Positions 1 through 64,000 of a stretch of DNA of 64,000 bases are shown piece after piece. Position numbers and translations under genes: made by a program. The notes beneath the pieces are model-generated. The model worked only from the letters and a program-made list of their open reading frames with translations. It ran no database searches and was not told the origin of the DNA. Source of the DNA: an uncultured Selenomonadales bacterium (lineage in GTDB: Bacteria > Bacillota > Negativicutes > Selenomonadales > Selenomonadaceae); assembly GCA_946408105.1 (NCBI GenBank), contig CAMJQS010000001.1, positions 4,077 through 68,076 of the forward strand, written 5' to 3'. Position 1 is the first letter of the stretch, and each line of letters begins with the position of its first letter.

Positions 1-1
1 C

Positions 2-220
2 TTGGGCGCGTATGTTAAGCGGATGAATTACGTCGACGAAAATATCATGACAAAAACCGAAAACCTTCAAGAGACCGATTCCACGATTCGCGACACCGAC
101 GTCCCCAAGGAAATGACAAAGTTCGTTAAGTACAACATTTTGACGCAAGCGGCGCAGTTCATGCTTGCGCAGATTAATCAAAACGGCGCGTCCGTCTTGA
201 ATTTGTTGCAGCCGGAATAA
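2..220 (+). CDS. Flagellin, C-terminal 72 residues only (gene begins upstream of the window)
   Basis: ORF ends ...TIRDTDVPKEMTKFVKYNILTQAAQFMLAQINQNGASVLNLLQPE, the conserved flagellin C-terminal helices; same motif order as the end of the next gene. Confidence 0.85.
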   Translation: MGAYVKRMNYVDENIMTKTENLQETDSTIRDTDVPKEMTKFVKYNILTQAAQFMLAQINQNGASVLNLLQPE

Positions 221-665
221 AGGAGATGTTTTAACTTAAAATAAATTTTGCGCCGACGGGAAAGTTTTTGCTTTCTTACACAGAGGTGGGTTTCATGGCT
301 ATAAGGCCGGAAAAGCTCTTGCAAAAGTTTCGAGCGGGATGAAAATAAATTTCGCGCAAGACGACGCGGCGAGTTTTTCAATCAGCGAGAGGATGCGCGG
401 ACAAATTCGCGCTCTTCTGCAGGACAATCAAAACGTTCAAAACGGCTCGTCCATGGTAAGGACTGCCGAACGCGGCATCGACCAAATTATTCAAAACATA
501 CGCACGCTAAAGGAAAAAGCTATAAACGCCGCCAACGACCACAACACCGACGAAGACCGCGCCACTATTCAAAAGGAATTCGACCAGCTCGTTTCGACGA
601 TTGACGATATCGCTGTCGGCACGCAGTTCAACGGCAAGCGGCTCCTCGACGGCACTTGGGCTAAT

Positions 666-674
666 AAAAAAAAA
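666..674. repeat. A9 homopolymer inside the flagellin gene (encodes NKKK)
   Basis: Read directly: ctaat-aaaaaaaaa-gtttta. Confidence 0.95.
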
Positions 675-726
675 GTTTTAACTATCAGCCAGAAAGACCC
701 CGCAAAGTTTGGTAAAATTGACAATA

Positions 727-735
727 CCCCCCCCC
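727..735. repeat. C9 homopolymer at the flagellin frameshift point
   Basis: Read directly: acaata-ccccccccc-gatg; one extra C would fuse the two ORFs as ...DNTPPPMSINSNG... Confidence 0.95.
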
Positions 736-2105
736 GATGTCAATTAATTCAAACGGCATCTTTGAATTGAAAAAGGGTGTGAACAACGTTACAATACCGA
801 TTGCCGACGGTGTGACGGACGTAAAAATAACGCAGGAAGACCCTAACGAAGTTCTTCACGGCATTTATATCGTTGGTCCCGCAGGCGGAGGCACGAACAT
901 TTGGATTGAAAACCTAAATATCGAAAATCAAGCGGACGGCTCGATAATAAAGTTTAGTGGCACCGATAATTTTTTGACGATAAAAGGCACCAACACAATA
1001 AATTACGGCAACAATTACGACTACAATGCCGCTGTTATCAACGTAGGCGAAGGATTGACGCTCGAAGGCGACGGCACCTTGACCGTCAAAAATACGGGAA
1101 CTTTAACTTGCGCGGCTATCGGCGTCGACCAAGAGCATTTTTCTTCGGCACCTAACATAACGATAAACAGTGGAACTTATGACCTTTGGGTAAATGACGA
1201 CGGCGCGGCTATTGGTTGCTCAGCCAGTAGCACAGTTGGCGACATTATCATCAACGGCGGCAACATAACCGTTCATTCCGTTAATGGCGCGGGCATAGGA
1301 TCCACAGGTGGCTCGCCAGGTGCTGGGCAATTAGACAGCGGTAACTCTAATAGCAGTGTAGGCAACATCATTATCGGCAAGAACGCAACGATTAATGCGA
1401 CGAGTGTTTGGGGCGCGGGTATAGGTACGGGCTCCGGGCACAGTCAAGCGAACAACATAAAAATTCACGCCGAAGCCAATGTAGTCGTAACCAGTCTTCA
1501 CGGTGAAAACATCGGTAGAGGTGTCACGGGAATTTTGATAAATGAAGTTGAATACTTCGACATTAACGTCGACAATACTCAAACACTTTACAACCCGCTG
1601 CAGATTCAGCATGGCACGCAGACCAATCAGCGAATCAACGTTTATATCAACAGCATGCAGACCAAAGATTTAAAAGGCTCCATTCCGAACGAGGCTGACA
1701 AAGCTCAAATGGCCGCGCTGTCGAATTCGCCCGAAAAACAAGCCGAACTTCAAGCAATACTCGACGCGGCAAAGGATATGACACTCGCCGACGCAAGAGT
1801 TACGACCGTCGACAATGCCAAAGTCGCAATCCGTGTCGTAGAAGGCGCGCTCGAATACGCCCTTAACGAGGCCACGAACATGGGCGCGTATCTTCAGCGG
1901 CTCGAATACACCGACGCGAACGTAACGACCATGGGCGAAAACGTCCAAAACTCCGAATCGACAATCCGCGACGCCGACATGGCCAAAGAGATGACCGAAT
2001 ACACCAAATTCAATATCTTGTCGCAAGCCTCGCAATCGATGCTCGCTCAAGCAAACCAAAATTCAAGCGCAGTGCTCGGCTTATTGCAATAAAGGAGATG
2101 ATGCC

Positions 2106-3560
2106 TTGGCTTATAAAGATTTGCGCGAATTCATCGACGCGCTGGAGAAAAAAAATTTGCTCAAGCGAATAAAAATTCCCGTCGACGCAGAGCTTGAGAT
2201 AACCGAGATAACCGACCGCGTTTCAAAGTTCAAAGACGGCCGCAACGTCGCCCTGCTGTTTGAAAATGTTCGCGGCTACGACATGCCCGTTTTAATGAAC
2301 GCATTCGGCAGTTACGAGAGGATGGCTCTTGCCCTCGGCGTGGAGAAACTCGACGACGCGGCAAATGACATTCGCGAAATTATGAAGTTGCCGTATCTGT
2401 CGTTCAAAAATCGCTCGAACATTTTTTCTATCGTGTCGACCGCGCACAAGGCGATTAACTTTCCAAAGTACGTGAAGAACGCGCCTTGCCAAGAAGTCGT
2501 CGAAGTCAATCCGTCGCTCGATAAAATTCCTATCCTCAAGTGCTGGCCTAAAGACGGCGGAGCTTTTATAACGTTGCCGCTCGTCTTCACGAAAAATCCC
2601 GCGACCGGCAAACGCAACGTCGGCATGTATCGCTTGCAAAAGTACGACGCGCGCACGACGGGAATGCATTGGCACATTCACAAGAACGGCGCAGAAAATT
2701 TCCGTGACGCAAAAACTCTCGGCTCAAATAAAATTGAAGCGGCCGTGGCAATCGGCACCGACCCCGTCGTAACCTACGCCGCGACCGCTCCTCTTCCGCG
2801 CGACGTGGACGAAATGGTTTTCGCGGGCTTCTTGAGGAAAAAATCTGTCGAACTGACGAAGTGCAAGACCGTCGATTTGGAAGTCCCCGCGACCGCCGAA
2901 ATTATTTTGGAAGGTTACGTTTCGACTGACGAGCTGCGCCGCGAAGGTCCTTTCGGCGACCACACCGGCTATTATTCTTTGGCGGACGATTATCCCGTCT
3001 TCCACGTCACTTGCATCACGCACAGAAAAAATCCGATTTACTTTGCGACCGTCGTCGGCAAGCCGCCCATGGAAGATTGCTACATGGCGAAGGCCACCGA
3101 AAGAATTTTTCTTCCTCTCCTTCAGCAGCTCTTGCCTGAAATTATCGATATCAACATGCCGCTCGAAGGCGTCTTTCACGATTGCGTTATCGTCTCGATA
3201 AAAAAACAATTCCCCATGCACGCCCGCAAAGTTATGCACGCGCTGTGGGGTCTCGGACAGATGATGAACGTTAAAATGATTGTCGTCGTCGATTCGCACG
3301 TTGACGTTCAAGACTTGAGCGAAGTGGCCTGGAGAGTTTTTAACAACATTGACGCCGAACATGATTTGGAAATTGTTCACGGGCCGCTCGACGTGCTCGA
3401 CCACTCGTCGCCGTATGCAAAGTGGGGCGCAAAGCTCGGAATCGACGCAACGAAAACTTGGGCGGAAGAAGGTCACGCGCGCGAATGGCCGGACGAAATC
3501 GAAATGTCGCCTCAAGTCAAAGCTCGCGTGGACAGCATTTGGAATTCGCTCGGATTATAA
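2106..3560 (+). CDS. ubiD: UbiD-family (prenylated-FMN dependent) decarboxylase
   Basis: 484-aa ORF starting MAYKDLREFIDALEKKNLLKRIKIPVD, typical UbiD N-terminus and length; TTG start 8 nt after AAGGAG. Confidence 0.85.
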   Translation: MAYKDLREFIDALEKKNLLKRIKIPVDAELEITEITDRVSKFKDGRNVALLFENVRGYDMPVLMNAFGSYERMALALGVEKLDDAANDIREIMKLPYLSFKNRSNIFSIVSTAHKAINFPKYVKNAPCQEVVEVNPSLDKIPILKCWPKDGGAFITLPLVFTKNPATGKRNVGMYRLQKYDARTTGMHWHIHKNGAENFRDAKTLGSNKIEAAVAIGTDPVVTYAATAPLPRDVDEMVFAGFLRKKSVELTKCKTVDLEVPATAEIILEGYVSTDELRREGPFGDHTGYYSLADDYPVFHVTCITHRKNPIYFATVVGKPPMEDCYMAKATERIFLPLLQQLLPEIIDINMPLEGVFHDCVIVSIKKQFPMHARKVMHALWGLGQMMNVKMIVVVDSHVDVQDLSEVAWRVFNNIDAEHDLEIVHGPLDVLDHSSPYAKWGAKLGIDATKTWAEEGHAREWPDEIEMSPQVKARVDSIWNSLGL

Positions 3561-3563
3561 AAT

Positions 3564-3593
3564 CTAACAGCTAACAGCTAGAAGCTAACAGCT
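3564..3593. repeat. Tandem heptanucleotide array (CTAACAG x4, one variant CTAGAAG)
   Basis: Read directly between ubiD stop and ychF RBS: ctaacag ctaacag ctagaag ctaacag ct. Confidence 0.9.
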
Positions 3594-3614
3594 AAAAAAA
3601 CCGGAGGTTTTTTT

Positions 3615-4712
3615 ATGAGCAGTCTTGAAGTCGGTATCGTCGGCCTGCCCAATGTCGGCAAGTCGACGCTTTTTAACGCGATAACGAAGGCGGGCGCGGA
3701 GGCCGCCAATTATCCTTTCTGCACGATTGAACCCAACGTCGGAGTCGTCGCCGTGCCCGACGCTCGCCTGGAGGTTTTGACGAAACTTTACAGCTCGAAG
3801 AAGACGACGCCCGCTTCCGTTCGTTTCGTCGACATCGCGGGGCTCGTCAAGGGCGCGTCGAAGGGCGAAGGCCTCGGCAACAAATTTCTTGAACACATTC
3901 GGCAGGTCGACGCAATCGCTCACGTCGTGCGTTGCTTCGAGGACGAAAACATTTCACACGTCGCCGACACGATTGATCCTCTGCGCGACATCGACACGAT
4001 TCAAACGGAGCTGTGCCTGGCCGATTTGGACGTCGTGGACAAACGCCTGGCCAAGGTCGCAAAACTTTTGAAGTCGGGTAGCAAAGAGGCAAAGCTTGAG
4101 GCGGAAATTTTGGAGCGCGTGAAAAATTCTTTAGACGAGGCAAAACCCGCGCGAAGTTTGAACTTGAACGACGACGAACTTTTTTTGATTCGCGACGCAA
4201 ATTTGTTGACGCTCAAGCCGACGCTCTACATTGCAAACGTCGCCGAAGATGATTTGGCGGAAGAAAATTCTTACGTCAAAAAAGTTCGTGCGCTCGCCGC
4301 GGCGGAGGATGCTCAAGTCGTCGTCATTTGCGCGAAGGTCGAATCGGAAATCGCCGAACTCGACGCGGACGAGGCCAAAGAATTTTTGGCGGACTTGGGG
4401 CTCGAAAGTTCCGGGCTCGACAGATTGATTCACGCGGCGTTCGATTTGCTCGGCTTGATGACTTTCTTGACGGCCGGCCCCGACGAGTGCCGCGCCTGGA
4501 CGATTAAAAAGGGAACGCCTGCGGTTAAGGCGGCGGGAAAAATTCACAGCGACATTGAGCGCGGCTTCATTCGCGCGGAGATTGTAAACTACGACGACTT
4601 GATTAAGCTCGGCTCGGTCACTGCCGCCCGCGACAAAGGTCTCGTTCGCCTCGAAGGAAAAGATTACATCATGCAGGACGGCGACGTCACTTACTTCCGC
4701 TTCAACGTCTAA
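3615..4712 (+). CDS. ychF: Ribosome-binding ATPase YchF
   Basis: [25 protein letters not shown]-loop N-terminus, 365 aa, C-terminal ...[18 protein letters not shown] typical of YchF/TGS. Confidence 0.95.
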
Positions 4713-4719
4713 GAAAATC

Positions 4720-4754
4720 AAAAAGCGGCCTCGAATGTGAGACCGCTTTTTTTT
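4720..4754. terminator. Bidirectional rho-independent terminator between ychF and a convergent small gene
   Basis: GCGGCCTC-GAATGT-GAGACCGC stem (7 of 8 pairs), preceded by A5 and followed by T8. Confidence 0.8.
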
Positions 4755-4757
4755 GTT

Positions 4758-4916
4758 TTAAGATTTGCGCCCCGACTCTTTGCTGCCGTCGGTCGATTGT
4801 TTTTTGCGAACTTCGCCTTGCTTGCCGTCGCTTTTTTTGACGCCGCCTTGAGAGCCTTCCTCTTTAAGTTCACGAGCCAGATTTTTCAGCTTGCCCGCAA
4901 TGTTCGGTTTTGCCAT
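4758..4916 (-). CDS. Small Lys/Glu/Gly-rich hypothetical protein (52 aa)
   Basis: Internal ATG of ORF 4758..5063 preceded by GAGGTG at 6 nt; product MAKPNIAGKLKNLARELKEEGSQGG...; ends at the shared terminator. Confidence 0.5.
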   Translation of the reverse strand: MAKPNIAGKLKNLARELKEEGSQGGVKKSDGKQGEVRKKQSTDGSKESGRKS

Positions 4917-4950
4917 GCCAATCACCTCGCCGCAAATGTAACAAATTTTC

Positions 4951-4979
4951 TTGACGCAGTCAATCGCATAAAATAAAAT
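4951..4979 (+). promoter_or_regulatory. Sigma-70-like promoter upstream of the csoR-like gene
   Basis: TTGACG - 17 nt - TAAAAT read directly, 27 nt upstream of the ATG at 5006. Confidence 0.5.
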
Positions 4980-5005
4980 TTCCAAAAACTTTTCGGAGGG
5001 CAACA

Positions 5006-5314
5006 ATGCACGAACACAAATTGGAAGACGGCACGACGATTTGTCACAGCCACACGCACACACAAACCAAGGCAGTTTTGAATCGCATGGCGCGGCTCAT
5101 CGGTCACCTCGAATCGACAAAGCGAATGATTGAAGACGGAAGAGACTGCGACGAAGTTTTGATTCAGCTGTCGGCCGTCGACGCCGCGATTAAAGCCGTC
5201 GGCCGAATCATTTTGAAAGACCACATCGAACATTGCATCGTTGAGGCCGTCAAGACCGGCGACACCGAAGCGATTGAACGACTCAACAAAGCCATAGAAA
5301 AATTTATCCGATAA
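5006..5314 (+). CDS. csoR: CsoR/RcnR-family metal-sensing transcriptional repressor
   Basis: 102 aa with His-rich N-terminus, ...RDCDEVLIQLSAV...KDHIEHC; Cys/His/Cys ligand pattern of copper-type CsoR. Confidence 0.8.
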   Translation: MHEHKLEDGTTICHSHTHTQTKAVLNRMARLIGHLESTKRMIEDGRDCDEVLIQLSAVDAAIKAVGRIILKDHIEHCIVEAVKTGDTEAIERLNKAIEKFIR

Positions 5315-5322
5315 AAAATTTT

Positions 5323-5348
5323 AACCGACAATCGTCGGTTATTTTTTT
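5323..5348 (+). terminator. Rho-independent terminator after csoR
   Basis: AACCGAC-AATC-GTCGGTT perfect 7-bp stem followed by ATTTTTTT. Confidence 0.8.
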
Positions 5349-5461
5349 GAGCAGGATTGATTAACTTTTAAACAGTTCGGCGAATTGTTGATAAGGCTCT
5401 TTTCCGTTAAGATTCGGTCATCAAAGTTATTCACGGTCTTGATTGAAAGGAGTTTTTCAAA

Positions 5462-6640
5462 ATGTTGATTGGCGAAAAGAAAATCGAACGTCCGCTCCGC
5501 TGGGGCATGATAGGCGGAGGCCGCACGGCTAACGTGGGACCGAAGCATCGTCGCGGTGCTCTCTACGACAACACGGCGTTCAAACTCGTCTGCGGTGCAT
5601 TTGACGTGGACGCCGCCCGCAACGTTGAATTCGGCGTAAATCTGGGCGTCGACAAAGATCGCCTCTACCCCGACTACAAAACGATGATTGCCGAGGAAGC
5701 CAAACGCGAAGACGGCGTCGAAGTCGTCGACATCGCCACGCCGAATTTCTTGCACTATGAAATGGTTAAAGCTGCTCTGGAAGCGGGCTTGCATGTCATT
5801 TGCGAAAAGCCGTTGTTCTTCGAAGTGGCACAGGGTGAAGAGATTATGAAGCTCGCCAAAGAGAAAAATCGTTTCGTCGGCGTGTGCTACGGTTTCTCCG
5901 GTCACCCGCTCCTCATGCAAATGCGCAAGATGGTTGAGAACGGCGACCTCGGCACGATTAACATGGTTGAGTTGGAGTATGCGCATGGATTCGGATGTGA
6001 CGCTCTTGCCGACGTTAAAGCTGAAGGACAGAAATGGCGCGTCGACCCGAAGAAGAGCGGCCCCTCGTTCGTGCTGGGCGACCTCTCCACGCACACCTTC
6101 TACATGTCCGAACTCGTTTGCCCGCAACTCAAACTCAAGCAACTCCTCTGCGATCGTCGGTCGTTCGTCAAAAGTCGTGCACCGCTCGAAGACAACGCTT
6201 ACGTTCTCATGCGTTACGAGGGCGGCGCAGTCGGGCGTATGTGGGCTTCCGCTGTCAACGCCGGCTGCATGGACGGAAACAGAATCAGAATCGTCGGTTC
6301 CAAAGCCTCTATCGAATGGAGCGATCATCAGCCGAACGAATTGCTTTATCAAGTTCAGGGCGAGCCGATTCGCAAAATGATTCGCGCAATGCCTTACCTC
6401 TACGACGAAGCCAACGCCTTTGAACGTCTCGGCGCACTCCATGCCGAGGGCTTGATTGAATCTTGGGCGAACATTTACACGCAATTCGCCGTTGCAATCG
6501 ACGCCATCAATCGCGGCGACAAAGAGACGCTCGACAAACTCGTTCTGCCCGATTTGGCGCACGGAGTCGACGGCATCCGCTGGGTCTGCAAATGTGTGGA
6601 GTCGGCTGACAAAGGCGGCGTTTGGGTCGACTTCAAATAA
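5462..6640 (+). CDS. Gfo/Idh/MocA-family NAD(P)-dependent oxidoreductase
   Basis: RWGMIGGGRTA Rossmann start, ...DIATPNFLHYEMVKAALEAGLHVICEKP motif; 392 aa; RBS AAAGGAG. Confidence 0.85.
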   Translation: MLIGEKKIERPLRWGMIGGGRTANVGPKHRRGALYDNTAFKLVCGAFDVDAARNVEFGVNLGVDKDRLYPDYKTMIAEEAKREDGVEVVDIATPNFLHYEMVKAALEAGLHVICEKPLFFEVAQGEEIMKLAKEKNRFVGVCYGFSGHPLLMQMRKMVENGDLGTINMVELEYAHGFGCDALADVKAEGQKWRVDPKKSGPSFVLGDLSTHTFYMSELVCPQLKLKQLLCDRRSFVKSRAPLEDNAYVLMRYEGGAVGRMWASAVNAGCMDGNRIRIVGSKASIEWSDHQPNELLYQVQGEPIRKMIRAMPYLYDEANAFERLGALHAEGLIESWANIYTQFAVAIDAINRGDKETLDKLVLPDLAHGVDGIRWVCKCVESADKGGVWVDFK

Positions 6641-6726
6641 TATAAAATTGTTGGATTAGGAGAAGGAGCAGGGAAGAATTTTTTCAACCTTGCTCCTTGT
6701 CTTGAATGTGAGGGGAGGTTAAACTA

Positions 6727-7092
6727 ATGGCGGAATCAGGTGAATATCGCTCGACTCTTACGCGAATCATGATTATCGCGACACTCGGCGGTCTGTTGTT
6801 CGGTTATGATACGGGCGTCGTCAACGGCGCGTTGCCTTTCATGGCGGCTCCCGACCAGCTCAATCTTGACCCGTTGCAAGAAGGCATGGTCGTTTCGGCT
6901 CTGCTCGTCGGCGCGGCCGTCGGTTCGTTCTGCGGCGGCAAACTCGCTGACTATCAGGGACGCAAAACGAATATTCTTTGGTTGTCGGTTATCTTTTTTG
7001 TATCGACGTTGGGTTATTCGCTCGCTCCGAGTTTCCACGTCATGTTGGTTTCAAGGTTTGTACTTGGACTTGCGGTCGGCGGCGCGTCAAAA
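6727..7092 (+). pseudogene. N-terminal remnant (~121 codons, TM1-4) of an MFS sugar-porter gene
   Basis: LGGLLFGYDTGVVNGALPF...GRKTNILWLSVIFF...SRFVLGLAVGGAS sugar-porter signatures, then the frame runs into unrelated sequence and stops at 7134. Confidence 0.8.
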
Positions 7093-8029
7093 GTACTGAT
7101 ATTTACTCGACGTTCTTGTAACCCTGTCTTGTGACGACTCTTTTAAGCGTTGTTATGCCAACATCAAATTTTCTGGAGAAGGCGGCGAGGCTGAACTCTT
7201 TGTCGCGAGGAATGTAATGCGCGCGAATGTAACGAACGTCATCTTCCGTCAACTTTGCTCGCGGATTGGCGCAACCGATTTTCTTCATGCCGTTTCTGAC
7301 TGCGTGTTTCTGATTCTCGCTGTTGGTCGCCCAATTCAAGTTCCAAACGCAGTTGTTTGAAGGGTCATTGTTCTCGTGGTTGACGAGAGGTTTTCCTTCG
7401 GTATTCGGCAAAAAACTTTTCGCGACGACGATGTGAAGACCGACGCACTTGCGCTCACCGTCTTTAGCCAAAGAAACTTGAATGTATCCATCCTTGATGA
7501 CGACGGGCTTTCGGATTATCTTCCTTACCGTTACTTTGTTGCAGTAAAAACTTTTGACTCTGCCGTAATTGCTGACTTGATAATGCTCTTCGTAGCCGGC
7601 AATGTCGCGCCACTCTTCATGAGGAAAGTCCTCAAGCTCGCACCAAACATTTAAATCCGCTCGCAAGGTGGCGACGGCGCAGTTGAGCTTAGAGATAAAA
7701 ATTTTGTCTTCGACGCGGGCATCGGTCGGCAACGCAGACAAACTCTGCAGAAAACTTTTCGCTTCGGCGACAGTGAACTCGAAGGGCTGAGGAGCCAAGG
7801 GAATGTTCTTCATCTCGTTCCAGTTCGCGAGGGTGAACTTTACCGCCTTTTTCACAGCGAGCGGCAAGTTCGAATAGAATTCCACAAAAATGTTTCTCGC
7901 TTCTTCTACGTTCATAAAAATCGCTCCTTTGTGCTTGACGCAACACGCCGAAACGTTTAGAATCAGAAAAAATTTTTGACTCGGTGTTTCGTGTGCAGTT
8001 AAGTTTTAGCAAACCTAATTTAGCACAAA
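7093..8029. mobile_element. HNH/NUMOD4 endonuclease cassette occupying the place of the missing MFS gene interior
   Basis: Lies exactly between the N- and C-terminal MFS remnants; bounded by similar GC-rich strings GCGGTCGGCGGCGCGTCAA (7072..7090) and GCGGGCGGCGGGTCAA (8030..8045). Confidence 0.55.
7103..7915 (-). CDS. Free-standing HNH homing-type endonuclease (NUMOD4 + HNH + C-terminal HTH-like region)
   Basis: EEWRDIAGYEEHYQVSNYGRVKS (NUMOD4-like), VNHENNDPSNNCVWNLNWATNSENQKHA (HNH), 270 aa, RBS AAAGGAG. Confidence 0.85.
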   Translation of the reverse strand: MNVEEARNIFVEFYSNLPLAVKKAVKFTLANWNEMKNIPLAPQPFEFTVAEAKSFLQSLSALPTDARVEDKIFISKLNCAVATLRADLNVWCELEDFPHEEWRDIAGYEEHYQVSNYGRVKSFYCNKVTVRKIIRKPVVIKDGYIQVSLAKDGERKCVGLHIVVAKSFLPNTEGKPLVNHENNDPSNNCVWNLNWATNSENQKHAVRNGMKKIGCANPRAKLTEDDVRYIRAHYIPRDKEFSLAAFSRKFDVGITTLKRVVTRQGYKNVE

Positions 8030-8045
8030 GCGGGCGGCGGGTCAA
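8014..8045 (-). promoter_or_regulatory. Possible sigma-70 promoter for the HNH gene
   Basis: Minus strand reads TTGACC - 17 nt - TAAATT; would give a ~95-nt leader. Confidence 0.35.
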
Positions 8046-8170
8046 TTTTATTTATGTGTCTTTTCGTTCCCGAAACAATGGGCAAGACGCTTGAGCAAAT
8101 CGAACATCAATTCCGCAACTACAACCGCGAAGAAATTCAATCGGTCGGCTCAACTCTTCAAGAACATTGA
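8024..8170 (+). pseudogene. C-terminal remnant (~48 codons) of the same MFS sugar-porter gene
   Basis: Frame reads ...AGGGSILFMCLFVPETMGKTLEQIEHQFRNYN...*; FVPET(K/M)GK(S/T)LE(E/Q)IE is the sugar-porter C-terminal signature. Confidence 0.75.
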
Positions 8171-8195
8171 TAAAAAATTTTTAGGAGGGCTCAAA

Positions 8196-9164
8196 ATGAA
8201 ACTTTCAATCTGCTCGGACGTATTCGGGAAAATTCCTTTCGGCGAAATGCTCGACAAAGTTAAAGCTTACGGCATCGGCGCGGTCGAAATCACGACGGGC
8301 GGCTGGGGCGGCTGCCATTACGTTCCCTCAGCGCGCGACCTGCTCGACAACCCCGGCAAGCTCCAAGCTTTCAAGGACGAACTCGACAAACGCAACATTG
8401 CAATTTCCGCGCTGAATTGTTCGGGCAATCCGCTCGTCAACAATCCTATGGGCAAAGCTCACAGCCAAACCATTCACGACACGGCGGAGTTCGCGGGCAA
8501 ACTCGGCGTCAAAACTATCGTCACGATGTCGGGACTTCCCGAAGCAAAAGCCGGTGATGTCACTCCGAACTGGATAACTTCGACAATTTCTTGGCCGGAA
8601 TATGACGGCGTGAATTACATGGTTGAGGCCGTGAAGTATCAGTGGGAAGTCGCCGCCAAATGGTGGAAAGAGTACGCGCAATTTGCAAAAGACAACGGCG
8701 TCGAAAAAATCGCGATTGAAGAATTCCCCTGCCAACTCGTTTACAACGTCCGCAGCCTTAATAAACTCGTGGAAGTCGTCGGCTCCGAACTCGGCAAGAT
8801 GATTGGTATGAACCTCGACCCGTCGCATTTGATGATTCAAGGCGCGGAACCGATTGCCGCGGCTCGTGCTCTCGGCGAAAAGATTTTCTACATTCACGGC
8901 AAGGACGCCCGAATCGAACGCTACAAAGCCGACGTGGACGGCTTGCTTGAAAATCTTCCCGTCGACAAATCTTCGGAGCGCACGTGGAATTATGTTGCAG
9001 TCGGTTGCGGCCGCGACTTGCAGTGGTGGAAAGAATTCTTTTCCGTCTGCCGCATGACGGGCTACAACGGTTACGTCTCGCTTGAAATGGAAGACCTGAC
9101 GATGAGCGTCGAGGCCGGCTTGAAAACTTCCATTGACGCTTTGAATCAAACTATCAGCCAATAA
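8196..9164 (+). CDS. Sugar phosphate isomerase/epimerase (xylose-isomerase-like TIM barrel)
   Basis: MKLSICSDVFGKIPFGEMLDKVKAYGIGAVEI..., 322 aa; ATG preceded by TAGGAGGG; the ORF-track start at 8091 is a read-through of the MFS remnant region. Confidence 0.75.
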   Translation: MKLSICSDVFGKIPFGEMLDKVKAYGIGAVEITTGGWGGCHYVPSARDLLDNPGKLQAFKDELDKRNIAISALNCSGNPLVNNPMGKAHSQTIHDTAEFAGKLGVKTIVTMSGLPEAKAGDVTPNWITSTISWPEYDGVNYMVEAVKYQWEVAAKWWKEYAQFAKDNGVEKIAIEEFPCQLVYNVRSLNKLVEVVGSELGKMIGMNLDPSHLMIQGAEPIAAARALGEKIFYIHGKDARIERYKADVDGLLENLPVDKSSERTWNYVAVGCGRDLQWWKEFFSVCRMTGYNGYVSLEMEDLTMSVEAGLKTSIDALNQTISQ

Positions 9165-9203
9165 AAATTTGCCTTACCTCTAATCTTTCGGATAAAAAAT
9201 TTT

Positions 9204-9241
9204 TTCCTGCAGGAAAAGTTCTTCACTGCAGGAATTTTTTT
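9204..9241 (+). terminator. Rho-independent terminator after the TIM-barrel gene
   Basis: TTCCTGCAG - 13-nt loop - CTGCAGGAA perfect 9-bp stem followed by T7. Confidence 0.8.
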
Positions 9242-9263
9242 CATTCAAAGGATACGAGCAGCT

Positions 9264-10112
9264 ATGAAGAGTGTCGACCCCGGCATATTGAGCCATTCGG
9301 AATGCTTTACCTTTCAACCTTCGGAAGTCGCCGCAAAGAGGATGAAATACCTCACATGGTGTGGCCATTATTTTTGCACGAACAGCTATTTTATGGAGCG
9401 CGATACTTATCCTTACGTGCTGGTCATCTTCGTGCGCGAAGGCAACATGGACGTTCGCTACTGCGGAAAAAATTATCTTATCGGCAAGGGCGACGTTCTT
9501 TTGATTGATTGCGTCTACCCGCATTATTATCGCGCTCACGACGGCCTGGAATTTTTGTACATGCACTTCGACGGCGTTTGCTCCCACGAAGTCACCGAGC
9601 TGATTATCCAAAACAACAACAGCCCCGTCTTCCGACGCTCGCACAATCTTAAAGTCGGGCAAGAAATTTTCGACTGTGTGAAATTTTTCAGCAAGGGCGG
9701 CATGACAAATATTTTCCTGGACGCTTTCCGCATTGAACGAATTTTATATTTGCTCTCGTGTGAAGCGGAAGAAAAAATTATCGAGACTTCGCCCATGGAA
9801 AAAATCATCACGCACATTCACGAAAATTTTACGCGGACGATCACGGTCGAGGAGCTGGCAAAAATTGCAAACGTCAGCACGAGTTATTTGGCTCACGCCT
9901 TCAAAAAACAAACCGGCTACGCGCCGGTTGAATATGTCATTAAAATGCGCATGGAACGCGCGATGATGTTGCTCACGCACTCAAGCAAGACCGTCGCCGA
10001 AATTTCGGAAGAGGTCGGCTATGATTCTTTGCCCGCGTTCATAAAAATTTTTAAGCGCAAGACCAATTACTCGCCGAGCGTCTATCGCAAACTTCAGAAG
10101 TCAAATCCTTGA
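9264..10112 (+). CDS. AraC-family transcriptional regulator (cupin sensor + HTH)
   Basis: C-terminal ...ITVEELAKIANVSTSYLAHAFKKQTGYAPVEYVIKMRMERAMMLLTHSSKTVAEISEEVGYDSLPAF AraC HTH pair. Confidence 0.9.
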   Translation: MKSVDPGILSHSECFTFQPSEVAAKRMKYLTWCGHYFCTNSYFMERDTYPYVLVIFVREGNMDVRYCGKNYLIGKGDVLLIDCVYPHYYRAHDGLEFLYMHFDGVCSHEVTELIIQNNNSPVFRRSHNLKVGQEIFDCVKFFSKGGMTNIFLDAFRIERILYLLSCEAEEKIIETSPMEKIITHIHENFTRTITVEELAKIANVSTSYLAHAFKKQTGYAPVEYVIKMRMERAMMLLTHSSKTVAEISEEVGYDSLPAFIKIFKRKTNYSPSVYRKLQKSNP

Positions 10113-10773
10113 CGACTTCGCCCGCCAAAATCAAACCGGCGACACTCGGCACGAAGGCAGCGGAGCCGATAAAATTTTTCACGGGGCGCGGCGTCTCGTC
10201 CGACCAAACGACTTTCAAATTTTTTATGCCGCGCTCTTTTAATTTTTTGCGCAAAATTTTTGCGACGGGGTCGACGGACGTTTGAAAAATATCCGCGACT
10301 TTAAATTTCGTCGGGTCAAGTTTGTTGCCCGCGCCCATGCTCGAAATAATTTTTATCTCGCGGCGCGCGCACTCCTCGACCAAAAAAATTTTCGCCGCCA
10401 ACGTGTCAATCGCGTCGACGACGTAATCGTATCGGCAAATAAAAAAATCCTCGACGTGTTCGTCGGGCAGAAAAAATTTTTGAATCGTATCGACTCGCGC
10501 GGCGGGGTTAATGTCAAAAATTCTCTCGCGCATGACTTCGACTTTTGACTTGTCGACCGTGGACGTGAGCGCGTGAAGTTGTCGGTTGATGTTCGTTTCG
10601 TCGATGTCGTCTTTGTCAATCAAAACCAAATGGCCGACGCCCGAACGAGCCAGAGCCTCGACCGCGAACGAGCCGACGCCGCCCACGCCGAACACCGCGA
10701 CCGTCGCCGCGTTGAGTTTGGAAAAATTTTCTTCGCCGATTAAAATTTTCAGCCGCTGAAATCTGTCGTTCAT
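10051..10773 (-). CDS. tcdA: tRNA threonylcarbamoyladenosine dehydratase (ThiF/E1-like, TcdA/CsdL)
   Basis: MNDRFQRLKILIGEENFSKLNAATVAVFGVGGVGSFAVEALARSGVGHLVLIDKDDIDETNINRQ; start at internal ATG with RBS AAGAGGAA. Confidence 0.8.
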   Translation of the reverse strand: MNDRFQRLKILIGEENFSKLNAATVAVFGVGGVGSFAVEALARSGVGHLVLIDKDDIDETNINRQLHALTSTVDKSKVEVMRERIFDINPAARVDTIQKFFLPDEHVEDFFICRYDYVVDAIDTLAAKIFLVEECARREIKIISSMGAGNKLDPTKFKVADIFQTSVDPVAKILRKKLKERGIKNLKVVWSDETPRPVKNFIGSAAFVPSVAGLILAGEVVKDLTSEVCDRRSASNWSCA

Positions 10774-10917
10774 GAATTCCTCTTTGCAAAAAATTTTTAA
10801 CAACAAACGAAATAATCTCGGCGCGGCGACTGACTAAAAATTTTTGAACACTCGAACGCGTCAGCTGTTCCGCCGCTTTCAAAGCGGCCGCCGATTAAAA
10901 TTTTCAGCCGCTGAAAT
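10734..10917. repeat. Gene-boundary cassette E: 126-bp insert (10763..10888) flanked by perfect 29-bp direct repeats (10734..10762 and 10889..10917)
   Basis: Both copies read cgccgattaaaattttcagccgctgaaat. The left copy is codons 5-14 of tcdA. The right copy follows an ATG that overlaps the ftsZ stop as ATGA. Confidence 0.9.
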
Positions 10918-10918
10918 T

Positions 10919-12100
10919 TCATTTGTCATTTCTCGGACGGAGAGTGAACGTCGGCAGCTGAAATTTATTTTCGGGCGGAGGCTGCGGCTTGGGTGCCTCG
11001 AAGTTGAAACCTTTCGACACTGTGATGTTCGATTGCGGGACTTCGATCGTCGGCGACTTGAGCGCGAGGCTGTCGGCAAAATCCGTGGCGATAATCGTCG
11101 CTTGAATCGTTCCGTTCATGCTCTTATCAATCACCGTGCCCAAAATTATATTCACGTCGTCTTCGGTCTGGCTGAAGATGTAACTTGCGGCGGCGTTCAC
11201 GTCGTGAATCGGTAAAGTTTCGTCGCCGGTGATGTTCAAAATAATTCCGCGCGCGCCCTTCAAAGATTTATCAATCAACGGACTTTGAATCGCTTCTTTG
11301 ACGGCCTGCACCGCGCTGATGTTGCTTCTGCCGATGCCGAGGAGCGCGTCGCTGGATTCGCTTTGACGGAAAATCGTCGTCATGTCCGCGAAGTCAACAT
11401 TAATCACGCCCGTCGTCAAAATCAATTCGGCCACGCAACGAATCGCCTGACGCAAAACAGAATCGGCCGCGTTGAAGGCGTCGACCATGTTCAGATTTTT
11501 ATTTTCGGGGAGCTTCATCAAGTTATCGTTCTTCACGACAATCAGCGCGTCCATGTAAGATTGCATGCGGACGATGCCTTCGTTGGCGATGCGTTGCTTG
11601 CGTCGACCTTCAAAGCCGAAAGGAAGCGTGACGACTCCGACAGTCAACATGCCGAGTTCTTTTGCCAGGCGAGCCACAATCGGAGCCGCGCCCGTGCCGG
11701 TGCCGCCGCCCATTGCCGCCGTGATAAAAATCATGTCCGCGCCGACCATCATTTCCTTCAGGCGTTCGGAATCGTTTTTGGCAGCCTGTTCGCCCAAAGC
11801 AACCGAACCGCCCGTGCCGCGTCCTTTGGTGAGCTGTTCGCCGATTTGCGCAATGCGAATCTTGTCCGTGTTTGAAAAGCTCAACGCGTGCGAGTCGGTG
11901 TTGACTGCGACCAATTCAATTTCCAAAAAATCACTCTCGGCAATTCGTTTCAAGACGCTGTTGCCGCCGCCGCCCACGCCGAAAACTTTTATCGTGACGA
12001 GGGCTCTTTTTATTGCCGCGTCGTCTTCGGCCTTCTGCCGGTCTTTATTTTGGCGAAGTTTTTTCAATGCTTCCTTGATTGCCGCATCGTTAGCCCCCAT
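10919..12100 (-). CDS. ftsZ: Cell-division GTPase FtsZ (about 25-aa N-terminal extension)
   Basis: KVFGVGGGGNS, AAMGGGTGTGAAP tubulin signature, C-terminal LPTFTLRPR peptide; ATG at 12100 preceded by GGAAGGGAAAG. Confidence 0.9.
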   Translation of the reverse strand: MGANDAAIKEALKKLRQNKDRQKAEDDAAIKRALVTIKVFGVGGGGNSVLKRIAESDFLEIELVAVNTDSHALSFSNTDKIRIAQIGEQLTKGRGTGGSVALGEQAAKNDSERLKEMMVGADMIFITAAMGGGTGTGAAPIVARLAKELGMLTVGVVTLPFGFEGRRKQRIANEGIVRMQSYMDALIVVKNDNLMKLPENKNLNMVDAFNAADSVLRQAIRCVAELILTTGVINVDFADMTTIFRQSESSDALLGIGRSNISAVQAVKEAIQSPLIDKSLKGARGIILNITGDETLPIHDVNAAASYIFSQTEDDVNIILGTVIDKSMNGTIQATIIATDFADSLALKSPTIEVPQSNITVSKGFNFEAPKPQPPPENKFQLPTFTLRPRNDK

Positions 12101-12224
12101 AAACTTTCTTTCCCTTCCAAAATTTTTCAATCAATCTTCGACGCGCAAAAAATTTTTCCTTCATTGCGCCCTACTATAAAAAAATCCTATTTATTTTACA
12201 AAATTTTTTCGCTAAACCTATCGG

Positions 12225-12233
12225 GGGGGGGTT
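12225..12233. repeat. G9 homopolymer in the ftsZ upstream intergenic region
   Basis: Read directly: ctatc-ggggggggg-ttgtttg. Confidence 0.95.
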
Positions 12234-12320
12234 GTTTGAATATAAAGGTTTGTTATAATACGCAGGTATCATGATACCATAAAACATCTCTTTTCTACGT
12301 GAAAGAAAAAGTTTGCGTTA

Positions 12321-12362
12321 AAAAGCTCACGTCAATTTATCTTTAACGGCGTGAGTTTTTTT
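12321..12362. terminator. Bidirectional terminator downstream of the EamA gene
   Basis: CTCACGTC - 14-nt loop - GGCGTGAG stem flanked by A5 and T7. Confidence 0.7.
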
Positions 12363-12372
12363 ATGCCAAAAT

Positions 12373-13251
12373 TCACAGAGATTTTTTTATCAGCGACCAC
12401 TGCGCCGCGAGCATTCCGATTAACATCAAAACGCAACCGAAAATTTCCCGCGAAGTCATAATTTCTCCGAGCAACAGCCAACCCGCCAACGCTCCGAAAA
12501 TTGCCTCAAAGCTCATCAAGATTGCGGCGGTCGCCGGCTCCGCGTATCGTTGCCCGTAATTTTGCAAAGTGAACGCCACGGCCGAACTCATCACGCCGCC
12601 GTAAAGAATCGGGAACCACGCGTTGAGCATTGCGGAAAATTTTGGAGCCTCAAGCGCAAACATCGCCGCGAAACTCAAAATCATCACGATAAAAATTTGC
12701 GCGGCGGACAGTTCGATTAAGTCGACCTTCGAGGCGAATCGGTCAATCAATAAAATTTGCGCCGTCCAAACAAATGCGCTTACAAAAAGTATCGCGTCGC
12801 CGAGTTGGATTGAAAAACTTTCGCCGATTGCCAAAAGATACAGCCCGACGAGCGCGAGACCCGCGCCCAACCAATTTTCCCGCCGAATTATTTTCCCGAA
12901 AAGTTTTGCGCCGAGCGGAACGAACACGATGTAAAGACACGTGATGAACGCAGCCTTGCCCGCCGTCGAATATTGCAGCGCGATTTGTTGCATGGAGCTT
13001 GCCGCGAACAACACGACGCCGATTAACAGCCCGATTAAAAATCCGCGCCGATAATTTTTTTTCCGCCGTTCGACCGCCCGTTGCTTGCGCGTGAAAATCA
13101 AAAGCGCGACCAACGACAAAAAGCCCGCCGAATATCTTGCCGCCGCGTAGGAGAAGGGGCCGAGGCCGTCCATGCCTTCGAGCTGTGCAACGAACGTCGT
13201 GCCCCAAAAAAACGCCGCGCCCAAAAGCATCAGCGTTCCTTTTATCTGCAT
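12373..13251 (-). CDS. EamA/DMT-family transporter
   Basis: 10-TM hydrophobic profile, MQIKGTLMLLGAAFFWGTTFVAQ start, RBS GAGGAGGAA; 292 aa. Confidence 0.8.
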   Translation of the reverse strand: MQIKGTLMLLGAAFFWGTTFVAQLEGMDGLGPFSYAAARYSAGFLSLVALLIFTRKQRAVERRKKNYRRGFLIGLLIGVVLFAASSMQQIALQYSTAGKAAFITCLYIVFVPLGAKLFGKIIRRENWLGAGLALVGLYLLAIGESFSIQLGDAILFVSAFVWTAQILLIDRFASKVDLIELSAAQIFIVMILSFAAMFALEAPKFSAMLNAWFPILYGGVMSSAVAFTLQNYGQRYAEPATAAILMSFEAIFGALAGWLLLGEIMTSREIFGCVLMLIGMLAAQWSLIKKSL

Positions 13252-13267
13252 GAAAAATTTTTCCTCC

Positions 13268-14236
13268 TCAACAGACGACCCGATTGCGTCCCGTTTCCTT
13301 CGCGCGATAAAGTCTCTCGTCCGCAACTTTTATATTTTCTTCAAGAGACAGAGCGCGATTAATTTCAGCGACGCCGAAACTCATCGTCACGGAAATTTTT
13401 TTGTCGTCGAAGAGGCAAACGGAATTCATTATCGCCCGACGAATTTTTTCGGCAAGGTCGGCCGCCTCGGAAGTGTTCGCGCCTTCGAGGACGATTAAAA
13501 ATTCTTCGCCGCCCCACCTGTAAACATTTCCGTGCGCCGACAAAATTTTTGCCGCATGTTTTAAAACCGCGTCGCCCGCGTTGTGCCCGAAGGTGTCGTT
13601 CACTTTTTTGAAAAAATCTATGTCGCAAATTATCAGTGCGCCTTGCCCGCCGCGATAATCGCTGTGAAGTCCGAAACGATTTTTCAGCCCTGTAAGTTTG
13701 TCGTGCTCGCTGTCCGCCAAAAAAATATCGCTCTCCAACACCAGCCCGCAAACGAACGCCGCGATTGAAAGTCGTTTCGTGTCTTCCGCCTCGTCGAAGC
13801 CGCCGCCGCCGAGTTTGTTTATCGCCTGATACGCGCCGATAATTTCTCCGCGACAATTCGCAACGGGCATAACCAAAATTGATTTCGTAACGTAGCCCGT
13901 CTTCTTGTCGACCTCCGCGTTGAACTTCGGGTGCTTGTACGGCTCGTTGGTTATTATCACTCGATTTTCCGCCAGGGCCTGACCGACCAGACCCGTCTTG
14001 TCGCTGATGATGATTTGCTGCGTGCCCGTGGCCGCCGTCGTCTTCAAAAGTCTCGCGCGTTTGTCCCAACGCCAAAAACTTGCTCTGTCCGCGTCGACAA
14101 GTGTCCGCCCCAGCTCCGCCAAAATCTCAAAAACTTTTTCGCGTCCTTTTCTGCGGCTCATTTCCGAATAAAGACTTTGCATGATAGAAAAAATTTTGTT
14201 CAGCATTTCTTCCGCCGAAATTTTTTCGTCCGCCAT
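13268..14236 (-). CDS. GAF-domain diguanylate cyclase (GGDEF)
   Basis: N-terminal GAF-like region (...LVDADRASFWRWD...VMPVANCRGEIIGAYQAINK), C-terminal DKLTGLKNRF...FFKKVNDTFGHNAGD...YRWGGEEFLIVL. Confidence 0.9.
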   Translation of the reverse strand: MADEKISAEEMLNKIFSIMQSLYSEMSRRKGREKVFEILAELGRTLVDADRASFWRWDKRARLLKTTAATGTQQIIISDKTGLVGQALAENRVIITNEPYKHPKFNAEVDKKTGYVTKSILVMPVANCRGEIIGAYQAINKLGGGGFDEAEDTKRLSIAAFVCGLVLESDIFLADSEHDKLTGLKNRFGLHSDYRGGQGALIICDIDFFKKVNDTFGHNAGDAVLKHAAKILSAHGNVYRWGGEEFLIVLEGANTSEAADLAEKIRRAIMNSVCLFDDKKISVTMSFGVAEINRALSLEENIKVADERLYRAKETGRNRVVC

Positions 14237-14249
14237 AATTTTTTTCTCC

Positions 14250-15032
14250 TTACAAAAAATATTCGTCGCCTGCCTTCGCGAAGGGTGCGCCCGCTTTCCG
14301 TTCCATTTCCGCAAGCTCGTCGTCCGTTCTCAGCGGCGCGTGGTGCACGAAAATAATTTTTTTCGCGCCGGCTCTTTCCGCAACTTTAATTCCTTCTTCC
14401 GCCGTGGAGTGCCCGTAACCTTTGTAGCGCGCGTACTCTTCCGCCGTGTATTGCGCGTCGTAAAGCAGCAAGTCACAATCTTTGGCGAAGGCAGCTAACG
14501 CCGCGCAAGCTTCGCGGTTGTGTTCAAAGTCCGTGGCGTGGACAATCGATTTGCCGTTGTAAGTCAGCCGATAAAGCGTCGAGCCTTTCGGGTGCGAACC
14601 TTCCAGCGTGTCGACTTCCACTTGGCCGATTGAAAATTTTTTCGGCAAGAGATGAAAGCTCACCTTCGCGGGATAATCTTCAATCTTGCACGGCCAGAAG
14701 GGATTGGAAATAATTTTGTCGATTGCCGCCTTTGGAGAGAGCCCGACTCTTTCTGCCGCGAAAATTTCAATCGGTCTGTCCTTTTGCGTCAGCGCGACGA
14801 AAAACGGCAGTCCGACCAAATGATCCAAGTGCATGTGCGTCAACAAAATTGTTATGTTTGAATTTTTTTCGGGAAGGGAACTTACGATGCCGGAGCCCGC
14901 GTCCAAATAAATTTCCTCGTCGCCGGCCTGCACTTTGTAGCTTGAAGTCGCGCCGCCATAAATCGAAAAGTTTTTTCCTTCCACGGGCACGGAGCCGCGT
15001 GTCCCCAAAACAGTCAATTTAAAATTGTCCAT
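14250..15032 (-). CDS. MBL-fold metallo-hydrolase, possible cyclic-nucleotide phosphodiesterase
   Basis: LTVLGTRGS start, LLTHMHLDHLVGLPFF (HxHxDH), ...GHSTAEEGIKVAERAGAKKIIFVHH; 260 aa. Confidence 0.75.
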   Translation of the reverse strand: MDNFKLTVLGTRGSVPVEGKNFSIYGGATSSYKVQAGDEEIYLDAGSGIVSSLPEKNSNITILLTHMHLDHLVGLPFFVALTQKDRPIEIFAAERVGLSPKAAIDKIISNPFWPCKIEDYPAKVSFHLLPKKFSIGQVEVDTLEGSHPKGSTLYRLTYNGKSIVHATDFEHNREACAALAAFAKDCDLLLYDAQYTAEEYARYKGYGHSTAEEGIKVAERAGAKKIIFVHHAPLRTDDELAEMERKAGAPFAKAGDEYFL

Positions 15033-15039
15033 AAAAAAA

Positions 15040-16806
15040 TTATTCCTCCTGCGTTTCGTTCAGCGAATTAAGAATCAAAACTTCAAAGTCGTCTCGTTTG
15101 CCTTTGAGCTTTACGGAATTTCCCAACGACGTGACGGAAGCTTGAGAGCCCAAAACATCTGCCACTGCGCGCGAGATAAAAATTTTTCCACCGGGCGCGT
15201 TGGCCTCCAGACGAGCCGCCGTGTTCACCGTGTCGCCGATTGCCGTGTAATCCATTCGATACGGGCTACCGATGTTGCCGACGACCGCCGCCCCCCAATG
15301 AACGCCGACACCGAAAGAAATTTCGCAGCCGCAACGATTTTTAATTTCCGCACGCAACTTCTCGGAACCTTTAATCATGTCCAGGGCGGCGCGGCAAGCA
15401 AGCTCGACGGGATTTTTTTGCGGCAAGGGCGCGTTCCAAAAAGCCATGGTACAATCGCCGACGAATTTATCCAGCGTGCCGTGGTGGCGGCGGATGCATT
15501 CCGTTGTAAGCGTCAAGTATTGGTTGAGAATTTCGACGACGACGGGCGCGCTCAACTTTTCGCTCAAGGTCGTGAAGCCGCGAATGTCCACGAACAGAAC
15601 GGCAATATCCTTCAACGCGCCGCCGACGTTCAAAGCTTCGGGGCGGCTCAAAAGTTGATTGATAATCGTCGGGTCAACGTATCGCCCGAAAGTTTCAGCG
15701 ATTGAAGACTTTTCGTCTCGTTCGCGAAAATAATTTGTCGTGACGGAACCGACAAACAAAATGCTCACGGCCAGCGGAATCCACACGACGTGAAAAATAA
15801 TTTCGTTGAGATAAAAAATTTTGCACAAGACGAGCCAGCCGAAAAAAATAATCAGCCAGACAGTCAAGACGCTTTGCATTTTGCCCGCGCGAAAAAAAAT
15901 TATCGACGCAAAACTCACGAGGAAAAGAATCGTCAGCTGAAAAATTTTTCCGACTTCACGCGGGAAAAAATTTTCTTGGAAAGCCTGAATCGCGTTGGCG
16001 TGAATGTCGACGCCGTACATGGGAAAAGAATGATCCAACGCCGTCGAAAAATCTTCGCCCGTGCCGGGAGCGACTGCGCCGATTAAAACAATTTTCCCGC
16101 GATAAAGTTCGGCGTCCGCTTTGTCTTCCAGCACGTCAAGGAAGCTGATGACGGGAAAATTTTTCGCGGCGAAGGGCAAATAAAAAAGCCCGTTGCTTTC
16201 CGTTGGCGGCGGCGGCGAAGGAGAAATTTTTTCGGCGCGGCACCACTTCTCGTAAATCACTCGCGCGAAAGAATAAATTCGCCCGCGTTCCTCGACGTTT
16301 ATAAAAAGAAGCTGTCGACGGACGATACCGTCGGCGTCGCAGGGAATGAAGATGTGCCCGTTGTCGGTCGCTTGAAGCAGCGCGGGGAACGGCGAATCCC
16401 ACGGCCAAATTTTATTCCACGGGTCGTCGTCGTTCTCGTCGACAGCGGCCGCCGAAGCCGTCACGACATTTTTATATTTTGCGGCGACGGCAGCGAAATT
16501 TTTATCGTCGTCAATCGTGTCTTGGTTTTCGCCGCTGAAAAGAAAATCAATTCCGATGACGGCGGGCGGCGCGGTTGAATTCATCTGTTCGATAACTTTT
16601 GAAATGTCACGCCTAATCCACGACGAGAGCGGGCCGAGCTTTGAAAGAGTTTTTGAATCGATACCGACGACGACGATGTTTGAACTTGCCGCGTGCGGCG
16701 ATTGATAAAGTCTGTCAGAAATTTTTGCGTCGAAATCGTCCAAGCAACCCGACGCGGCCGTTGCCGTCATAAGCGCGGCGAGCACGAAGGCGACAAAAAA
16801 TTTCAT
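15040..16806 (-). CDS. CHASE2-sensor class III adenylate/guanylate cyclase
   Basis: Signal/TM, ~330-aa periplasmic region, 3 TM helices, then FVDIRGFTTLSEKL...FVGDCTMAFWNAP...GDTVNTAARLEA cyclase core. Confidence 0.9.
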   Translation of the reverse strand: MKFFVAFVLAALMTATAASGCLDDFDAKISDRLYQSPHAASSNIVVVGIDSKTLSKLGPLSSWIRRDISKVIEQMNSTAPPAVIGIDFLFSGENQDTIDDDKNFAAVAAKYKNVVTASAAAVDENDDDPWNKIWPWDSPFPALLQATDNGHIFIPCDADGIVRRQLLFINVEERGRIYSFARVIYEKWCRAEKISPSPPPPTESNGLFYLPFAAKNFPVISFLDVLEDKADAELYRGKIVLIGAVAPGTGEDFSTALDHSFPMYGVDIHANAIQAFQENFFPREVGKIFQLTILFLVSFASIIFFRAGKMQSVLTVWLIIFFGWLVLCKIFYLNEIIFHVVWIPLAVSILFVGSVTTNYFRERDEKSSIAETFGRYVDPTIINQLLSRPEALNVGGALKDIAVLFVDIRGFTTLSEKLSAPVVVEILNQYLTLTTECIRRHHGTLDKFVGDCTMAFWNAPLPQKNPVELACRAALDMIKGSEKLRAEIKNRCGCEISFGVGVHWGAAVVGNIGSPYRMDYTAIGDTVNTAARLEANAPGGKIFISRAVADVLGSQASVTSLGNSVKLKGKRDDFEVLILNSLNETQEE

Positions 16807-16809
16807 CGT

Positions 16810-17667
16810 TCAAACTCTGATGCCGCCGACTCTGTAGCCCGTGAAGACGACCGAGCCGTTGTCCAAAAAGTGCGAGGAAAGATTTTCGGAAAGAATTTTA
16901 TCGGCGTCTTCGGCTGAAACGACGGGGCAAGAGTTGTCGTCGGAGAGAGCGGCGGCCTTCACGACGAGCGGATTGGAGCCGGCGCGCGACAAATTATTTT
17001 CCGCGACCGTCGACGTTAAGAGCAAAATTTTATTTTCAATCTGTGCGGAATAAGACAGCAGAGAAATTTTTTTCGCGACGGATTTATTTACGGTGAAACC
17101 GACCATGCCGCCCGCGACGAGTTTATCGTAGTCGAGATTGTCGGAAGAGTAGACGGTTTGATTGTCGGCGGAACGAACGACGGGAGCGAGGACGGGCTTC
17201 AAATTAAAATCGCCGCAATCGATGACAAGCCCCGTGTAATTTCCTTTGGCTGCGGAAAAATTTTTCGGCGCAGGAAAATTTTTTTTGGGCGCGGGCTTGA
17301 AAGCAATCGAGGCGACAGAATTTTTGCCGTAGACGGGAAGACCGACCGTGACGACGCACGAGCCGTCGTCTTTAAATTCTTCCGACAAAATTTCCGCGCC
17401 TCTGATGACGGCGTTGACTTTTGCTTGAACGATGTCGCCCGAAACGATTTGCGATTCGATTGTCGTTTCCGCAGTGATGTGCACGCCTTTGATTTGTTCG
17501 GCCAACGAGCGGTAAGCGTCCACGACAGCCGCGCGTCGAGCTTGCTCACCGAAGCCGCTGCCTTGAACGATTATCATATTTTTTTCCCACCAGTCTTGCG
17601 CGAAAGATTGAGCGGGCAAGAGGAGCAACACGAGGAGGATTAAAATTGAACGCAAAAAAATTTTCAT
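16810..17667 (-). CDS. LPP20-like secreted/lipoprotein
   Basis: Signal peptide MKIFLRSILILLVLLLLPAQSFA, then ...ARRAAVVDAYRSLAEQIKGVHITAETTIE... LPP20-type fold signature. Confidence 0.6.
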   Translation of the reverse strand: MKIFLRSILILLVLLLLPAQSFAQDWWEKNMIIVQGSGFGEQARRAAVVDAYRSLAEQIKGVHITAETTIESQIVSGDIVQAKVNAVIRGAEILSEEFKDDGSCVVTVGLPVYGKNSVASIAFKPAPKKNFPAPKNFSAAKGNYTGLVIDCGDFNLKPVLAPVVRSADNQTVYSSDNLDYDKLVAGGMVGFTVNKSVAKKISLLSYSAQIENKILLLTSTVAENNLSRAGSNPLVVKAAALSDDNSCPVVSAEDADKILSENLSSHFLDNGSVVFTGYRVGGIRV

Positions 17668-17680
17668 GACAGCGACCTCC

Positions 17681-18136
17681 TTAAAGGCGAGTGTTCCACA
17701 TAATCAGCGCGTCTTCTCCGTTGTCGAGGTAGTAGCCTTTGCGGCGGCCGACGCTCTTAAGCCCGAAGTTTTTGTAAAGTTTAATGGCGGCCTCGTTGCT
17801 CGGACGAACTTCCAAAGTTATGGCGGTTGCTCCGCGCGCTTTGACGGCTTTAATCAGTTCGCCGAAAAGAATCGTGCCGACGCCTTGCCCGCGAAGTTCG
17901 GGGACGACCGCAACGCTCATCACTTCCGCCTGATTGAACGAAACCCACGCGCCCGCGTAAGCCACAATTTTTCCGTCAAGTTCGCCGACGATGTAAGCAG
18001 CCAATTCGTTTTGTGCTTCGCGCCAAAAATCTTCACGCTTCCACGGCATGGCAAAACTTTTTTCTTCAATCGCGGCGACGGCGTCCGCGTCGTCGGTCGT
18101 CATTGCTCGGAAAGTGAGCCGTGTCGTTTCTCCCAA
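17681..18136 (-). CDS. rimI: Ribosomal-protein-alanine N-acetyltransferase RimI (GNAT)
   Basis: ...AVVPELRGQGVGTILFGELIKAVKARG... acetyl-CoA motif, position after tsaB; TTG start. Confidence 0.8.
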   Translation of the reverse strand: MGETTRLTFRAMTTDDADAVAAIEEKSFAMPWKREDFWREAQNELAAYIVGELDGKIVAYAGAWVSFNQAEVMSVAVVPELRGQGVGTILFGELIKAVKARGATAITLEVRPSNEAAIKLYKNFGLKSVGRRKGYYLDNGEDALIMWNTRL

Positions 18137-18780
18137 AGTTCTTCAGCCTCCGCCCGCCGAATGTACAGCGGCTCCAAATTCATCACGTTGTCAAAAGTTT
18201 TTAAATCCTCCGCGCAAAGTGCAACGCTTGAGGCTCGCGGCATTTTTAAATTTGGCGGGGCAAGTCTGACGTTCGGCGGCAGAGGAATTTTTATTTTGTG
18301 GAGGACGTCTCCGCACAAAAAAATTTCGCCGTCGAGTTCGCCCGCCTCTTTAACGACTTCATCAATCGGTTTGACTTCTAACTTCGACAGCGGCAAAAAA
18401 TTTTCAAACAGCTGACAGTACGCACGATTTTTTTGCGCGTCGATGAGCGGCAAAACTTTTGCGCACGGAAAATTATACGCCAAAGCTCGCAAAGTCGGCA
18501 CGCCGATGATTTTTATTTTCCACGCGTAAGCCAGAGCCTTCGCCGTCGCCAGTCCGATTCGCAAACCCGTGAACGAGCCCGGCCCGATTGAAACCGCGAC
18601 CGCATCCAAATTTTCAAACGCGCCCGAAATTTTTATGACTTCCTCGACTTGCGGCATGAGCGTTTCGGAAAAACTTTGCGGCGATTCGCGCAAACTTTCC
18701 GCAAAAATTTTTCCGTCGAAGACCGCCGCCACGCTCGCCGCCCGCGTCGAAGTTTCAATCGCCAAAATTTTCAAGCTCAA
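18100..18780 (-). CDS. tsaB: tRNA t6A biosynthesis protein TsaB (YeaZ)
   Basis: MSLKILAIETSTRAASVAAVFDGK..., GPGSFTGLRIGLATAKALA; TTG start overlapping tsaE stop (TTGA), RBS AAGGAGGA. Confidence 0.9.
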   Translation of the reverse strand: MSLKILAIETSTRAASVAAVFDGKIFAESLRESPQSFSETLMPQVEEVIKISGAFENLDAVAVSIGPGSFTGLRIGLATAKALAYAWKIKIIGVPTLRALAYNFPCAKVLPLIDAQKNRAYCQLFENFLPLSKLEVKPIDEVVKEAGELDGEIFLCGDVLHKIKIPLPPNVRLAPPNLKMPRASSVALCAEDLKTFDNVMNLEPLYIRRAEAEELWEKRHGSLSEQ

Positions 18781-19271
18781 TCCTCCTTGGTCACGAAGTC
18801 CTCAAGCTCTCTGATAAAATCTTCGTGCTCTTCGCCGACGCAAGAAAAAGTTATCCGCCGCATATTTTTTGCGTCCTTTATCCGTTCGATTTTTATCACG
18901 ACGTAATCTTCGGGCAAGGCCTGCGGAAATTTTTCAGCCCACTCGATGAAAACAATTCCGTCGGGAAAATCTATGTACTCGTAAAAGCCGATGTCTTCGA
19001 GCTCGTCCTCGTTGTGCAGGCGGTACAAATCGAAATGAACAATCGGGCAGAAGCCTTCGTAAACGCTCATCAAGTTAAAAGTCGGGCTGGTGACTTCGCC
19101 TTGAACGCCGAGCGTGCGAGCCATCGCCTGAACGAAAAGAGTTTTGCCCGCGCCCAAGCCGCCTTCCAAACAAATGACCGTGCCTTCGCGCACGCGCTGA
19201 GCAACCTTCGACGCCAATTTTACCGTCCCGTATGGGGACTGGGTTATGTGGGTAAACAAAATTTTATTCAC
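18777..19271 (-). CDS. tsaE: tRNA t6A biosynthesis ATPase TsaE (YjeE)
   Basis: ICLEGGLGAGKTLFVQAMARTLGV...SPTFNLMSVY; exact start uncertain (GTG 19271 abuts GAGGAG; in-frame TTG at 19259). Confidence 0.85.
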   Translation of the reverse strand: MNKILFTHITQSPYGTVKLASKVAQRVREGTVICLEGGLGAGKTLFVQAMARTLGVQGEVTSPTFNLMSVYEGFCPIVHFDLYRLHNEDELEDIGFYEYIDFPDGIVFIEWAEKFPQALPEDYVVIKIERIKDAKNMRRITFSCVGEEHEDFIRELEDFVTKED

Positions 19272-19435
19272 TCCTCAAAAAAATTTTCCGTCCGAAATTT
19301 TATTTTAAGCCCCTCCCGCGCCGGAAGGGGCAAAAATTTTTTAGCGATAAGCGCAGTTTATCAGACGCGAAAAATTTTTTCAACACAGAAACTTTTTTTG
19401 TTGCGCGCGTGTGATAGAATACGCGGAGAAATTTT

Positions 19436-20110
19436 TTGGAGATGATAATTTTGAAAGTCGAAGAAATTTTTTTCCGAGATATGTATCACCAAATTTGTTT
19501 GCTCACGGACGCGGCCTTGGCCGGAAAATTTATCGACATGCTGGAAATGGACGACGAGAAACCCGACGGACTTTTGGCTTACGGTTACATTGATAAGGAC
19601 GCGGGCTTCACGTTCAGCATTTTGGGCGGCGCGAAAACTTCGGGCGGCAAGCTGAAAATTTTTCCGATAAACTACAAAGCGGCGGCTGTCGTTCGGCGCG
19701 GCGCAACTGCCGAGGCCGACGTAAAAATTTTGACGGACGATTACGCGCTGGCCTTCCGCGACCGAATGCAAATGATTAACGACACGTACGCCGTCGACGA
19801 CGCAAGAGAGCAGACGCGCTTCATAAAAAATCTCGACGCCTTCCGCCACCCCGATTATCCCGACGATGTTGTCGTTTATTTTTTCCACGCGGAAGACAAG
19901 CCCGAACTTTTGTGGGTGCGCTGCTTGAGCGTCGACGAAAATATTTTGAAGGGCGAACTTTTGAATGAGCCGACGAAAAATTTTGGCTGTCATGCGGGCG
20001 ACAAAATTAAATTCGGCGTCGCGAAAATCGGCGAGCAAAATATTTTGCTCCACCTGCCGACAACGGCGGGCAACGTGACGTTGCATCCAACGGACGCGCT
20101 TGAGCAATAA
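19436..20110 (+). CDS. Hypothetical protein (224 aa)
   Basis: Ordinary amino-acid composition on the + strand, whereas the antisense ORF is Arg-rich; last ~13 codons lie in a repeat-family copy. Confidence 0.6.
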   Translation: MEMIILKVEEIFFRDMYHQICLLTDAALAGKFIDMLEMDDEKPDGLLAYGYIDKDAGFTFSILGGAKTSGGKLKIFPINYKAAAVVRRGATAEADVKILTDDYALAFRDRMQMINDTYAVDDAREQTRFIKNLDAFRHPDYPDDVVVYFFHAEDKPELLWVRCLSVDENILKGELLNEPTKNFGCHAGDKIKFGVAKIGEQNILLHLPTTAGNVTLHPTDALEQ

Positions 20111-20144
20111 AAAATTTTCAGCGAATTTGCCGCGCTCAAACGTT
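20070..20144. repeat. Repeat-family copy A (palindrome GCAACGTGACGTTGC plus ~60-bp tail), inverted relative to copies B and C
   Basis: Aligns by eye with reverse complements of 25263..25337 and 31230..31304. Confidence 0.85.
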
Positions 20145-20171
20145 ATAAAAATTTTTCACGGAGGTAATTTT

Positions 20172-21725
20172 TTGCATAAAAAGCACGCGATAATTATCGG
20201 CGCGGGTCCCGCAGGATTGACGGCCGCTTACTACCTGGCGAAGGACACGAACATCAAGCCGATTGTTTTGGAGAAAGAAAAATTTGTCGGCGGAATTTCT
20301 CGAACGATGAACTTCAACGGCAACCGCATGGACGTCGGCGGCCACAGATTTTTTTCCAAGAACGCCGAAGTCGTCAGGCTGTGGAACGAACTTTTGCCCG
20401 CGCAAGGTGCGCCCGCCCTCGACGATAAAATTTTGCAGCGCGAATCTGTTTTGACGGAAGGCGGCGCGAATCCCGAAGAGGTCGACGAAGTTTTTTTGAA
20501 TCGGCGGCGCGTGTCGAGAATTTTTTATCGGAAAAAATTTTTTTCCTATCCGATTTCGTTGAGCTTGGAGACGATTAAAAATCTCGGACTCGGCGAAATG
20601 TTTTCTATCGGCACGAGTTTTTTAAAAGCAAAATTTTCTCAGCGCGACGAAAAAACTTTGGAAGACTTCATGATTAATCGCTTCGGCCAAAAACTTTACG
20701 AAACTTTTTTCCGCGACTACACGACAAAAGTTTGGGGACGCACGCCAAAAGAAATCGGCGCGGACTGGGGCGCGCAACGAATCAAAGGACTTTCGCTCGG
20801 CAAAACCGTTTTGGATTTTTTCAAAAAAACTTTCGGCTCCAAAGACGGCGCGGGCGAAACTTCTCTGATTGAAAGATTTTTTTATCCGAAGTTCGGCCCC
20901 GGCCAGCTGTGGGAAAAAATGTCCGACGAGATAAAAAAAATGGGCGGCGAGGTTCTCACTTCCGCCAACGTAAAAAGTTTTCGCGTCGTCGACGGCGTTG
21001 TAAAGTTTGCGCGTGTCGAATCGCCCGCCGGTCTTTTGACTTTTCCCGCCGATTATTTTTTGTCGACCATGCCGCTTTCCGAATTGGCGGACGCTCTCGA
21101 CGACGGCTTGAATCTTCGACAGCTGACGATTGCTCGCGGCCTGCCCTATCGTGACTTCATAACCGTCGGGCTGCTCGTCGACAAACTTTTGCTCAAGAAT
21201 CAAACGAAAATTAAAACGCTCGGCAATATCGTTCCCGACTGTTGGATTTACATTCAAGAGCCGTCCGTTAAACTCGGCCGCCTGCAAATTTTTAACAACT
21301 GGTCGCCGTACATGGTTGCCGACCCGAAAAATTCTGTGTGGCTCGGTCTGGAATATTTTTGCAACGAAGGCGACGACCTCTGGCAGATGAGCGACGACGA
21401 TTTTATAAAATTCGCCGCGGACGAGCTCGCCTCGATTGGGATTATCGACGCGGCCGACGTTCGCTTGGGCGTGCGCGCGAAAGTTCCCAAAGCTTACCCC
21501 GCGTACTTCGACACCTACGAAAATATTTCCGAGTTGCGCGACGCGCTCGACGCGATAAAAAATCTTTACTGCATCGGGCGCAACGGTCAGCACCGCTACA
21601 ACAACATGGATCACAGCATGTTGACGGCGATTGCCGCGGTCTGCGCGATTGTCGGGAAATTTCCGAAGGCGGACGTCTGGAAAGTCAACGCGGAAAAAAT
21701 TTATCACGAGGAAAAAAATGACTAA
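20172..21725 (+). CDS. FAD/NAD(P)-binding oxidoreductase (amine-oxidase/UDP-galactopyranose-mutase-like)
   Basis: HAIIIGAGPAGLTAAYYLAK...VLEKEKFVGGISRT dinucleotide fold; TTG start 7 nt after GGAGG. Confidence 0.75.
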   Translation: MHKKHAIIIGAGPAGLTAAYYLAKDTNIKPIVLEKEKFVGGISRTMNFNGNRMDVGGHRFFSKNAEVVRLWNELLPAQGAPALDDKILQRESVLTEGGANPEEVDEVFLNRRRVSRIFYRKKFFSYPISLSLETIKNLGLGEMFSIGTSFLKAKFSQRDEKTLEDFMINRFGQKLYETFFRDYTTKVWGRTPKEIGADWGAQRIKGLSLGKTVLDFFKKTFGSKDGAGETSLIERFFYPKFGPGQLWEKMSDEIKKMGGEVLTSANVKSFRVVDGVVKFARVESPAGLLTFPADYFLSTMPLSELADALDDGLNLRQLTIARGLPYRDFITVGLLVDKLLLKNQTKIKTLGNIVPDCWIYIQEPSVKLGRLQIFNNWSPYMVADPKNSVWLGLEYFCNEGDDLWQMSDDDFIKFAADELASIGIIDAADVRLGVRAKVPKAYPAYFDTYENISELRDALDAIKNLYCIGRNGQHRYNNMDHSMLTAIAAVCAIVGKFPKADVWKVNAEKIYHEEKND

Positions 21726-23340
21726 AAAATTTTTGTTGCCTGTCCAAATAATTTTCTTGTCGGCCGGCGTGATTTATTGGCAAGTTTTTTTCAAGTTCGT
21801 CGAAGAGGCGGACGTGCGCTTCGTCATGAATTTGGGAAAATATATTTTGGAGCACGGCTTCCCGCACGTCGACCCGTTCACGATTCACGAAAATTTACAA
21901 CTCGTGGCGCAGCAGTGGTTAAGCGGAATTTTGTTTTGGGAGGCGTACAAAAATTTCGGCGTCAACGGACTTTTAATCGTCGATATGATTTTCGGGGCGG
22001 CGACGGTTTTAATTTTTTGGCGGCTGTGTCTTTTCGTCAGCAACGGAAATAAAATTTTGTCGTTCGTGTTGAGTTTCGCGGCGGGGCTCCTCTACTCGAT
22101 GATGGTCGTGCCGCGCCCGCACATCATTTCGGCGACGTTGCTTTTGACGGAAGTTTTTTTCTTGGAAAAGTTCACGCGCACCGAAGACGCAAAATTTTTA
22201 ATCCCGCTGCCCGTGTTGAGCGTCGCGCTGATAAATTTTCACGCGGCCATGTGGCTGATGTCGTTGGTCGTTTGCTTGCCGTTCCTTTTCGTGAAAAATT
22301 TTCGCCACATAAAATTTTTGCTCGCCGCCATGCTCGGAATTTTTTTCTGCGGATTTTTAAATCCTTACGGCCTCGACGCGATGACTTACGTTTTGCGCTC
22401 TTACGGTGTCGCTTCGATTAATGCGAACATTCCCGAAATGTTCACGCCGAGTGCACACGGCTTGCAGGGAAAATGTTTTTACGTCGTCGAAACGTTTTTG
22501 ATTTTTTCTTTGGCGCGCGCAAAAAAAATTCCGTGGCGATATATTTTTTTGAGCGGCGGAATAACTTTCATGACGATAATGCACGGGCGCAATTTGGTTC
22601 TGTTTTACTTCCTGGCGACGTTCCCGCTTGCTTACGTGTGGAGAGAATTCACCGCGGAAAAAATTAAACTCGACAAAAAATTTTTGACGGGAATATTTTT
22701 TCTGTTCGTCGCCGCGAATACTTTAATGGTCGTGACCGTCCTGCAAGAAGGTCTCGAAAAAATTTCTGCGCCGTTGGAAATTTTATTTTTTGCGGCGGTG
22801 CTCTTCATGCTGTATGTTTTGCTCGTGCTGAAGGCCGACGGAAGAATTTTTCACCCGACGATTCTCCCGCGAAAAATTTTGTCGTTGCTTGCCACGCTGT
22901 TTGTCGTCAGCGGAATTTTTTTGATGACGATTGCCGCCGACCAAACCAAGCCCGCTCACACCTACACCGACGCGATAAAATTTTTGCTCCGCACCGAACG
23001 CCCCGAAAATATTTCGCTTTACGCTCATCAAGGTATCGGCGGGCTGGCCGGCAGCTTCGGGATAAAATATTATATCGATTCGCGCTCCGAAGTTTTTATT
23101 AAAGAAAACAACGGCCGCAAAAATATTTTCCAAGAGTATTTGGACTTCAAGGACGGCAAAATAAACTACAAAGATTTTTTCGGCCGCTACAACTTCACGC
23201 ACATAATCTTGACGAACGAGGATCCGTTCCTTTTCGATGAGCTGTCGAACGACAAAAATTTTCGCGTGATTTACGAGAGCGAACGCGTCGACGGTTCAAA
23301 CGTTATCCGTTGCAAAGTTTTTGTTCCAAAGAAGGATTGA
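21718..23340 (+). CDS. Large polytopic membrane protein (GT-C/ArnT-like glycosyltransferase suspected)
   Basis: 540 aa, >10 hydrophobic segments; ATG overlaps upstream stop (ATGACTAA). Confidence 0.65.
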   Translation: MTKKFLLPVQIIFLSAGVIYWQVFFKFVEEADVRFVMNLGKYILEHGFPHVDPFTIHENLQLVAQQWLSGILFWEAYKNFGVNGLLIVDMIFGAATVLIFWRLCLFVSNGNKILSFVLSFAAGLLYSMMVVPRPHIISATLLLTEVFFLEKFTRTEDAKFLIPLPVLSVALINFHAAMWLMSLVVCLPFLFVKNFRHIKFLLAAMLGIFFCGFLNPYGLDAMTYVLRSYGVASINANIPEMFTPSAHGLQGKCFYVVETFLIFSLARAKKIPWRYIFLSGGITFMTIMHGRNLVLFYFLATFPLAYVWREFTAEKIKLDKKFLTGIFFLFVAANTLMVVTVLQEGLEKISAPLEILFFAAVLFMLYVLLVLKADGRIFHPTILPRKILSLLATLFVVSGIFLMTIAADQTKPAHTYTDAIKFLLRTERPENISLYAHQGIGGLAGSFGIKYYIDSRSEVFIKENNGRKNIFQEYLDFKDGKINYKDFFGRYNFTHIILTNEDPFLFDELSNDKNFRVIYESERVDGSNVIRCKVFVPKKD

Positions 23341-23341
23341 C

Positions 23342-24451
23342 ATGTTCAAAAAAATTTTGGTGCTGATGATTTTTTTTCTGATGAGCCGAGCCGAGGCGGG
23401 AACTTGGTCGCCCGAATTGCGCGTGGGTTTGATGAGCGACGTTAAGCAAGTCACGTTGGAAGTCTCTGCGCCTTGCGTGATGATTAACGCCGCAAAAGGC
23501 AACGTCGTGAAAAAAATTCCCGCGGGCGAAAAATTTATCGTCGCCTTCAACGAATTAAAATTCAACGCGATTGAAATTCGCCCCGAAAAAATTTCGCTGA
23601 ACGATTTGCGCACGACGATTGACGGCAAAGAATATTACGGCGGCGTGACCGCCAACAAAGAAAAAAATTCTTTGACAATTATAAATCTCGTGCCGATTGA
23701 AGAATATTTGCGCGGCGTGGTGTCGAAGGAAATGTCTCCGTCGTATCCTTTGGAGGCTTTGAAAGCTCAAACGGTGGCGGCTCGTTCGTTCGCGCTGAAA
23801 AATCGCGGGCGGCACGTCAAAGACGGCTACGACGTTTGCGCCTCGACTCACTGCCAAGTTTATATCGGCGTCGCGAAATTTGATTCGGTTGACAAAGCGG
23901 TCGACGAGACGCGCGGCGAAGTTTTGGTTTACAAAGAAAAATTAATCGACACGAACTTTCACGCGGACAGCGGCGGCATGACCGAGGACGTCGGAGACGT
24001 TTGGGGAACAGCCACGCCGTATCTTGTTGCCGTCCGAGAAATTGTTCAGCTTACCGCGCAGCCGTGGACAGTCAAAGTTACCGCGAAAGATTTTTCTTCA
24101 CGCTTCGGAGAAAATTTCGGCGACGTTAAAGAAATTAAGTTGAGCAAGCTGACCGTGGGCAAACCCGCCAACGACAGAACGTCTTCCGGCCGCGTGAAGT
24201 CCGCGCAACTCGTCGGCACGAAAAAAACCGTGACGATTACCGGTAATGACTTGCGCAGAAAATTTTCTTTGCCGAGCACGCTGTTTGATATGAGTTTCGA
24301 CGGCAACGAAATTATTTTTACGGGCTTCGGTCGCGGGCACGGCGTCGGCATGAGCCAAGTCGGCGCGAGAGATTACGCGGGCAGCGGCTGGTCTTACGAA
24401 AAAATTTTGGCGCACTACTACAACGGCTCGAAGCTAAAAAAACTTTACTGA
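23342..24451 (+). CDS. SpoIID/LytB-domain protein
   Basis: Signal peptide, EEYLRGVVSKEMSPSYPLEALKAQTVAARSFAL...CASTHCQVY...NFHADSGGMTEDV. Confidence 0.85.
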   Translation: MFKKILVLMIFFLMSRAEAGTWSPELRVGLMSDVKQVTLEVSAPCVMINAAKGNVVKKIPAGEKFIVAFNELKFNAIEIRPEKISLNDLRTTIDGKEYYGGVTANKEKNSLTIINLVPIEEYLRGVVSKEMSPSYPLEALKAQTVAARSFALKNRGRHVKDGYDVCASTHCQVYIGVAKFDSVDKAVDETRGEVLVYKEKLIDTNFHADSGGMTEDVGDVWGTATPYLVAVREIVQLTAQPWTVKVTAKDFSSRFGENFGDVKEIKLSKLTVGKPANDRTSSGRVKSAQLVGTKKTVTITGNDLRRKFSLPSTLFDMSFDGNEIIFTGFGRGHGVGMSQVGARDYAGSGWSYEKILAHYYNGSKLKKLY

Positions 24452-24461
24452 GGTGAGTGTC

Positions 24462-25259
24462 ATGAAAAAATTTTTCCTGATAATTTTCGTCGCGATTTTC
24501 TTTCTGCCGCTCGGAAAACTTGAGGCGGGACACTTGGAAGATATTTCTTCGCGCGGAACAATCCGAATCGGCACGACGGGCGATTATATCCCGATGTCTT
24601 ATCTCAACCCCGCGACGGGCGAGTACGAGGGAATCGACGCGGAACTTTCAAAAATTATCGCGGCGTCTTTGGGCGTGAAGATTGAATACGTTCCGACGAC
24701 GTGGCCGACGCTCTCCGCCGATTGTCAAGCCAACAAGTTCGACATTGCGCTTTGCGGTATCTCCAGAAATTTTGCGCGGGCGAAGACAATGGCGATGAGC
24801 GACGCTTACGGCGAAGGGCTCTTCGGCAAAACAATTCTCTGCCGCAAGACCGACGCAAAAAAATTTAAAAGCGTTGCCGACCTGAACAAGCCGACCGTCC
24901 GAATCATGATTAACCCCGGCGGCACGAACGAAAAATTTGCCCGCGCCAATCTTCCGAACGCAAAACTTATCGTCCACGAATCCAACGCAGACATCCCGAT
25001 TCAAATCGCCGAGGGCAACGCCGACATCATGATAACAGAGACCGTCGAGGCTGTCAGTTGGGTTAAGCGCGAACCGAGGCTTGCCGCGCCGCTCGTCGAC
25101 AAACCTTTCGAGGGCACGAAACATTCTTGCGGAATTTTGTTGCAGAAGGGCGACCAAGAATTTTTAAACTACGTGAATTTTGTTTTGGCGGAGCTGCGTA
25201 TGAACGGCACGCTTGAAAAGTTGGAAATAAAATATTTGGGACGCAAGCCGGCAAAATAA
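24462..25259 (+). CDS. Periplasmic substrate-binding protein, family 3 (amino-acid/cyclohexadienyl-dehydratase-like)
   Basis: Signal peptide, GTIRIGTTGDYIPMSYLN...GIDAELSKIIAASLGVKIEYVPTTW. Confidence 0.75.
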   Translation: MKKFFLIIFVAIFFLPLGKLEAGHLEDISSRGTIRIGTTGDYIPMSYLNPATGEYEGIDAELSKIIAASLGVKIEYVPTTWPTLSADCQANKFDIALCGISRNFARAKTMAMSDAYGEGLFGKTILCRKTDAKKFKSVADLNKPTVRIMINPGGTNEKFARANLPNAKLIVHESNADIPIQIAEGNADIMITETVEAVSWVKREPRLAAPLVDKPFEGTKHSCGILLQKGDQEFLNYVNFVLAELRMNGTLEKLEIKYLGRKPAK

Positions 25260-25383
25260 TCGACAACATTTAAACGCGGCGAGCGGCTGAAAATTTTTAC
25301 GGCTCAAGCGCGTTCATTGGATGCAACGTCACGTTGCCGGCACGCTTGAGAAATTGGAAACAAAATATTTGGGAAGGAAACCG
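25205..25383. repeat. Gene-boundary cassette B: 87-bp insert (25251..25337) flanked by a 46-bp direct repeat with 6 mismatches (25205..25250 and 25338..25383)
   Basis: cggcacgcttgaaaagttggaaataaaatatttgggacgcaagccg versus cggcacgcttgagaaattggaaacaaaatatttgggaaggaaaccg; insert ends in GCAACGTCACGTTGC (25323..25337). Confidence 0.9.
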
Positions 25384-25384
25384 A

Positions 25385-26413
25385 ATGCTTCTAAGCGACT
25401 TTGATTACGAATTGCCCGAAGAGTTAATCGCGCAACGACCGATTGAGCCGAGAAATTTTTCGCGGCTGATGGTGCTCGACCCTTCGCGGCGAACGATTCA
25501 ACACGAACACTTTTACGACTTGCAAAAATTTTTGACGGCGGGCGACACGCTCATCTTCAACGACACGCGAGTAATTCCCGCACGGCTAATCGGGCACAAG
25601 GCTACGGGCGCGCGCGCAGAAATTTTTTTGCTGCGACGCCTGGACGCCGTGACGTGGGAAACTTTAGTCAAGCCCGGCAGGAAAATCGCGGAAGGCGCAG
25701 AAATTTTTTTTGGCGACGAACTAAGCTGCAAAGTCGTCGGGCGTACAAATTTTGGCGGGCGCGTCGTGGAGTTTAAATTCAACGGCGTCTTTGAAGAAAT
25801 TCTCGACCTCCTCGGCGAAACTCCTTTGCCGCCCTACATCCACGAAAAGCTCGACGACAGCGAACGCTATCAAACCGTTTACAACCGCGAGAGAGGCTCG
25901 GCGGCCGCACCGACTGCGGGGCTTCACTTCACGGCGGAACAAATGCGCGAGCTAAAAAATTTCGGCGTGAACCTCGGCTTCGTGACGTTGCATGTCGGGC
26001 TGGGAACTTTCCGCCCCGTGCAAGTCGAAACGATTGAGCAACACGAAATGCATGAAGAATTTTTTTCCGTGCCGCAGGAGACCGCAGACTTGATTCGCGA
26101 GACAAAAGCGCGCGGGAAAAAAATTGTCGCGGTGGGTACGACTTCAGTCCGAACGCTGGAGGCAGCCGCGCTCGATAAAAAATCTGTGGCAGTCGGCTCA
26201 AGCTCGACGAAAATTTTTATTTATCCCGGCCGCGAATTTAAAATCGTCGACGCGCTGATAACAAACTTTCACCTGCCGAAGTCGACGTTGCTGATGTTGG
26301 TCAGCGCGTTCGCGGGACGAGAATTTATTTTGCAAGCTTATCGCGAGGCGGTCGAACAGCGTTATCGATTCTTTTCTTTCGGCGACGCAATGTTTATCAC
26401 ACACAAAGCTTGA
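25385..26413 (+). CDS. queA: S-adenosylmethionine:tRNA ribosyltransferase-isomerase
   Basis: MLLSDFDYELPEELIAQRPIEPR canonical QueA start, 342 aa. Confidence 0.95.
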   Translation: MLLSDFDYELPEELIAQRPIEPRNFSRLMVLDPSRRTIQHEHFYDLQKFLTAGDTLIFNDTRVIPARLIGHKATGARAEIFLLRRLDAVTWETLVKPGRKIAEGAEIFFGDELSCKVVGRTNFGGRVVEFKFNGVFEEILDLLGETPLPPYIHEKLDDSERYQTVYNRERGSAAAPTAGLHFTAEQMRELKNFGVNLGFVTLHVGLGTFRPVQVETIEQHEMHEEFFSVPQETADLIRETKARGKKIVAVGTTSVRTLEAAALDKKSVAVGSSSTKIFIYPGREFKIVDALITNFHLPKSTLLMLVSAFAGREFILQAYREAVEQRYRFFSFGDAMFITHKA

Positions 26414-26422
26414 AAATTTTAG

Positions 26423-27852
<1,430 letters not shown>

Positions 27853-27866
<14 letters not shown>

Positions 27867-28422
27867 AGCGCGGAAAAAAATTTTGCGTCGAGAATTTTTG
27901 CTCAAGCGTGCGGCGGTTCCTCACGACGAGCGCGACCGAATTTCTCACGCGCTGATAAAAAAATTTTTGGCGACGGAAATTTTTTGCGCGTCAAAAATTA
28001 TCATGGCGTACGCTTCGACGCCCGACGAACTTCAGCTGGAAAAATTTTTCGCCGCGTGCTTCGCCGAAGAAAAAATTTTGGCGATACCGTTCATCGTCGG
28101 CAAAGGCGAAATGCAAGCCGTGCAAGTTCCGAACTTCGACGCGCTGGAGGTCGGAGCGTTTAATATTTTGACAGTCAAGCCCGCGCACAGAAAATTTATT
28201 GCGCCGACGGAAATTGATTGCGTGATTGTTCCGGGCGCGGCCTTCGACGTGAGCGGCGGGCGATTGGGTTTGGGCGGCGGCTACTACGACAGATTTTTGC
28301 CGCTTGCCGTCAACGCAAAAAAAATCGCGCTCGCTTATGACTTTCAGCTCGTCGAAAGTTTGCCGCTTGAGCCGCACGACGCGAAAATCGATTTTGTTTT
28401 TTCGATTGAAGGGAGAATTTAA
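27853..28422 (+). CDS. 5-formyltetrahydrofolate cyclo-ligase
   Basis: ARKKILRREFLLKRAAV...VIVPGAAFDVSGGRLGLGGGYYDRFL; internal ATG, 14-nt overlap with yajC. Confidence 0.8.
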
Positions 28423-28423
28423 A

Positions 28424-29131
28424 ATGAAGTTCACAAAAATTTTTGTCGGCGCGTTGCTTGCGTTGGTTTTGTTCGTGACGCCCGCCGCCGCTCAAAAATC
28501 TGTCGCGCCCGATGACCCGTCGGGCTTCGTTGTTTTGGGCGAATTCATTCCCGACATTATCCAAGAGATTCGCTACTACTCGACTTATAATTTCGTCGGC
28601 GACAGGATTGACGGCTACGAAATGCCCTGCGCGCTCATGACACGCGAGGCCGCCGAGGCTTTGAAAAAAGTTTCCGACGACGTGATGAAGTTGGGCTATC
28701 GTCTAAAAGTTTACGACGCCTATCGTCCGCAAATGGCGGTTAATCATTTCGTGCGCTGGGCGAAGGACACAAAAGACGTTCGCATGAAAAAATATTTTTA
28801 TCCCGAAATCGGCAAGGAGCGTCTCTTTCCCGAAGATTACATCATGGAAAAATCCGGGCACTCGCGCGGCTCGACGATTGACTTGACGCTCTTCGACATG
28901 AAGACCGGCAAGGAAGTCGACATGGGCGGCACGTTCGATTACTTCGGCGAGCTGTCTCATCCCGACTACAAAAAAATTACAAAGCAACAATTCAAAAACA
29001 GAATGATTCTTCGCGACGCGATGGTTAAGCACGGCTTCAAGCCGCTTTACTCGGAGTGGTGGCACTTCACGCTGGAGAACGAGCCGTATCCCGACACGTA
29101 TTTTACTTTCCCCGTCAACGCGCTGAAATAA
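28424..29131 (+). CDS. D-alanyl-D-alanine dipeptidase (VanX/DdpX, peptidase M15D), secreted
   Basis: Signal peptide, EIRYYSTYNFVG...VYDAYRP...SGHSRGSTIDLTL...EWWHFTL. Confidence 0.85.
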   Translation: MKFTKIFVGALLALVLFVTPAAAQKSVAPDDPSGFVVLGEFIPDIIQEIRYYSTYNFVGDRIDGYEMPCALMTREAAEALKKVSDDVMKLGYRLKVYDAYRPQMAVNHFVRWAKDTKDVRMKKYFYPEIGKERLFPEDYIMEKSGHSRGSTIDLTLFDMKTGKEVDMGGTFDYFGELSHPDYKKITKQQFKNRMILRDAMVKHGFKPLYSEWWHFTLENEPYPDTYFTFPVNALK

Positions 29132-29162
29132 AAAAGTCCCGCGCCTTGCGAGACCGTGAAGT

Positions 29163-29522
29163 TTAATTTTTCTTTGCAAAAAGTTTTTCGTAGTTTTCAA
29201 TTTTGTAATCGAGCCGCTCAATCGTCGAACGCAAATGTTCTTCCTGCTTTTGGAGACGCGCCCGTTGCTCGATTAAAATATTTTTCCGACGCTCCACTCC
29301 GGTATTCGCTTGCAAGAGCGTGACGTATTCAATCAACGCTTCGATTTGAACGCCCGCGCTCCTCATGCATTTGACGAACGACACCCAACGGCAAGCCTCT
29401 TCGTCAAAGTTGCGAATGCCGTTTTTGTTGCGCGGCACCGGCGGAATCAATCCGATTCGTTCGTAGTATCTGAGCGTGTCCGCCGTTATCTCGTATTTTT
29501 CGCTGACTTCGCCAATCGTCAT
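29163..29522 (-). CDS. MerR-family regulator, AdhR-like (conserved Cys in KCMR)
   Basis: MTIGEVSEKYEITADTLRYYERIGLIPPVPRNKNGIRNFDEEACRWVSFVKCMRSAGVQIEALIEY; RBS GGAGTG. Confidence 0.85.
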   Translation of the reverse strand: MTIGEVSEKYEITADTLRYYERIGLIPPVPRNKNGIRNFDEEACRWVSFVKCMRSAGVQIEALIEYVTLLQANTGVERRKNILIEQRARLQKQEEHLRSTIERLDYKIENYEKLFAKKN

Positions 29523-29555
29523 AAACATCACTCCGAACAAAAAATTTCCACTGCA

Positions 29556-29586
29556 AGTTTATCAGCTTAAGCCCGCTTTAAGTCAA
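29556..29586 (-). promoter_or_regulatory. MerR-type promoter with 19-bp spacer and dyad
   Basis: Minus strand TTGACT - 19 nt (TAAAGCGGGCTTAAGCTGA) - TAAACT, 27 nt upstream of the merR-like ATG. Confidence 0.55.
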
Positions 29587-29596
29587 GTTCAAATTG

Positions 29597-29707
29597 TTTG
29601 GAAAAAATCTTGCCGCTTTAAAAGCGGCGGAACAGCGGACGCGTTTAACGTTAAAAAATTTTTAGCCGCTCGCCGCGCTCAAACGTTTTGGAAAAAATCT
29701 TGCCGCT
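29597..29707. repeat. Gene-boundary cassette D: 69-bp insert (29618..29686) flanked by perfect 21-bp direct repeats (29597..29617 and 29687..29707)
   Basis: Both copies read tttggaaaaaatcttgccgct; right copy encodes ...RQDFFQ of the nif3-like gene. Confidence 0.9.
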
Positions 29708-30467
29708 CGTCGTCTTCAAAAATTTTTACGTCAAAAGTTTTCAGCTCGTCTCTAAGATATTCGGCAAGCTCGTGAACAATCGGAAACTCCGTGGCGAAGT
29801 GCCCCGCGTCCACGACGTGAATTTCATTTTCGACGGCCGCTTGAGCCTCGTGATATTTTACGTCGCCCGTGACGAACGCCTGCGCTCCGAAAAATTTTGC
29901 GCGCTGAATAAAATCTGCGCCCGCGCCGCCGCACACGCCGACCTTGCCGATTAAAAAATTTCCCGCGTCGACCAGGCGGACGCTTTTGGCGTTCAAAGAT
30001 TTTTTCACGTGGCGGGCAAAATCTTCGGCGGTCATCGGCGTCTCCAAAGTTCCGAGGCGTGCCATCGAAAATTCTTCGTCGCCAAAATTTTTTACGTCGA
30101 CGAGCCCGATTTTTTTTGCAAGCACGTCGTTGACGCCGCCTTGAGCCGTGTCCAAATTCGTGTGCGCCGCGAAGACCGCCAAATTATTTTTTATCAGCCG
30201 CGAAATTTTTTTTCCGAGCGGCAAGTCGAAGCGGACATTTTTTATCGCGTGGAAAATCAGCGGGTGATGCGCGACGATTAGTTGTGCGTCGAGCTCAATC
30301 GCCTTTGAAATTTTTTCGTCGAGTACGTCGAGGCAGACGAAAATTTTTTTTACTTCGGCCGCCGGGTCGCCGAGCAAAAGTCCGGGGTTGTCCCAGTCTT
30401 CGGCAAGTTTTTTCGGAGCCAAACGGTTAATCGCGTCGGCAACAATTTGAACGGTGCATTTCTTCAT
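29679..30467 (-). CDS. Nif3-family dinuclear-metal protein (YbgI/YqfO-like)
   Basis: IADAINRLAPKKLAEDWDNPGLLLGD...LIVAHHPLIF...GHFATE. Confidence 0.85.
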   Translation of the reverse strand: MKKCTVQIVADAINRLAPKKLAEDWDNPGLLLGDPAAEVKKIFVCLDVLDEKISKAIELDAQLIVAHHPLIFHAIKNVRFDLPLGKKISRLIKNNLAVFAAHTNLDTAQGGVNDVLAKKIGLVDVKNFGDEEFSMARLGTLETPMTAEDFARHVKKSLNAKSVRLVDAGNFLIGKVGVCGGAGADFIQRAKFFGAQAFVTGDVKYHEAQAAVENEIHVVDAGHFATEFPIVHELAEYLRDELKTFDVKIFEDDERQDFFQNV

Positions 30468-31228
30468 AAAGTTTCCTCCAAAAATTTAAGCACGTCGTCG
30501 AAATTTTTTGCGAGCTGCGGATAAAAAATTTTCGGGCGGTCAATCATGACGACGGGCAAGTTTAAAATTTTCGCCGCCTCAAGTTTCGTATCCGCGCCGC
30601 CGATTTGCCCGCTGTTTTTCGTGACGACGACTTCGGCCTGTGCGTGTTTGAAAAGTTCGGCGTTGAGTTCGGTCGAGAAGGGTCCTTGCATGGCGACAAT
30701 TTGTTTCGGCAACAAGCCCAAAGCTTCGCACTGACTTAAAACGTCGGCGGTCGGCAAAACGCGCGCGGTCAAGTTGCAACCTTTGAGCAGGTCGACAAAA
30801 ATTTTCAAGCTGCGGCTGCCCGTCGTGAGATAAATATTTTTTCCGAGCTGCGACGCTTTGAGCGCGGCCGCCTCGTAGCTTTCGACGCGGAAAATTTTTT
30901 CGTAGTCAAAAATAATTTCCGCGCGTTCGTAGCGGACGTAAAAAATTTTTGCGGCTTGGGCGGCGGCGATTGCGTTGGCGGAAATATTTTTTGCGTAAGG
31001 GTGGCTGGCGTCGACGAGGAAATTAAATTTTTCTTCGCGCAAAATTTTTTCCAACTCGTCGCGGTCGAGCGGCTTGTCGTTAATCTTGACGGCCGCGCAA
31101 CTCTCCAAAAGTTTTCGTCCGTAATCGCTGACGACAGAGGCCGTCACGTCGAAATTTTTTCCCGACAAAAATTCTGCGAGCCGGCGTCCGTCTTCCGTTC
31201 CCGCGATTAAAAAAATTTTTTTGTTCAT
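30464..31228 (-). CDS. cbiJ: (Cobalt-)precorrin-6A reductase
   Basis: MNKKIFLIAGTEDGRRLAEFL..., 254 aa, ...VVVTKNSGQIGGADTKLEAAKILNLPVVMIDRP. Confidence 0.8.
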   Translation of the reverse strand: MNKKIFLIAGTEDGRRLAEFLSGKNFDVTASVVSDYGRKLLESCAAVKINDKPLDRDELEKILREEKFNFLVDASHPYAKNISANAIAAAQAAKIFYVRYERAEIIFDYEKIFRVESYEAAALKASQLGKNIYLTTGSRSLKIFVDLLKGCNLTARVLPTADVLSQCEALGLLPKQIVAMQGPFSTELNAELFKHAQAEVVVTKNSGQIGGADTKLEAAKILNLPVVMIDRPKIFYPQLAKNFDDVLKFLEETL

Positions 31229-31323
31229 GATAACTCCGAGCGCGGTGAGCGACCGAAAAATTTTTTCGACTCAAGCGCGACCATTGGATGCAACGTCACG
31301 TTGCAAAAATTTTTTTGTTCATG
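31211..31323. repeat. Gene-boundary cassette C: 75-bp insert (31230..31304) flanked by perfect 19-bp direct repeats (31211..31229 and 31305..31323)
   Basis: Both copies read aaaaatttttttgttcatg (reverse complement of the cbiJ start ATGAACAAAAAAATTTTT); insert ends in GCAACGTCACGTTGC (31290..31304). Confidence 0.9.
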
Positions 31324-31412
31324 CGGGCAATTTTAATTCGGCAGAAAAAATTTTTCAAGCGGCGATTTTTTTTTGCGTTTATAGTATAATCGTCGCGGAA
31401 AGGATGAACGCC

Positions 31413-31856
31413 ATGAAAATTTTAGCAAGACAACTGACTTTGGATTTGTACAACTGCGACACGAACCGTCTCGGCAACGTCGACGAGATAAAAAATATTT
31501 TGAGCGGCGTGGTCGGCAGCGAGCCGCGTTTGACTTCCGATTTTATCGACGCGAATCACTGTTCGATTATCGGCGCGTTCGCCGAAGGCCACATCGCCCT
31601 GCACGTCTACAAAGAGCTGCGATACGTTGCGGCGGATATTTTTACTTGCGTCGACTCCGAAGACTCGGAAGAACTTGCGAAGGCGATTAGAAAATTTTTC
31701 CGCCCCGACAAAATCAAATCGACTTTCCTCAAGCGCGGCGACTTCGGACTTGAGCGCGAGATAAAACCAAAAATAAAAGTTCGCGTCGCTCCTCTTCGCA
31801 AAGTGAAAAACGCGGGCGCGAAGGTCGTAAAAAAATTGGTGCGGAGGGGCAAGTAA
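31413..31856 (+). CDS. S-adenosylmethionine-decarboxylase-like protein (SpeD/SpeH family) lacking the self-cleavage serine
   Basis: LDLYNCDTNRL...IIGAFAEGHIALHVYKELRYVAADIFTC resembles ...LAESHISIHTWPE...DIFTCG; basic C-terminal tail. Confidence 0.6.
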   Translation: MKILARQLTLDLYNCDTNRLGNVDEIKNILSGVVGSEPRLTSDFIDANHCSIIGAFAEGHIALHVYKELRYVAADIFTCVDSEDSEELAKAIRKFFRPDKIKSTFLKRGDFGLEREIKPKIKVRVAPLRKVKNAGAKVVKKLVRRGK

Positions 31857-33890
31857 ATGACTTTTACTCACGCGGCGAACCTTTATCGTTCCGTCGGCAA
31901 ATCCAAAAAGTGCACGTTTATTTTTTGTTCAGACCACGGCGTCGCCAAAGAAAATGTCAGCGCATACCCGCAGGCCACGACAGCCGACATGGTTAAAAAT
32001 TATTTGGTCGACGGTGGAGCCGCCGCCAACGCTTTTGCGAAGTTCGCTTACTCCGAGCTTTACGTCGTGGACGTGGGCGTCGACGCGGACGTTTCAAATT
32101 TGCCCGGGCTCGTCGACAGAAAAATTTCGCGCGGCACGAAAAATATTTCCGAAGAACCCGCCATGACTTTTGAACAGGCAATGCAATCCGTTCGCGTCGG
32201 AAAAAAATTGGCGGAAGAAGCAATCGACGCGGGTTGCAACTGTTTTCTTATCGGCGAAATGGGAATCGGCAACACGACGACCGCCGCCGCAATGACCGCC
32301 GCTTATCTGAACTTGTCGCCCGAAGAAGTCACGGGGCGCGGCTCGAATGTCGACGACGAAAAATTTTTGCACAAGATTGAAATCGTTCGACGCGCTCTCG
32401 TACGCAACGGCCCCAATCGAAACAGTTTGCTCGACGTGCTCACGAAGGTCGGCGGCTACGAATTCGGAGCAATGGCAGGCGTGATTATCGCGGCTTATCA
32501 TCACGGCTGCGTTGTCATTCTCGACGGATTCAACACGGCGGTTGCCGCGCTCGTCGCCGAAGAAATTTTGCCGCAATCGATTGACTGCCTCATTGCCTCT
32601 CACGTCGGCCGCGAAGTCGGACACAAAAAAATTTTGGATTACCTCGACTTGCAACCGATTTTTAATCTTGACCTTGCGTTGGGCGAAGCTGTCGGTTCGT
32701 CAATCGCCGCGCGCGTCTTGGACAATCTGGTTTACATTTTTGTTTGCCCGCCCGACGCCGATTTTGAAGGCGACCTTTTCCAAGAGGACAGAGCGTTGGA
32801 AAATTTTAAAAAGCAGCTCGGCTTGGACGGCGTGGAAGGCCTCGACACGATTGAAGACGTTCAAGAATTTTTGGGCGACGAAATTCAGATTGAAGAAATT
32901 CCGCTCGACTTCCACGTCAGCGAACACCGTATGGAAAGCGTCGAAGTTCCCTTCAGCACGCACACTTCAAACATCCCGCGCGCCTACCCGATGAACGTCC
33001 GCATTATGGGCGAAGACAAAGAAGAACTTATCGCCGCGACGGACAGAACTTTTAATTTTTATTTGCAGACGATGCCGCGCCTCCACGACCGCCCGATGAA
33101 TAATTGCCGCGAACTTTTGGACAGCCTGACCAAACCCAAACGCAGTCTCGGTTACCTGGAGGAAATCGCCGTGCAAGTCGCGGGCATTGCCAACGAAGAC
33201 TGCCCGACGAATAAACTTCGACACGCCGCGTTGGCTTTTGCAAACTTTGAAAATTGTCCGTCGCTCGTCGACCCCGAACACTACGACCGCACAGCAGAGG
33301 GCGCACGCCGCGATTTGTCCACGGACTTCAGCGCGACGGTTCGCACGTTCGGCATGAAAGTTTTTTTGGGCGTCGTCGACCCCGAAGAAAATATTAACGT
33401 CGCGTTCAATTACGGGCGCAACATTGCCGAGGAAATTACTTTCGACACGCCGATACTTGCCGTCACGGATTTGGGGCATCTTTTGGAAGACAAGCTCGCC
33501 GAAAAATTTTCCGAAGCTCTGTTGACGGAAGACGGCGAATTAAAATTTCCGCCCGAAGAATTTTTGCGCCACGTCCCGAAAGATTGTCGGTGCATGGCGG
33601 GCGCGATTATCGGCGCGTTGGTGGCCGCCGCCCACAACTCAACTTTAATCGTCGTCGACACCGGCGCGATTGAAATCATCACGCGCTACTTGGAAAAAAT
33701 TTGTCCCGAAATTCGCCCGTTCATTCTCCATTCCGCCGCGCTGATTAAATACAAAAACGAAGACGGCACTCCACTCGGCCTGGACGGCGAGGCGGCTTGT
33801 ATCGGCGTCGAGATTGTCGAGGCGGCGTTGATTGCTTTGAACGAGATGAAAACTTTCGACGAGACGGGCGTGAAGAAAGCGATAAGATGA
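31857..33890 (+). CDS. cobT: Fused double CobT-like protein (nicotinate-nucleotide:base phosphoribosyltransferase family, ArsAB-like)
   Basis: First half: FCSDHGV, GEMGIGNTTTAAAM, VILDGFNTAVAAL, LALGEAVGSS. Second half: LTKPKRSLGYLEEIAVQVAGI ... LGLDGEAACIG ... NEMKTF. Confidence 0.7.
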   Translation: MTFTHAANLYRSVGKSKKCTFIFCSDHGVAKENVSAYPQATTADMVKNYLVDGGAAANAFAKFAYSELYVVDVGVDADVSNLPGLVDRKISRGTKNISEEPAMTFEQAMQSVRVGKKLAEEAIDAGCNCFLIGEMGIGNTTTAAAMTAAYLNLSPEEVTGRGSNVDDEKFLHKIEIVRRALVRNGPNRNSLLDVLTKVGGYEFGAMAGVIIAAYHHGCVVILDGFNTAVAALVAEEILPQSIDCLIASHVGREVGHKKILDYLDLQPIFNLDLALGEAVGSSIAARVLDNLVYIFVCPPDADFEGDLFQEDRALENFKKQLGLDGVEGLDTIEDVQEFLGDEIQIEEIPLDFHVSEHRMESVEVPFSTHTSNIPRAYPMNVRIMGEDKEELIAATDRTFNFYLQTMPRLHDRPMNNCRELLDSLTKPKRSLGYLEEIAVQVAGIANEDCPTNKLRHAALAFANFENCPSLVDPEHYDRTAEGARRDLSTDFSATVRTFGMKVFLGVVDPEENINVAFNYGRNIAEEITFDTPILAVTDLGHLLEDKLAEKFSEALLTEDGELKFPPEEFLRHVPKDCRCMAGAIIGALVAAAHNSTLIVVDTGAIEIITRYLEKICPEIRPFILHSAALIKYKNEDGTPLGLDGEAACIGVEIVEAALIALNEMKTFDETGVKKAIR

Positions 33891-35338
33891 ATCGATTGGA
33901 GCAACGTTTGGAAAATTTCGGCGCGGAAAAAATTTTCGTCGCGATATTTTTTTTCTTCGGCGTGATGATTTTGTTCATGCGCCCGCCCTTTCAGCTCATG
34001 GACGAGATAAATCATTTCCCGCGCGCCTGGCAAATCTCGGAGGGAATTTTTTTGAGCCCGACGATGACCATCAGAGAATTTGAAGGCGGCGGAGACTTTC
34101 AATCCAAAAAAATTTTCGACTTGAACAGAGCACCCGCCGACGCTTGGGACGACAAAATTTATATCGCGGAAGTGCCAGTGTCCTTCTTGCCCGACGCTTT
34201 TATCGTTGACGCGAATCACAGACATTACGTCCACGCCTTCGCGGCCGACGACGTGAAAAAATTTTTATCGACGCCGCTCGACGCTGACGAACGCGAACCG
34301 GTTTTGATTCCGAACACGGGCGTTTATTCTCCGCTGACGTATTTTCCGCAAGCAGTCGTCGCGTTCCTCGGACGAGCTTTGAACTTGGACGCGGGAAAAA
34401 TTTTTTATCTCATGGGCTTGGGCGGATTAATTTTCGTGGCGGCGTGCGTCTTCCTGTCGATGAAATTTTTGCCCGAAGCCAAGCAGTTAATTTTTTTGTC
34501 GGCAATGCTGCCGATGTTTTTGGTCGAGGCGGCGTCAACTTCTGCGGACGCGGTGACTTTCGGCGTGTGCTTTTTGGGAACGGCGTGGCTTTTGTCGTTG
34601 CGGCGTTCGACGGAAAAATTTTCGCGCGCAGAAATTTTCGGGCTGATAATTTTATCAATCATGCTGGCGTGCGCGAAGTCAGTTTACGGAACGATTTTGC
34701 TTTTGTATTTTTTGATTCCGCGTGAACGTTTCAAAAATTTTTGGACACTCGGCGCGGCGATTTTGTTTTTGAATTTGTTCGTGTCCGCAGCGTGGAGTTG
34801 GCTGTCGATAAAATTTTTGGGAGTCGAACTCTACACGAATTATCATTTGGGCTTCACGGAGACGAACGCGGCCGCGCAAAAAATTTTCCTCGCGGAGCAC
34901 CCGACAAAATTTTTCGTGGCGATGATAAATTCGTTCGTCGAGATGCCCGAATGGTATTGGATGAATTTTATCGGTTCGTGGGGCTTCCTGTGGAACGTGA
35001 CCTTGCCGATGATGTTTTACGTTTTGTATTCGATACTTCTAATTTTTTTTGCGCTGACGAACGAATTAAATTTCAAGCTCGGCGAACGCGGACTTTTAAT
35101 TTTCGCGGCGGCCGTCTCGACGCTCGGATTTTTTTTCGTACATTATCTCAAGTGGTCACCCGTTGGTGGAGAATTTGTTATCGGCGTGCAAGGAAGATAT
35201 TTTGTCCCGCTCGCCCCGATGATTTTTTTCGCGCTGACATTTTTGCCGCCGATGAGACACAAAAATTTAATCGCGACGGCGGCGGGCGTCTTCAGCGGCG
35301 CGACGATGTTGCTTGCAAATTTTTTTGCGTTCTATTGA
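33887..35338 (+). CDS. Polytopic membrane protein, DUF2142-like (tentative)
   Basis: 483 aa, many TM segments, N-terminal ...MRPPFQLMDEINHFPRAWQISEG; ATGA overlap with upstream gene. Confidence 0.6.
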   Translation: MNRLEQRLENFGAEKIFVAIFFFFGVMILFMRPPFQLMDEINHFPRAWQISEGIFLSPTMTIREFEGGGDFQSKKIFDLNRAPADAWDDKIYIAEVPVSFLPDAFIVDANHRHYVHAFAADDVKKFLSTPLDADEREPVLIPNTGVYSPLTYFPQAVVAFLGRALNLDAGKIFYLMGLGGLIFVAACVFLSMKFLPEAKQLIFLSAMLPMFLVEAASTSADAVTFGVCFLGTAWLLSLRRSTEKFSRAEIFGLIILSIMLACAKSVYGTILLLYFLIPRERFKNFWTLGAAILFLNLFVSAAWSWLSIKFLGVELYTNYHLGFTETNAAAQKIFLAEHPTKFFVAMINSFVEMPEWYWMNFIGSWGFLWNVTLPMMFYVLYSILLIFFALTNELNFKLGERGLLIFAAAVSTLGFFFVHYLKWSPVGGEFVIGVQGRYFVPLAPMIFFALTFLPPMRHKNLIATAAGVFSGATMLLANFFAFY

Positions 35339-35386
35339 ATAATTTTTTTCGGCAGTGTATAAATTAAACTCAAGGAGGTTTTTGAA

Positions 35387-36352
35387 ATGAAAATTGTTGT
35401 GCTGGACGGCTACACTCTCAACCCCGGTGACTTGAGCTGGGACGCGCTGAAAACTTTGGGCGACTGCAAAATTTTTGACCGCACGAGCCTGACTGACGAC
35501 GCGGAAATTATTTCTCGAATCGGCGACGCGGAAATTGTCATCACGAACAAGACGCCGCTCACGAAAAAAATTCTCGACGCTTGCAACATAAAATATATCG
35601 GCGTGCTTGCCACGGGCTACAACGTCGTGGACGTTGCGGCCGCCAAAGAAAAAAATATTCCCGTCACGAACATTCCCACTTACGGCACGCAATCGGTTGC
35701 GCAATTTGCTTTTGCTTTGCTCTTGGAAATTTGTCATCACGTCGCTCATCACAGCCGCGCCGTTCACGAAGGCCGCTGGGAAAGTTGCGAAGACTTTTGC
35801 TTCTGGGATTATCCGCTGATTGAACTTGCCGGCAAGACCATGGGCATTATCGGCTACGGAAGAATCGGTCAGGCCACGGGCAAGCTTGCGGCGGCGTTCG
35901 GCATGAAAGTTATCGCGTTCGACGCAATGCGCGAAGTCGGCACGAAGCTCGGCGATTGTTCCTTCGTTGCGCTCGATGAACTTTTTAAAACTTCGGACGT
36001 TATCGCTTTGCATTGTCCGCTGTTCCCCTCGACGCAAGGAATCATCTGCAAAGAAAATATCGCCAAGATGAAAGACGGCGTTATAATTTTGAACAACAGC
36101 CGCGGCGGCCTCGTCGTCGAAGAAGATTTGCGCGCGGCTCTCGACAGCGGAAAAGTTTTGGCGGCGGGCGTCGACGTGGTGTCGACCGAACCGATTAAAG
36201 GCGACAATCCTCTGCTCGGCGCGAAAAATTGTTTCATCACTCCGCACATCAGCTGGGCACCGAAAGAATCGCGCGCGCGGCTCATGAACATTGCCGCAGA
36301 AAATCTCAAGGCGTGGCTCGCGGGCAAGCCCGTCAACGTCGTCAACAAATGA
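35387..36352 (+). CDS. D-2-hydroxyacid (glycerate) dehydrogenase
   Basis: MGIIGYGRIGQATGKLAAAFGMKVIAFD, ...ILNNSRGGLVVEEDLRAALDSGKVLAAGVDV...TPHISWA. Confidence 0.85.
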   Translation: MKIVVLDGYTLNPGDLSWDALKTLGDCKIFDRTSLTDDAEIISRIGDAEIVITNKTPLTKKILDACNIKYIGVLATGYNVVDVAAAKEKNIPVTNIPTYGTQSVAQFAFALLLEICHHVAHHSRAVHEGRWESCEDFCFWDYPLIELAGKTMGIIGYGRIGQATGKLAAAFGMKVIAFDAMREVGTKLGDCSFVALDELFKTSDVIALHCPLFPSTQGIICKENIAKMKDGVIILNNSRGGLVVEEDLRAALDSGKVLAAGVDVVSTEPIKGDNPLLGAKNCFITPHISWAPKESRARLMNIAAENLKAWLAGKPVNVVNK

Positions 36353-37533
36353 AGCAAATATTTTTTCTCTTCGTGCTCGACGCTTTGATAAGCGGAACGG
36401 TGGCGGCGTGGCTCTTCTTCACGCGGGGCGAAGACGCGGCGTTGATGACGGGGCTTTCAATTTTTATCGCGCTGTCGCCCGTCTGTTTAATTTTTGCGTC
36501 GCCGTTCACGCTCTTCTTGGCGAAAAGAAAAATCGCGAACCTCGGCGTAAAGTGCAACAACTTCAACGCGCTGAAAATTTTAAAGGACGTGAACGTCGTC
36601 GCGCTGTCTTACAATCGAGTTTTGACGGGCGGAGAATTTTACATCACGGACTTGGTGCCCGAAGGTTTGAACAAGCCGACGCTGTTGGCGATGGCGGCGG
36701 GCGCGGAAACCGACGCCGAAAATGTTTTGGGAAAATTGATTTACGACACGGCCAAGTTGCGCAAGTTAAGATTGCAGCCGTCGACGAACTTTAAAGAACT
36801 TCCGGGGCGCGGCGTCGAAGCAATGGTCAGCGGCACGGCCATTCGCGTCGGGAATTTGTCGTGGCTGGAAAGTTTGAACGTTTCAATCAGCGCGAACCTG
36901 CGCACGAAAGTCGACCAGCTCCTCGTCAAAGGCAAGACGGTTTTAATCGTGGCGACGGGCAGAGCGGCTCGCGGGCTTGTTGCGATTAAAGACGACATCA
37001 ACGACGCCGCGATAAAATTTTTGGGCGACCTCAAGCAAAACAAAATTGAATCGCTCGTCCTCACCGCGCAACCGAAAAAGATGACGAGTTGGATTACAAA
37101 AAATTTTGCGCCCGACCACGTCCGCACGAACTTGACGCCCGACGGCAAAGCTCGCGAAGTTCAAATCTTCCGCGCCAAAGGAAAAATCGTCGCGGTTCTC
37201 GGCAACGACGCTCACGACTTGCCCGCGCTGAAAAATTCCGACGTTGCATTTTTGTTGGAGGGCGGCTCGCTGAATTCGTCGGACGAAAACAAATTTGATT
37301 TTGAAATTTCGACGCCCGAAAATTTTTTGGCAGTCAGAGAAGTCGCGTTTAAAGTCGACAAAACTTTAAAGTTCAATCGATTAATCGCGTCGGCCTCGTG
37401 GATAATTTTGGTGCCGCCCGCGATTATGTCCGCGCTTGAAAATCCGCCGATACCGTGGCACCCGTTGGCGTCGGCGGTCGGCGTCATAATTTTCAGCGCG
37501 ATAATTTTGGCGAACTCTTTGCGCTCAAAATAA
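36349..37533 (+). CDS. Truncated, catalytically degenerate P1B-type ATPase homologue
   Basis: Collinear with CopA from TM6 to the C-terminus, but CPC reads SPVC, DKTGTLT reads SYNRVLT, GDGINDAPAL reads LGNDAHDLPAL; ATGA overlap with hprA-like gene. Confidence 0.7.
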   Translation: MKQIFFLFVLDALISGTVAAWLFFTRGEDAALMTGLSIFIALSPVCLIFASPFTLFLAKRKIANLGVKCNNFNALKILKDVNVVALSYNRVLTGGEFYITDLVPEGLNKPTLLAMAAGAETDAENVLGKLIYDTAKLRKLRLQPSTNFKELPGRGVEAMVSGTAIRVGNLSWLESLNVSISANLRTKVDQLLVKGKTVLIVATGRAARGLVAIKDDINDAAIKFLGDLKQNKIESLVLTAQPKKMTSWITKNFAPDHVRTNLTPDGKAREVQIFRAKGKIVAVLGNDAHDLPALKNSDVAFLLEGGSLNSSDENKFDFEISTPENFLAVREVAFKVDKTLKFNRLIASASWIILVPPAIMSALENPPIPWHPLASAVGVIIFSAIILANSLRSK

Positions 37534-37550
37534 GGAAGGAGATTTTAATT

Positions 37551-39059
37551 TTGAAATATATCAGCACGCGCTCAAAAATCAAACCGATAAACTCGTCCGA
37601 AGCAATTCTCCAAGGTCTTGCGTCGGACGGCGGGCTTTTCGTCCCGGAAAAAATTCCCAAGGTTAAGCTCGAAGAAATCGGCGAACTTGTAAACAAAACT
37701 TATGAGCAACGAGCCGCGTGGCTCCTCGGAAAATATTTGACGGACTACACGCCCGACGAACTCGGCGAATGTTCGGAGCTGGCTTACAACTGGTTCGACG
37801 TTCCGTCGCGCGTGCCCGTCGCCATTTTGATTCAAGACCCGAAGAATCCTCAAGCACCCGTCGGCAACATGGAACTTTGGCACGGCCCCACGTCCGCCTT
37901 CAAAGACGTTGCGCTGCAAATGTTGCCGCACCTCATGCGCATGGCTTTAAAGAAAGTCGGCGAGACGAAAAAAATTTTAATCCTCGTTGCGACTTCGGGC
38001 GACACGGGCAAGGCGGCGTTGGCGGGCTTCGCGAACGTGCCGCAAACAAAAATCATGGTCTTCTATCCCGAAGACGGCGTGAGCAAAATTCAAAAGCTGC
38101 AGATGATTACACAGCGCGGCGACAATGTAAACGTCACGGCGGTCAGAGGAAATTTTGACGACGCACAGTCGGGCGTGAAAAAAATTTTCGGCGACAAAAA
38201 AATCCGCGACGAACTCGACAAGCTCGACGTCAAGCTCAGCTCCGCGAACTCGATTAATTGGGGGCGGCTCGTCCCGCAAATCGCTTACTACTTCAGCGGC
38301 TACGTCGAACTCATCAAGACCAATCAAATCAAACTCGGCGACAAAATTAATATCAGCGTGCCCACCGGAAATTTCGGAAACATTTTGGCGGCGTACTACG
38401 CGCTGCGCATGGGCTTGCCCGTCAAAAAATTAATTTGCGCCTCGAACATGAACAACGTCCTCACAGAATTTTTCGCGACGGGCACTTACAATCGCAAGCG
38501 CGAATTTTTCAAGACGATTACTCCGTCGATGGACATTTTAATTTCCAGCAACTTGGAGCGACTGCTTTATCACGAGAGCGGCGGCGACTTCAAACAGGTC
38601 AGCCGCTACATGAACGACTTGAACACGCGCGGCAAATACACCGTCGAAAAATCTTTGAAGGCGCGCCTCGATAAAATTTTCCACGCCGAATTCGTGACGG
38701 AAGACGAGACAAAAAATTTCATCAAGCGCATGTTCGATTCGTTCAAGTATTTGGTCGACACGCACACCGCCGTTTCAATCGCCGCCTTGAGCAAATATCG
38801 CGGGCGCACGAAAGACTTCACGCCCGTTTTGAACGCCTCGACTGCCAGCCCGTACAAATTCACGAGCGCGGTGCTCACGGCTCTGGAGCAAAAGATTGAA
38901 GGCGTCGACGACTTCGCGCAACTCAAGCAGCTGAACTATCTGACGAACTTTAAAGTTCCGCGAAATCTTTCCGAACTTGCAGACGCTGAAATTTTGCACG
39001 ACGGCGTTTGCGACAAAGACGACATGGCGGACAGAGTTTTGAAGTTCGCGGCAGAGTAA
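37551..39059 (+). CDS. thrC: Threonine synthase (long form)
   Basis: (M)KYISTRSKIKPINSSEAILQGLASDGGLFVPE..., ...GPTSAFKDVALQ PLP-lysine motif; TTG start 9 nt after AAGGAAGGAG. Confidence 0.85.
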   Translation: MKYISTRSKIKPINSSEAILQGLASDGGLFVPEKIPKVKLEEIGELVNKTYEQRAAWLLGKYLTDYTPDELGECSELAYNWFDVPSRVPVAILIQDPKNPQAPVGNMELWHGPTSAFKDVALQMLPHLMRMALKKVGETKKILILVATSGDTGKAALAGFANVPQTKIMVFYPEDGVSKIQKLQMITQRGDNVNVTAVRGNFDDAQSGVKKIFGDKKIRDELDKLDVKLSSANSINWGRLVPQIAYYFSGYVELIKTNQIKLGDKINISVPTGNFGNILAAYYALRMGLPVKKLICASNMNNVLTEFFATGTYNRKREFFKTITPSMDILISSNLERLLYHESGGDFKQVSRYMNDLNTRGKYTVEKSLKARLDKIFHAEFVTEDETKNFIKRMFDSFKYLVDTHTAVSIAALSKYRGRTKDFTPVLNASTASPYKFTSAVLTALEQKIEGVDDFAQLKQLNYLTNFKVPRNLSELADAEILHDGVCDKDDMADRVLKFAAE

Positions 39060-39070
39060 AAAAAAATTTT

Positions 39071-39105
39071 CCCCGGCACTCGATTGAGCGTCGGGGATTT
39101 TTTTT
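39071..39105. terminator. Terminator hairpin between convergent thrC and glycosyltransferase genes
   Basis: CCCCGGC - loop - GCGTCGGGG stem followed by T8; overlaps the minus-strand stop codon. Confidence 0.65.
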
Positions 39106-42100
39106 ATAAGTTTAAACTTTGTTGATAGAAGTCCAGTGCGTTGCCGTGAAGAGCGTTGCAATAAACGTCGTCGAAGTCAAAAATTTTTCGTAACTTTTTC
39201 GGGAGAATGAAACCGTCGCGGACGAACGAATCAACCCACGCGTCGACGAAATCTTTATCAATCGGGACGCGCAAAATTATTTCGCCGAAATTTTCCAGCA
39301 CGTCGCAACAAAAATCTTTGACGCCCTCGTTAATCTCCAAAAGTTCCGCGAAATTAATTTGCCCGGCCTCCGGCTCGCCGAAAACAGGTTTGCCCGCCGC
39401 GTCGAAGTATTGAAGTTGAGCGTCGGGCGCAGTCAAAATGCTCTCGAACAGCAGATGATATTTGTAGACGGCGGACGTGGTCGTTTGATAGTCGGCGTCC
39501 TCCGCGAAGCAGCCGCGCATTCTTTCAGACGCCTCCGAGCCGAAACGATTGGTCGCGTTCGTCGCGAAGTAGTAGCCCGTGAAAATTTTTTTCGTCAGCC
39601 GCTGCAAATGAAATTGAATCGTGCCGGAATAGCCCATGTCAGCCAAACCGATTTTGTCGAACGAGCCGCCCAGCCCGTCGATATATTTTTTGTAGTTCGT
39701 CTGCTCGGTCGTCACGTGCGCCATAATTTCTTCGGCGTGTTGTTTAATAATTTTTTTGACGAGCGCGAAAGATTCGTTGGGCAAAGAAATTTTCGTGTCG
39801 TCGCCCAAGTCCAAACCGAACCGCGCGGCGAAAAATTGTTTGAGCGTGCCGTTGAAGTTCAGCTTAATGATGTCTTCCGTTTGCGAAAGATTGTTGACGG
39901 CGGCCACGGTCACGGCTCTGCGCGAGGCGTAAAAATAATCGGAAGGTAGCGGCTCGACGTTTAAAAGTTTCGTCACGAGTTTGTACAGCGGCTGAAGAAA
40001 ATATCCGTCGCGAGCGAGGAAAAAAATTCTTTGGATTTTATCTTCGCGCGTCTTTTGAATCAGCCACAAAATATAAGTCAGCAGCGGCGTGCCGAAAAAC
40101 CAGTAGCCGAATTCGCGGAAATTTTTCATGACGAGTTTGCCGGGGCGTTCGCTCATGTCGGCGTTGAGGGCGAACGGGCTTTGAAATTTTTTCGCGAGCA
40201 CGGTGCCCAAAAAAATTCCCGCGTAAAGTGATTTCCTTCCGCCGAGACGTTGAGCAAACATTTTTCCGAACGGCGTCAGCGTAAAAAGATTTATCGCGCT
40301 CATCAAATGATACGTCGCAAATTTTCTGTCGCTTGGAATTTGTATATCGCTCGTTTCGTTGTCGCCCAAGTGAATCAACTTGCCGGGCGCGTTCAGTCCG
40401 TCGCGCACGAAGCGTTCCCAAATGGCGGCGGTGTCCTTCCTCAAGCCCGTCTCGCAAGAAATAAAAAGTTTGTCGTAGCCTTCGACGCCGCACTTTTTTA
40501 AAAGGCGTTCGAGGTCGGGCGTTTGCATGTACATATCGGAGACGAGCCAAATTTTTTTCTTGTGTCGGTCGCGAAGTTCTTTAAACCAGCCGACGATTTC
40601 TTTGCGCGGCAAAATCATTTCGACTTCCGTGGCAACTTCAAGCTCGCGAATTTTTTTGCAGGTCGCCTCGTCGAGTTTGGCAAGCTTGGAAAAACTTTTA
40701 TAAATTTCGTCGAGGGTCACGTCGCCGCCTTTGACTTGTCGCGCATCATTTTCCGCCGCGATTCGCAGCTTCGGGAAGTCAAAACTTTTTCCGAGCAAGT
40801 CTTCAACCTTGAGCCGAATGATTTCGTTCACGTGATACGGTTCGGCAACTTTGCGCATAAGCAGCGTGTCGAAGATGTCGAACGTCACGACTTGTCCGTT
40901 GTTGGCCACGTAGGAAACGTCCTTGACGCTGTGGCCGAGGTATTGCCAAAGATTTTTCATGCCGACGTTCACGGAATAAGTTTCGGCGGCGGGATTGTAT
41001 TCGTAAAAATCCATTTCCTCCGCGGCGGCCGCGAGTGCAACCGAACGCTCGAAGGCGTGAGCAATCGTCCCGTCGTTTTGTTTTCGTTCGGGCGGGAAGT
41101 CTTCAAACGTCAGGCCGAGCTCCAAAAATTTTTTCAACGCTTTGCTCCGCGCCCAAAACATCGTGCCCATCGGGAAATCAAAATAAGTTGTCGGCGGCGG
41201 CGAAATTTTTAATCGTTGCAAAAGAATTTGTCCGACTTCACGATTCGACAGCCACGTAAACGCGATGTACGGCATGTTCGGCGGCGGCTGCGGATAAACG
41301 AGTCCGAGGCGTTTGTTGTCGTCGAACGCTTTAAAAATTTTCCGCAAAAGTTTCGGCTTGCCCAACAGCGCGTCGAAAAGATAATTGCGCCAGCTGTTTT
41401 GCTCCGCGCCCGTGTACAAAGATTTTTTCGAGTGAATGTGAGCGACGAAATCATAATCGGACAGCAGGTCGCCGAAGCCGACGAGGAACGGCGCAACGTC
41501 CCGCCCGCGATTGGGCACGACGCGCACGATACACTTTTCCATGTTGGAAATTTTTTCAAAGGCGGCACGAACTTTTTCTTCGGCGGCGGCGTCGACGATT
41601 GAAATCAGCGCGTCGAATTTATACGGCATGTTCGAGCAGTAAGTTGCAATTTCGTCGAGCAGGTCGAGATAAAAAATGTGTGCTTGAATTGCAATCTTGC
41701 CGGGCTGTGTGTCCAGCTCTTCGCCGAAAGGATTTTCCTCGCTCTGAATAAAATTCATTCTGCCCGCCGTCGTCACGCCTCTCAACAGACAAGACATCTG
41801 CCAATTTTTGTAACGCTGCGTGTTCTTCAGCACGGGCGCGAACGTCGTGTAAAATTTATCTTTGAGAGCCTCTTTGCGTTCGCCGCCGAGCGGCAGGACA
41901 CGATAAAAAAGATGCGCCGCCGAAAGAATTTTTTCCTTGTTGTCGAAGTGCAACCAATTTTTTAATGACTGAAATTTTTCGCCGACGTTCCACGAATTCA
42001 AATTTAAAATCGAGTCGTTCAACTTCGTGAGCCGTTGATTTTCTTCCAAAAGTTCTTCGTTGCGCTCGGCCAGCTCTTTTACGTTGCGGGTTAAGGTGTC

Positions 42101-43474
42101 GACGAAAATTTTTTCCGTCTCGCCGAAAATTTCAAACGTCACGTGCCCCGAAAGATTTTCGACTTGGAAAATAATTTGCGGGTCGCTCGTCCAAAATCTG
42201 CGGAAGCCGACGACGACTTCGCTTGAGTTGTCGCCGTAAATTTCCTGCTCCGTGCCGTTTATGAGCGCGCGATTTATCTTGAGCGAAATAAAATTTTCGT
42301 CGGGGTCGAAGCGCAAAATTTTTATCGGGCGTTCCAAATCGAAATCGATTCGCCCGTAAAATTTTCTCGCGCCGTCGACGTTGATAATTTTTTTCGCGGC
42401 CAAAAAATATTCGTCGTCTTCCATGACAAAAATTTTCGCGTGGAGCATGGAATTTTTTTCCGCAAGATTGAACACGTCGAAGGAGCCGCCGTCGCGAAGA
42501 AAAGTTTTATCGTCGTAGCCGTAAAGTTTTTTTATTTGCGCGGCGTCGGCGGGATTGCTCAACAAATTTTTTAAAAGCTCCAAGCCCGCCAAACGGAACG
42601 CGGAAGAGGCAACGCCTTCGCGCTCCAAATAAAGTTTTGCCAGGGCGAAGCGTCGATTAATTTTTCCGTCGACCAAAAATTTTTTCGCTTCGGGGAAGAC
42701 CTGCAAAAAAAATTCGTCGTCCGTGAAATGTTCGACGACTTCTTGCGCCAAGAAAAAATGTTCCAGCTCGCCGCGAACAATTTTATCGAACGTCGTCGCC
42801 GAAAAATTTTCTTGACGCAAACGACGCAAACGAAATTTCGTCAAACGTTCGGGCAAAATAAAAATTTCCTCGCGGAAGCACAGCCGAATCCACATCAAAT
42901 AATCGGGCAGCTGCCAAAAGCCGTGCGCCTCAAGCAAATTGTATTTCGCGTAGACTTCGCGGCGGAGCATGGCCGAAGGGTGGCACAGGCAGTTCGTGTT
43001 GTAAAAAAAATAATTCAGCCACTCGGTGCGCGAACGATTCGGTTGCTCAAAAACTTTTTTGTAAAAGTCGTCGTCGTCCGGCTCGTAAGAATCTCCGCGC
43101 TCGTCTATAAATTCAACCCACGTGAAACACGCCGCAAATTTTTCGTTCGCGTCGAGGAAGGCAACTTGCTTCTCCAATTTTTCGGGCGTCCACAGGTCGT
43201 CGGAGTGGTGCACGGCGATATATTTTCCGCGCGCGAATTTCATGGCCTCGGCAACGGCAACGCCCGCCCCGCGATTTTCCTCGTAAAAAAAATTTTTTAT
43301 GCGCGGGTCGTCGAAATTTTTTATAACGTCGCGGCTGTTGTCGCGTGAGCCGTCGTCGACGATTAAAAGTTCAAAGTCCACGAACGTTTGATTGAGGACG
43401 CTCTCAATCGCCGCCGCCACATAAGCCGCGTGGTTGTAGCTCGTTAAAATCACACTGACTTTAGGTTTTGTCAT
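39104..43474 (-). CDS. 1456-aa multidomain glycan-synthesis protein: GT2 + coiled-coil + RgpF (rhamnan synthesis F)-like + HAD-like + unknown C-terminal region
   Basis: KVSVILTSYNHAAYVAAAIESVLNQTF..LLIVDDGSRD (GT2); IAIQAHIFYLDLLDEI...VPNRGRDVAPFLVGF...FVAHIHSKKS (RgpF-like); VVTFDIFDTLLMRKV (HAD DxD). Confidence 0.8.
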   Translation of the reverse strand: MTKPKVSVILTSYNHAAYVAAAIESVLNQTFVDFELLIVDDGSRDNSRDVIKNFDDPRIKNFFYEENRGAGVAVAEAMKFARGKYIAVHHSDDLWTPEKLEKQVAFLDANEKFAACFTWVEFIDERGDSYEPDDDDFYKKVFEQPNRSRTEWLNYFFYNTNCLCHPSAMLRREVYAKYNLLEAHGFWQLPDYLMWIRLCFREEIFILPERLTKFRLRRLRQENFSATTFDKIVRGELEHFFLAQEVVEHFTDDEFFLQVFPEAKKFLVDGKINRRFALAKLYLEREGVASSAFRLAGLELLKNLLSNPADAAQIKKLYGYDDKTFLRDGGSFDVFNLAEKNSMLHAKIFVMEDDEYFLAAKKIINVDGARKFYGRIDFDLERPIKILRFDPDENFISLKINRALINGTEQEIYGDNSSEVVVGFRRFWTSDPQIIFQVENLSGHVTFEIFGETEKIFVDTLTRNVKELAERNEELLEENQRLTKLNDSILNLNSWNVGEKFQSLKNWLHFDNKEKILSAAHLFYRVLPLGGERKEALKDKFYTTFAPVLKNTQRYKNWQMSCLLRGVTTAGRMNFIQSEENPFGEELDTQPGKIAIQAHIFYLDLLDEIATYCSNMPYKFDALISIVDAAAEEKVRAAFEKISNMEKCIVRVVPNRGRDVAPFLVGFGDLLSDYDFVAHIHSKKSLYTGAEQNSWRNYLFDALLGKPKLLRKIFKAFDDNKRLGLVYPQPPPNMPYIAFTWLSNREVGQILLQRLKISPPPTTYFDFPMGTMFWARSKALKKFLELGLTFEDFPPERKQNDGTIAHAFERSVALAAAAEEMDFYEYNPAAETYSVNVGMKNLWQYLGHSVKDVSYVANNGQVVTFDIFDTLLMRKVAEPYHVNEIIRLKVEDLLGKSFDFPKLRIAAENDARQVKGGDVTLDEIYKSFSKLAKLDEATCKKIRELEVATEVEMILPRKEIVGWFKELRDRHKKKIWLVSDMYMQTPDLERLLKKCGVEGYDKLFISCETGLRKDTAAIWERFVRDGLNAPGKLIHLGDNETSDIQIPSDRKFATYHLMSAINLFTLTPFGKMFAQRLGGRKSLYAGIFLGTVLAKKFQSPFALNADMSERPGKLVMKNFREFGYWFFGTPLLTYILWLIQKTREDKIQRIFFLARDGYFLQPLYKLVTKLLNVEPLPSDYFYASRRAVTVAAVNNLSQTEDIIKLNFNGTLKQFFAARFGLDLGDDTKISLPNESFALVKKIIKQHAEEIMAHVTTEQTNYKKYIDGLGGSFDKIGLADMGYSGTIQFHLQRLTKKIFTGYYFATNATNRFGSEASERMRGCFAEDADYQTTTSAVYKYHLLFESILTAPDAQLQYFDAAGKPVFGEPEAGQINFAELLEINEGVKDFCCDVLENFGEIILRVPIDKDFVDAWVDSFVRDGFILPKKLRKIFDFDDVYCNALHGNALDFYQQSLNL

Positions 43475-44480
43475 TTACAGTCTCCTTAATGCTCGACAAG
43501 TCCGCAATGCAACCCGCCCAACTCAAGCCGACGCCGAAGCCCGCGAGCATGACGCATTTTAATTTTTCCGCGCCGAAATTTTTTACGACTTGCTCAATCG
43601 CCAGCGGCACGCTGCCCGAAACAAGATTGCCCGTCTCCGAAATGTCGTTGTGGAAGGGCACGTCGTTCAAGCCGGCCTTGTCGCGAAGGTAAGTCATCAT
43701 GAATTTGTTCGCCTGATGAAAAATGCAATAATCCAAATCGGCGCGCGTGAGGTTTGCGGCGTTCAAAACTTTTTCGACGAGCGGCGGAACTTCTCGGAGC
43801 GTGAAATAAGTTATCGCCATGCCGTCCATAAAAATTTCGTAGTTCGAGCGATAGTTTCCGTTCTCGTCCGTCGAAAAAATTTCGGGATTGTCGCGGGACA
43901 TGAAACGACTGCCGCCGACGGGAATAATCAATTTGTCGAAGCGCGAACCGTCCGAACCGAAGACGAACGCCCGAAGATTTTCTTTGTCGCCGCCGTCAAT
44001 CCAAGTGGCCGTGGCTCCGTCGCCGAAAAGCGGCCGCGTCGATTTATCTTTGGCGTTGATGTATTTCGTGTAGACGCTCGACGTGATGAACAAAATTTTT
44101 TTCGCCAGGCCGGTTTCGATTAAACCTTTGGCGACGGCCAGCCCGTAAACGTAGCCCGAACAGCCCAGCGCGATGTCCATTGTGCCGACAGATTTTTTCA
44201 GGCCGAGGCGGTGTTGAAGATGAGCGGAAGTGTGCGGGCCCAAGTGGTCGGGGTGCTGCGTGCAGAGCAAAATAAAATCAATCTCGTGGCGGTCGAGGTC
44301 GTGTTCGGCAAAAAGTTTTTCCGCCGCGTTGAAAGCCAAATCGCCTGCGGCCTCGTCCTTGCCGCAGAGGTGTCGACACTTAACGCCAATTTTTTTTATA
44401 AAGCGGGCGTCGACGAGTTCCGAATTATTTTCAATCGTCGCGGGCAAATAAGTTGAAATCGCTCGTATCGTCGCAAACAT
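43461..44480 (-). CDS. 3-oxoacyl-ACP synthase III (FabH-like)
   Basis: ...MDIALGCSGYVYGLAVAKGLIETG..., ...FHQANKFMMTYL..., ...MLAGFGVGLSWAGC. Confidence 0.85.
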   Translation of the reverse strand: MFATIRAISTYLPATIENNSELVDARFIKKIGVKCRHLCGKDEAAGDLAFNAAEKLFAEHDLDRHEIDFILLCTQHPDHLGPHTSAHLQHRLGLKKSVGTMDIALGCSGYVYGLAVAKGLIETGLAKKILFITSSVYTKYINAKDKSTRPLFGDGATATWIDGGDKENLRAFVFGSDGSRFDKLIIPVGGSRFMSRDNPEIFSTDENGNYRSNYEIFMDGMAITYFTLREVPPLVEKVLNAANLTRADLDYCIFHQANKFMMTYLRDKAGLNDVPFHNDISETGNLVSGSVPLAIEQVVKNFGAEKLKCVMLAGFGVGLSWAGCIADLSSIKETVNDKT

Positions 44481-44484
44481 TTTT

Positions 44485-45621
44485 TCATCTCCCGAAGCTT
44501 TTTAGAATCGCGCAAATTTTTCTCACGTCGTCCTCGGCAAGTTCGCCGTACATGGGCAAGCTTAAAACTTGTCGGCCGATAAGATTTGCGGCGGGAAGAT
44601 TGTCGGAGCTCGACGAATTCAGCTGACGATAGCAAGTGTACTCGCTGCACAGCGGATGAAAATATTTTCGCGTGTAGACGTTGAAATTTTTAAAAGCCTC
44701 GTGAACAAAATCCCTCGACCGCCCGAAAATTTTTTCGTCGACGCGCACGACGTAATATTGATAATTGAGCTTGACGTCGGCTGCGCATTTCGGCAAGAGT
44801 TTCAAGCCTTCGACCTCGGAAAGTTCTTCGTTATAAATTTCGTGCAGACGAATTCTTTTTTGCCGTTCGCCTTCGACGTAGTTGAGCATGATTCGACCAA
44901 TCGCCGCGCGCACTTCGTCGAGCTTGCCGTTTATGCCGGGCATGACGACTTCTTCCTCGTTCTTGATTCCGAAATTTTTCAGCAGGTCAATTCGTTGCTT
45001 AACGTGTTCGTTCTTCATGACGAGCGCGCCGCCTTCGACGGTGTGATAAAGTTTCGTCGCGTGAAAACTCAGCATGGAAATGTCGCCGAAGTTCCCGATG
45101 CCTTGCCCGCCGATTTCCACGCCGAACGCGTGAGCCGCGTCGTAGACAACGCGCAAGCCGTAACGGTCGGCAACCTCTTGAATTTTTTCAACGGCGCAGG
45201 GCGTGCCGAAAACGTGAACCGCCAAAATTGCCGTTGTGCGCGGCGTTATCATCGATTCGATTTTGTCCGCGTCGATGTTCATGGTCTCGGCGTCCACGTC
45301 GCAAAAAATCGGCGTGATGTTATTCCAACTCAAAACGTGGGGCGTGGCCGCGAACGTGAAAGGCGTCGTGATGACTTCGCCGCTCAACCTTAGACTTTGG
45401 CACGCAACCATTAGCGCGATTGTTCCGTTGTTGAACAGCGACAGGTGCGGAACCTTCAAAAAATTTTTCAGCTCGCGCTCAAGCATCGTGTGTTGCGGGC
45501 CGTTGTTCGTCAGCCACTTTGAATTCCAGATGTCGCGCAATTTTTCCGTGACTTCCTCAATCGTCGGGAAAACCGGCCGCGTCACGAAAATTACTTTTTC
45601 AAACGGCTCAAGATTTTTCAT
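44485..45621 (-). CDS. DegT/DnrJ/EryC1-family PLP-dependent sugar aminotransferase
   Basis: ...NGPQHTMLERELKNFLKVPHLSLFNNGTIALMVA..., ...SMLSFHATKLYHTVEGGAL (PLP lysine). Confidence 0.9.
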   Translation of the reverse strand: MKNLEPFEKVIFVTRPVFPTIEEVTEKLRDIWNSKWLTNNGPQHTMLERELKNFLKVPHLSLFNNGTIALMVACQSLRLSGEVITTPFTFAATPHVLSWNNITPIFCDVDAETMNIDADKIESMITPRTTAILAVHVFGTPCAVEKIQEVADRYGLRVVYDAAHAFGVEIGGQGIGNFGDISMLSFHATKLYHTVEGGALVMKNEHVKQRIDLLKNFGIKNEEEVVMPGINGKLDEVRAAIGRIMLNYVEGERQKRIRLHEIYNEELSEVEGLKLLPKCAADVKLNYQYYVVRVDEKIFGRSRDFVHEAFKNFNVYTRKYFHPLCSEYTCYRQLNSSSSDNLPAANLIGRQVLSLPMYGELAEDDVRKICAILKSFGR

Positions 45622-45800
45622 CGGTCGTCTCCTTTTTATGTGTTTGTATTCTACTTTTTCTTTGCGCGCCCTTTTTAGCTGTTAGCTGTCAGCTGTTAGT
45701 AATTAGAAAATCGAACAGCTTTAAACTAACAGCTATCAGCTAAACATGACGGCCTCTGATTACGCGGCGCGGTCTTCTTCATCGGTCGTCTCCTTTTTAT
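45617..45800. repeat. Gene-boundary cassette F: 138-bp insert (45640..45777) flanked by perfect 23-bp direct repeats (45617..45639 and 45778..45800)
   Basis: Both copies read ttcatcggtcgtctcctttttat. The left copy is the RBS plus ATG of the DegT gene. The right copy encodes ...KKETTDEE of the M48 gene. Confidence 0.9.
45677..45746. repeat. Hairpin built from heptanucleotide repeats: (AGCTGTT/AGCTGTC)x3 facing (CTAACAG/CTATCAG)x2-3
   Basis: Read directly; the arms are reverse complements of each other and of the array at 3564..3593. Confidence 0.85.
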
Positions 45801-47529
45801 TTTTTTTCTTGCGAATTTTTTCGGCCGTCTTCGGGTCAATTTTTTCCAAATAATTCAGCGGGACGACGCGCGGATTTTTTTTCGTCAGCTCGTAAAGTCT
45901 TTTGTAACTTTCCAAGGCCTTGTCGGTTTGCTTTGTCTCGTCGAAAATTTCTGCGCGCAACTTGTAAGCAATCGGATTTTTTTCGTCGAGAGCAACGGCG
46001 CGTTCAATGTCCTCAAGCGCAAGTTCCAACTCGCCGCGCATGTGTCGAACGTCCGCGCGATTTAAAAAATTATACAAATTCTTCGGGTCTTTATCAACAG
46101 CCGCGTTCGCGTCGACAAGTGCGCCGTCGTAGTCTCCGCAAATCGCCTTCGCCCGTCCGCGAATGCCGAGACACTCCGCCACGTCGTCCTGGTTTTTTGC
46201 GCGAAGGGCGCGTTCAATTTGTTTAAGCGCAAGTTCGCCCTGGCCGTGGTCGTTGTAGATGTCCGCGTTGATTCGCAGCTGCGTGGCGGCCTTGGCTTTG
46301 GCGGCGTCGGCTTCGTCACGTACCTTCGCCCAAAAAATTTTCCTCTTTTCGTCCGCCTCAAAAATTCTTTCACGCGTCCGAGGACTTTCGTATTTGTAAG
46401 CAAGCTCGACGAGCGTCTGAACTTTTTCGCCGAGGTTGTACAGATTCGACAGGGCGCGCAGCTCACGATAAGCAAGTTCGTCGTTCAAAAAATCTGTCGT
46501 GTTCCCGACGCGCCGAAAGTTCCAGCCGTCAATCGAATCGTAATCGTGGAAAGCCTTCGACAGGCCGCCCGCGAAGTAGTAAGCGTTAATCGCCGCGCTC
46601 GTGGGGTCGTCGCCCGTGTTCATCGAGTAAAAAATTTCGCGGCCGTCAATCAAAACTTTATAGGCGCGGTCGACTTTGCGAACGATGACATGGCCGCCGC
46701 CGTATTCGCTCATCATCTGCGACAATTTTGCTTCGCGCTTGTCGGTGTCGGGGTGGTCGCTGAAAGTTTGCTCGTCGGGTTTGTCGTGCGCGTCGAACTC
46801 CAAAAAGTCGCGTGTCTCGTATCGAACGTAATAGCCCAGGCGATTCATCGAGGCCGCGCCGCCGCCGGGATTAAATCCCGCGCTCGTCATCAGATAAAAA
46901 CCGCCCTCGTCGGCCTCGTATTCGGCGGGCACGTTAATATTTTTGGCGATTGAGTAATCGACCATCGCGGAAAATTTATTCCAGTCAATGTTCCTGCCGT
47001 TGTCGGCGTGCAATCCGACGATCATCGCGCCGAGCTGTTGAGCGACGGCTTGCGCGTAACTTTTAGCGGAGTGTTGCTCAAGGCCGTGAGTCATCTCGTG
47101 GGCAAGGACTGCGGCAATTTGATTTTCGTCGCCGTTCAAATTTCTGACGAGCCCGCGATTAATGCTGATGTAGTTCATCGGGTAACACGCGGCGTTAAAT
47201 TTTTCGTCGTCGTTTACGCTCCACACGAACGGCAGAGAGTTTGCTTTGAGTTCGTATTGGCCGTTGTTTACGAGACGAGTCATCACCGAGTCGACGAGTT
47301 CAACGTCGCGTTTGTTTTTGTCGACGCCGTTTTTTTCCATGTCCTGTCTGCGAACGGCCATTTGCGCGTCGACGTTGTTGCCGAGCGCGAGCATTTCCCT
47401 AAGCGTCGACTGATACGCCGCCAAAACTCCGAGAGCCTCCGCCGCGATTGCCCAGCCGTCTGCCGCGAAAACTTTCACGGGATTTAAAAGCGTCGCGACC
47501 GTCACGAGCACGATTAAAAATTTTTTCAT
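45760..47529 (-). CDS. Secreted M48-family Zn metallopeptidase with C-terminal TPR repeats
   Basis: Signal peptide MKKFLIVLVTVATLLNPVKVFA, AAVLAHEMTHGLEQH (HExxH), TPR-like C-terminal half. Confidence 0.85.
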   Translation of the reverse strand: MKKFLIVLVTVATLLNPVKVFAADGWAIAAEALGVLAAYQSTLREMLALGNNVDAQMAVRRQDMEKNGVDKNKRDVELVDSVMTRLVNNGQYELKANSLPFVWSVNDDEKFNAACYPMNYISINRGLVRNLNGDENQIAAVLAHEMTHGLEQHSAKSYAQAVAQQLGAMIVGLHADNGRNIDWNKFSAMVDYSIAKNINVPAEYEADEGGFYLMTSAGFNPGGGAASMNRLGYYVRYETRDFLEFDAHDKPDEQTFSDHPDTDKREAKLSQMMSEYGGGHVIVRKVDRAYKVLIDGREIFYSMNTGDDPTSAAINAYYFAGGLSKAFHDYDSIDGWNFRRVGNTTDFLNDELAYRELRALSNLYNLGEKVQTLVELAYKYESPRTRERIFEADEKRKIFWAKVRDEADAAKAKAATQLRINADIYNDHGQGELALKQIERALRAKNQDDVAECLGIRGRAKAICGDYDGALVDANAAVDKDPKNLYNFLNRADVRHMRGELELALEDIERAVALDEKNPIAYKLRAEIFDETKQTDKALESYKRLYELTKKNPRVVPLNYLEKIDPKTAEKIRKKKNKKETTDEEDRAA

Positions 47530-47547
47530 CTCAAAAACTCCCAACAC

Positions 47548-48792
47548 TTAACTGCTTTCCAAAGCTTGCGCCGCCGCCAAAATTCCAATCGCCGCGTGTT
47601 CGAACGTCAGCCCGCCCTGCAGATAAACCGCGAAAGGTTTTCTCAACGGTCCGTCCGCAGAAAGTTCAATCGACGCGCCCTGAACGAACGTGCCCGCCGC
47701 CATGATTACTTGGTCTTCGTAGCCGGGCATGTCCCACGGCTCCGGCGACGCGAACGAATCGACGGGCGAAAATTTTTGTATCGTTTGACAAAATTTTATC
47801 AATCGTTCGGCCGAGCCGAGTTCAATCGCTTGAATTATATCGCCGCGAATTTCTTCGGGCAACGGGCTTGTTTTGTATCCGAGCTTTGAAAAAATTCCCG
47901 CCGCGAAAATTGCGCCCTTGAGTGCTTGAGCCGTGACGTGCGGAGCCAAAAACAATCCTTGATACAAAAGACGCGGCGTCCCCAAACTCGCGCCGAGTTC
48001 GTCGCCCATGCCCGGTGCCGTCAATCGATACGACGCAAGCTCGACCAAATTTTTTTTGCCGACGATGTAGCCGCCCGTCGGAGCCAAACCGCCGCCGATA
48101 TTTTTTATCAAGCTGCCCGCCGCCAAATCCGCGCCGACCTCGACGGGCTCGCGCGTCTCGACGAATTCGCCGTAGCAATTGTCGACGAACGTTACGCAAT
48201 TTTTGTTGACGGCTTTGACCGCCGCGCAAATTTTTTCGATGTCGCAAGTCGTGAGCGGCGCACGCAAGGAGTAGCCTCGACTGCGCTGAATCAAAGCAAG
48301 TTTTGTTTTAGGCGTGACGAAATTTTTTATCGCGTCCACGTCAACTTTCCCGCCGACTAAATTTAATTCGCGGTAGCCGATGCCGAATTCTTTCAGCGAA
48401 CCTTTTGCCGCGTGCGCGTGCCCGATGACCGTCTGCAACGTGTCGTAGGGTGCGCCCGTCAAAGAAACCATTTCGTCGCCGGGGCGAAGGATTCCAAATA
48501 AGACAGTCGCCAGCGCGTGAGTGCCCGAAACAAATTGCGTGCGAACGAGTGCCGCCTCCGCTGAAAAAATTTCCGCAAAAAGTTCGTCCAATTTTTCGCG
48601 GCCGATGTCGCCGTAAGCGTAGCCCGTCGACGTTTTAAAGTGCGCGTCAGAAATTTTCAGCCGCCGCATTGCCTCCAAAACTTTCAGCGTGTTGTGCTCG
48701 GAAATTTCTTCGACGCGGGAAAAATTTTCTGCCGCCTCCGTGAGCACAATTTTTTTTAAATCAATCAGTCGTTGTGAAAAAATTTTAATCAC
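47548..48792 (-). CDS. Methionine-gamma-lyase-family PLP protein (YnbB / aluminium-resistance family)
   Basis: ...HFKTSTGYAYGDIGREKLDELFAEIFSAEAALVRTQFVSGTHAL...; GTG start overlapping radA stop (GTGA). Confidence 0.75.
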   Translation of the reverse strand: MIKIFSQRLIDLKKIVLTEAAENFSRVEEISEHNTLKVLEAMRRLKISDAHFKTSTGYAYGDIGREKLDELFAEIFSAEAALVRTQFVSGTHALATVLFGILRPGDEMVSLTGAPYDTLQTVIGHAHAAKGSLKEFGIGYRELNLVGGKVDVDAIKNFVTPKTKLALIQRSRGYSLRAPLTTCDIEKICAAVKAVNKNCVTFVDNCYGEFVETREPVEVGADLAAGSLIKNIGGGLAPTGGYIVGKKNLVELASYRLTAPGMGDELGASLGTPRLLYQGLFLAPHVTAQALKGAIFAAGIFSKLGYKTSPLPEEIRGDIIQAIELGSAERLIKFCQTIQKFSPVDSFASPEPWDMPGYEDQVIMAAGTFVQGASIELSADGPLRKPFAVYLQGGLTFEHAAIGILAAAQALESS

Positions 48793-50156
48793 TCCCTCGG
48801 CATGGAAATTTTCAGGGCGTCGCGCAGGTTGTCGACGGAAAAAATTTTCGCTCTGTCCGTCGCCTTCGACACCTCCGAAAAATTTTTCTTCGGCAAAATA
48901 ATATTCGTGAAGCCCATGCGCAAAGATTCGTCGACGCGTTGCCTGGCTTTGCTTACCGCGCGAACCTCGCCGCTCAAGCCGACCTCGCCGAAGATGACGC
49001 ATTGCGGCAAAATTTTTCTGTTCGCGAAACTCGACGCAAGAGCAATGGCCAGCGGCAAGTCCGTCGCGGGCTCGTCGATTTTTATTCCGCCCGCCGTCTT
49101 AACGTAAACGTCGCAAGCCCCGATGCTCAAATGCAAACGCTTTTCCAAAACCGCCAGCAAAAGTTGAATTCGTTTTATGTCCACGGCGTCTGAAGTTCTT
49201 CGCGGCGGCATGAAAGGCGTCGGCGCAACCAACGCTTGAACTTCGACGAGGAGCGGGCGCGTGCCTTCGACCGTCGGGACGATGACGCTGCCGATGTCGT
49301 CGGCTCGTTCGGGCAAAAATAATTTCGACGCGTCGGGCACGTCCTCCAAGCCCGTGTCGCGCATTTCAAACAATCCGATTTCACTCGTCGCGCCGAATCG
49401 ATTTTTTATCGCCCGCAAAACTCTGAAGTCGGCATTTCGTTCGCCTTCAAAAAATAAAACCGTGTCGACGATGTGTTCCAAAACTCTCGGCCCGGCCAAG
49501 CTGCCGTCCTTCGTCACGTGCCCGATTATAAAAGTTGTCACGCCCAAACTTTTCGACAGCTGCATCAAGCCCGCCGAACACTCGCGCACCTGTGAAACGC
49601 TGCCCGGTGCGCTCTCGATTTCCGAACGATAAATTGTTTGAATCGAATCGACGATTAAAAGTTCCGGCTGAAGTTTTTCGACGTGATGAGTGATTCGCTC
49701 GAAATTATTTTCCGCGCAAATGTAAAGCTCGTCGGCCAACGCGTTCAAGCGTTCGGCTCGCATTCTGATTTGCCTGGAGCTTTCCTCGCCCGTCACGTAC
49801 AAAACTTTTTTTCCGCCGCGTGCCACATTCGCGCACACCGCCAAAGTCAAACTCGATTTGCCGACGCCGGGGTCGCCCGCGATTAAAATTATTGAGCCGG
49901 GAATCAATCCGCCGCCCAACACTCTGTCCAGCTCGCCCGAACCCGTCATGAAACGCGGCAACTCTTCCATGTCGACTTCGGCAATTCTCCTCGGCGTCTC
50001 GAAGGTCGGCAGCGCGTGAGAATTTTTTTCCGCGGAAGAAATTTCTTCCTCCTCAACGAGCGTGTTCCACCTGCCGCACGTCGGACACTTGCCCAACCAT
50101 TTGACGGACTCCGCGCCGCACTCTTGGCAAACGTATTTTGTTTTTTTCTTCGCCAT
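48789..50156 (-). CDS. radA: DNA repair protein RadA/Sms
   Basis: MAKKKTKYVCQECGAESVKWLGKCPTCGRWNT zinc finger, GDPGVGKSSL Walker A, KNRFG motif, Lon-like C-terminus. Confidence 0.95.
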   Translation of the reverse strand: MAKKKTKYVCQECGAESVKWLGKCPTCGRWNTLVEEEEISSAEKNSHALPTFETPRRIAEVDMEELPRFMTGSGELDRVLGGGLIPGSIILIAGDPGVGKSSLTLAVCANVARGGKKVLYVTGEESSRQIRMRAERLNALADELYICAENNFERITHHVEKLQPELLIVDSIQTIYRSEIESAPGSVSQVRECSAGLMQLSKSLGVTTFIIGHVTKDGSLAGPRVLEHIVDTVLFFEGERNADFRVLRAIKNRFGATSEIGLFEMRDTGLEDVPDASKLFLPERADDIGSVIVPTVEGTRPLLVEVQALVAPTPFMPPRRTSDAVDIKRIQLLLAVLEKRLHLSIGACDVYVKTAGGIKIDEPATDLPLAIALASSFANRKILPQCVIFGEVGLSGEVRAVSKARQRVDESLRMGFTNIILPKKNFSEVSKATDRAKIFSVDNLRDALKISMPRE

Positions 50157-50253
50157 AAATTTCAACTCTTCAAAAAAATTTTTCGTCATTATATCACACG
50201 CGGAAAAAATTTTTTTGCAAAAGTTCTCGTCGTCGACGAACAGATTTTCGCGC

Positions 50254-50282
50254 TTGATTCGCCGCGAGCTTTGTCATAAAAT
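50254..50282 (+). promoter_or_regulatory. Sigma-70-like promoter for the SIMPL-domain gene
   Basis: TTGATT - 17 nt - TAAAAT read directly. Confidence 0.5.
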
Positions 50283-50300
50283 ATTTTTGAGGTGATGGAC

Positions 50301-51011
50301 GTGAAAAAAATTTTTACTCTGACATTTTTAATCGCGATGATTTTTTGCGCGACGACGTTCGCCGAAGAAATTCCGCCGCCGATAATTTCCGTGAGCGGTG
50401 AAGGCGTCGTCGAAGCTCAACCCGACCGCGCGACAATTTCCGTGGGCGTCGTCACTCGCGAAAAAAATCCTTCCGCCGTTCAAGCCGCCAACGCTCGCGC
50501 CGCCTCGAACGTCATCAACTCGATTGTCGCGCTGGGTGTCGAACGCAAAAATATTTCGACGGGCAATTACAGTTTCAATCCCGTCTATCGGCACCACGAC
50601 AACGGCAAGAGGACGCTCGACGGCTACGAGGCGACAAATTCCGTGACGGTCATCGTCGACGATTTAAATCTTGTCGGAAAAATTATCGACGCGGCTTTGA
50701 ATCACGGAGCAAATCGTGTCGACAGTTTGAACTTCGGCCTGCGCAACAAAGCAGCTTATCAAGACGAAGCGTTGAGGCTGGCCGTCCTGGACGCGAAGAG
50801 AAAAGCTCAAGTGGCGGCCGCCGCCCTCGGCAAAAATATTTTGAGCGTCCGCAGCGTTTCGATTAATTCAAGCCACGTTTCCGCCCCGCGAAATTATAAA
50901 ATGGCGCGCGCCTCGGCAATGGAAGACGCCGCCGAATTTGAAACGCCGATTGAAAGCGGAACGTTGACTTGCGCGGCGTCCGTTCACGTCGAATTTGAAA
51001 TCAGCCGGTGA
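50301..51011 (+). CDS. SIMPL/DUF541-domain periplasmic protein (YggE-like)
   Basis: Signal peptide (M)KKIFTLTFLIAMIFCATTFA, ISVSGEGVVEAQPDRATISVGV...; start uncertain (GTG 50301 with GAGG 8 nt upstream, or ATG 50295). Confidence 0.75.
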   Translation: MKKIFTLTFLIAMIFCATTFAEEIPPPIISVSGEGVVEAQPDRATISVGVVTREKNPSAVQAANARAASNVINSIVALGVERKNISTGNYSFNPVYRHHDNGKRTLDGYEATNSVTVIVDDLNLVGKIIDAALNHGANRVDSLNFGLRNKAAYQDEALRLAVLDAKRKAQVAAAALGKNILSVRSVSINSSHVSAPRNYKMARASAMEDAAEFETPIESGTLTCAASVHVEFEISR

Positions 51012-51013
51012 TA

Positions 51014-51073
51014 GGTGTCGGGTGTCAGGGGTCAGGAGGTTTTAGCTGAAACCTGAAACCTGAAACCTAAAAA
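51014..51073. repeat. Two facing heptanucleotide arrays: GGTGTCG GGTGTCA GGGGTCA and CTGAAAC x3
   Basis: Read directly; the arms can pair imperfectly (7 of 8 positions per unit). Confidence 0.85.
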
Positions 51074-51077
51074 AATC

Positions 51078-51106
51078 TTGCAAGTGCTCGGCAAATATTG
51101 TAAAAT
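51078..51106 (+). promoter_or_regulatory. Sigma-70-like promoter for the FliD-like gene
   Basis: TTGCAA - 17 nt - TAAAAT read directly. Confidence 0.5.
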
Positions 51107-51153
51107 CAAAAAAAGTTTTAAGGACAGTTTTCAATTCAGGGAAGGTGATTAAC

Positions 51154-51960
51154 ATGGCAGGAATAAATTCTTTGGGCGGCCTCGCGAATTCTGCCTGGCT
51201 CTTTAACTCGAACAATCAAAAACAAAATTCAATCAATCAGCTGTGGAGTGCTTACGGAAATTTTCAATCGAACGCGACGAGCGCACTTGCCGGGCTGACT
51301 GAAGTAAACGCCGGCCTCAAAAATGTTTTGGCCAGCTACGACGACGCGAAGAATGCTTTCCAATCCGAATTCTCGGAGGCAATGGAAAACTTGAGCGCGT
51401 CCGCCGACAAACTCAAAACTTACAACTTCAACGTGGAAAAGGAAGGCGCGATAACCAATACGACCTCCACCGACGACAAAGGCGTAACGACCACGACGAC
51501 AACTTACAGCAAAGACATGCAGGCGGCTCTCGACACCGTGAAAAATTTCGTCGACGATTACAACAGCGCGGTAAAATTTTTCGGCGAACACTCCACCGTT
51601 TCCAAACGCATTGAGCAAATGGCGACGACCTTCGGCGACACAAGCTATCGTTCTTCGCTCTATTCGTCAATCGGTTTGATGACGGGCGCGGACGGTTCGT
51701 TGACAATCGACGAGACAAAACTTGCCGACACGATTTTGAACAATCCCGATAAAGTTTCTTCAATCCTCGGCAAGGACGGCCTGGCGGGCAAAGCGGAAAG
51801 TCATATCAGTTTCGCCAACAGCCAAGCCGATAAACTTTTCCCGACCGCCAAAGAAATGCTCGGCGACCAACTCGACACAGCCTCGCTTTACACCGGCAAG
51901 GCCTATCGAAACATGACGGCTTACAGCAACATGGGCAACTTGATTAACATGATGTTCTGA
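51154..51960 (+). CDS. Short FliD-like flagellar filament cap protein (268 aa)
   Basis: ALDTVKNFVDDYNSAVKFF...SSIGLMTGADGSLTIDETKLADTILNNPDKVSSIL matches the FliD C-terminal domain pattern; the central domains of canonical FliD are absent. Confidence 0.55.
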   Translation: MAGINSLGGLANSAWLFNSNNQKQNSINQLWSAYGNFQSNATSALAGLTEVNAGLKNVLASYDDAKNAFQSEFSEAMENLSASADKLKTYNFNVEKEGAITNTTSTDDKGVTTTTTTYSKDMQAALDTVKNFVDDYNSAVKFFGEHSTVSKRIEQMATTFGDTSYRSSLYSSIGLMTGADGSLTIDETKLADTILNNPDKVSSILGKDGLAGKAESHISFANSQADKLFPTAKEMLGDQLDTASLYTGKAYRNMTAYSNMGNLINMMF

Positions 51961-52027
51961 AAAATTTTTGCTCGAAATAAAAAGTGCTCGTCGAAAAGTG
52001 ACGGGCATTTTTTTTGGAGTGAGGAAG

Positions 52028-52528
52028 ATGATAAGAGAGCTTGCAAAAAAATTGGCGGCGTTCACGGAGCTCGTCGGCTGCGTGATAATCGAATTAAAAT
52101 TTCGGCGCGGCAAGTTTGAATCAAGCGCGGAAATTTTAAAAAATCATTCGGCGATGGCTCTGGTTCGCGTGCGTTCGTCGGAGGCGGAACTTTTGCTCAA
52201 GCTGATTCGTCCGCGCGAAGAAATTCAATCGGCACTGGGCAACAGAATTCAATCGACGGAAAAAGTTTGGAGAATTTTTACGGCGTCGGAAATTTTTGCC
52301 TTCGCGGACGAGGCCGGCGACGAAAATAAAATTTTCCGTTTCAACCCGCCGATTGTCCCCGCGCTTTTGATTTTGGAAACGCTCTGCTCGGAATTCGCCG
52401 CGAACTTCATCAAGCTCAAGTTCAAAAATTTTATCACGGCGGGCGAGCCGCTCTCCTTGTCGGTCGTCGGCAATCGTTTTGAAATTAAAAGTGCGGGCGT
52501 CAAAAAAATTTCGGGCGAATTTTATTAA
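52028..52528 (+). CDS. Hypothetical protein with degenerate MaoC/hotdog-like C-terminal half
   Basis: FAFADEAGDENKIFRFNPPIVPALLILETL resembles the MaoC FAxxSGDxNPIH...HG segment; RBS GGAGTGAGGAAG. Confidence 0.45.
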   Translation: MIRELAKKLAAFTELVGCVIIELKFRRGKFESSAEILKNHSAMALVRVRSSEAELLLKLIRPREEIQSALGNRIQSTEKVWRIFTASEIFAFADEAGDENKIFRFNPPIVPALLILETLCSEFAANFIKLKFKNFITAGEPLSLSVVGNRFEIKSAGVKKISGEFY

Positions 52529-52530
52529 AC

Positions 52531-52567
52531 AAAAAAACCTCGGACGATTTGTTCCGAGATTTTTTTT
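52531..52567. terminator. Bidirectional terminator between convergent genes
   Basis: A7 - CTCGGA-CGATTTGT-TCCGAG - AT8. Confidence 0.8.
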
Positions 52568-52580
52568 CGGAGGAGGGTTT

Positions 52581-52907
52581 TTAGCAGATGAAGTCTCTGT
52601 TCCTGTAGTTGTGAATCGCGGTGTTCATGGCTTCGGTTTCGGTGAGGGTGCGAATCTTTTGCCCTTGGCGGTCGAGGAGGAAGTACTCGTTGTCGTTGAA
52701 GCCGCCGTGGTCTTTAATCTTCACGCCGCAACGGAAGAGGATGTCGCGGAACTGTTCGCGCTGCTGGCCGGCGTTGCCGTCGAAGCGGAAGCCTGTTTCT
52801 CTGGTGAACCTGTTCATGTCGTCGTAGGTCTGTGCGAGGGTGCCGCCCGCCACATTGTCGAGTTCTTCGTCTTTGAGGATTTCGTCTTTGAGAATTTCTT
52901 TTGCCAT
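52581..52907 (-). CDS. Double-glycine-leader polypeptide precursor (108 aa; predicted 86-aa hydrophilic mature part)
   Basis: MAKEILKDEILKDEELDNVAGG|TLAQTYDD...; leader matches the LxxxELxxVxGG export-leader pattern; strong RBS AAAGGAGAC and TATAAT promoter. Confidence 0.7.
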   Translation of the reverse strand: MAKEILKDEILKDEELDNVAGGTLAQTYDDMNRFTRETGFRFDGNAGQQREQFRDILFRCGVKIKDHGGFNDNEYFLLDRQGQKIRTLTETEAMNTAIHNYRNRDFIC

Positions 52908-52953
52908 TTTAATCTGTCTCCTTTTGTAAGGTGTTGAAATTTTTTTCCTGTTT

Positions 52954-52982
52954 ATTATACGTCAGCCGGAGGATTTTGTTAC
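52954..52982 (-). promoter_or_regulatory. Promoter P1 of the GG-leader gene
   Basis: Minus strand GTAACA - 17 nt - TATAAT. Confidence 0.55.
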
Positions 52983-53047
52983 AGCTTTGAAAAAAATTTT
53001 TTCGGCTCGCGGCGTCGGAAGATGTCTTTTAAAATTTTGTTCGTCAT
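52979..53047 (-). other. 22-codon relic ORF MTNKILKDIFRRREPKKFFSKL, a duplicated and truncated 5' end of the GG-leader gene
   Basis: Preceded by AAAGGAGGC and a second promoter copy; first 8 codons parallel MAKEILKD; stop codon lies in the -35 of P1. Confidence 0.5.
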
Positions 53048-53092
53048 TTTAATTTGCCTCCTTTGTCTTTGCTTGAATTTTTCTTTCTGCGT

Positions 53093-53121
53093 CTTATACG
53101 TTCGCCGAAGAATTTTGTTAC
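53093..53121 (-). promoter_or_regulatory. Promoter P2, a duplicate of P1
   Basis: Minus strand GTAACA - 17 nt - TATAAG, same spacing and flanks as P1, 140 bp upstream. Confidence 0.5.
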
Positions 53122-53166
53122 ACGCTGGAAAAAAATTTTCCTCCGACTTTTGCCGAAGGAAATTTT

Positions 53167-54486
53167 TTAATCGACGACCGAGCCAAACACTCCGTCCTTG
53201 TGCAGGCGTTCGATTTTTATTTTGACGACCGAGCCGAGGCGAATATTTTTTTCGGGCGAATAGACGCGGACATAATTTTTCGTCAGGCCGTCGACGATTC
53301 CGTCCGTCGAAGTTTCCGCGATTATTTCGACCGTCTTGCCGATTAATCGTTCAGAAAAAATTTTTGTCTTCGCCCGCGAAATTTCCAAGACTTGAGCCGC
53401 GCGGGATTTTTTTGTCTGCGGAGAAATTTGATTGGGCATCGTCGCCGCCAAAGTTCCCGCCCGCGCCGAAAACGGGAAGACGTGAATTTTGCTGAACGGT
53501 TGCGCTTGAAGAAATTTCAGCGTCTCGAAAAAATTTTCGTCGGTCTCGCCGGGGAAGCCGACAATTAAATCCGTGCCGATTGAAATTTGCGGAACCTCTT
53601 CGACAAGGCGCGCAGTCAGCTCCGAAAAATTTTTCGTCATGTACGGGCGACGCATCGCCTTTAAAATTTCGTCGCTGCCCGACTGCAACGGCAAGTGAAC
53701 GTGATTGCAAATGCGGCCGTCGTTTTTTATCAAGTCAATCAGCGCGTCGGTCATCTCCGCCGATTCAATCGAACCGAGCCGCAAGCGCAGAGGATTGGCC
53801 GCGTCGAGAACAATTTTAATCGCGTCGACGAGAGAAATTCCCTGCCCCCTGAACCCTGACACCTGACCCCTTAAATCCCGCCCGTAAGCTCCGATGTGAA
53901 TTCCCGTCAAAACAATTTCTTTGAAGCCCGCCGCTTTTAATTCCAAACACTCCGCGCGAATGCTTTCAAGGGGGCGGCTCCTCACGCGACCGCGAACGTA
54001 AGGAATTATGCAGTAGGAACAAAAATTGTTGCAACCGTCTTCAATCTTCAAAAAAGCTCGCGTGCGGTGCGGGCTGTGCGGAAGCTCTTCAAACTCGCGG
54101 ATGTCTTCGACGCTGCCGACTTGAAAAATTTTTTCGCGACGATTAATCGCGGCCTCGACAAGTTCGACAATTTTTGTCCTGTCTTTCGTGCCGATTATCA
54201 CGTCCACGCCGTCAATCTTTGAAATTTCTTCGGGCTCGCTTTGCGCGTAGCAGCCGACGACGACCACCACGCAATTTTTTTTTGCCGCGCGACGAATCAT
54301 CTGCCGCGACTTTTGCGAACTTACTGCCGTGACTGTGCACGTGTTCACGACGACGACTTGAGCCTCCGAAATTTTTTCCGCGATTGTCCAGCCCGCCGCC
54401 TCGAAAAGTTTTTGCATGGCCTCCGTCTCGTATTGATTGACTTTGCAGCCCAGCGTTTGGAAAAAAATTTTTTTAACTCCGTTCAT
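53167..54486 (-). CDS. mtaB: tRNA methylthiotransferase (radical SAM, MtaB/MiaB family)
   Basis: IFFQTLGCKVNQYETEAM..., CNNFCSYCIIPYVRG radical-SAM cluster, TRAM-like C-terminus. Confidence 0.85.
   Translation of the reverse strand: MNGVKKIFFQTLGCKVNQYETEAMQKLFEAAGWTIAEKISEAQVVVVNTCTVTAVSSQKSRQMIRRAAKKNCVVVVVGCYAQSEPEEISKIDGVDVIIGTKDRTKIVELVEAAINRREKIFQVGSVEDIREFEELPHSPHRTRAFLKIEDGCNNFCSYCIIPYVRGRVRSRPLESIRAECLELKAAGFKEIVLTGIHIGAYGRDLRGQVSGFRGQGISLVDAIKIVLDAANPLRLRLGSIESAEMTDALIDLIKNDGRICNHVHLPLQSGSDEILKAMRRPYMTKNFSELTARLVEEVPQISIGTDLIVGFPGETDENFFETLKFLQAQPFSKIHVFPFSARAGTLAATMPNQISPQTKKSRAAQVLEISRAKTKIFSERLIGKTVEIIAETSTDGIVDGLTKNYVRVYSPEKNIRLGSVVKIKIERLHKDGVFGSVVD
53841..53868. repeat. Four tandem heptads (CCTGCCC CCTGAAC CCTGACA CCTGACC) inside the mtaB coding sequence
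   Basis: Read directly; the minus strand encodes GQVSGFRGQG; related to the GGTGTCA array at 51014. Confidence 0.85.
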
Positions 54487-55201
54487 AATTTATCATCGCC
54501 AAAACAGAAATTGCGGCCGTGTCCGTCTTCAAAATTCTTTTGCCCAAAGAAACACTCACGCCGCCCGCAGATTTTATCGCGCCGACTTCGCGCTCACTGA
54601 AGCCGCCTTCGGGGCCGACGAGCACGACGATATTTTTTTCTCTGTTCACGCTCAAGACTTCGCGGGCGGTCGTCTCCTTTTCCAGCTCCCAACAGAAAAG
54701 CAACAGCGTATCATCATCGAGCGGCGAAATTTTTTTCAGCCAATCGTCAAGCGAAAAAATTTCTTCGACTTCGGGGATTGTGTCGCGGGCGCATTGTTCG
54801 GCGGCCTCTTTTGCAATTCGTCTCCAGCGTTCAAGTTTGTTTTGAGTGCGTGCGCCGCCCGGCCGAGCGATTGTCCTTTCCGAGATGAGCGGAAAAATTT
54901 TTTCGACGCCCAGCTCCGTCGCCTTCTCGATTATGTTGTCGAAACGATTTTGTTTGGGCAGGCAGTCCGCCAAAATAATTTTTTTCTCGACGGAAATTTT
55001 TTGAACTTTGCTGACGCGCCGAGCTTTAATCGTTTCCTTGTCGAAGTCAATCAGCTCCATGACAGCACAGTTGCCCGCGCCGTCGACCGCCGTGATTTTG
55101 TCGCCGCGTCTGGCTCTCAACGACCGCGCAAGATGATTCGCCTCGCCGCCGCTTATCGTGACGACTTCGCCCGTCACGTCTCTCAAAAAAATTCTCTTCA
55201 T
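54473..55201 (-). CDS. rsmE: 16S rRNA (uracil1498-N3)-methyltransferase
   Basis: MKRIFLRDVTGEVVTISGGEANHLARSLRARRGDKI..., ...VLVGPEGGFSEREV. Confidence 0.85.
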   Translation of the reverse strand: MKRIFLRDVTGEVVTISGGEANHLARSLRARRGDKITAVDGAGNCAVMELIDFDKETIKARRVSKVQKISVEKKIILADCLPKQNRFDNIIEKATELGVEKIFPLISERTIARPGGARTQNKLERWRRIAKEAAEQCARDTIPEVEEIFSLDDWLKKISPLDDDTLLLFCWELEKETTAREVLSVNREKNIVVLVGPEGGFSEREVGAIKSAGGVSVSLGKRILKTDTAAISVLAMINYERS

Positions 55202-55230
55202 GCTTTCACCTCTCAAAAAAATTTTTCCGC

Positions 55231-56511
55231 TCACATTCCGTAAATCAAAGCCTTCATCATCAGTTCGGGGTCGCGCTCGCGAATTATTTCGGCTTCGGGT
55301 ATCCACTCTTCGGAAAACAGCGGCAGGTTTTCTATCGTGTCTTTCACGACTTTGCTGACGTTCTTCACGTCTTGAGAATCTTGTCGCGATTGCAAAAATT
55401 TTCCGAGCGTCAAACCGACCGTGAACATTTCTTTTTTGTCGACGCCGCGCGTCGTCGGATCCAAGCTTGAAAGACGCAGCACGGGATAAGTTATTTTTTT
55501 GTCCGTCGTCATGAGTTTTTCCGCCTTGACGAGCAGGCCGCTTTGCGCGAGTTTTTCTTCAAGCTCTTTGCCGTCTTGATTTATTTTGACGAGCACCAAA
55601 TGATTTTCCGTCGGCGTGATTAAAACTTCCGCGCCCGATTTTTTTAAGCCGTCCTCCAAAGCGCGCGCGTTAATCAAAATTTGTTCGGCGTAGTCTTTGT
55701 ACTCTTCGCAGGCGACTTCGCGGAAAGTTATCGCCAAAGACGCCAGCACATTTTTTTTCAACGAGACGTGCCCCGTGTCGATGAGTTTTTGTTCCATTTG
55801 CGCCGCAAATTTTTTCCGCGACAAAATTATTCCGCTCTGCGGCCCGTGAAGTGCGTCGCTTGCCGAAAAAGTTGCAACGTCCGCGTAAGGCACGGGCGAC
55901 GGAATTTTTTTTGCGGCAATCAAGCCGGCGTTCTGTCCGAGGTCGACCCAAAGCTTTGCGCCGACTGCGTCGGCAATCGCGCGCATTTTTTGATAATCGA
56001 TGTTGTGCGGATAATTGACGGGCGAATAAATTATCATCACGGGCTTGTGACGAAACGCCAGATAACGGACGGTCTCGTAGTTCATGCGAAAATTTTTCGG
56101 CTCCACCGCAAACTTTATGAAGTCGTATTTCATTTGTTCGCCGGTGCAGTGTTCCTTCTTGCGCAGATTGAACGACAAAATTTTATCGCCCGCCTTCGCG
56201 AAAGTCATCAGCACGACACGCGAGGCCGCCGCCGCGTTCCCCGTGCGAACAATGGCATGCTCCGCGCCGAAAAGTTCGCGGCACCGTTTGACGGCGAGCT
56301 GTTCGATTTGGCTGTAGTGTTGTGCGGAATATTGCCCGATGAAGTCGTTGCCGATTGCGCTGCCTTTTATGTATTGCGACAAGGGCGAGGCGGCACTGTC
56401 CGTCGGAATTAAAGAGAGCGTGTAAAGTTGTCGGTCGAGGGAAATTTTCAGCAGGTCGCAAAGTTCGCGGTCGAATCTCTGCAGACGCTCAAATAATTTT
56501 TTGTTCACCAT
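55231..56511 (-). CDS. Divergent serine-hydroxymethyltransferase-like protein lacking the PLP lysine
   Basis: Collinear with GlyA (...RCRELFGAEHAIVRTGNAAAASRVV..., ...AIADAVGAKLWVDLGQNAGLIAA...), but TTTTHKTLRGPRGG reads TFSASDALHGPQSG. Confidence 0.65.
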   Translation of the reverse strand: MVNKKLFERLQRFDRELCDLLKISLDRQLYTLSLIPTDSAASPLSQYIKGSAIGNDFIGQYSAQHYSQIEQLAVKRCRELFGAEHAIVRTGNAAAASRVVLMTFAKAGDKILSFNLRKKEHCTGEQMKYDFIKFAVEPKNFRMNYETVRYLAFRHKPVMIIYSPVNYPHNIDYQKMRAIADAVGAKLWVDLGQNAGLIAAKKIPSPVPYADVATFSASDALHGPQSGIILSRKKFAAQMEQKLIDTGHVSLKKNVLASLAITFREVACEEYKDYAEQILINARALEDGLKKSGAEVLITPTENHLVLVKINQDGKELEEKLAQSGLLVKAEKLMTTDKKITYPVLRLSSLDPTTRGVDKKEMFTVGLTLGKFLQSRQDSQDVKNVSKVVKDTIENLPLFSEEWIPEAEIIRERDPELMMKALIYGM

Positions 56512-56525
56512 AAAAAATTCTCCTC

Positions 56526-57950
56526 TCAAGCAATGCCCGTGAGCATGTAAAACAAAATGCAAAGGAACGGCACGAAAAATTTCAGCCCCATTAAAATTAC
56601 GATGTCATAATACGCCTCCTTGTGAGTGAGTCCGCAAATGGCAAGCAACGTGACGAGCGCGCCGCAGTGTGGCACGGGGTCGATGCCGACGGAAGCTATC
56701 GCAACGATTCTGTGGAGTGCTTCAAGCGGAATGTTTTGCGCGGCTGCCATTTGCGCCCACGTGTCGCCGAGCATGGAAAGCGCGATTGTCAAACCGCCCG
56801 ACGCCGAGCCCGTTATCCCGCCCATGATGTTCGTCGTGACGACCGCCGAAACCAAAGGCCCCGCACTTTCTCCGAGGCCGACGAGAATTTCTTTTATCGG
56901 CAAGAAGCCCGGCATGCTTACCATGACCGAGCCGAACGCAAAACCCGACGCCACGTTCAAGACCGCCGCGCACGAAGACACTGCCCCGTAATTTATTGTC
57001 GACAAAAAATTTTCTCCGCCGCGCATAAATTTTCTGCGCCCGATGTAAGCCGCCGCGATTGAACTCAAAATCAACGCGACGCTGATTGACCAAATGGCTT
57101 GAACTTTTCCGACGGACGCCGCCAGCAAACTCAAATTAAGCGGCAAAAATTTTTCCAAGCTTGCCTCGTCCCAATGAAAGCCCCACGCCCAATGAAACGG
57201 GTTGCTCAAAATCACGTTGAGGACGATGACCATTAAAAGCGGCACGAGCGCAAATTTCCAATCGGGCAAGCGTCTGTCTCTGCGCTGTTTCTTCTCGACT
57301 TCTTCGCCGTAACCTTCGCCCGCCGCCTGAAGTTTTTTCGCGCGGAAAGCCAACCAGCCCATGCTTATCGCCAAAAAAATTATCGACGCGAAAAGTCCGA
57401 GGCCGACGCCCGCCCATGTCGACGTTCCGAAATACGACGACGGAATAATATTTTGGATTTGCGGCGTGCCGGGCATGGCCACCATCGCGAAAGAAAAAAT
57501 TCCCATCCACAGCGTGGCCGGCAAAAGTTTTTTCGGGATGTCCGCCTTGCGAAAAATTTCCGCGCCGAAAGGATACATGACGAACGCCACGACGAACACG
57601 CTTAGCCCGCCGTATGTCAAAGCCGCGCAACCCAAAATCACTGCCAAAATCGCCCGCTGTTCGCCGAGCAAAGAAATTATTTTTCCCGCAATGGCCGAGG
57701 CAAGTCCGCCCTTTTCCATGAGCCGAGCGAAGACCGCCCCGAACAAAAACACGGGGTAATATGTTTTCGTGTACTCCGCCAGCCGCGTCATGTAAAGTTC
57801 GCTGTAAGTCGGCATGATTCCGAATTCGCTTAAAAGTGCCGCCACGATTGCGAAGAACGGCGCGATTAAAATTATCGACCAGCCGCGATAAGCGAACATC
57901 ATCAGCCCGCCGATAGCCAACGCTATGCAAAAGGTTTCCAAAAAAATCAT
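56526..57950 (-). CDS. GntP-family (gluconate/organic-anion:H+) permease
   Basis: 474 aa, ~12 TM, GntP-like segments ...FGAVFARLMEKGGLASAIAGKII... and ...GIDPVPHCGALVTLLAICGLTHKEAY. Confidence 0.7.
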   Translation of the reverse strand: MIFLETFCIALAIGGLMMFAYRGWSIILIAPFFAIVAALLSEFGIMPTYSELYMTRLAEYTKTYYPVFLFGAVFARLMEKGGLASAIAGKIISLLGEQRAILAVILGCAALTYGGLSVFVVAFVMYPFGAEIFRKADIPKKLLPATLWMGIFSFAMVAMPGTPQIQNIIPSSYFGTSTWAGVGLGLFASIIFLAISMGWLAFRAKKLQAAGEGYGEEVEKKQRRDRRLPDWKFALVPLLMVIVLNVILSNPFHWAWGFHWDEASLEKFLPLNLSLLAASVGKVQAIWSISVALILSSIAAAYIGRRKFMRGGENFLSTINYGAVSSCAAVLNVASGFAFGSVMVSMPGFLPIKEILVGLGESAGPLVSAVVTTNIMGGITGSASGGLTIALSMLGDTWAQMAAAQNIPLEALHRIVAIASVGIDPVPHCGALVTLLAICGLTHKEAYYDIVILMGLKFFVPFLCILFYMLTGIA

Positions 57951-58037
57951 CTCCGAAAATTTTTGATTCGATTCTTTTTGAGTTTAAACCGCGCAAAAAA
58001 AACCGTCAAGCAAAAAAATTTTCTTCGGCGCGGGCGA

Positions 58038-58066
58038 TTGACAGAGTTAAGCCGCTGTGATAAACT
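58038..58066 (+). promoter_or_regulatory. Sigma-70 promoter of the infC-rpmI-rplT operon
   Basis: TTGACA - 17 nt - TAAACT read directly. Confidence 0.65.
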
Positions 58067-58069
58067 TTG

Positions 58070-58190
58070 GCGCGTTAAGCAGGAGCCTGCGCTTCTCACC
58101 CGCCGACCTTGAATGTGTTGGCGCGGTTGCAAGAAAATTTTTCTGTGGGAATCGCGGGTGGCTTACAAGCCGCCTTTAATTTTTTTCTAC
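58070..58190 (+). promoter_or_regulatory. Structured leader with intrinsic attenuator upstream of infC (L20-leader-like)
   Basis: GGTGGCT-TACA-AGCCGCC hairpin (58157..58174) followed by TTTAATTTTTTT, located between promoter and infC RBS. Confidence 0.45.
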
Positions 58191-58212
58191 GCGCCGCAGG
58201 AGGTGTATTTCA

Positions 58213-58809
58213 ATTAGTAGGGACACTTTGAGAATCAATGAGGAGATTCGTATCCGCGAGGTCAGAGTGACCGACGCGAACGGCGAACAGCTCGGCGTTA
58301 TGCTCACGCGCGACGCGCTGCGCTTGGCCGAAGAAAAACATCTTGATTTGGTGGAAGTCGCGCCCAAAGCCAGGCCGCCCGTCTGCCGCATTATGGACTT
58401 CGGCAAATATCGTTATGAGCAACAGAAACGCGAAAAGGAAGTTCGCAAGAAGCAAAAAATCATCACGGTCAAGGAAGTCAAACTCCGCCCGAACATCGAA
58501 CAGCACGACTTTGAAGTCAAACTCAAAAACGCGCAACGCTTTATCGAAGAAGGCAACAAAGTCAAAGTGACGATTATGTTTCGCGGGCGGGAGCTGTCGC
58601 ATCCCGAATTGGGCGGGGAAGTCCTCAACAAGCTTGCAAAGGCTCTGGAGGAAGTCGTGAACGTCGAGCGTGCCGCCAAACTTGAGGGCAAAAACATGAC
58701 GATGATTCTCTCTCCTAAGGCACAAAAGGCGCAAAAGACAAAGAAGACTACTCAGACAAAAGGAGGGGACAAAGTTGCCCAAAATCAAGACACACCGCGC
58801 AGCAGCTAA
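58213..58809 (+). CDS. infC: Translation initiation factor IF-3, probable ATT start
   Basis: (I)[28 protein letters not shown]...; ATT at 58213 lies 9 nt after GGAGG, while the TTG of the ORF track (58228) is 24 nt away. Confidence 0.85.
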
Positions 58810-58972
58810 GCGTTTTCACGTGACCGGCAGCGGCGAATTCAAACGCAATAAAGCATACAAGAGCCATATCTTGGAAAAGAAGACCCGCAAACGCAAGAGA
58901 AATCTCCGCAAGGCGACGCTTGCTTCGGCAGCGGACAAAGCGCGCGTGAGGAAAATGCTTCCCTACGCTTGA
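58775..58972 (+). CDS. rpmI: 50S ribosomal protein L35
   Basis: (M)[32 protein letters not shown]; TTG start 6 nt after AAAGGAGGGG. Confidence 0.9.
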
Positions 58973-58998
58973 AAATTTTTTGAACGGAGGAGATTATC

Positions 58999-59349
58999 TT
59001 GAGAATAAAGACGGGCGTCACGGCGCACAGACGCCATAAAAAAATCCTCAAGCTCGCCAAAGGTTATCGCGGCGCGAGGAGCAAACAATTTAAAAAAGCA
59101 AACGAATCAATCATGAAGGCCGGCCAATACGCGCACCGCGACCGCCGAGTTAAAAAGCGCGAATTCCGCCGCCTGTGGATTGCCAGAATCAACGCGGCCG
59201 CTCGCATTAACGGAATTTCTTACAGCAAATTGATTTGCGGCCTGACAAAAGCGGGCGTCGCCGTCGACAGAAAAATGATGGCCGAACTTGCCGTCAACGA
59301 CGCGGCGGCCTTTGCAAAACTCGTCGCCGTCGCCAAAGAAAATATTTAA
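58999..59349 (+). CDS. rplT: 50S ribosomal protein L20
   Basis: (M)[31 protein letters not shown]...; TTG start 6 nt after GGAGGAG. Confidence 0.9.
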
Positions 59350-59352
59350 GTC

Positions 59353-59547
59353 ATGAACAAGAAAGGCGAACCCCGGCACGGCGGAATGCAAAAAGGTTGG
59401 CGCAAACCCGAAGGAACACGCGAGCAACATCAAATGCGCGCTTACCCCGACGAGTGGGAATTGATTCAACGTTTCGCCAAGCTCGTAAAATACGGCGACA
59501 AAGAAGCGTGCATAAAATTTCTTGAGGAACATGACAAAACGGAATAA
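59353..59547 (+). CDS. Small hypothetical protein (64 aa)
   Basis: ATG 4 nt after the rplT stop and followed by a strong terminator; MNKKGEPRHGGMQKGWRKPEGTREQHQMRAYPDEWELIQRFAKLVKYG... Confidence 0.45.
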   Translation: MNKKGEPRHGGMQKGWRKPEGTREQHQMRAYPDEWELIQRFAKLVKYGDKEACIKFLEEHDKTE

Positions 59548-59555
59548 AAAAAATC

Positions 59556-59592
59556 AGCCTCTCCAATTTTCGGAGAGGCTTTAAAATTTTTT
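59556..59592. terminator. Bidirectional terminator
   Basis: AGCCTCTCC-AATTTTC-GGAGAGGCT perfect 9-bp stem, A-run before, TTAAAATTTTTT after. Confidence 0.85.
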
Positions 59593-59601
59593 CGCGCAAA
59601 A

Positions 59602-60624
59602 TTATTTGAACAGGTTGGAAAATTTTTTTACAATGTCGTCCTTTTGTTCGAGGACTTCGGAATAGTTGATTTTGATTCCGTTGTTGAGCGCGTCTTCGGG
59701 CGCGGGCAAGTTGTAGCGTTCGGGCATTTTAATATCGCGGCGAACGGGAACGGTTCCCGCCTCGGCGACTTTTTGTTGCGCTTCTTGCGTCATGAGATAA
59801 TCGAGAAATTTTTTGGCGTTGTCTTTGTGGTCGGCGTCTTTGAAAATGGCAACGGGGCTGGGCACCATCAACAGTTCGTGAGGATAAACCATTTTGAGCG
59901 GCGCGCCCTTGTCGATTTTCCCGGCGGTTATGTAGTCGACGCCCAAGCAAGCGTTAAGTGCGCCGTCGGCTGTGTCGTCAATAACGCGGCCGGAGCCTTT
60001 GCTTTTGGTCGCGCCGTTGTCGTGCAGGCGAATGATATAATCCCAGCCGAATTGTTTTTCGAGAAGGGCAATGCTCATGAACGCCGTGCCGCTGAGTGCG
60101 GGGTCTGCAATGCCGAAAGAATTTTTATAAAGCGGGTCGGTGGCAATCGTCTCCCAACCTGCGGGCTCCGTCGTGACTTTGTTGGTGTTGATGACTATGC
60201 CGAGCGTGCCGAGTCGCGCGGCGGTGAACGAGCCGTCGTAGTCGTCGAAGGGATTCAACAGCTCCTCAAAACCTGCGGGCTGATATTTTTCCAGCAAGCC
60301 GTCGTTCTTCATTTGATAAAAGTCGGGGACTTCGCTCGTCCAAATTATGTCCGCCATGAGGTGGCCGCTTTGGCGTTCGGCTTCGAGTTTGGCCATGATT
60401 TTTCCCGCGCCCGCCGATTGCCAGTCAACATCAATTTCGGGGTGCTTGGCCTTGAAGCCTTCGACGATTCCGCCGATAAGCGACTCCTTCATCGAAGTGT
60501 AAATGACGAGCTTGTTTGCGGAATTTTTATCGTCCGCTTTTTTGTCGGGAGCTTTGTCGCCGCCGCAACCCGTCACGAGCAACGTTGCCAAAAGCAACGC
60601 CGCCATAAAAATTTTTTTGAACAT
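59602..60624 (-). CDS. Lipoprotein, ABC-type substrate-binding protein (Fe3+/polyamine family 1 type)
   Basis: Lipobox LLVTGC, ...KLVIYTSMKESLIGGIVEGFKAKHPEIDVDWQSAGAGKIMAKLEAE...; no permease or ATPase gene adjacent. Confidence 0.75.
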   Translation of the reverse strand: MFKKIFMAALLLATLLVTGCGGDKAPDKKADDKNSANKLVIYTSMKESLIGGIVEGFKAKHPEIDVDWQSAGAGKIMAKLEAERQSGHLMADIIWTSEVPDFYQMKNDGLLEKYQPAGFEELLNPFDDYDGSFTAARLGTLGIVINTNKVTTEPAGWETIATDPLYKNSFGIADPALSGTAFMSIALLEKQFGWDYIIRLHDNGATKSKGSGRVIDDTADGALNACLGVDYITAGKIDKGAPLKMVYPHELLMVPSPVAIFKDADHKDNAKKFLDYLMTQEAQQKVAEAGTVPVRRDIKMPERYNLPAPEDALNNGIKINYSEVLEQKDDIVKKFSNLFK

Positions 60625-60666
60625 AAACAACCCTCCGTAAAAAACGTTTTAAATTTTATTTAACGC

Positions 60667-63102
60667 TCAACCTTTGGGCGTGTACTTCATCAAAATATTT
60701 TTTCCCGAATCGTAAATCGGAATGAATTTATCCGCGCCGCCTTTGACGACAATTTCTCCGTCGCCGACAGTGAAAGTGACATCGCCCGCCGCAGAAATCG
60801 GCATTCCCACTTCGCCCGACAGCACTCTGATTTTGTCGTCGGAATTAAAATCTTCGATAACGTCGCAGCCGTCGCCGTCCTTGTAAACGAAAATATCTTT
60901 GCCGTCGCCGCCGAAGAGTGTATCGTCGCCCGCGCCGCCCCAAAGTGAATCATTGCCCGCGCCGCCGTTCAAGCTGTCGTTGCCTGCGCCGCCCGTGAGC
61001 GTGTCTTTTCCGTCGCCGCCAAGGATTGTGTCTTTGCCGGCCGCGCCGTCAATCAGGTCGTCGTCTTCCGTGCCGATGATTTTGTTGGCTTTTTTGTTGC
61101 CGACGATTTTTAAAGAATAATCGACAGCCGCCGCGTTAATCGTCTTGAGTGTGTCGACGTAATCGGCGTACTCGCTCGGCGTGAATTCGTCCGCCGTGTA
61201 GTTCGTCGTGAGTGTCGCGCCCGTGCCCGCCGAATTGTATTTCACGCCGTCCGCAGATTTTTTATAAACGTGTTCGCCGCCCGCGTCAACGTAAGTGACA
61301 ACTTTATCGGCTCCGCCCGCCACGGAAATTTTTCCTTTGCCGACAGTCAAAATCAAATCGTCGCCGCTGGTCGAAGTTACCGCCGTTCCCGAAGCGATAG
61401 AAATTTTATCTTCCTCTGCGTAGTCGGTGATGACGTTCGCGCCGCTCGATTTGTAATAAAACGTGTCGGAACCTGCGCCGCCCGTCACGCTTCCCGCGCC
61501 CAAAATTTTAATCGTGTCGTCACCTTTGCCTGCTTTGACCAAAATATTTTTTCCGCGCGCAACAATCGTATCGTTGGAACTGCTGCCGGTTATCGTCGCC
61601 TTAGAATAGTCCGCCGCGAAGTCGTAAATATAACTTCCGCTGACCGTAACTTTTTTTGACAGCGCACTTGCCGCCGCCGTAATCGTTTTGCTTTTGAGCT
61701 TAAGACCGTCGAGAGAAGTCACGCCCTTCATCGTCGCCAAAGTTTTTGCGGCCGTTGACTTCGAATAAGTTATCTCGTTGTTTGAAAGTTTGTAGCCGGC
61801 CGTCGTCGCCGCGCTCTTATAAGTTGCAGTCGTCCCGTCGAGTGTCCAGCCCGCCGCCGTCGTCTTCGATTTGGTTACGTTTGAGCCGAGCTTTAAAGTA
61901 TAACCGTCGCTGATTGTGACTTTGCCGGTGCCGAGTGAGGCCTTCGAGACCGTCACAACTTTTTTGCTCAAGCTCAAGCCGTCCAAACTTTTCACGCCGC
62001 TGACCGTCACAAGCGTCGTTGTAGATTTTTTCGAGTAAGTTATAGCGTTGTCGGCGAGAGTGTAGCCCGCGCTTTTCGTTTGCTTGTAAGCGGCCGTCGT
62101 CCCGCTCAAGCTCCAAGCTTTTGTCGTCTTCGGTGCCGTGACATCATCGGCAAGCGCAAGAGTATAACCGTCGCTGATTGTGACTTTGCTCGTGCCGAGT
62201 GACGCTTTGGCAATGGTGACGGTCGTGCCGTCCAACGAAATGCCGTCGAGACTTTTAACGCCTTTGACGACGAGCGAACCGTAAGTGGCGGTCGTGCCGG
62301 AGAGCGTCCAAGAAGTTTCTTCACCGTCGATGTTGACAGCCGACAAACTCGCCGCGCCCGCCAAAGTTATCTTGCCGTCGCCGACCGTAACGATTACATC
62401 GTTTCCGCTTGTCGTCGTCGAGAATGTCGCACCCGAAACGTTCAGCGTCGAAGTTTCATTGAAGCCGATTACTGAATCGTTGCCGTCGCCTGATTTATAT
62501 TGAATTAAATTGTACTTGTTACTGGAATGTAAACTGATTAAATCGTTACCCGCGCCCGCGTCGATTTTCGCGTGCCAGTTACGAATGTTAATGTAATCGT
62601 TGCCCGCACCTGCATTAATTGTAACGTAATCAGCGAAGCTGTAAATAGAATCGTTACCCGCGCCTGCGTCAATTGTTGCTGAATTGCTGTAGCTGTAAAT
62701 AGAATCATCACCCACGCCCGCGTCAATTTTCACGTACTGGTCAATGATGTCAATTGAATCGTTGCCCGCGCCGCCGTAAATTGTTGCATTTTTGCCGCTA
62801 CTTTCAATGTAATCGTTACCGTCACCGCCGTTTATTGAAACATTACCGCCCCAGTTTTTGATTGAATCGTTGCCCGCACCGCCATAGATTGTAGGTTGGT
62901 AGCCGTCGTTGAAAATCGTATCGTTGCCTTTTCCCGCGTTGATTGAAACGTTCGAGCCGTTGTTGAGAATGAAATCGTTGCCCGCGCCCGCGTTAATTGT
63001 CACATTATCGCCGCTGTAGTGCCAGCCGCCGTTTTGAATTGAATCTGCGCCGCTCGTGCCGCTGACCAAAGTGTTGTTCTTTCCGTTGTAAATGTCTGCC
63101 AT
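60667..63102 (-). CDS. 811-aa RTX-type calcium-binding repeat protein (probable type I secretion substrate)
   Basis: ~11 N-terminal units of xVxIxAGAGNDxI, three ~65-aa S/T/K-rich modules, C-terminal GGAGNDSLNGGAGNDSLWGGAGDDTLFGGDGKD; no signal peptide. Confidence 0.85.
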   Translation of the reverse strand: MADIYNGKNNTLVSGTSGADSIQNGGWHYSGDNVTINAGAGNDFILNNGSNVSINAGKGNDTIFNDGYQPTIYGGAGNDSIKNWGGNVSINGGDGNDYIESSGKNATIYGGAGNDSIDIIDQYVKIDAGVGDDSIYSYSNSATIDAGAGNDSIYSFADYVTINAGAGNDYINIRNWHAKIDAGAGNDLISLHSSNKYNLIQYKSGDGNDSVIGFNETSTLNVSGATFSTTTSGNDVIVTVGDGKITLAGAASLSAVNIDGEETSWTLSGTTATYGSLVVKGVKSLDGISLDGTTVTIAKASLGTSKVTISDGYTLALADDVTAPKTTKAWSLSGTTAAYKQTKSAGYTLADNAITYSKKSTTTLVTVSGVKSLDGLSLSKKVVTVSKASLGTGKVTISDGYTLKLGSNVTKSKTTAAGWTLDGTTATYKSAATTAGYKLSNNEITYSKSTAAKTLATMKGVTSLDGLKLKSKTITAAASALSKKVTVSGSYIYDFAADYSKATITGSSSNDTIVARGKNILVKAGKGDDTIKILGAGSVTGGAGSDTFYYKSSGANVITDYAEEDKISIASGTAVTSTSGDDLILTVGKGKISVAGGADKVVTYVDAGGEHVYKKSADGVKYNSAGTGATLTTNYTADEFTPSEYADYVDTLKTINAAAVDYSLKIVGNKKANKIIGTEDDDLIDGAAGKDTILGGDGKDTLTGGAGNDSLNGGAGNDSLWGGAGDDTLFGGDGKDIFVYKDGDGCDVIEDFNSDDKIRVLSGEVGMPISAAGDVTFTVGDGEIVVKGGADKFIPIYDSGKNILMKYTPKG

Positions 63103-63116
63103 GAAAATCATCTCCT

Positions 63117-63893
63117 CTACAAATTTTTAATCGCGTCTTTCATTTCGCGGACGTATTGGCCGACAAAGGACGGAGCCGCCTCGCCGCGCGCCGCAAGAAT
63201 TTTTATAATCGCGGAACCGACAATCGCGCCGTCGGAAATTTTTGCCATTTGCTTTGCTTGCGCGGGCGTGGAAATTCCAAAACCAATCGCGCACGGAATT
63301 TTTGTGTTGGCTCTGACGGCCGCGACGATTGAAGCCAAATCGGTTTTAATTTCGCTGCGCACGCCCGTCACGCCCAAGCTCGACACGATGTAAACGAAAC
63401 CTTCGGCCTCGCGGGCAATCATGGCGATTCGGTCTTCGGAAGTCGGAGCAATCATTGAAATTAAATCGACGCCGAACTTTTTGCACGTCGACAAAAATTC
63501 TTCCTTCTCCTCGAAGGGCACGTCGGGCAAAATCAATCCGTCGACGCCGACTGCCGCGCACGTCGAAATAAATTTTTCCGCGCCGTAAGAAAATACGACG
63601 TTGGCATAAGTCATGAAGACGAACGGAACTTTGACATCGCGGCGCAGGTCGCGAACCAAATCAAAAATTTTATCGGTCGTGACGCCGGCCTTGAGCGCGC
63701 GAATGTTTGCTTCTTGAATGACGACGCCCTCGGCGGTCGGGTCGGAAAAGGGAATGCCCAATTCGACGAGGTCTGCGCCGTTCGCGACGGCGGCTCGGAC
63801 AACGGCGGCGGTCGTCGCCAAGTTCGGGTCTCCGCAAGTGATGAACGGAATGAACGCTTTGCCGCGGGCGAACGCCTCTTTAATCTTGCTCAT
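63117..63893 (-). CDS. trpA: Tryptophan synthase alpha chain
   Basis: FIPFITCGDPNLATT...VELGIPFSDPTAEGVVIQ...GFGISTPAQA. Confidence 0.9.
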   Translation of the reverse strand: MSKIKEAFARGKAFIPFITCGDPNLATTAAVVRAAVANGADLVELGIPFSDPTAEGVVIQEANIRALKAGVTTDKIFDLVRDLRRDVKVPFVFMTYANVVFSYGAEKFISTCAAVGVDGLILPDVPFEEKEEFLSTCKKFGVDLISMIAPTSEDRIAMIAREAEGFVYIVSSLGVTGVRSEIKTDLASIVAAVRANTKIPCAIGFGISTPAQAKQMAKISDGAIVGSAIIKILAARGEAAPSFVGQYVREMKDAIKNL

Positions 63894-63923
63894 AAAAAAT
63901 TCTCCTCCGTCGTTTTGAAAAAT

Positions 63924-63952
63924 ATTTTACCGTGAAAAAATTTTTGCGTCAA
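63924..63952 (-). promoter_or_regulatory. Possible sigma-70 promoter directly upstream of trpA
   Basis: Minus strand TTGACG - 17 nt - TAAAAT, ~30 nt upstream of the trpA ATG. Confidence 0.4.
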
Positions 63953-64000
63953 TTCGTGCGTCTTGCCCAAAATAAAAATCTCTTGTAGAATTGTCAGGGT

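Follow-up and report, generated by a model that had tools for sequence, protein, structure and literature searches.

PCATs, ABC exporters that carry a C39 peptidase domain, are usually regarded as bacteriocin and pheromone pumps. In diderm bacteria, the class II microcins (MccV/colicin V, exported by CvaAB-TolC) and the bacteroidetocins are small unmodified proteins with an N-terminal double-glycine (GG) signal, and MccV has 88 aa. Microcins are exported by a PCAT together with a membrane-fusion protein and a TolC-like channel (PMC12219008). A three-gene transport cassette, TIGR03794/TIGR03796/TIGR03797, has been tied to the dispersed NHLP/Nif11 precursor families (Haft et al., 2010; PMC2887384). 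In Clostridium thermocellum, PCAT1 has a cavity of 15,000 cubic ångström, and its GG polypeptide CtA (90 residues) has a 24-aa leader that alone determines specificity (PMC6959990).

Here we describe a GG-leader precursor gene that lies in a 64,000-nucleotide stretch of DNA (the window) from a rumen Selenomonadaceae metagenome-assembled genome (MAG; 61% complete, 232 contigs). Like the class II microcins, the gene would give a small unmodified diderm protein with a GG signal, and the parts needed for microcin export are all found in one operon of the same genome, on contig C5. The genes present also agree with class II microcins in size (about 10 kDa or less) and in export parts (PCAT, membrane-fusion protein and TolC). 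In contrast to class II microcins, the gene has no immunity gene beside it, its cargo is hydrophilic, predicted to be globular and not Gly/Ala-rich, the leader has 22 aa rather than 15–18, the genes are dispersed outside the exporter operon, and the exporter is of the two-ABC NHLP type.

Structure of the gene and its precursor

An initial annotation of the window had described an orphan GG-leader polypeptide with a large hydrophilic cargo, and the parts that it read at the gene itself (the 108-aa ORF, the GG leader, the 15-nt repeat, the hydrophilic 86-aa mature part, the RBS, a TATAAT promoter and a terminator) are all present (Table 1). The precursor begins with MAKEILKDEILKDEELDNVAGG, and our translation agrees with the sequence quoted earlier.

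Table 1. Positions of the features of the locus within the window.
Feature	Position	Strand	Basis or description
108-aa precursor CDS, including stop codon	52581..52907	(-)	ORF list, translation, ATG start
Double-glycine leader, residues 1–22	52842..52907	(-)	consensus match; predicted cut after G22
15-nt tandem repeat, EILKD-EILKD in leader	52869..52898	(-)	14/15 nt identical
Cargo, residues 23–108	52584..52841	(-)	hydrophilic 10.2-kDa domain, predicted α-α-β-β-β-α
RBS AAAGGAG	52918..52924	(-)	10 nt ahead of ATG, read directly
Promoter GTAAC-N16-CGTATAA (ECF type)	52955..52982	(-)	motif scan
Alternative promoter reading GTAACA-17-TATAAT	52954..52982	(-)	10/12 matches
Remnant of lost upstream paralogue	52979..53121	(-)	second promoter, 5'UTR, RBS and 22-codon stub (MTNKILKD...)
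Bidirectional intrinsic terminator	52539..52558	(.)	hairpin CTCGGA..TCCGAG, T-runs on both strands

Counted from the predicted cut site, the leader has L at –12, E at –8, L at –7, V at –4 and G at –2 and –1. It fits the classical double-glycine consensus, LSxxELxxIxGG (Håvarstein 1995, Dirix 2004). All features of a PCAT/AMS leader are found: it is within the usual length of about 15–30 aa, ends in GG, is hydrophobic at –4, –7 and –12 and has an acidic side chain at –8. When we scanned the protein and ten of its paralogues against Pfam and NCBIfam, we found only leader-model matches (Bacteriocin, Nif11, CTB), all below threshold, and no match for the cargo. The two units of the tandem repeat in the leader are GAAATTCTCAAAGAC and GAAATCCTCAAAGAC. 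The resulting EILKDEILKD is almost invariant across 116 homologues; because it is kept throughout the family, the repeat is not a recent duplication but an ancient fixed feature of the leader.

The mature part has 86 aa, a mass of 10.2 kDa, a pI of 6.6, a GRAVY of –0.96 and a Gly+Ala content of 12.8%, and these values bear out the earlier statement that the cargo is unlike pore-forming class II bacteriocins and microcins. Its highest 19-residue hydropathy is –0.2 and a hydrophobic segment is absent. There are two Cys in the precursor, at positions 60 and 108, which are kept only in the closest subfamily and there not always together. A Cys60-Cys108 disulfide was considered and dropped, as orthologues lose either Cys independently.

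Ahead of the paralogues and orthologues, the AAAGGAG RBS is kept. At its 3' end, the gene shares its terminator with a convergent 186-aa ORF, and at the position of the upstream stub an alignment with L005 shows an intact 106-aa GG gene (P0121). The absence of exporter, immunity and modification genes near the gene, as first reported, holds: a domain search found no C39 domain on the contig of the window, and the neighbors are mtaB and the 186-aa ORF, which is not co-inherited. We considered the 186-aa ORF as an immunity gene and rejected it, since Pfam gives no match for it and its place is taken by another gene in L005 and L022. The adjacent radical-SAM gene was likewise considered as a peptide maturase and rejected; it is mtaB (UPF0004 + Radical_SAM), in conserved synteny with rsmE.

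A conserved leader joined to a divergent cargo

A protein search returned 192 homologues, the named ones from Selenomonadaceae MAGs, and in a class-level search the family was absent outside Selenomonadaceae. Within Selenomonadaceae, the family is present in 40 of 151 genomes with up to 24 copies each. Across 116 aligned homologues, a set that was seeded by shared 5-residue words and so favors conserved leaders, mean pairwise identity is 0.85 in the leader and 0.39 in the cargo, and in pairs with a cargo identity below 30% the leader is still 0.86 identical. Both G21 and G22 are invariant in 116/116 homologues, as are L16 and E9. Loss of the GG motif among homologues had been put forward at the outset as a sign against export, and we found that GG is kept in all of them. 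The cargo is under purifying selection (dN/dS 0.07–0.40 among six orthologues). We also examined the 3341-aa repeat protein P0126 as a homologue, and its match was a spurious low-complexity one to GVK..GG.

The ortholog lies directly after rsmE-mtaB, at the same place in L005, L022 and L024, and DNA of the gene is present in sheep, goat and other gut metagenome runs. In a sheep-gut metatranscriptome, a 258-nt contig spans positions 52612–52869 with a single mismatch. Its word depth of 46, as compared to 4–20 for the flanking genes, is a rough measure that speaks to the presence of RNA and not to its level. The 108-codon gene is thus real: it is conserved, more than chance, and transcribed. Together with its homologues, it makes up a large family, not described before, of small and folded proteins from Selenomonadaceae of the rumen.

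The predicted fold of the cargo

When we modeled the precursor with AF2 on the family alignment, the leader was disordered (pLDDT 41) and the cargo was modeled with confidence, with block-mean pLDDT values of 72–94 over helices 24–38 and 46–59, strands 62–65, 74–78 and 84–88, and helix 90–102. AF2 gives the same α-α-β-β-β-α order for P0121, a divergent paralogue with 36% identity in profile comparison, and in both models the leader is detached from the fold and disordered. We searched the PDB with both models and BFVD with one of them by Foldseek, and the best E values were 0.33–0.88, with TM values of at most 0.38; chemokine-like β-β-β-α matches were weak and were discarded as noise. A profile search of PDB sequences returned nothing below E = 0.79. 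That the cargo belongs to no described family, as had been suggested, agrees with the lack of a match in Pfam, NCBIfam, PDB and BFVD. The homology search with the mature part that was proposed at that time (phmmer, 1.8 billion representatives) gave 7 matches, and the intact small ones all carry GG leaders.

The conserved cargo positions (G39, G61, D66, G68, G69, N73, Y75 and G82) look structural rather than catalytic. Because there are no conserved catalytic residues, the cargo most likely acts by binding something. Taken together, the models predict a soluble α/β cargo domain with a new, undescribed fold; as this predicted fold has no structural relative, a solved structure would found a new fold family.

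A candidate exporter and its association with the family

The initial annotation had proposed a search of the genome for a PCAT, and this search found a TIGR03796 exporter on contig C5. There, a single operon encodes a membrane-fusion protein, HlyD, two ABC subunits and a TolC-like ORF. The HlyD protein matches TIGR03794 (223 bits, cut-off 156), the peptidase/permease/ATPase matches TIGR03796 (976 bits, cut-off 853) and the second ABC subunit matches TIGR03797 (726 bits, cut-off 709). The C39 domain matches PF03412 (E = 2.9e-34) with the catalytic-Cys motif QMEATEC, and the L017 orthologue of the downstream TolC-like ORF matches Pfam OEP. As judged from these matches, the operon is a complete NHLP-type export cassette with the parts that a diderm cell needs. 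On C23, a further pair of C39-like ABC genes is of the HlyB type of type I secretion (TIGR01846 above cut-off) and was rejected as a likely exporter. The exporter is on a different contig from the 108-aa gene, and no linkage is seen for this copy. From its mass, we estimate a cargo size of about 12,400 cubic ångströms, which is below the PCAT1 cavity.

Across Selenomonadaceae genomes, TIGR03796 is above cut-off in 37/40 family-positive genomes as compared to 30/111 family-negative genomes (odds ratio 33, p = 1.6e-13 over 151 genomes, uncorrected for phylogeny); the three family-positive genomes without it are 82–90% complete. In the genus sample (41 genomes, mostly partial MAGs), cargo and PCAT are only weakly associated (odds ratio 4.3, p = 0.07), and the six cargo-positive genomes without a detected PCAT are all incomplete or contaminated. 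Among the high-quality genomes of this sample, the exporter is found in 6/6 with the family and is missing in 3/4 without it.

In 16 related genomes, a family member lies about 3–13 kb from a TIGR03796 PCAT. The loci that we inspected have the order MFP-HlyD-ABC1-ABC2, and a GG gene is never more than a few kb away; a TolC-like gene is found in one of them and an ECF sigma gene in three. An HMM built from the cargo columns matches the genes that neighbor the exporters (E = 9e-17, 1e-11, 1e-7, 1e-7 and 3e-6) and also matches paralogues of the source genome that have another leader type (for example, on C32 at 1e-6). Because this HMM used cargo columns alone, the tie between cargo and exporter is independent of the leader. 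An hhalign comparison of alignments A2 and A4 was uninformative, as the two share members, and the leader-trimmed HMM was used in its place. It is thus very probable that a C39-peptidase ABC exporter handles the 108-aa protein as its substrate.

A shared ECF-type promoter ahead of the GG genes

We found at least 13 further GG-type genes in the source genome, on C6, C24, C32, C39, C48, C77 (five in tandem) and C136. They have two leader types and nearly all are wedged amid housekeeping genes. The label "orphan" therefore fits the gene by position, but it is one of at least 14 GG genes in this genome and has relatives beside NHLP-type exporters in 16 genomes.

The upstream regions of the GG genes have a common module with the core GTAAC-N16-CGTATAA. 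In its loose form, the motif has 17 copies in the genome as compared to about 1.9 expected from base composition; 16 of the 17 are directly ahead of a leader-peptide ORF and none is ahead of a membrane protein gene. The strict motif has 2 matches in the 64-kb window as compared to 0 in 100 shuffles, the second of them (53094..53121) ahead of the upstream stub, and it is absent from the exporter operon itself. Elsewhere in the genus, the motif is kept ahead of both orthologues and paralogues. Thus, the TATAAT promoter that had been read at this gene is there, and it forms part of a family-wide ECF-type motif.

An AAC in the –35 element together with a CGT in the –10 element is typical of promoters that ECF sigma factors such as Bacillus SigW, SigX and SigM read. 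An ordinary sigma-70 site is another possible reading here, and we favor the ECF reading because the CG before TATAA is invariant. In relatives, the sigma factor that adjoins the exporter belongs to the ECF superfamily (TIGR02937, 114 bits, cut-off 43); in at least 9 genomes, its gene and the PCAT are 3–5 kb apart, and ECF sigma and PCAT co-occur in the genus (odds ratio 15, p = 5e-4). An orthologue is partly present in the source genome, on C204.

The motif is also found ahead of a proline-rich peptide and of a 50-aa precursor whose 26-aa core is cationic and amphipathic, and both look like conventional antimicrobial peptides. A peptide of 63–64 aa always follows the sigma gene and has the same promoter; its first 49 or so residues form a conserved leader with LDELDxVAAAG at the end, and a variable tail of 13–15 aa follows. 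This peptide may be an exported pheromone, or a FlgM-like anti-sigma factor that is cleaved or exported by the C39 domain. The ECF-type promoter suggests a circuit of sigma factor, small peptide and exporter, and with a promoter of 28 bases the whole secretome becomes findable in a genome. A Selenomonadaceae regulon of undescribed kind, in which the ECF sigma that adjoins the NHLP-type PCAT drives dozens of dispersed promoter-leader-cargo cassettes, a new α/β mini-protein fold is the main cargo and the 63–64-aa peptide may couple the sigma factor to the exporter, is a possibility that we consider unlikely.

Proposed mechanism and alternative explanations

Our preferred explanation, which we consider reasonably probable as a whole, is that the 108-aa precursor gives a secreted, leader-cleaved mini-protein of a co-regulated secretome, for which competition is our leading guess of a role. 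Transcription would start from GTAAC-N16-CGTATAA, which nearly all GG-leader genes of this genome have in common, probably with the ECF sigma that is encoded beside the exporter in relatives. Judging from sequence, co-occurrence and neighborhood, the C39 domain of the TIGR03796 exporter on C5 would recognize the 22-residue leader and cut after Gly22, and the 86-residue cargo would then cross both membranes of this diderm Firmicute with the help of TIGR03797, of HlyD and the membrane-fusion adaptor, and of the TolC-like channel. Once outside, it is predicted to fold into a soluble α-α-β-β-β-α domain. There, we guess, it might act in rumen bacterial competition as an unmodified, protein-sized, non-pore-forming analogue of a bacteriocin or microcin. 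Taken by itself, the export step is likely, and we hold it with good confidence; the competition role by itself is a tentative proposal that falls somewhat short of probable.

Competition is favored because the family has many copies that diverge fast and tend to decay (we found pseudogenes and stubs as well as tandem arrays) and because it has its promoter in common with cationic and proline-rich leader peptides. However, we found no immunity-like gene adjoining this gene, adjoining its orthologues or inside the tandem arrays of paralogues, which leave no space for immunity genes, none of the 17 motif sites is ahead of a membrane protein gene, and the core is not of the membrane-active kind, as the cargo is hydrophilic, near-neutral and predicted to be globular. 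These points count against a classical bacteriocin. GG-leader proteins of Treponema denticola, which are secreted and for which killing was not seen, also count against a bacteriocin role (PMC11879956).

The lack of an immunity gene would suit two other roles for an exported protein. The mini-protein could be a signal or recognition molecule for kin or neighbors, in a quorum-type circuit around the ECF sigma. In favor of this, the cargo is a soluble fold that has no catalytic residues, a regulator is linked to the exporter, and a pheromone-like small peptide with a variable 13–15-aa tail follows the sigma gene under the same promoter. We nevertheless hold a signaling role to be improbable: 10–24 divergent paralogues per genome, with tandem arrays and frequent pseudogenes, would be unusual for a signal, the inspected copies had neither a receptor kinase nor another sensor nearby, and 86 residues far exceed the known GG-leader pheromones. 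A structural or surface component of the envelope, with MAM of Faecalibacterium as the model, is still less probable in our view. With MAM there is a precedent for folded proteins that reach the envelope through a PCAT in large amounts (PMC12184118), and the RNA contig of our gene is deeper than those of its neighbors. Yet MAM is helical and its leader motif, MMMPAN...VxGG, is not the one seen here (PMC12184118), no known proteins of similar sequence or fold were found for the cargo, and neither 10–24 divergent, often decaying copies nor absence from many genomes of the same genus is expected of a structural part.

If the N-terminus merely resembled a GG leader, the protein would stay in the cytoplasm. 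The window holds no exporter, and curated leader models match only below threshold, as this explanation would have it. Against it, the leader is much more conserved than the cargo with an invariant GG, the family co-occurs with and adjoins C39 exporters, the leader is disordered and off the fold in both models, and classical short GG peptides are found under the same promoter. A cytoplasmic protein is accordingly the least credible of these explanations, and we consider it very improbable. Selenomonadaceae are abundant rumen fermenters, and if competition is the true role, the family would be a new class of proteins that shapes rumen communities and its cargo a new scaffold for secreted binders.

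Comparison with known export systems

The locus resembles the NHLP/Nif11 systems in its three-gene cassette, its large scattered paralogous families, its GG site and a leader conservation that is ascribed to handling by the transporter. In contrast, the leader of NHLP/Nif11 precursors is long, protein-like and homologous to the nitrile hydratase alpha subunit or to Nif11, and their core is short, modified and rich in Cys, Ser and Thr, whereas here a short leader precedes a large folded cargo, and NHLP/Nif11 systems have modification enzymes where none is found here. The match to TIGR03798 reaches 14.9 bits as compared to a cut-off of 32.3, and only the last 15 positions (the GG region) match. 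The locus therefore has the transport cassette of these systems and neither their leader nor their short core.

CtA is a GG polypeptide of similar size. However, CtA is encoded beside its PCAT in a monoderm host and its cargo was described as unstructured (PMC6959990), and in both respects it differs from the gene described here. In the PDB profile search, no sequence similarity to CtA was detected. Closer in the nature of its cargo is MAM of Faecalibacterium duncaniae, which has a GG-type leader, a folded non-bacteriocin cargo, presumed PCAT export, a lineage-restricted distribution and a fold absent from the PDB (PMC12184118). MAM is essentially a single dominant envelope protein of helical structure (PMC12184118), whereas the family here is α/β, multi-copy and diverse; the MAM motif MMMPAN-x(8-11)-VxGG is absent from the precursor, and the predicted α/β fold differs from the helical three-helix core of MAM.

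In their genetic organization, the GG genes resemble the blp/com systems of Streptococcus pneumoniae, where many GG-leader genes, one exporter pool and one regulatory motif are also found (PMC6016807, PMC7595303). The blp/com regulator is a two-component system with a peptide pheromone, while an ECF sigma is implicated here, and blp peptides, which are short, have immunity genes of their own (PMC6016807, PMC7595303). The Treponema denticola proteins with a bacteriocin-type signal domain are secreted GG-leader proteins of a diderm with no detectable bactericidal activity; they differ in their length (167–614 aa) and unrelated sequence, in being clustered with lipoprotein genes and in lying beside the transporter (PMC11879956).

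The proposed export route is the known one of PCATs and class II microcins (PMC12219008, PMC6959990). What is new is a lineage-specific family of folded mini-protein cargos in dispersed promoter-leader-cargo cassettes with an ECF-type promoter, which adds folded hydrophilic proteins of about 10 kDa, in up to 24 copies per genome, to the probable PCAT substrates. Taken together with CtA, MAM and the Treponema proteins, this family supports the emerging view that PCAT systems also secrete small proteins.

The locus of the 108-aa precursor gene

Next to the gene for the 108-aa GG-leader precursor, a second promoter, 5' UTR and RBS module is followed only by a short stub. In L005, a related-species locus holding the orthologue directly after rsmE-mtaB, the equivalent position is occupied by an intact 106-aa GG-leader paralogue (P0121), and when we compared the corresponding loci L022 and L024, that position was empty in both. 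Because of this distribution, we conclude that the stub is the deletion remnant of a tandem neighbour. On the other side lies the gene for a protein of 271 aa that has a FliD C-terminal domain, and after it a 186-aa ORF for which Pfam gave no match; both are kept in L024, and a dicarboxylate symporter gene takes their place in L005 and L022.

Coordinates of the peptide genes, exporter loci and neighbouring features
Feature	Location	Strand	Detail
Second promoter module with stub	window 52979-53121	-	22 codons, MTNKILKDIFRRREPKKFFSKL
271-aa protein gene, then 186-aa ORF	window 51145-52528	+	FliD C-terminal domain, E=1.6e-11
Motif-driven peptide gene	own genome C6:~22826-23130	+	GTAAC-N16-CGTATAA upstream
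Motif-driven peptide gene	own genome C39:10385-10627	-	GTAAC-N16-CGTATAA upstream
GG-leader gene pair	own genome C6:22406-23130		
Five tandem GG-leader genes	own genome C77:198-2447		second leader type, MATREENIKKINDELEKLSDEELEQVAGG
Peptide gene after ECF sigma gene	own genome C204:2117-2704 (L026)		also L028, L029
HlyB-type transporter pair	own genome C23:1227-10015		
Leader-peptide gene array	L020 (G088:C5:1-5000)		

GG-leader cassettes and exporters

Elsewhere in the same genome, two GG-leader genes lie inside an oligopeptide (Opp-like) ABC operon, on the opposite strand and between its ATPase and permease genes. Like the window's copy, they are self-contained cassettes (promoter, gene and terminator) wedged into housekeeping DNA. 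Within the C77 run, several cargos have DWDW or DWKW at their C-terminus; there is one truncated copy and one with an internal second leader-like repeat. This genome also encodes a neighbouring pair of type I secretion ABC transporters of the HlyB type, both with C39-like domains at the N-terminus. After them come two large ORFs (424 and 567 aa); no substrate gene was identified in that interval.

Beside an NHLP-type exporter in another genome (L020), we found a dense downstream array of at least eight leader-peptide genes of several kinds, among them two precursors with long, Nif11-like leaders and proteins of ~100 aa that carry ...ELDNVVGG leaders; thus, a single type of exporter seems to handle cargo families that differ greatly.

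Peptide genes under the shared promoter motif

Downstream of the ECF sigma gene, three of the four sigma loci examined encode a conserved 63-64-aa peptide (MTIxxRFxQTDFSQFSKIK...LDELDxVAAAG, then a variable 13-15-aa tail); its gene, of which L028 has two copies, also carries the GTAAC-N16-CGTATAA promoter. Possible roles for this peptide are that of a pheromone precursor or that of an anti-sigma factor cleaved or exported by the exporter's peptidase.

The motif also precedes peptide genes on C6 and C39. One of the two encodes a 50-aa GG precursor whose core, KIGKPWVPPGSRDLINKIKDFIKRIF, is cationic and amphipathic, and the other a ...LDAVCGA leader followed by a proline-rich 44-aa core. Both peptides look like conventional antimicrobial peptides.
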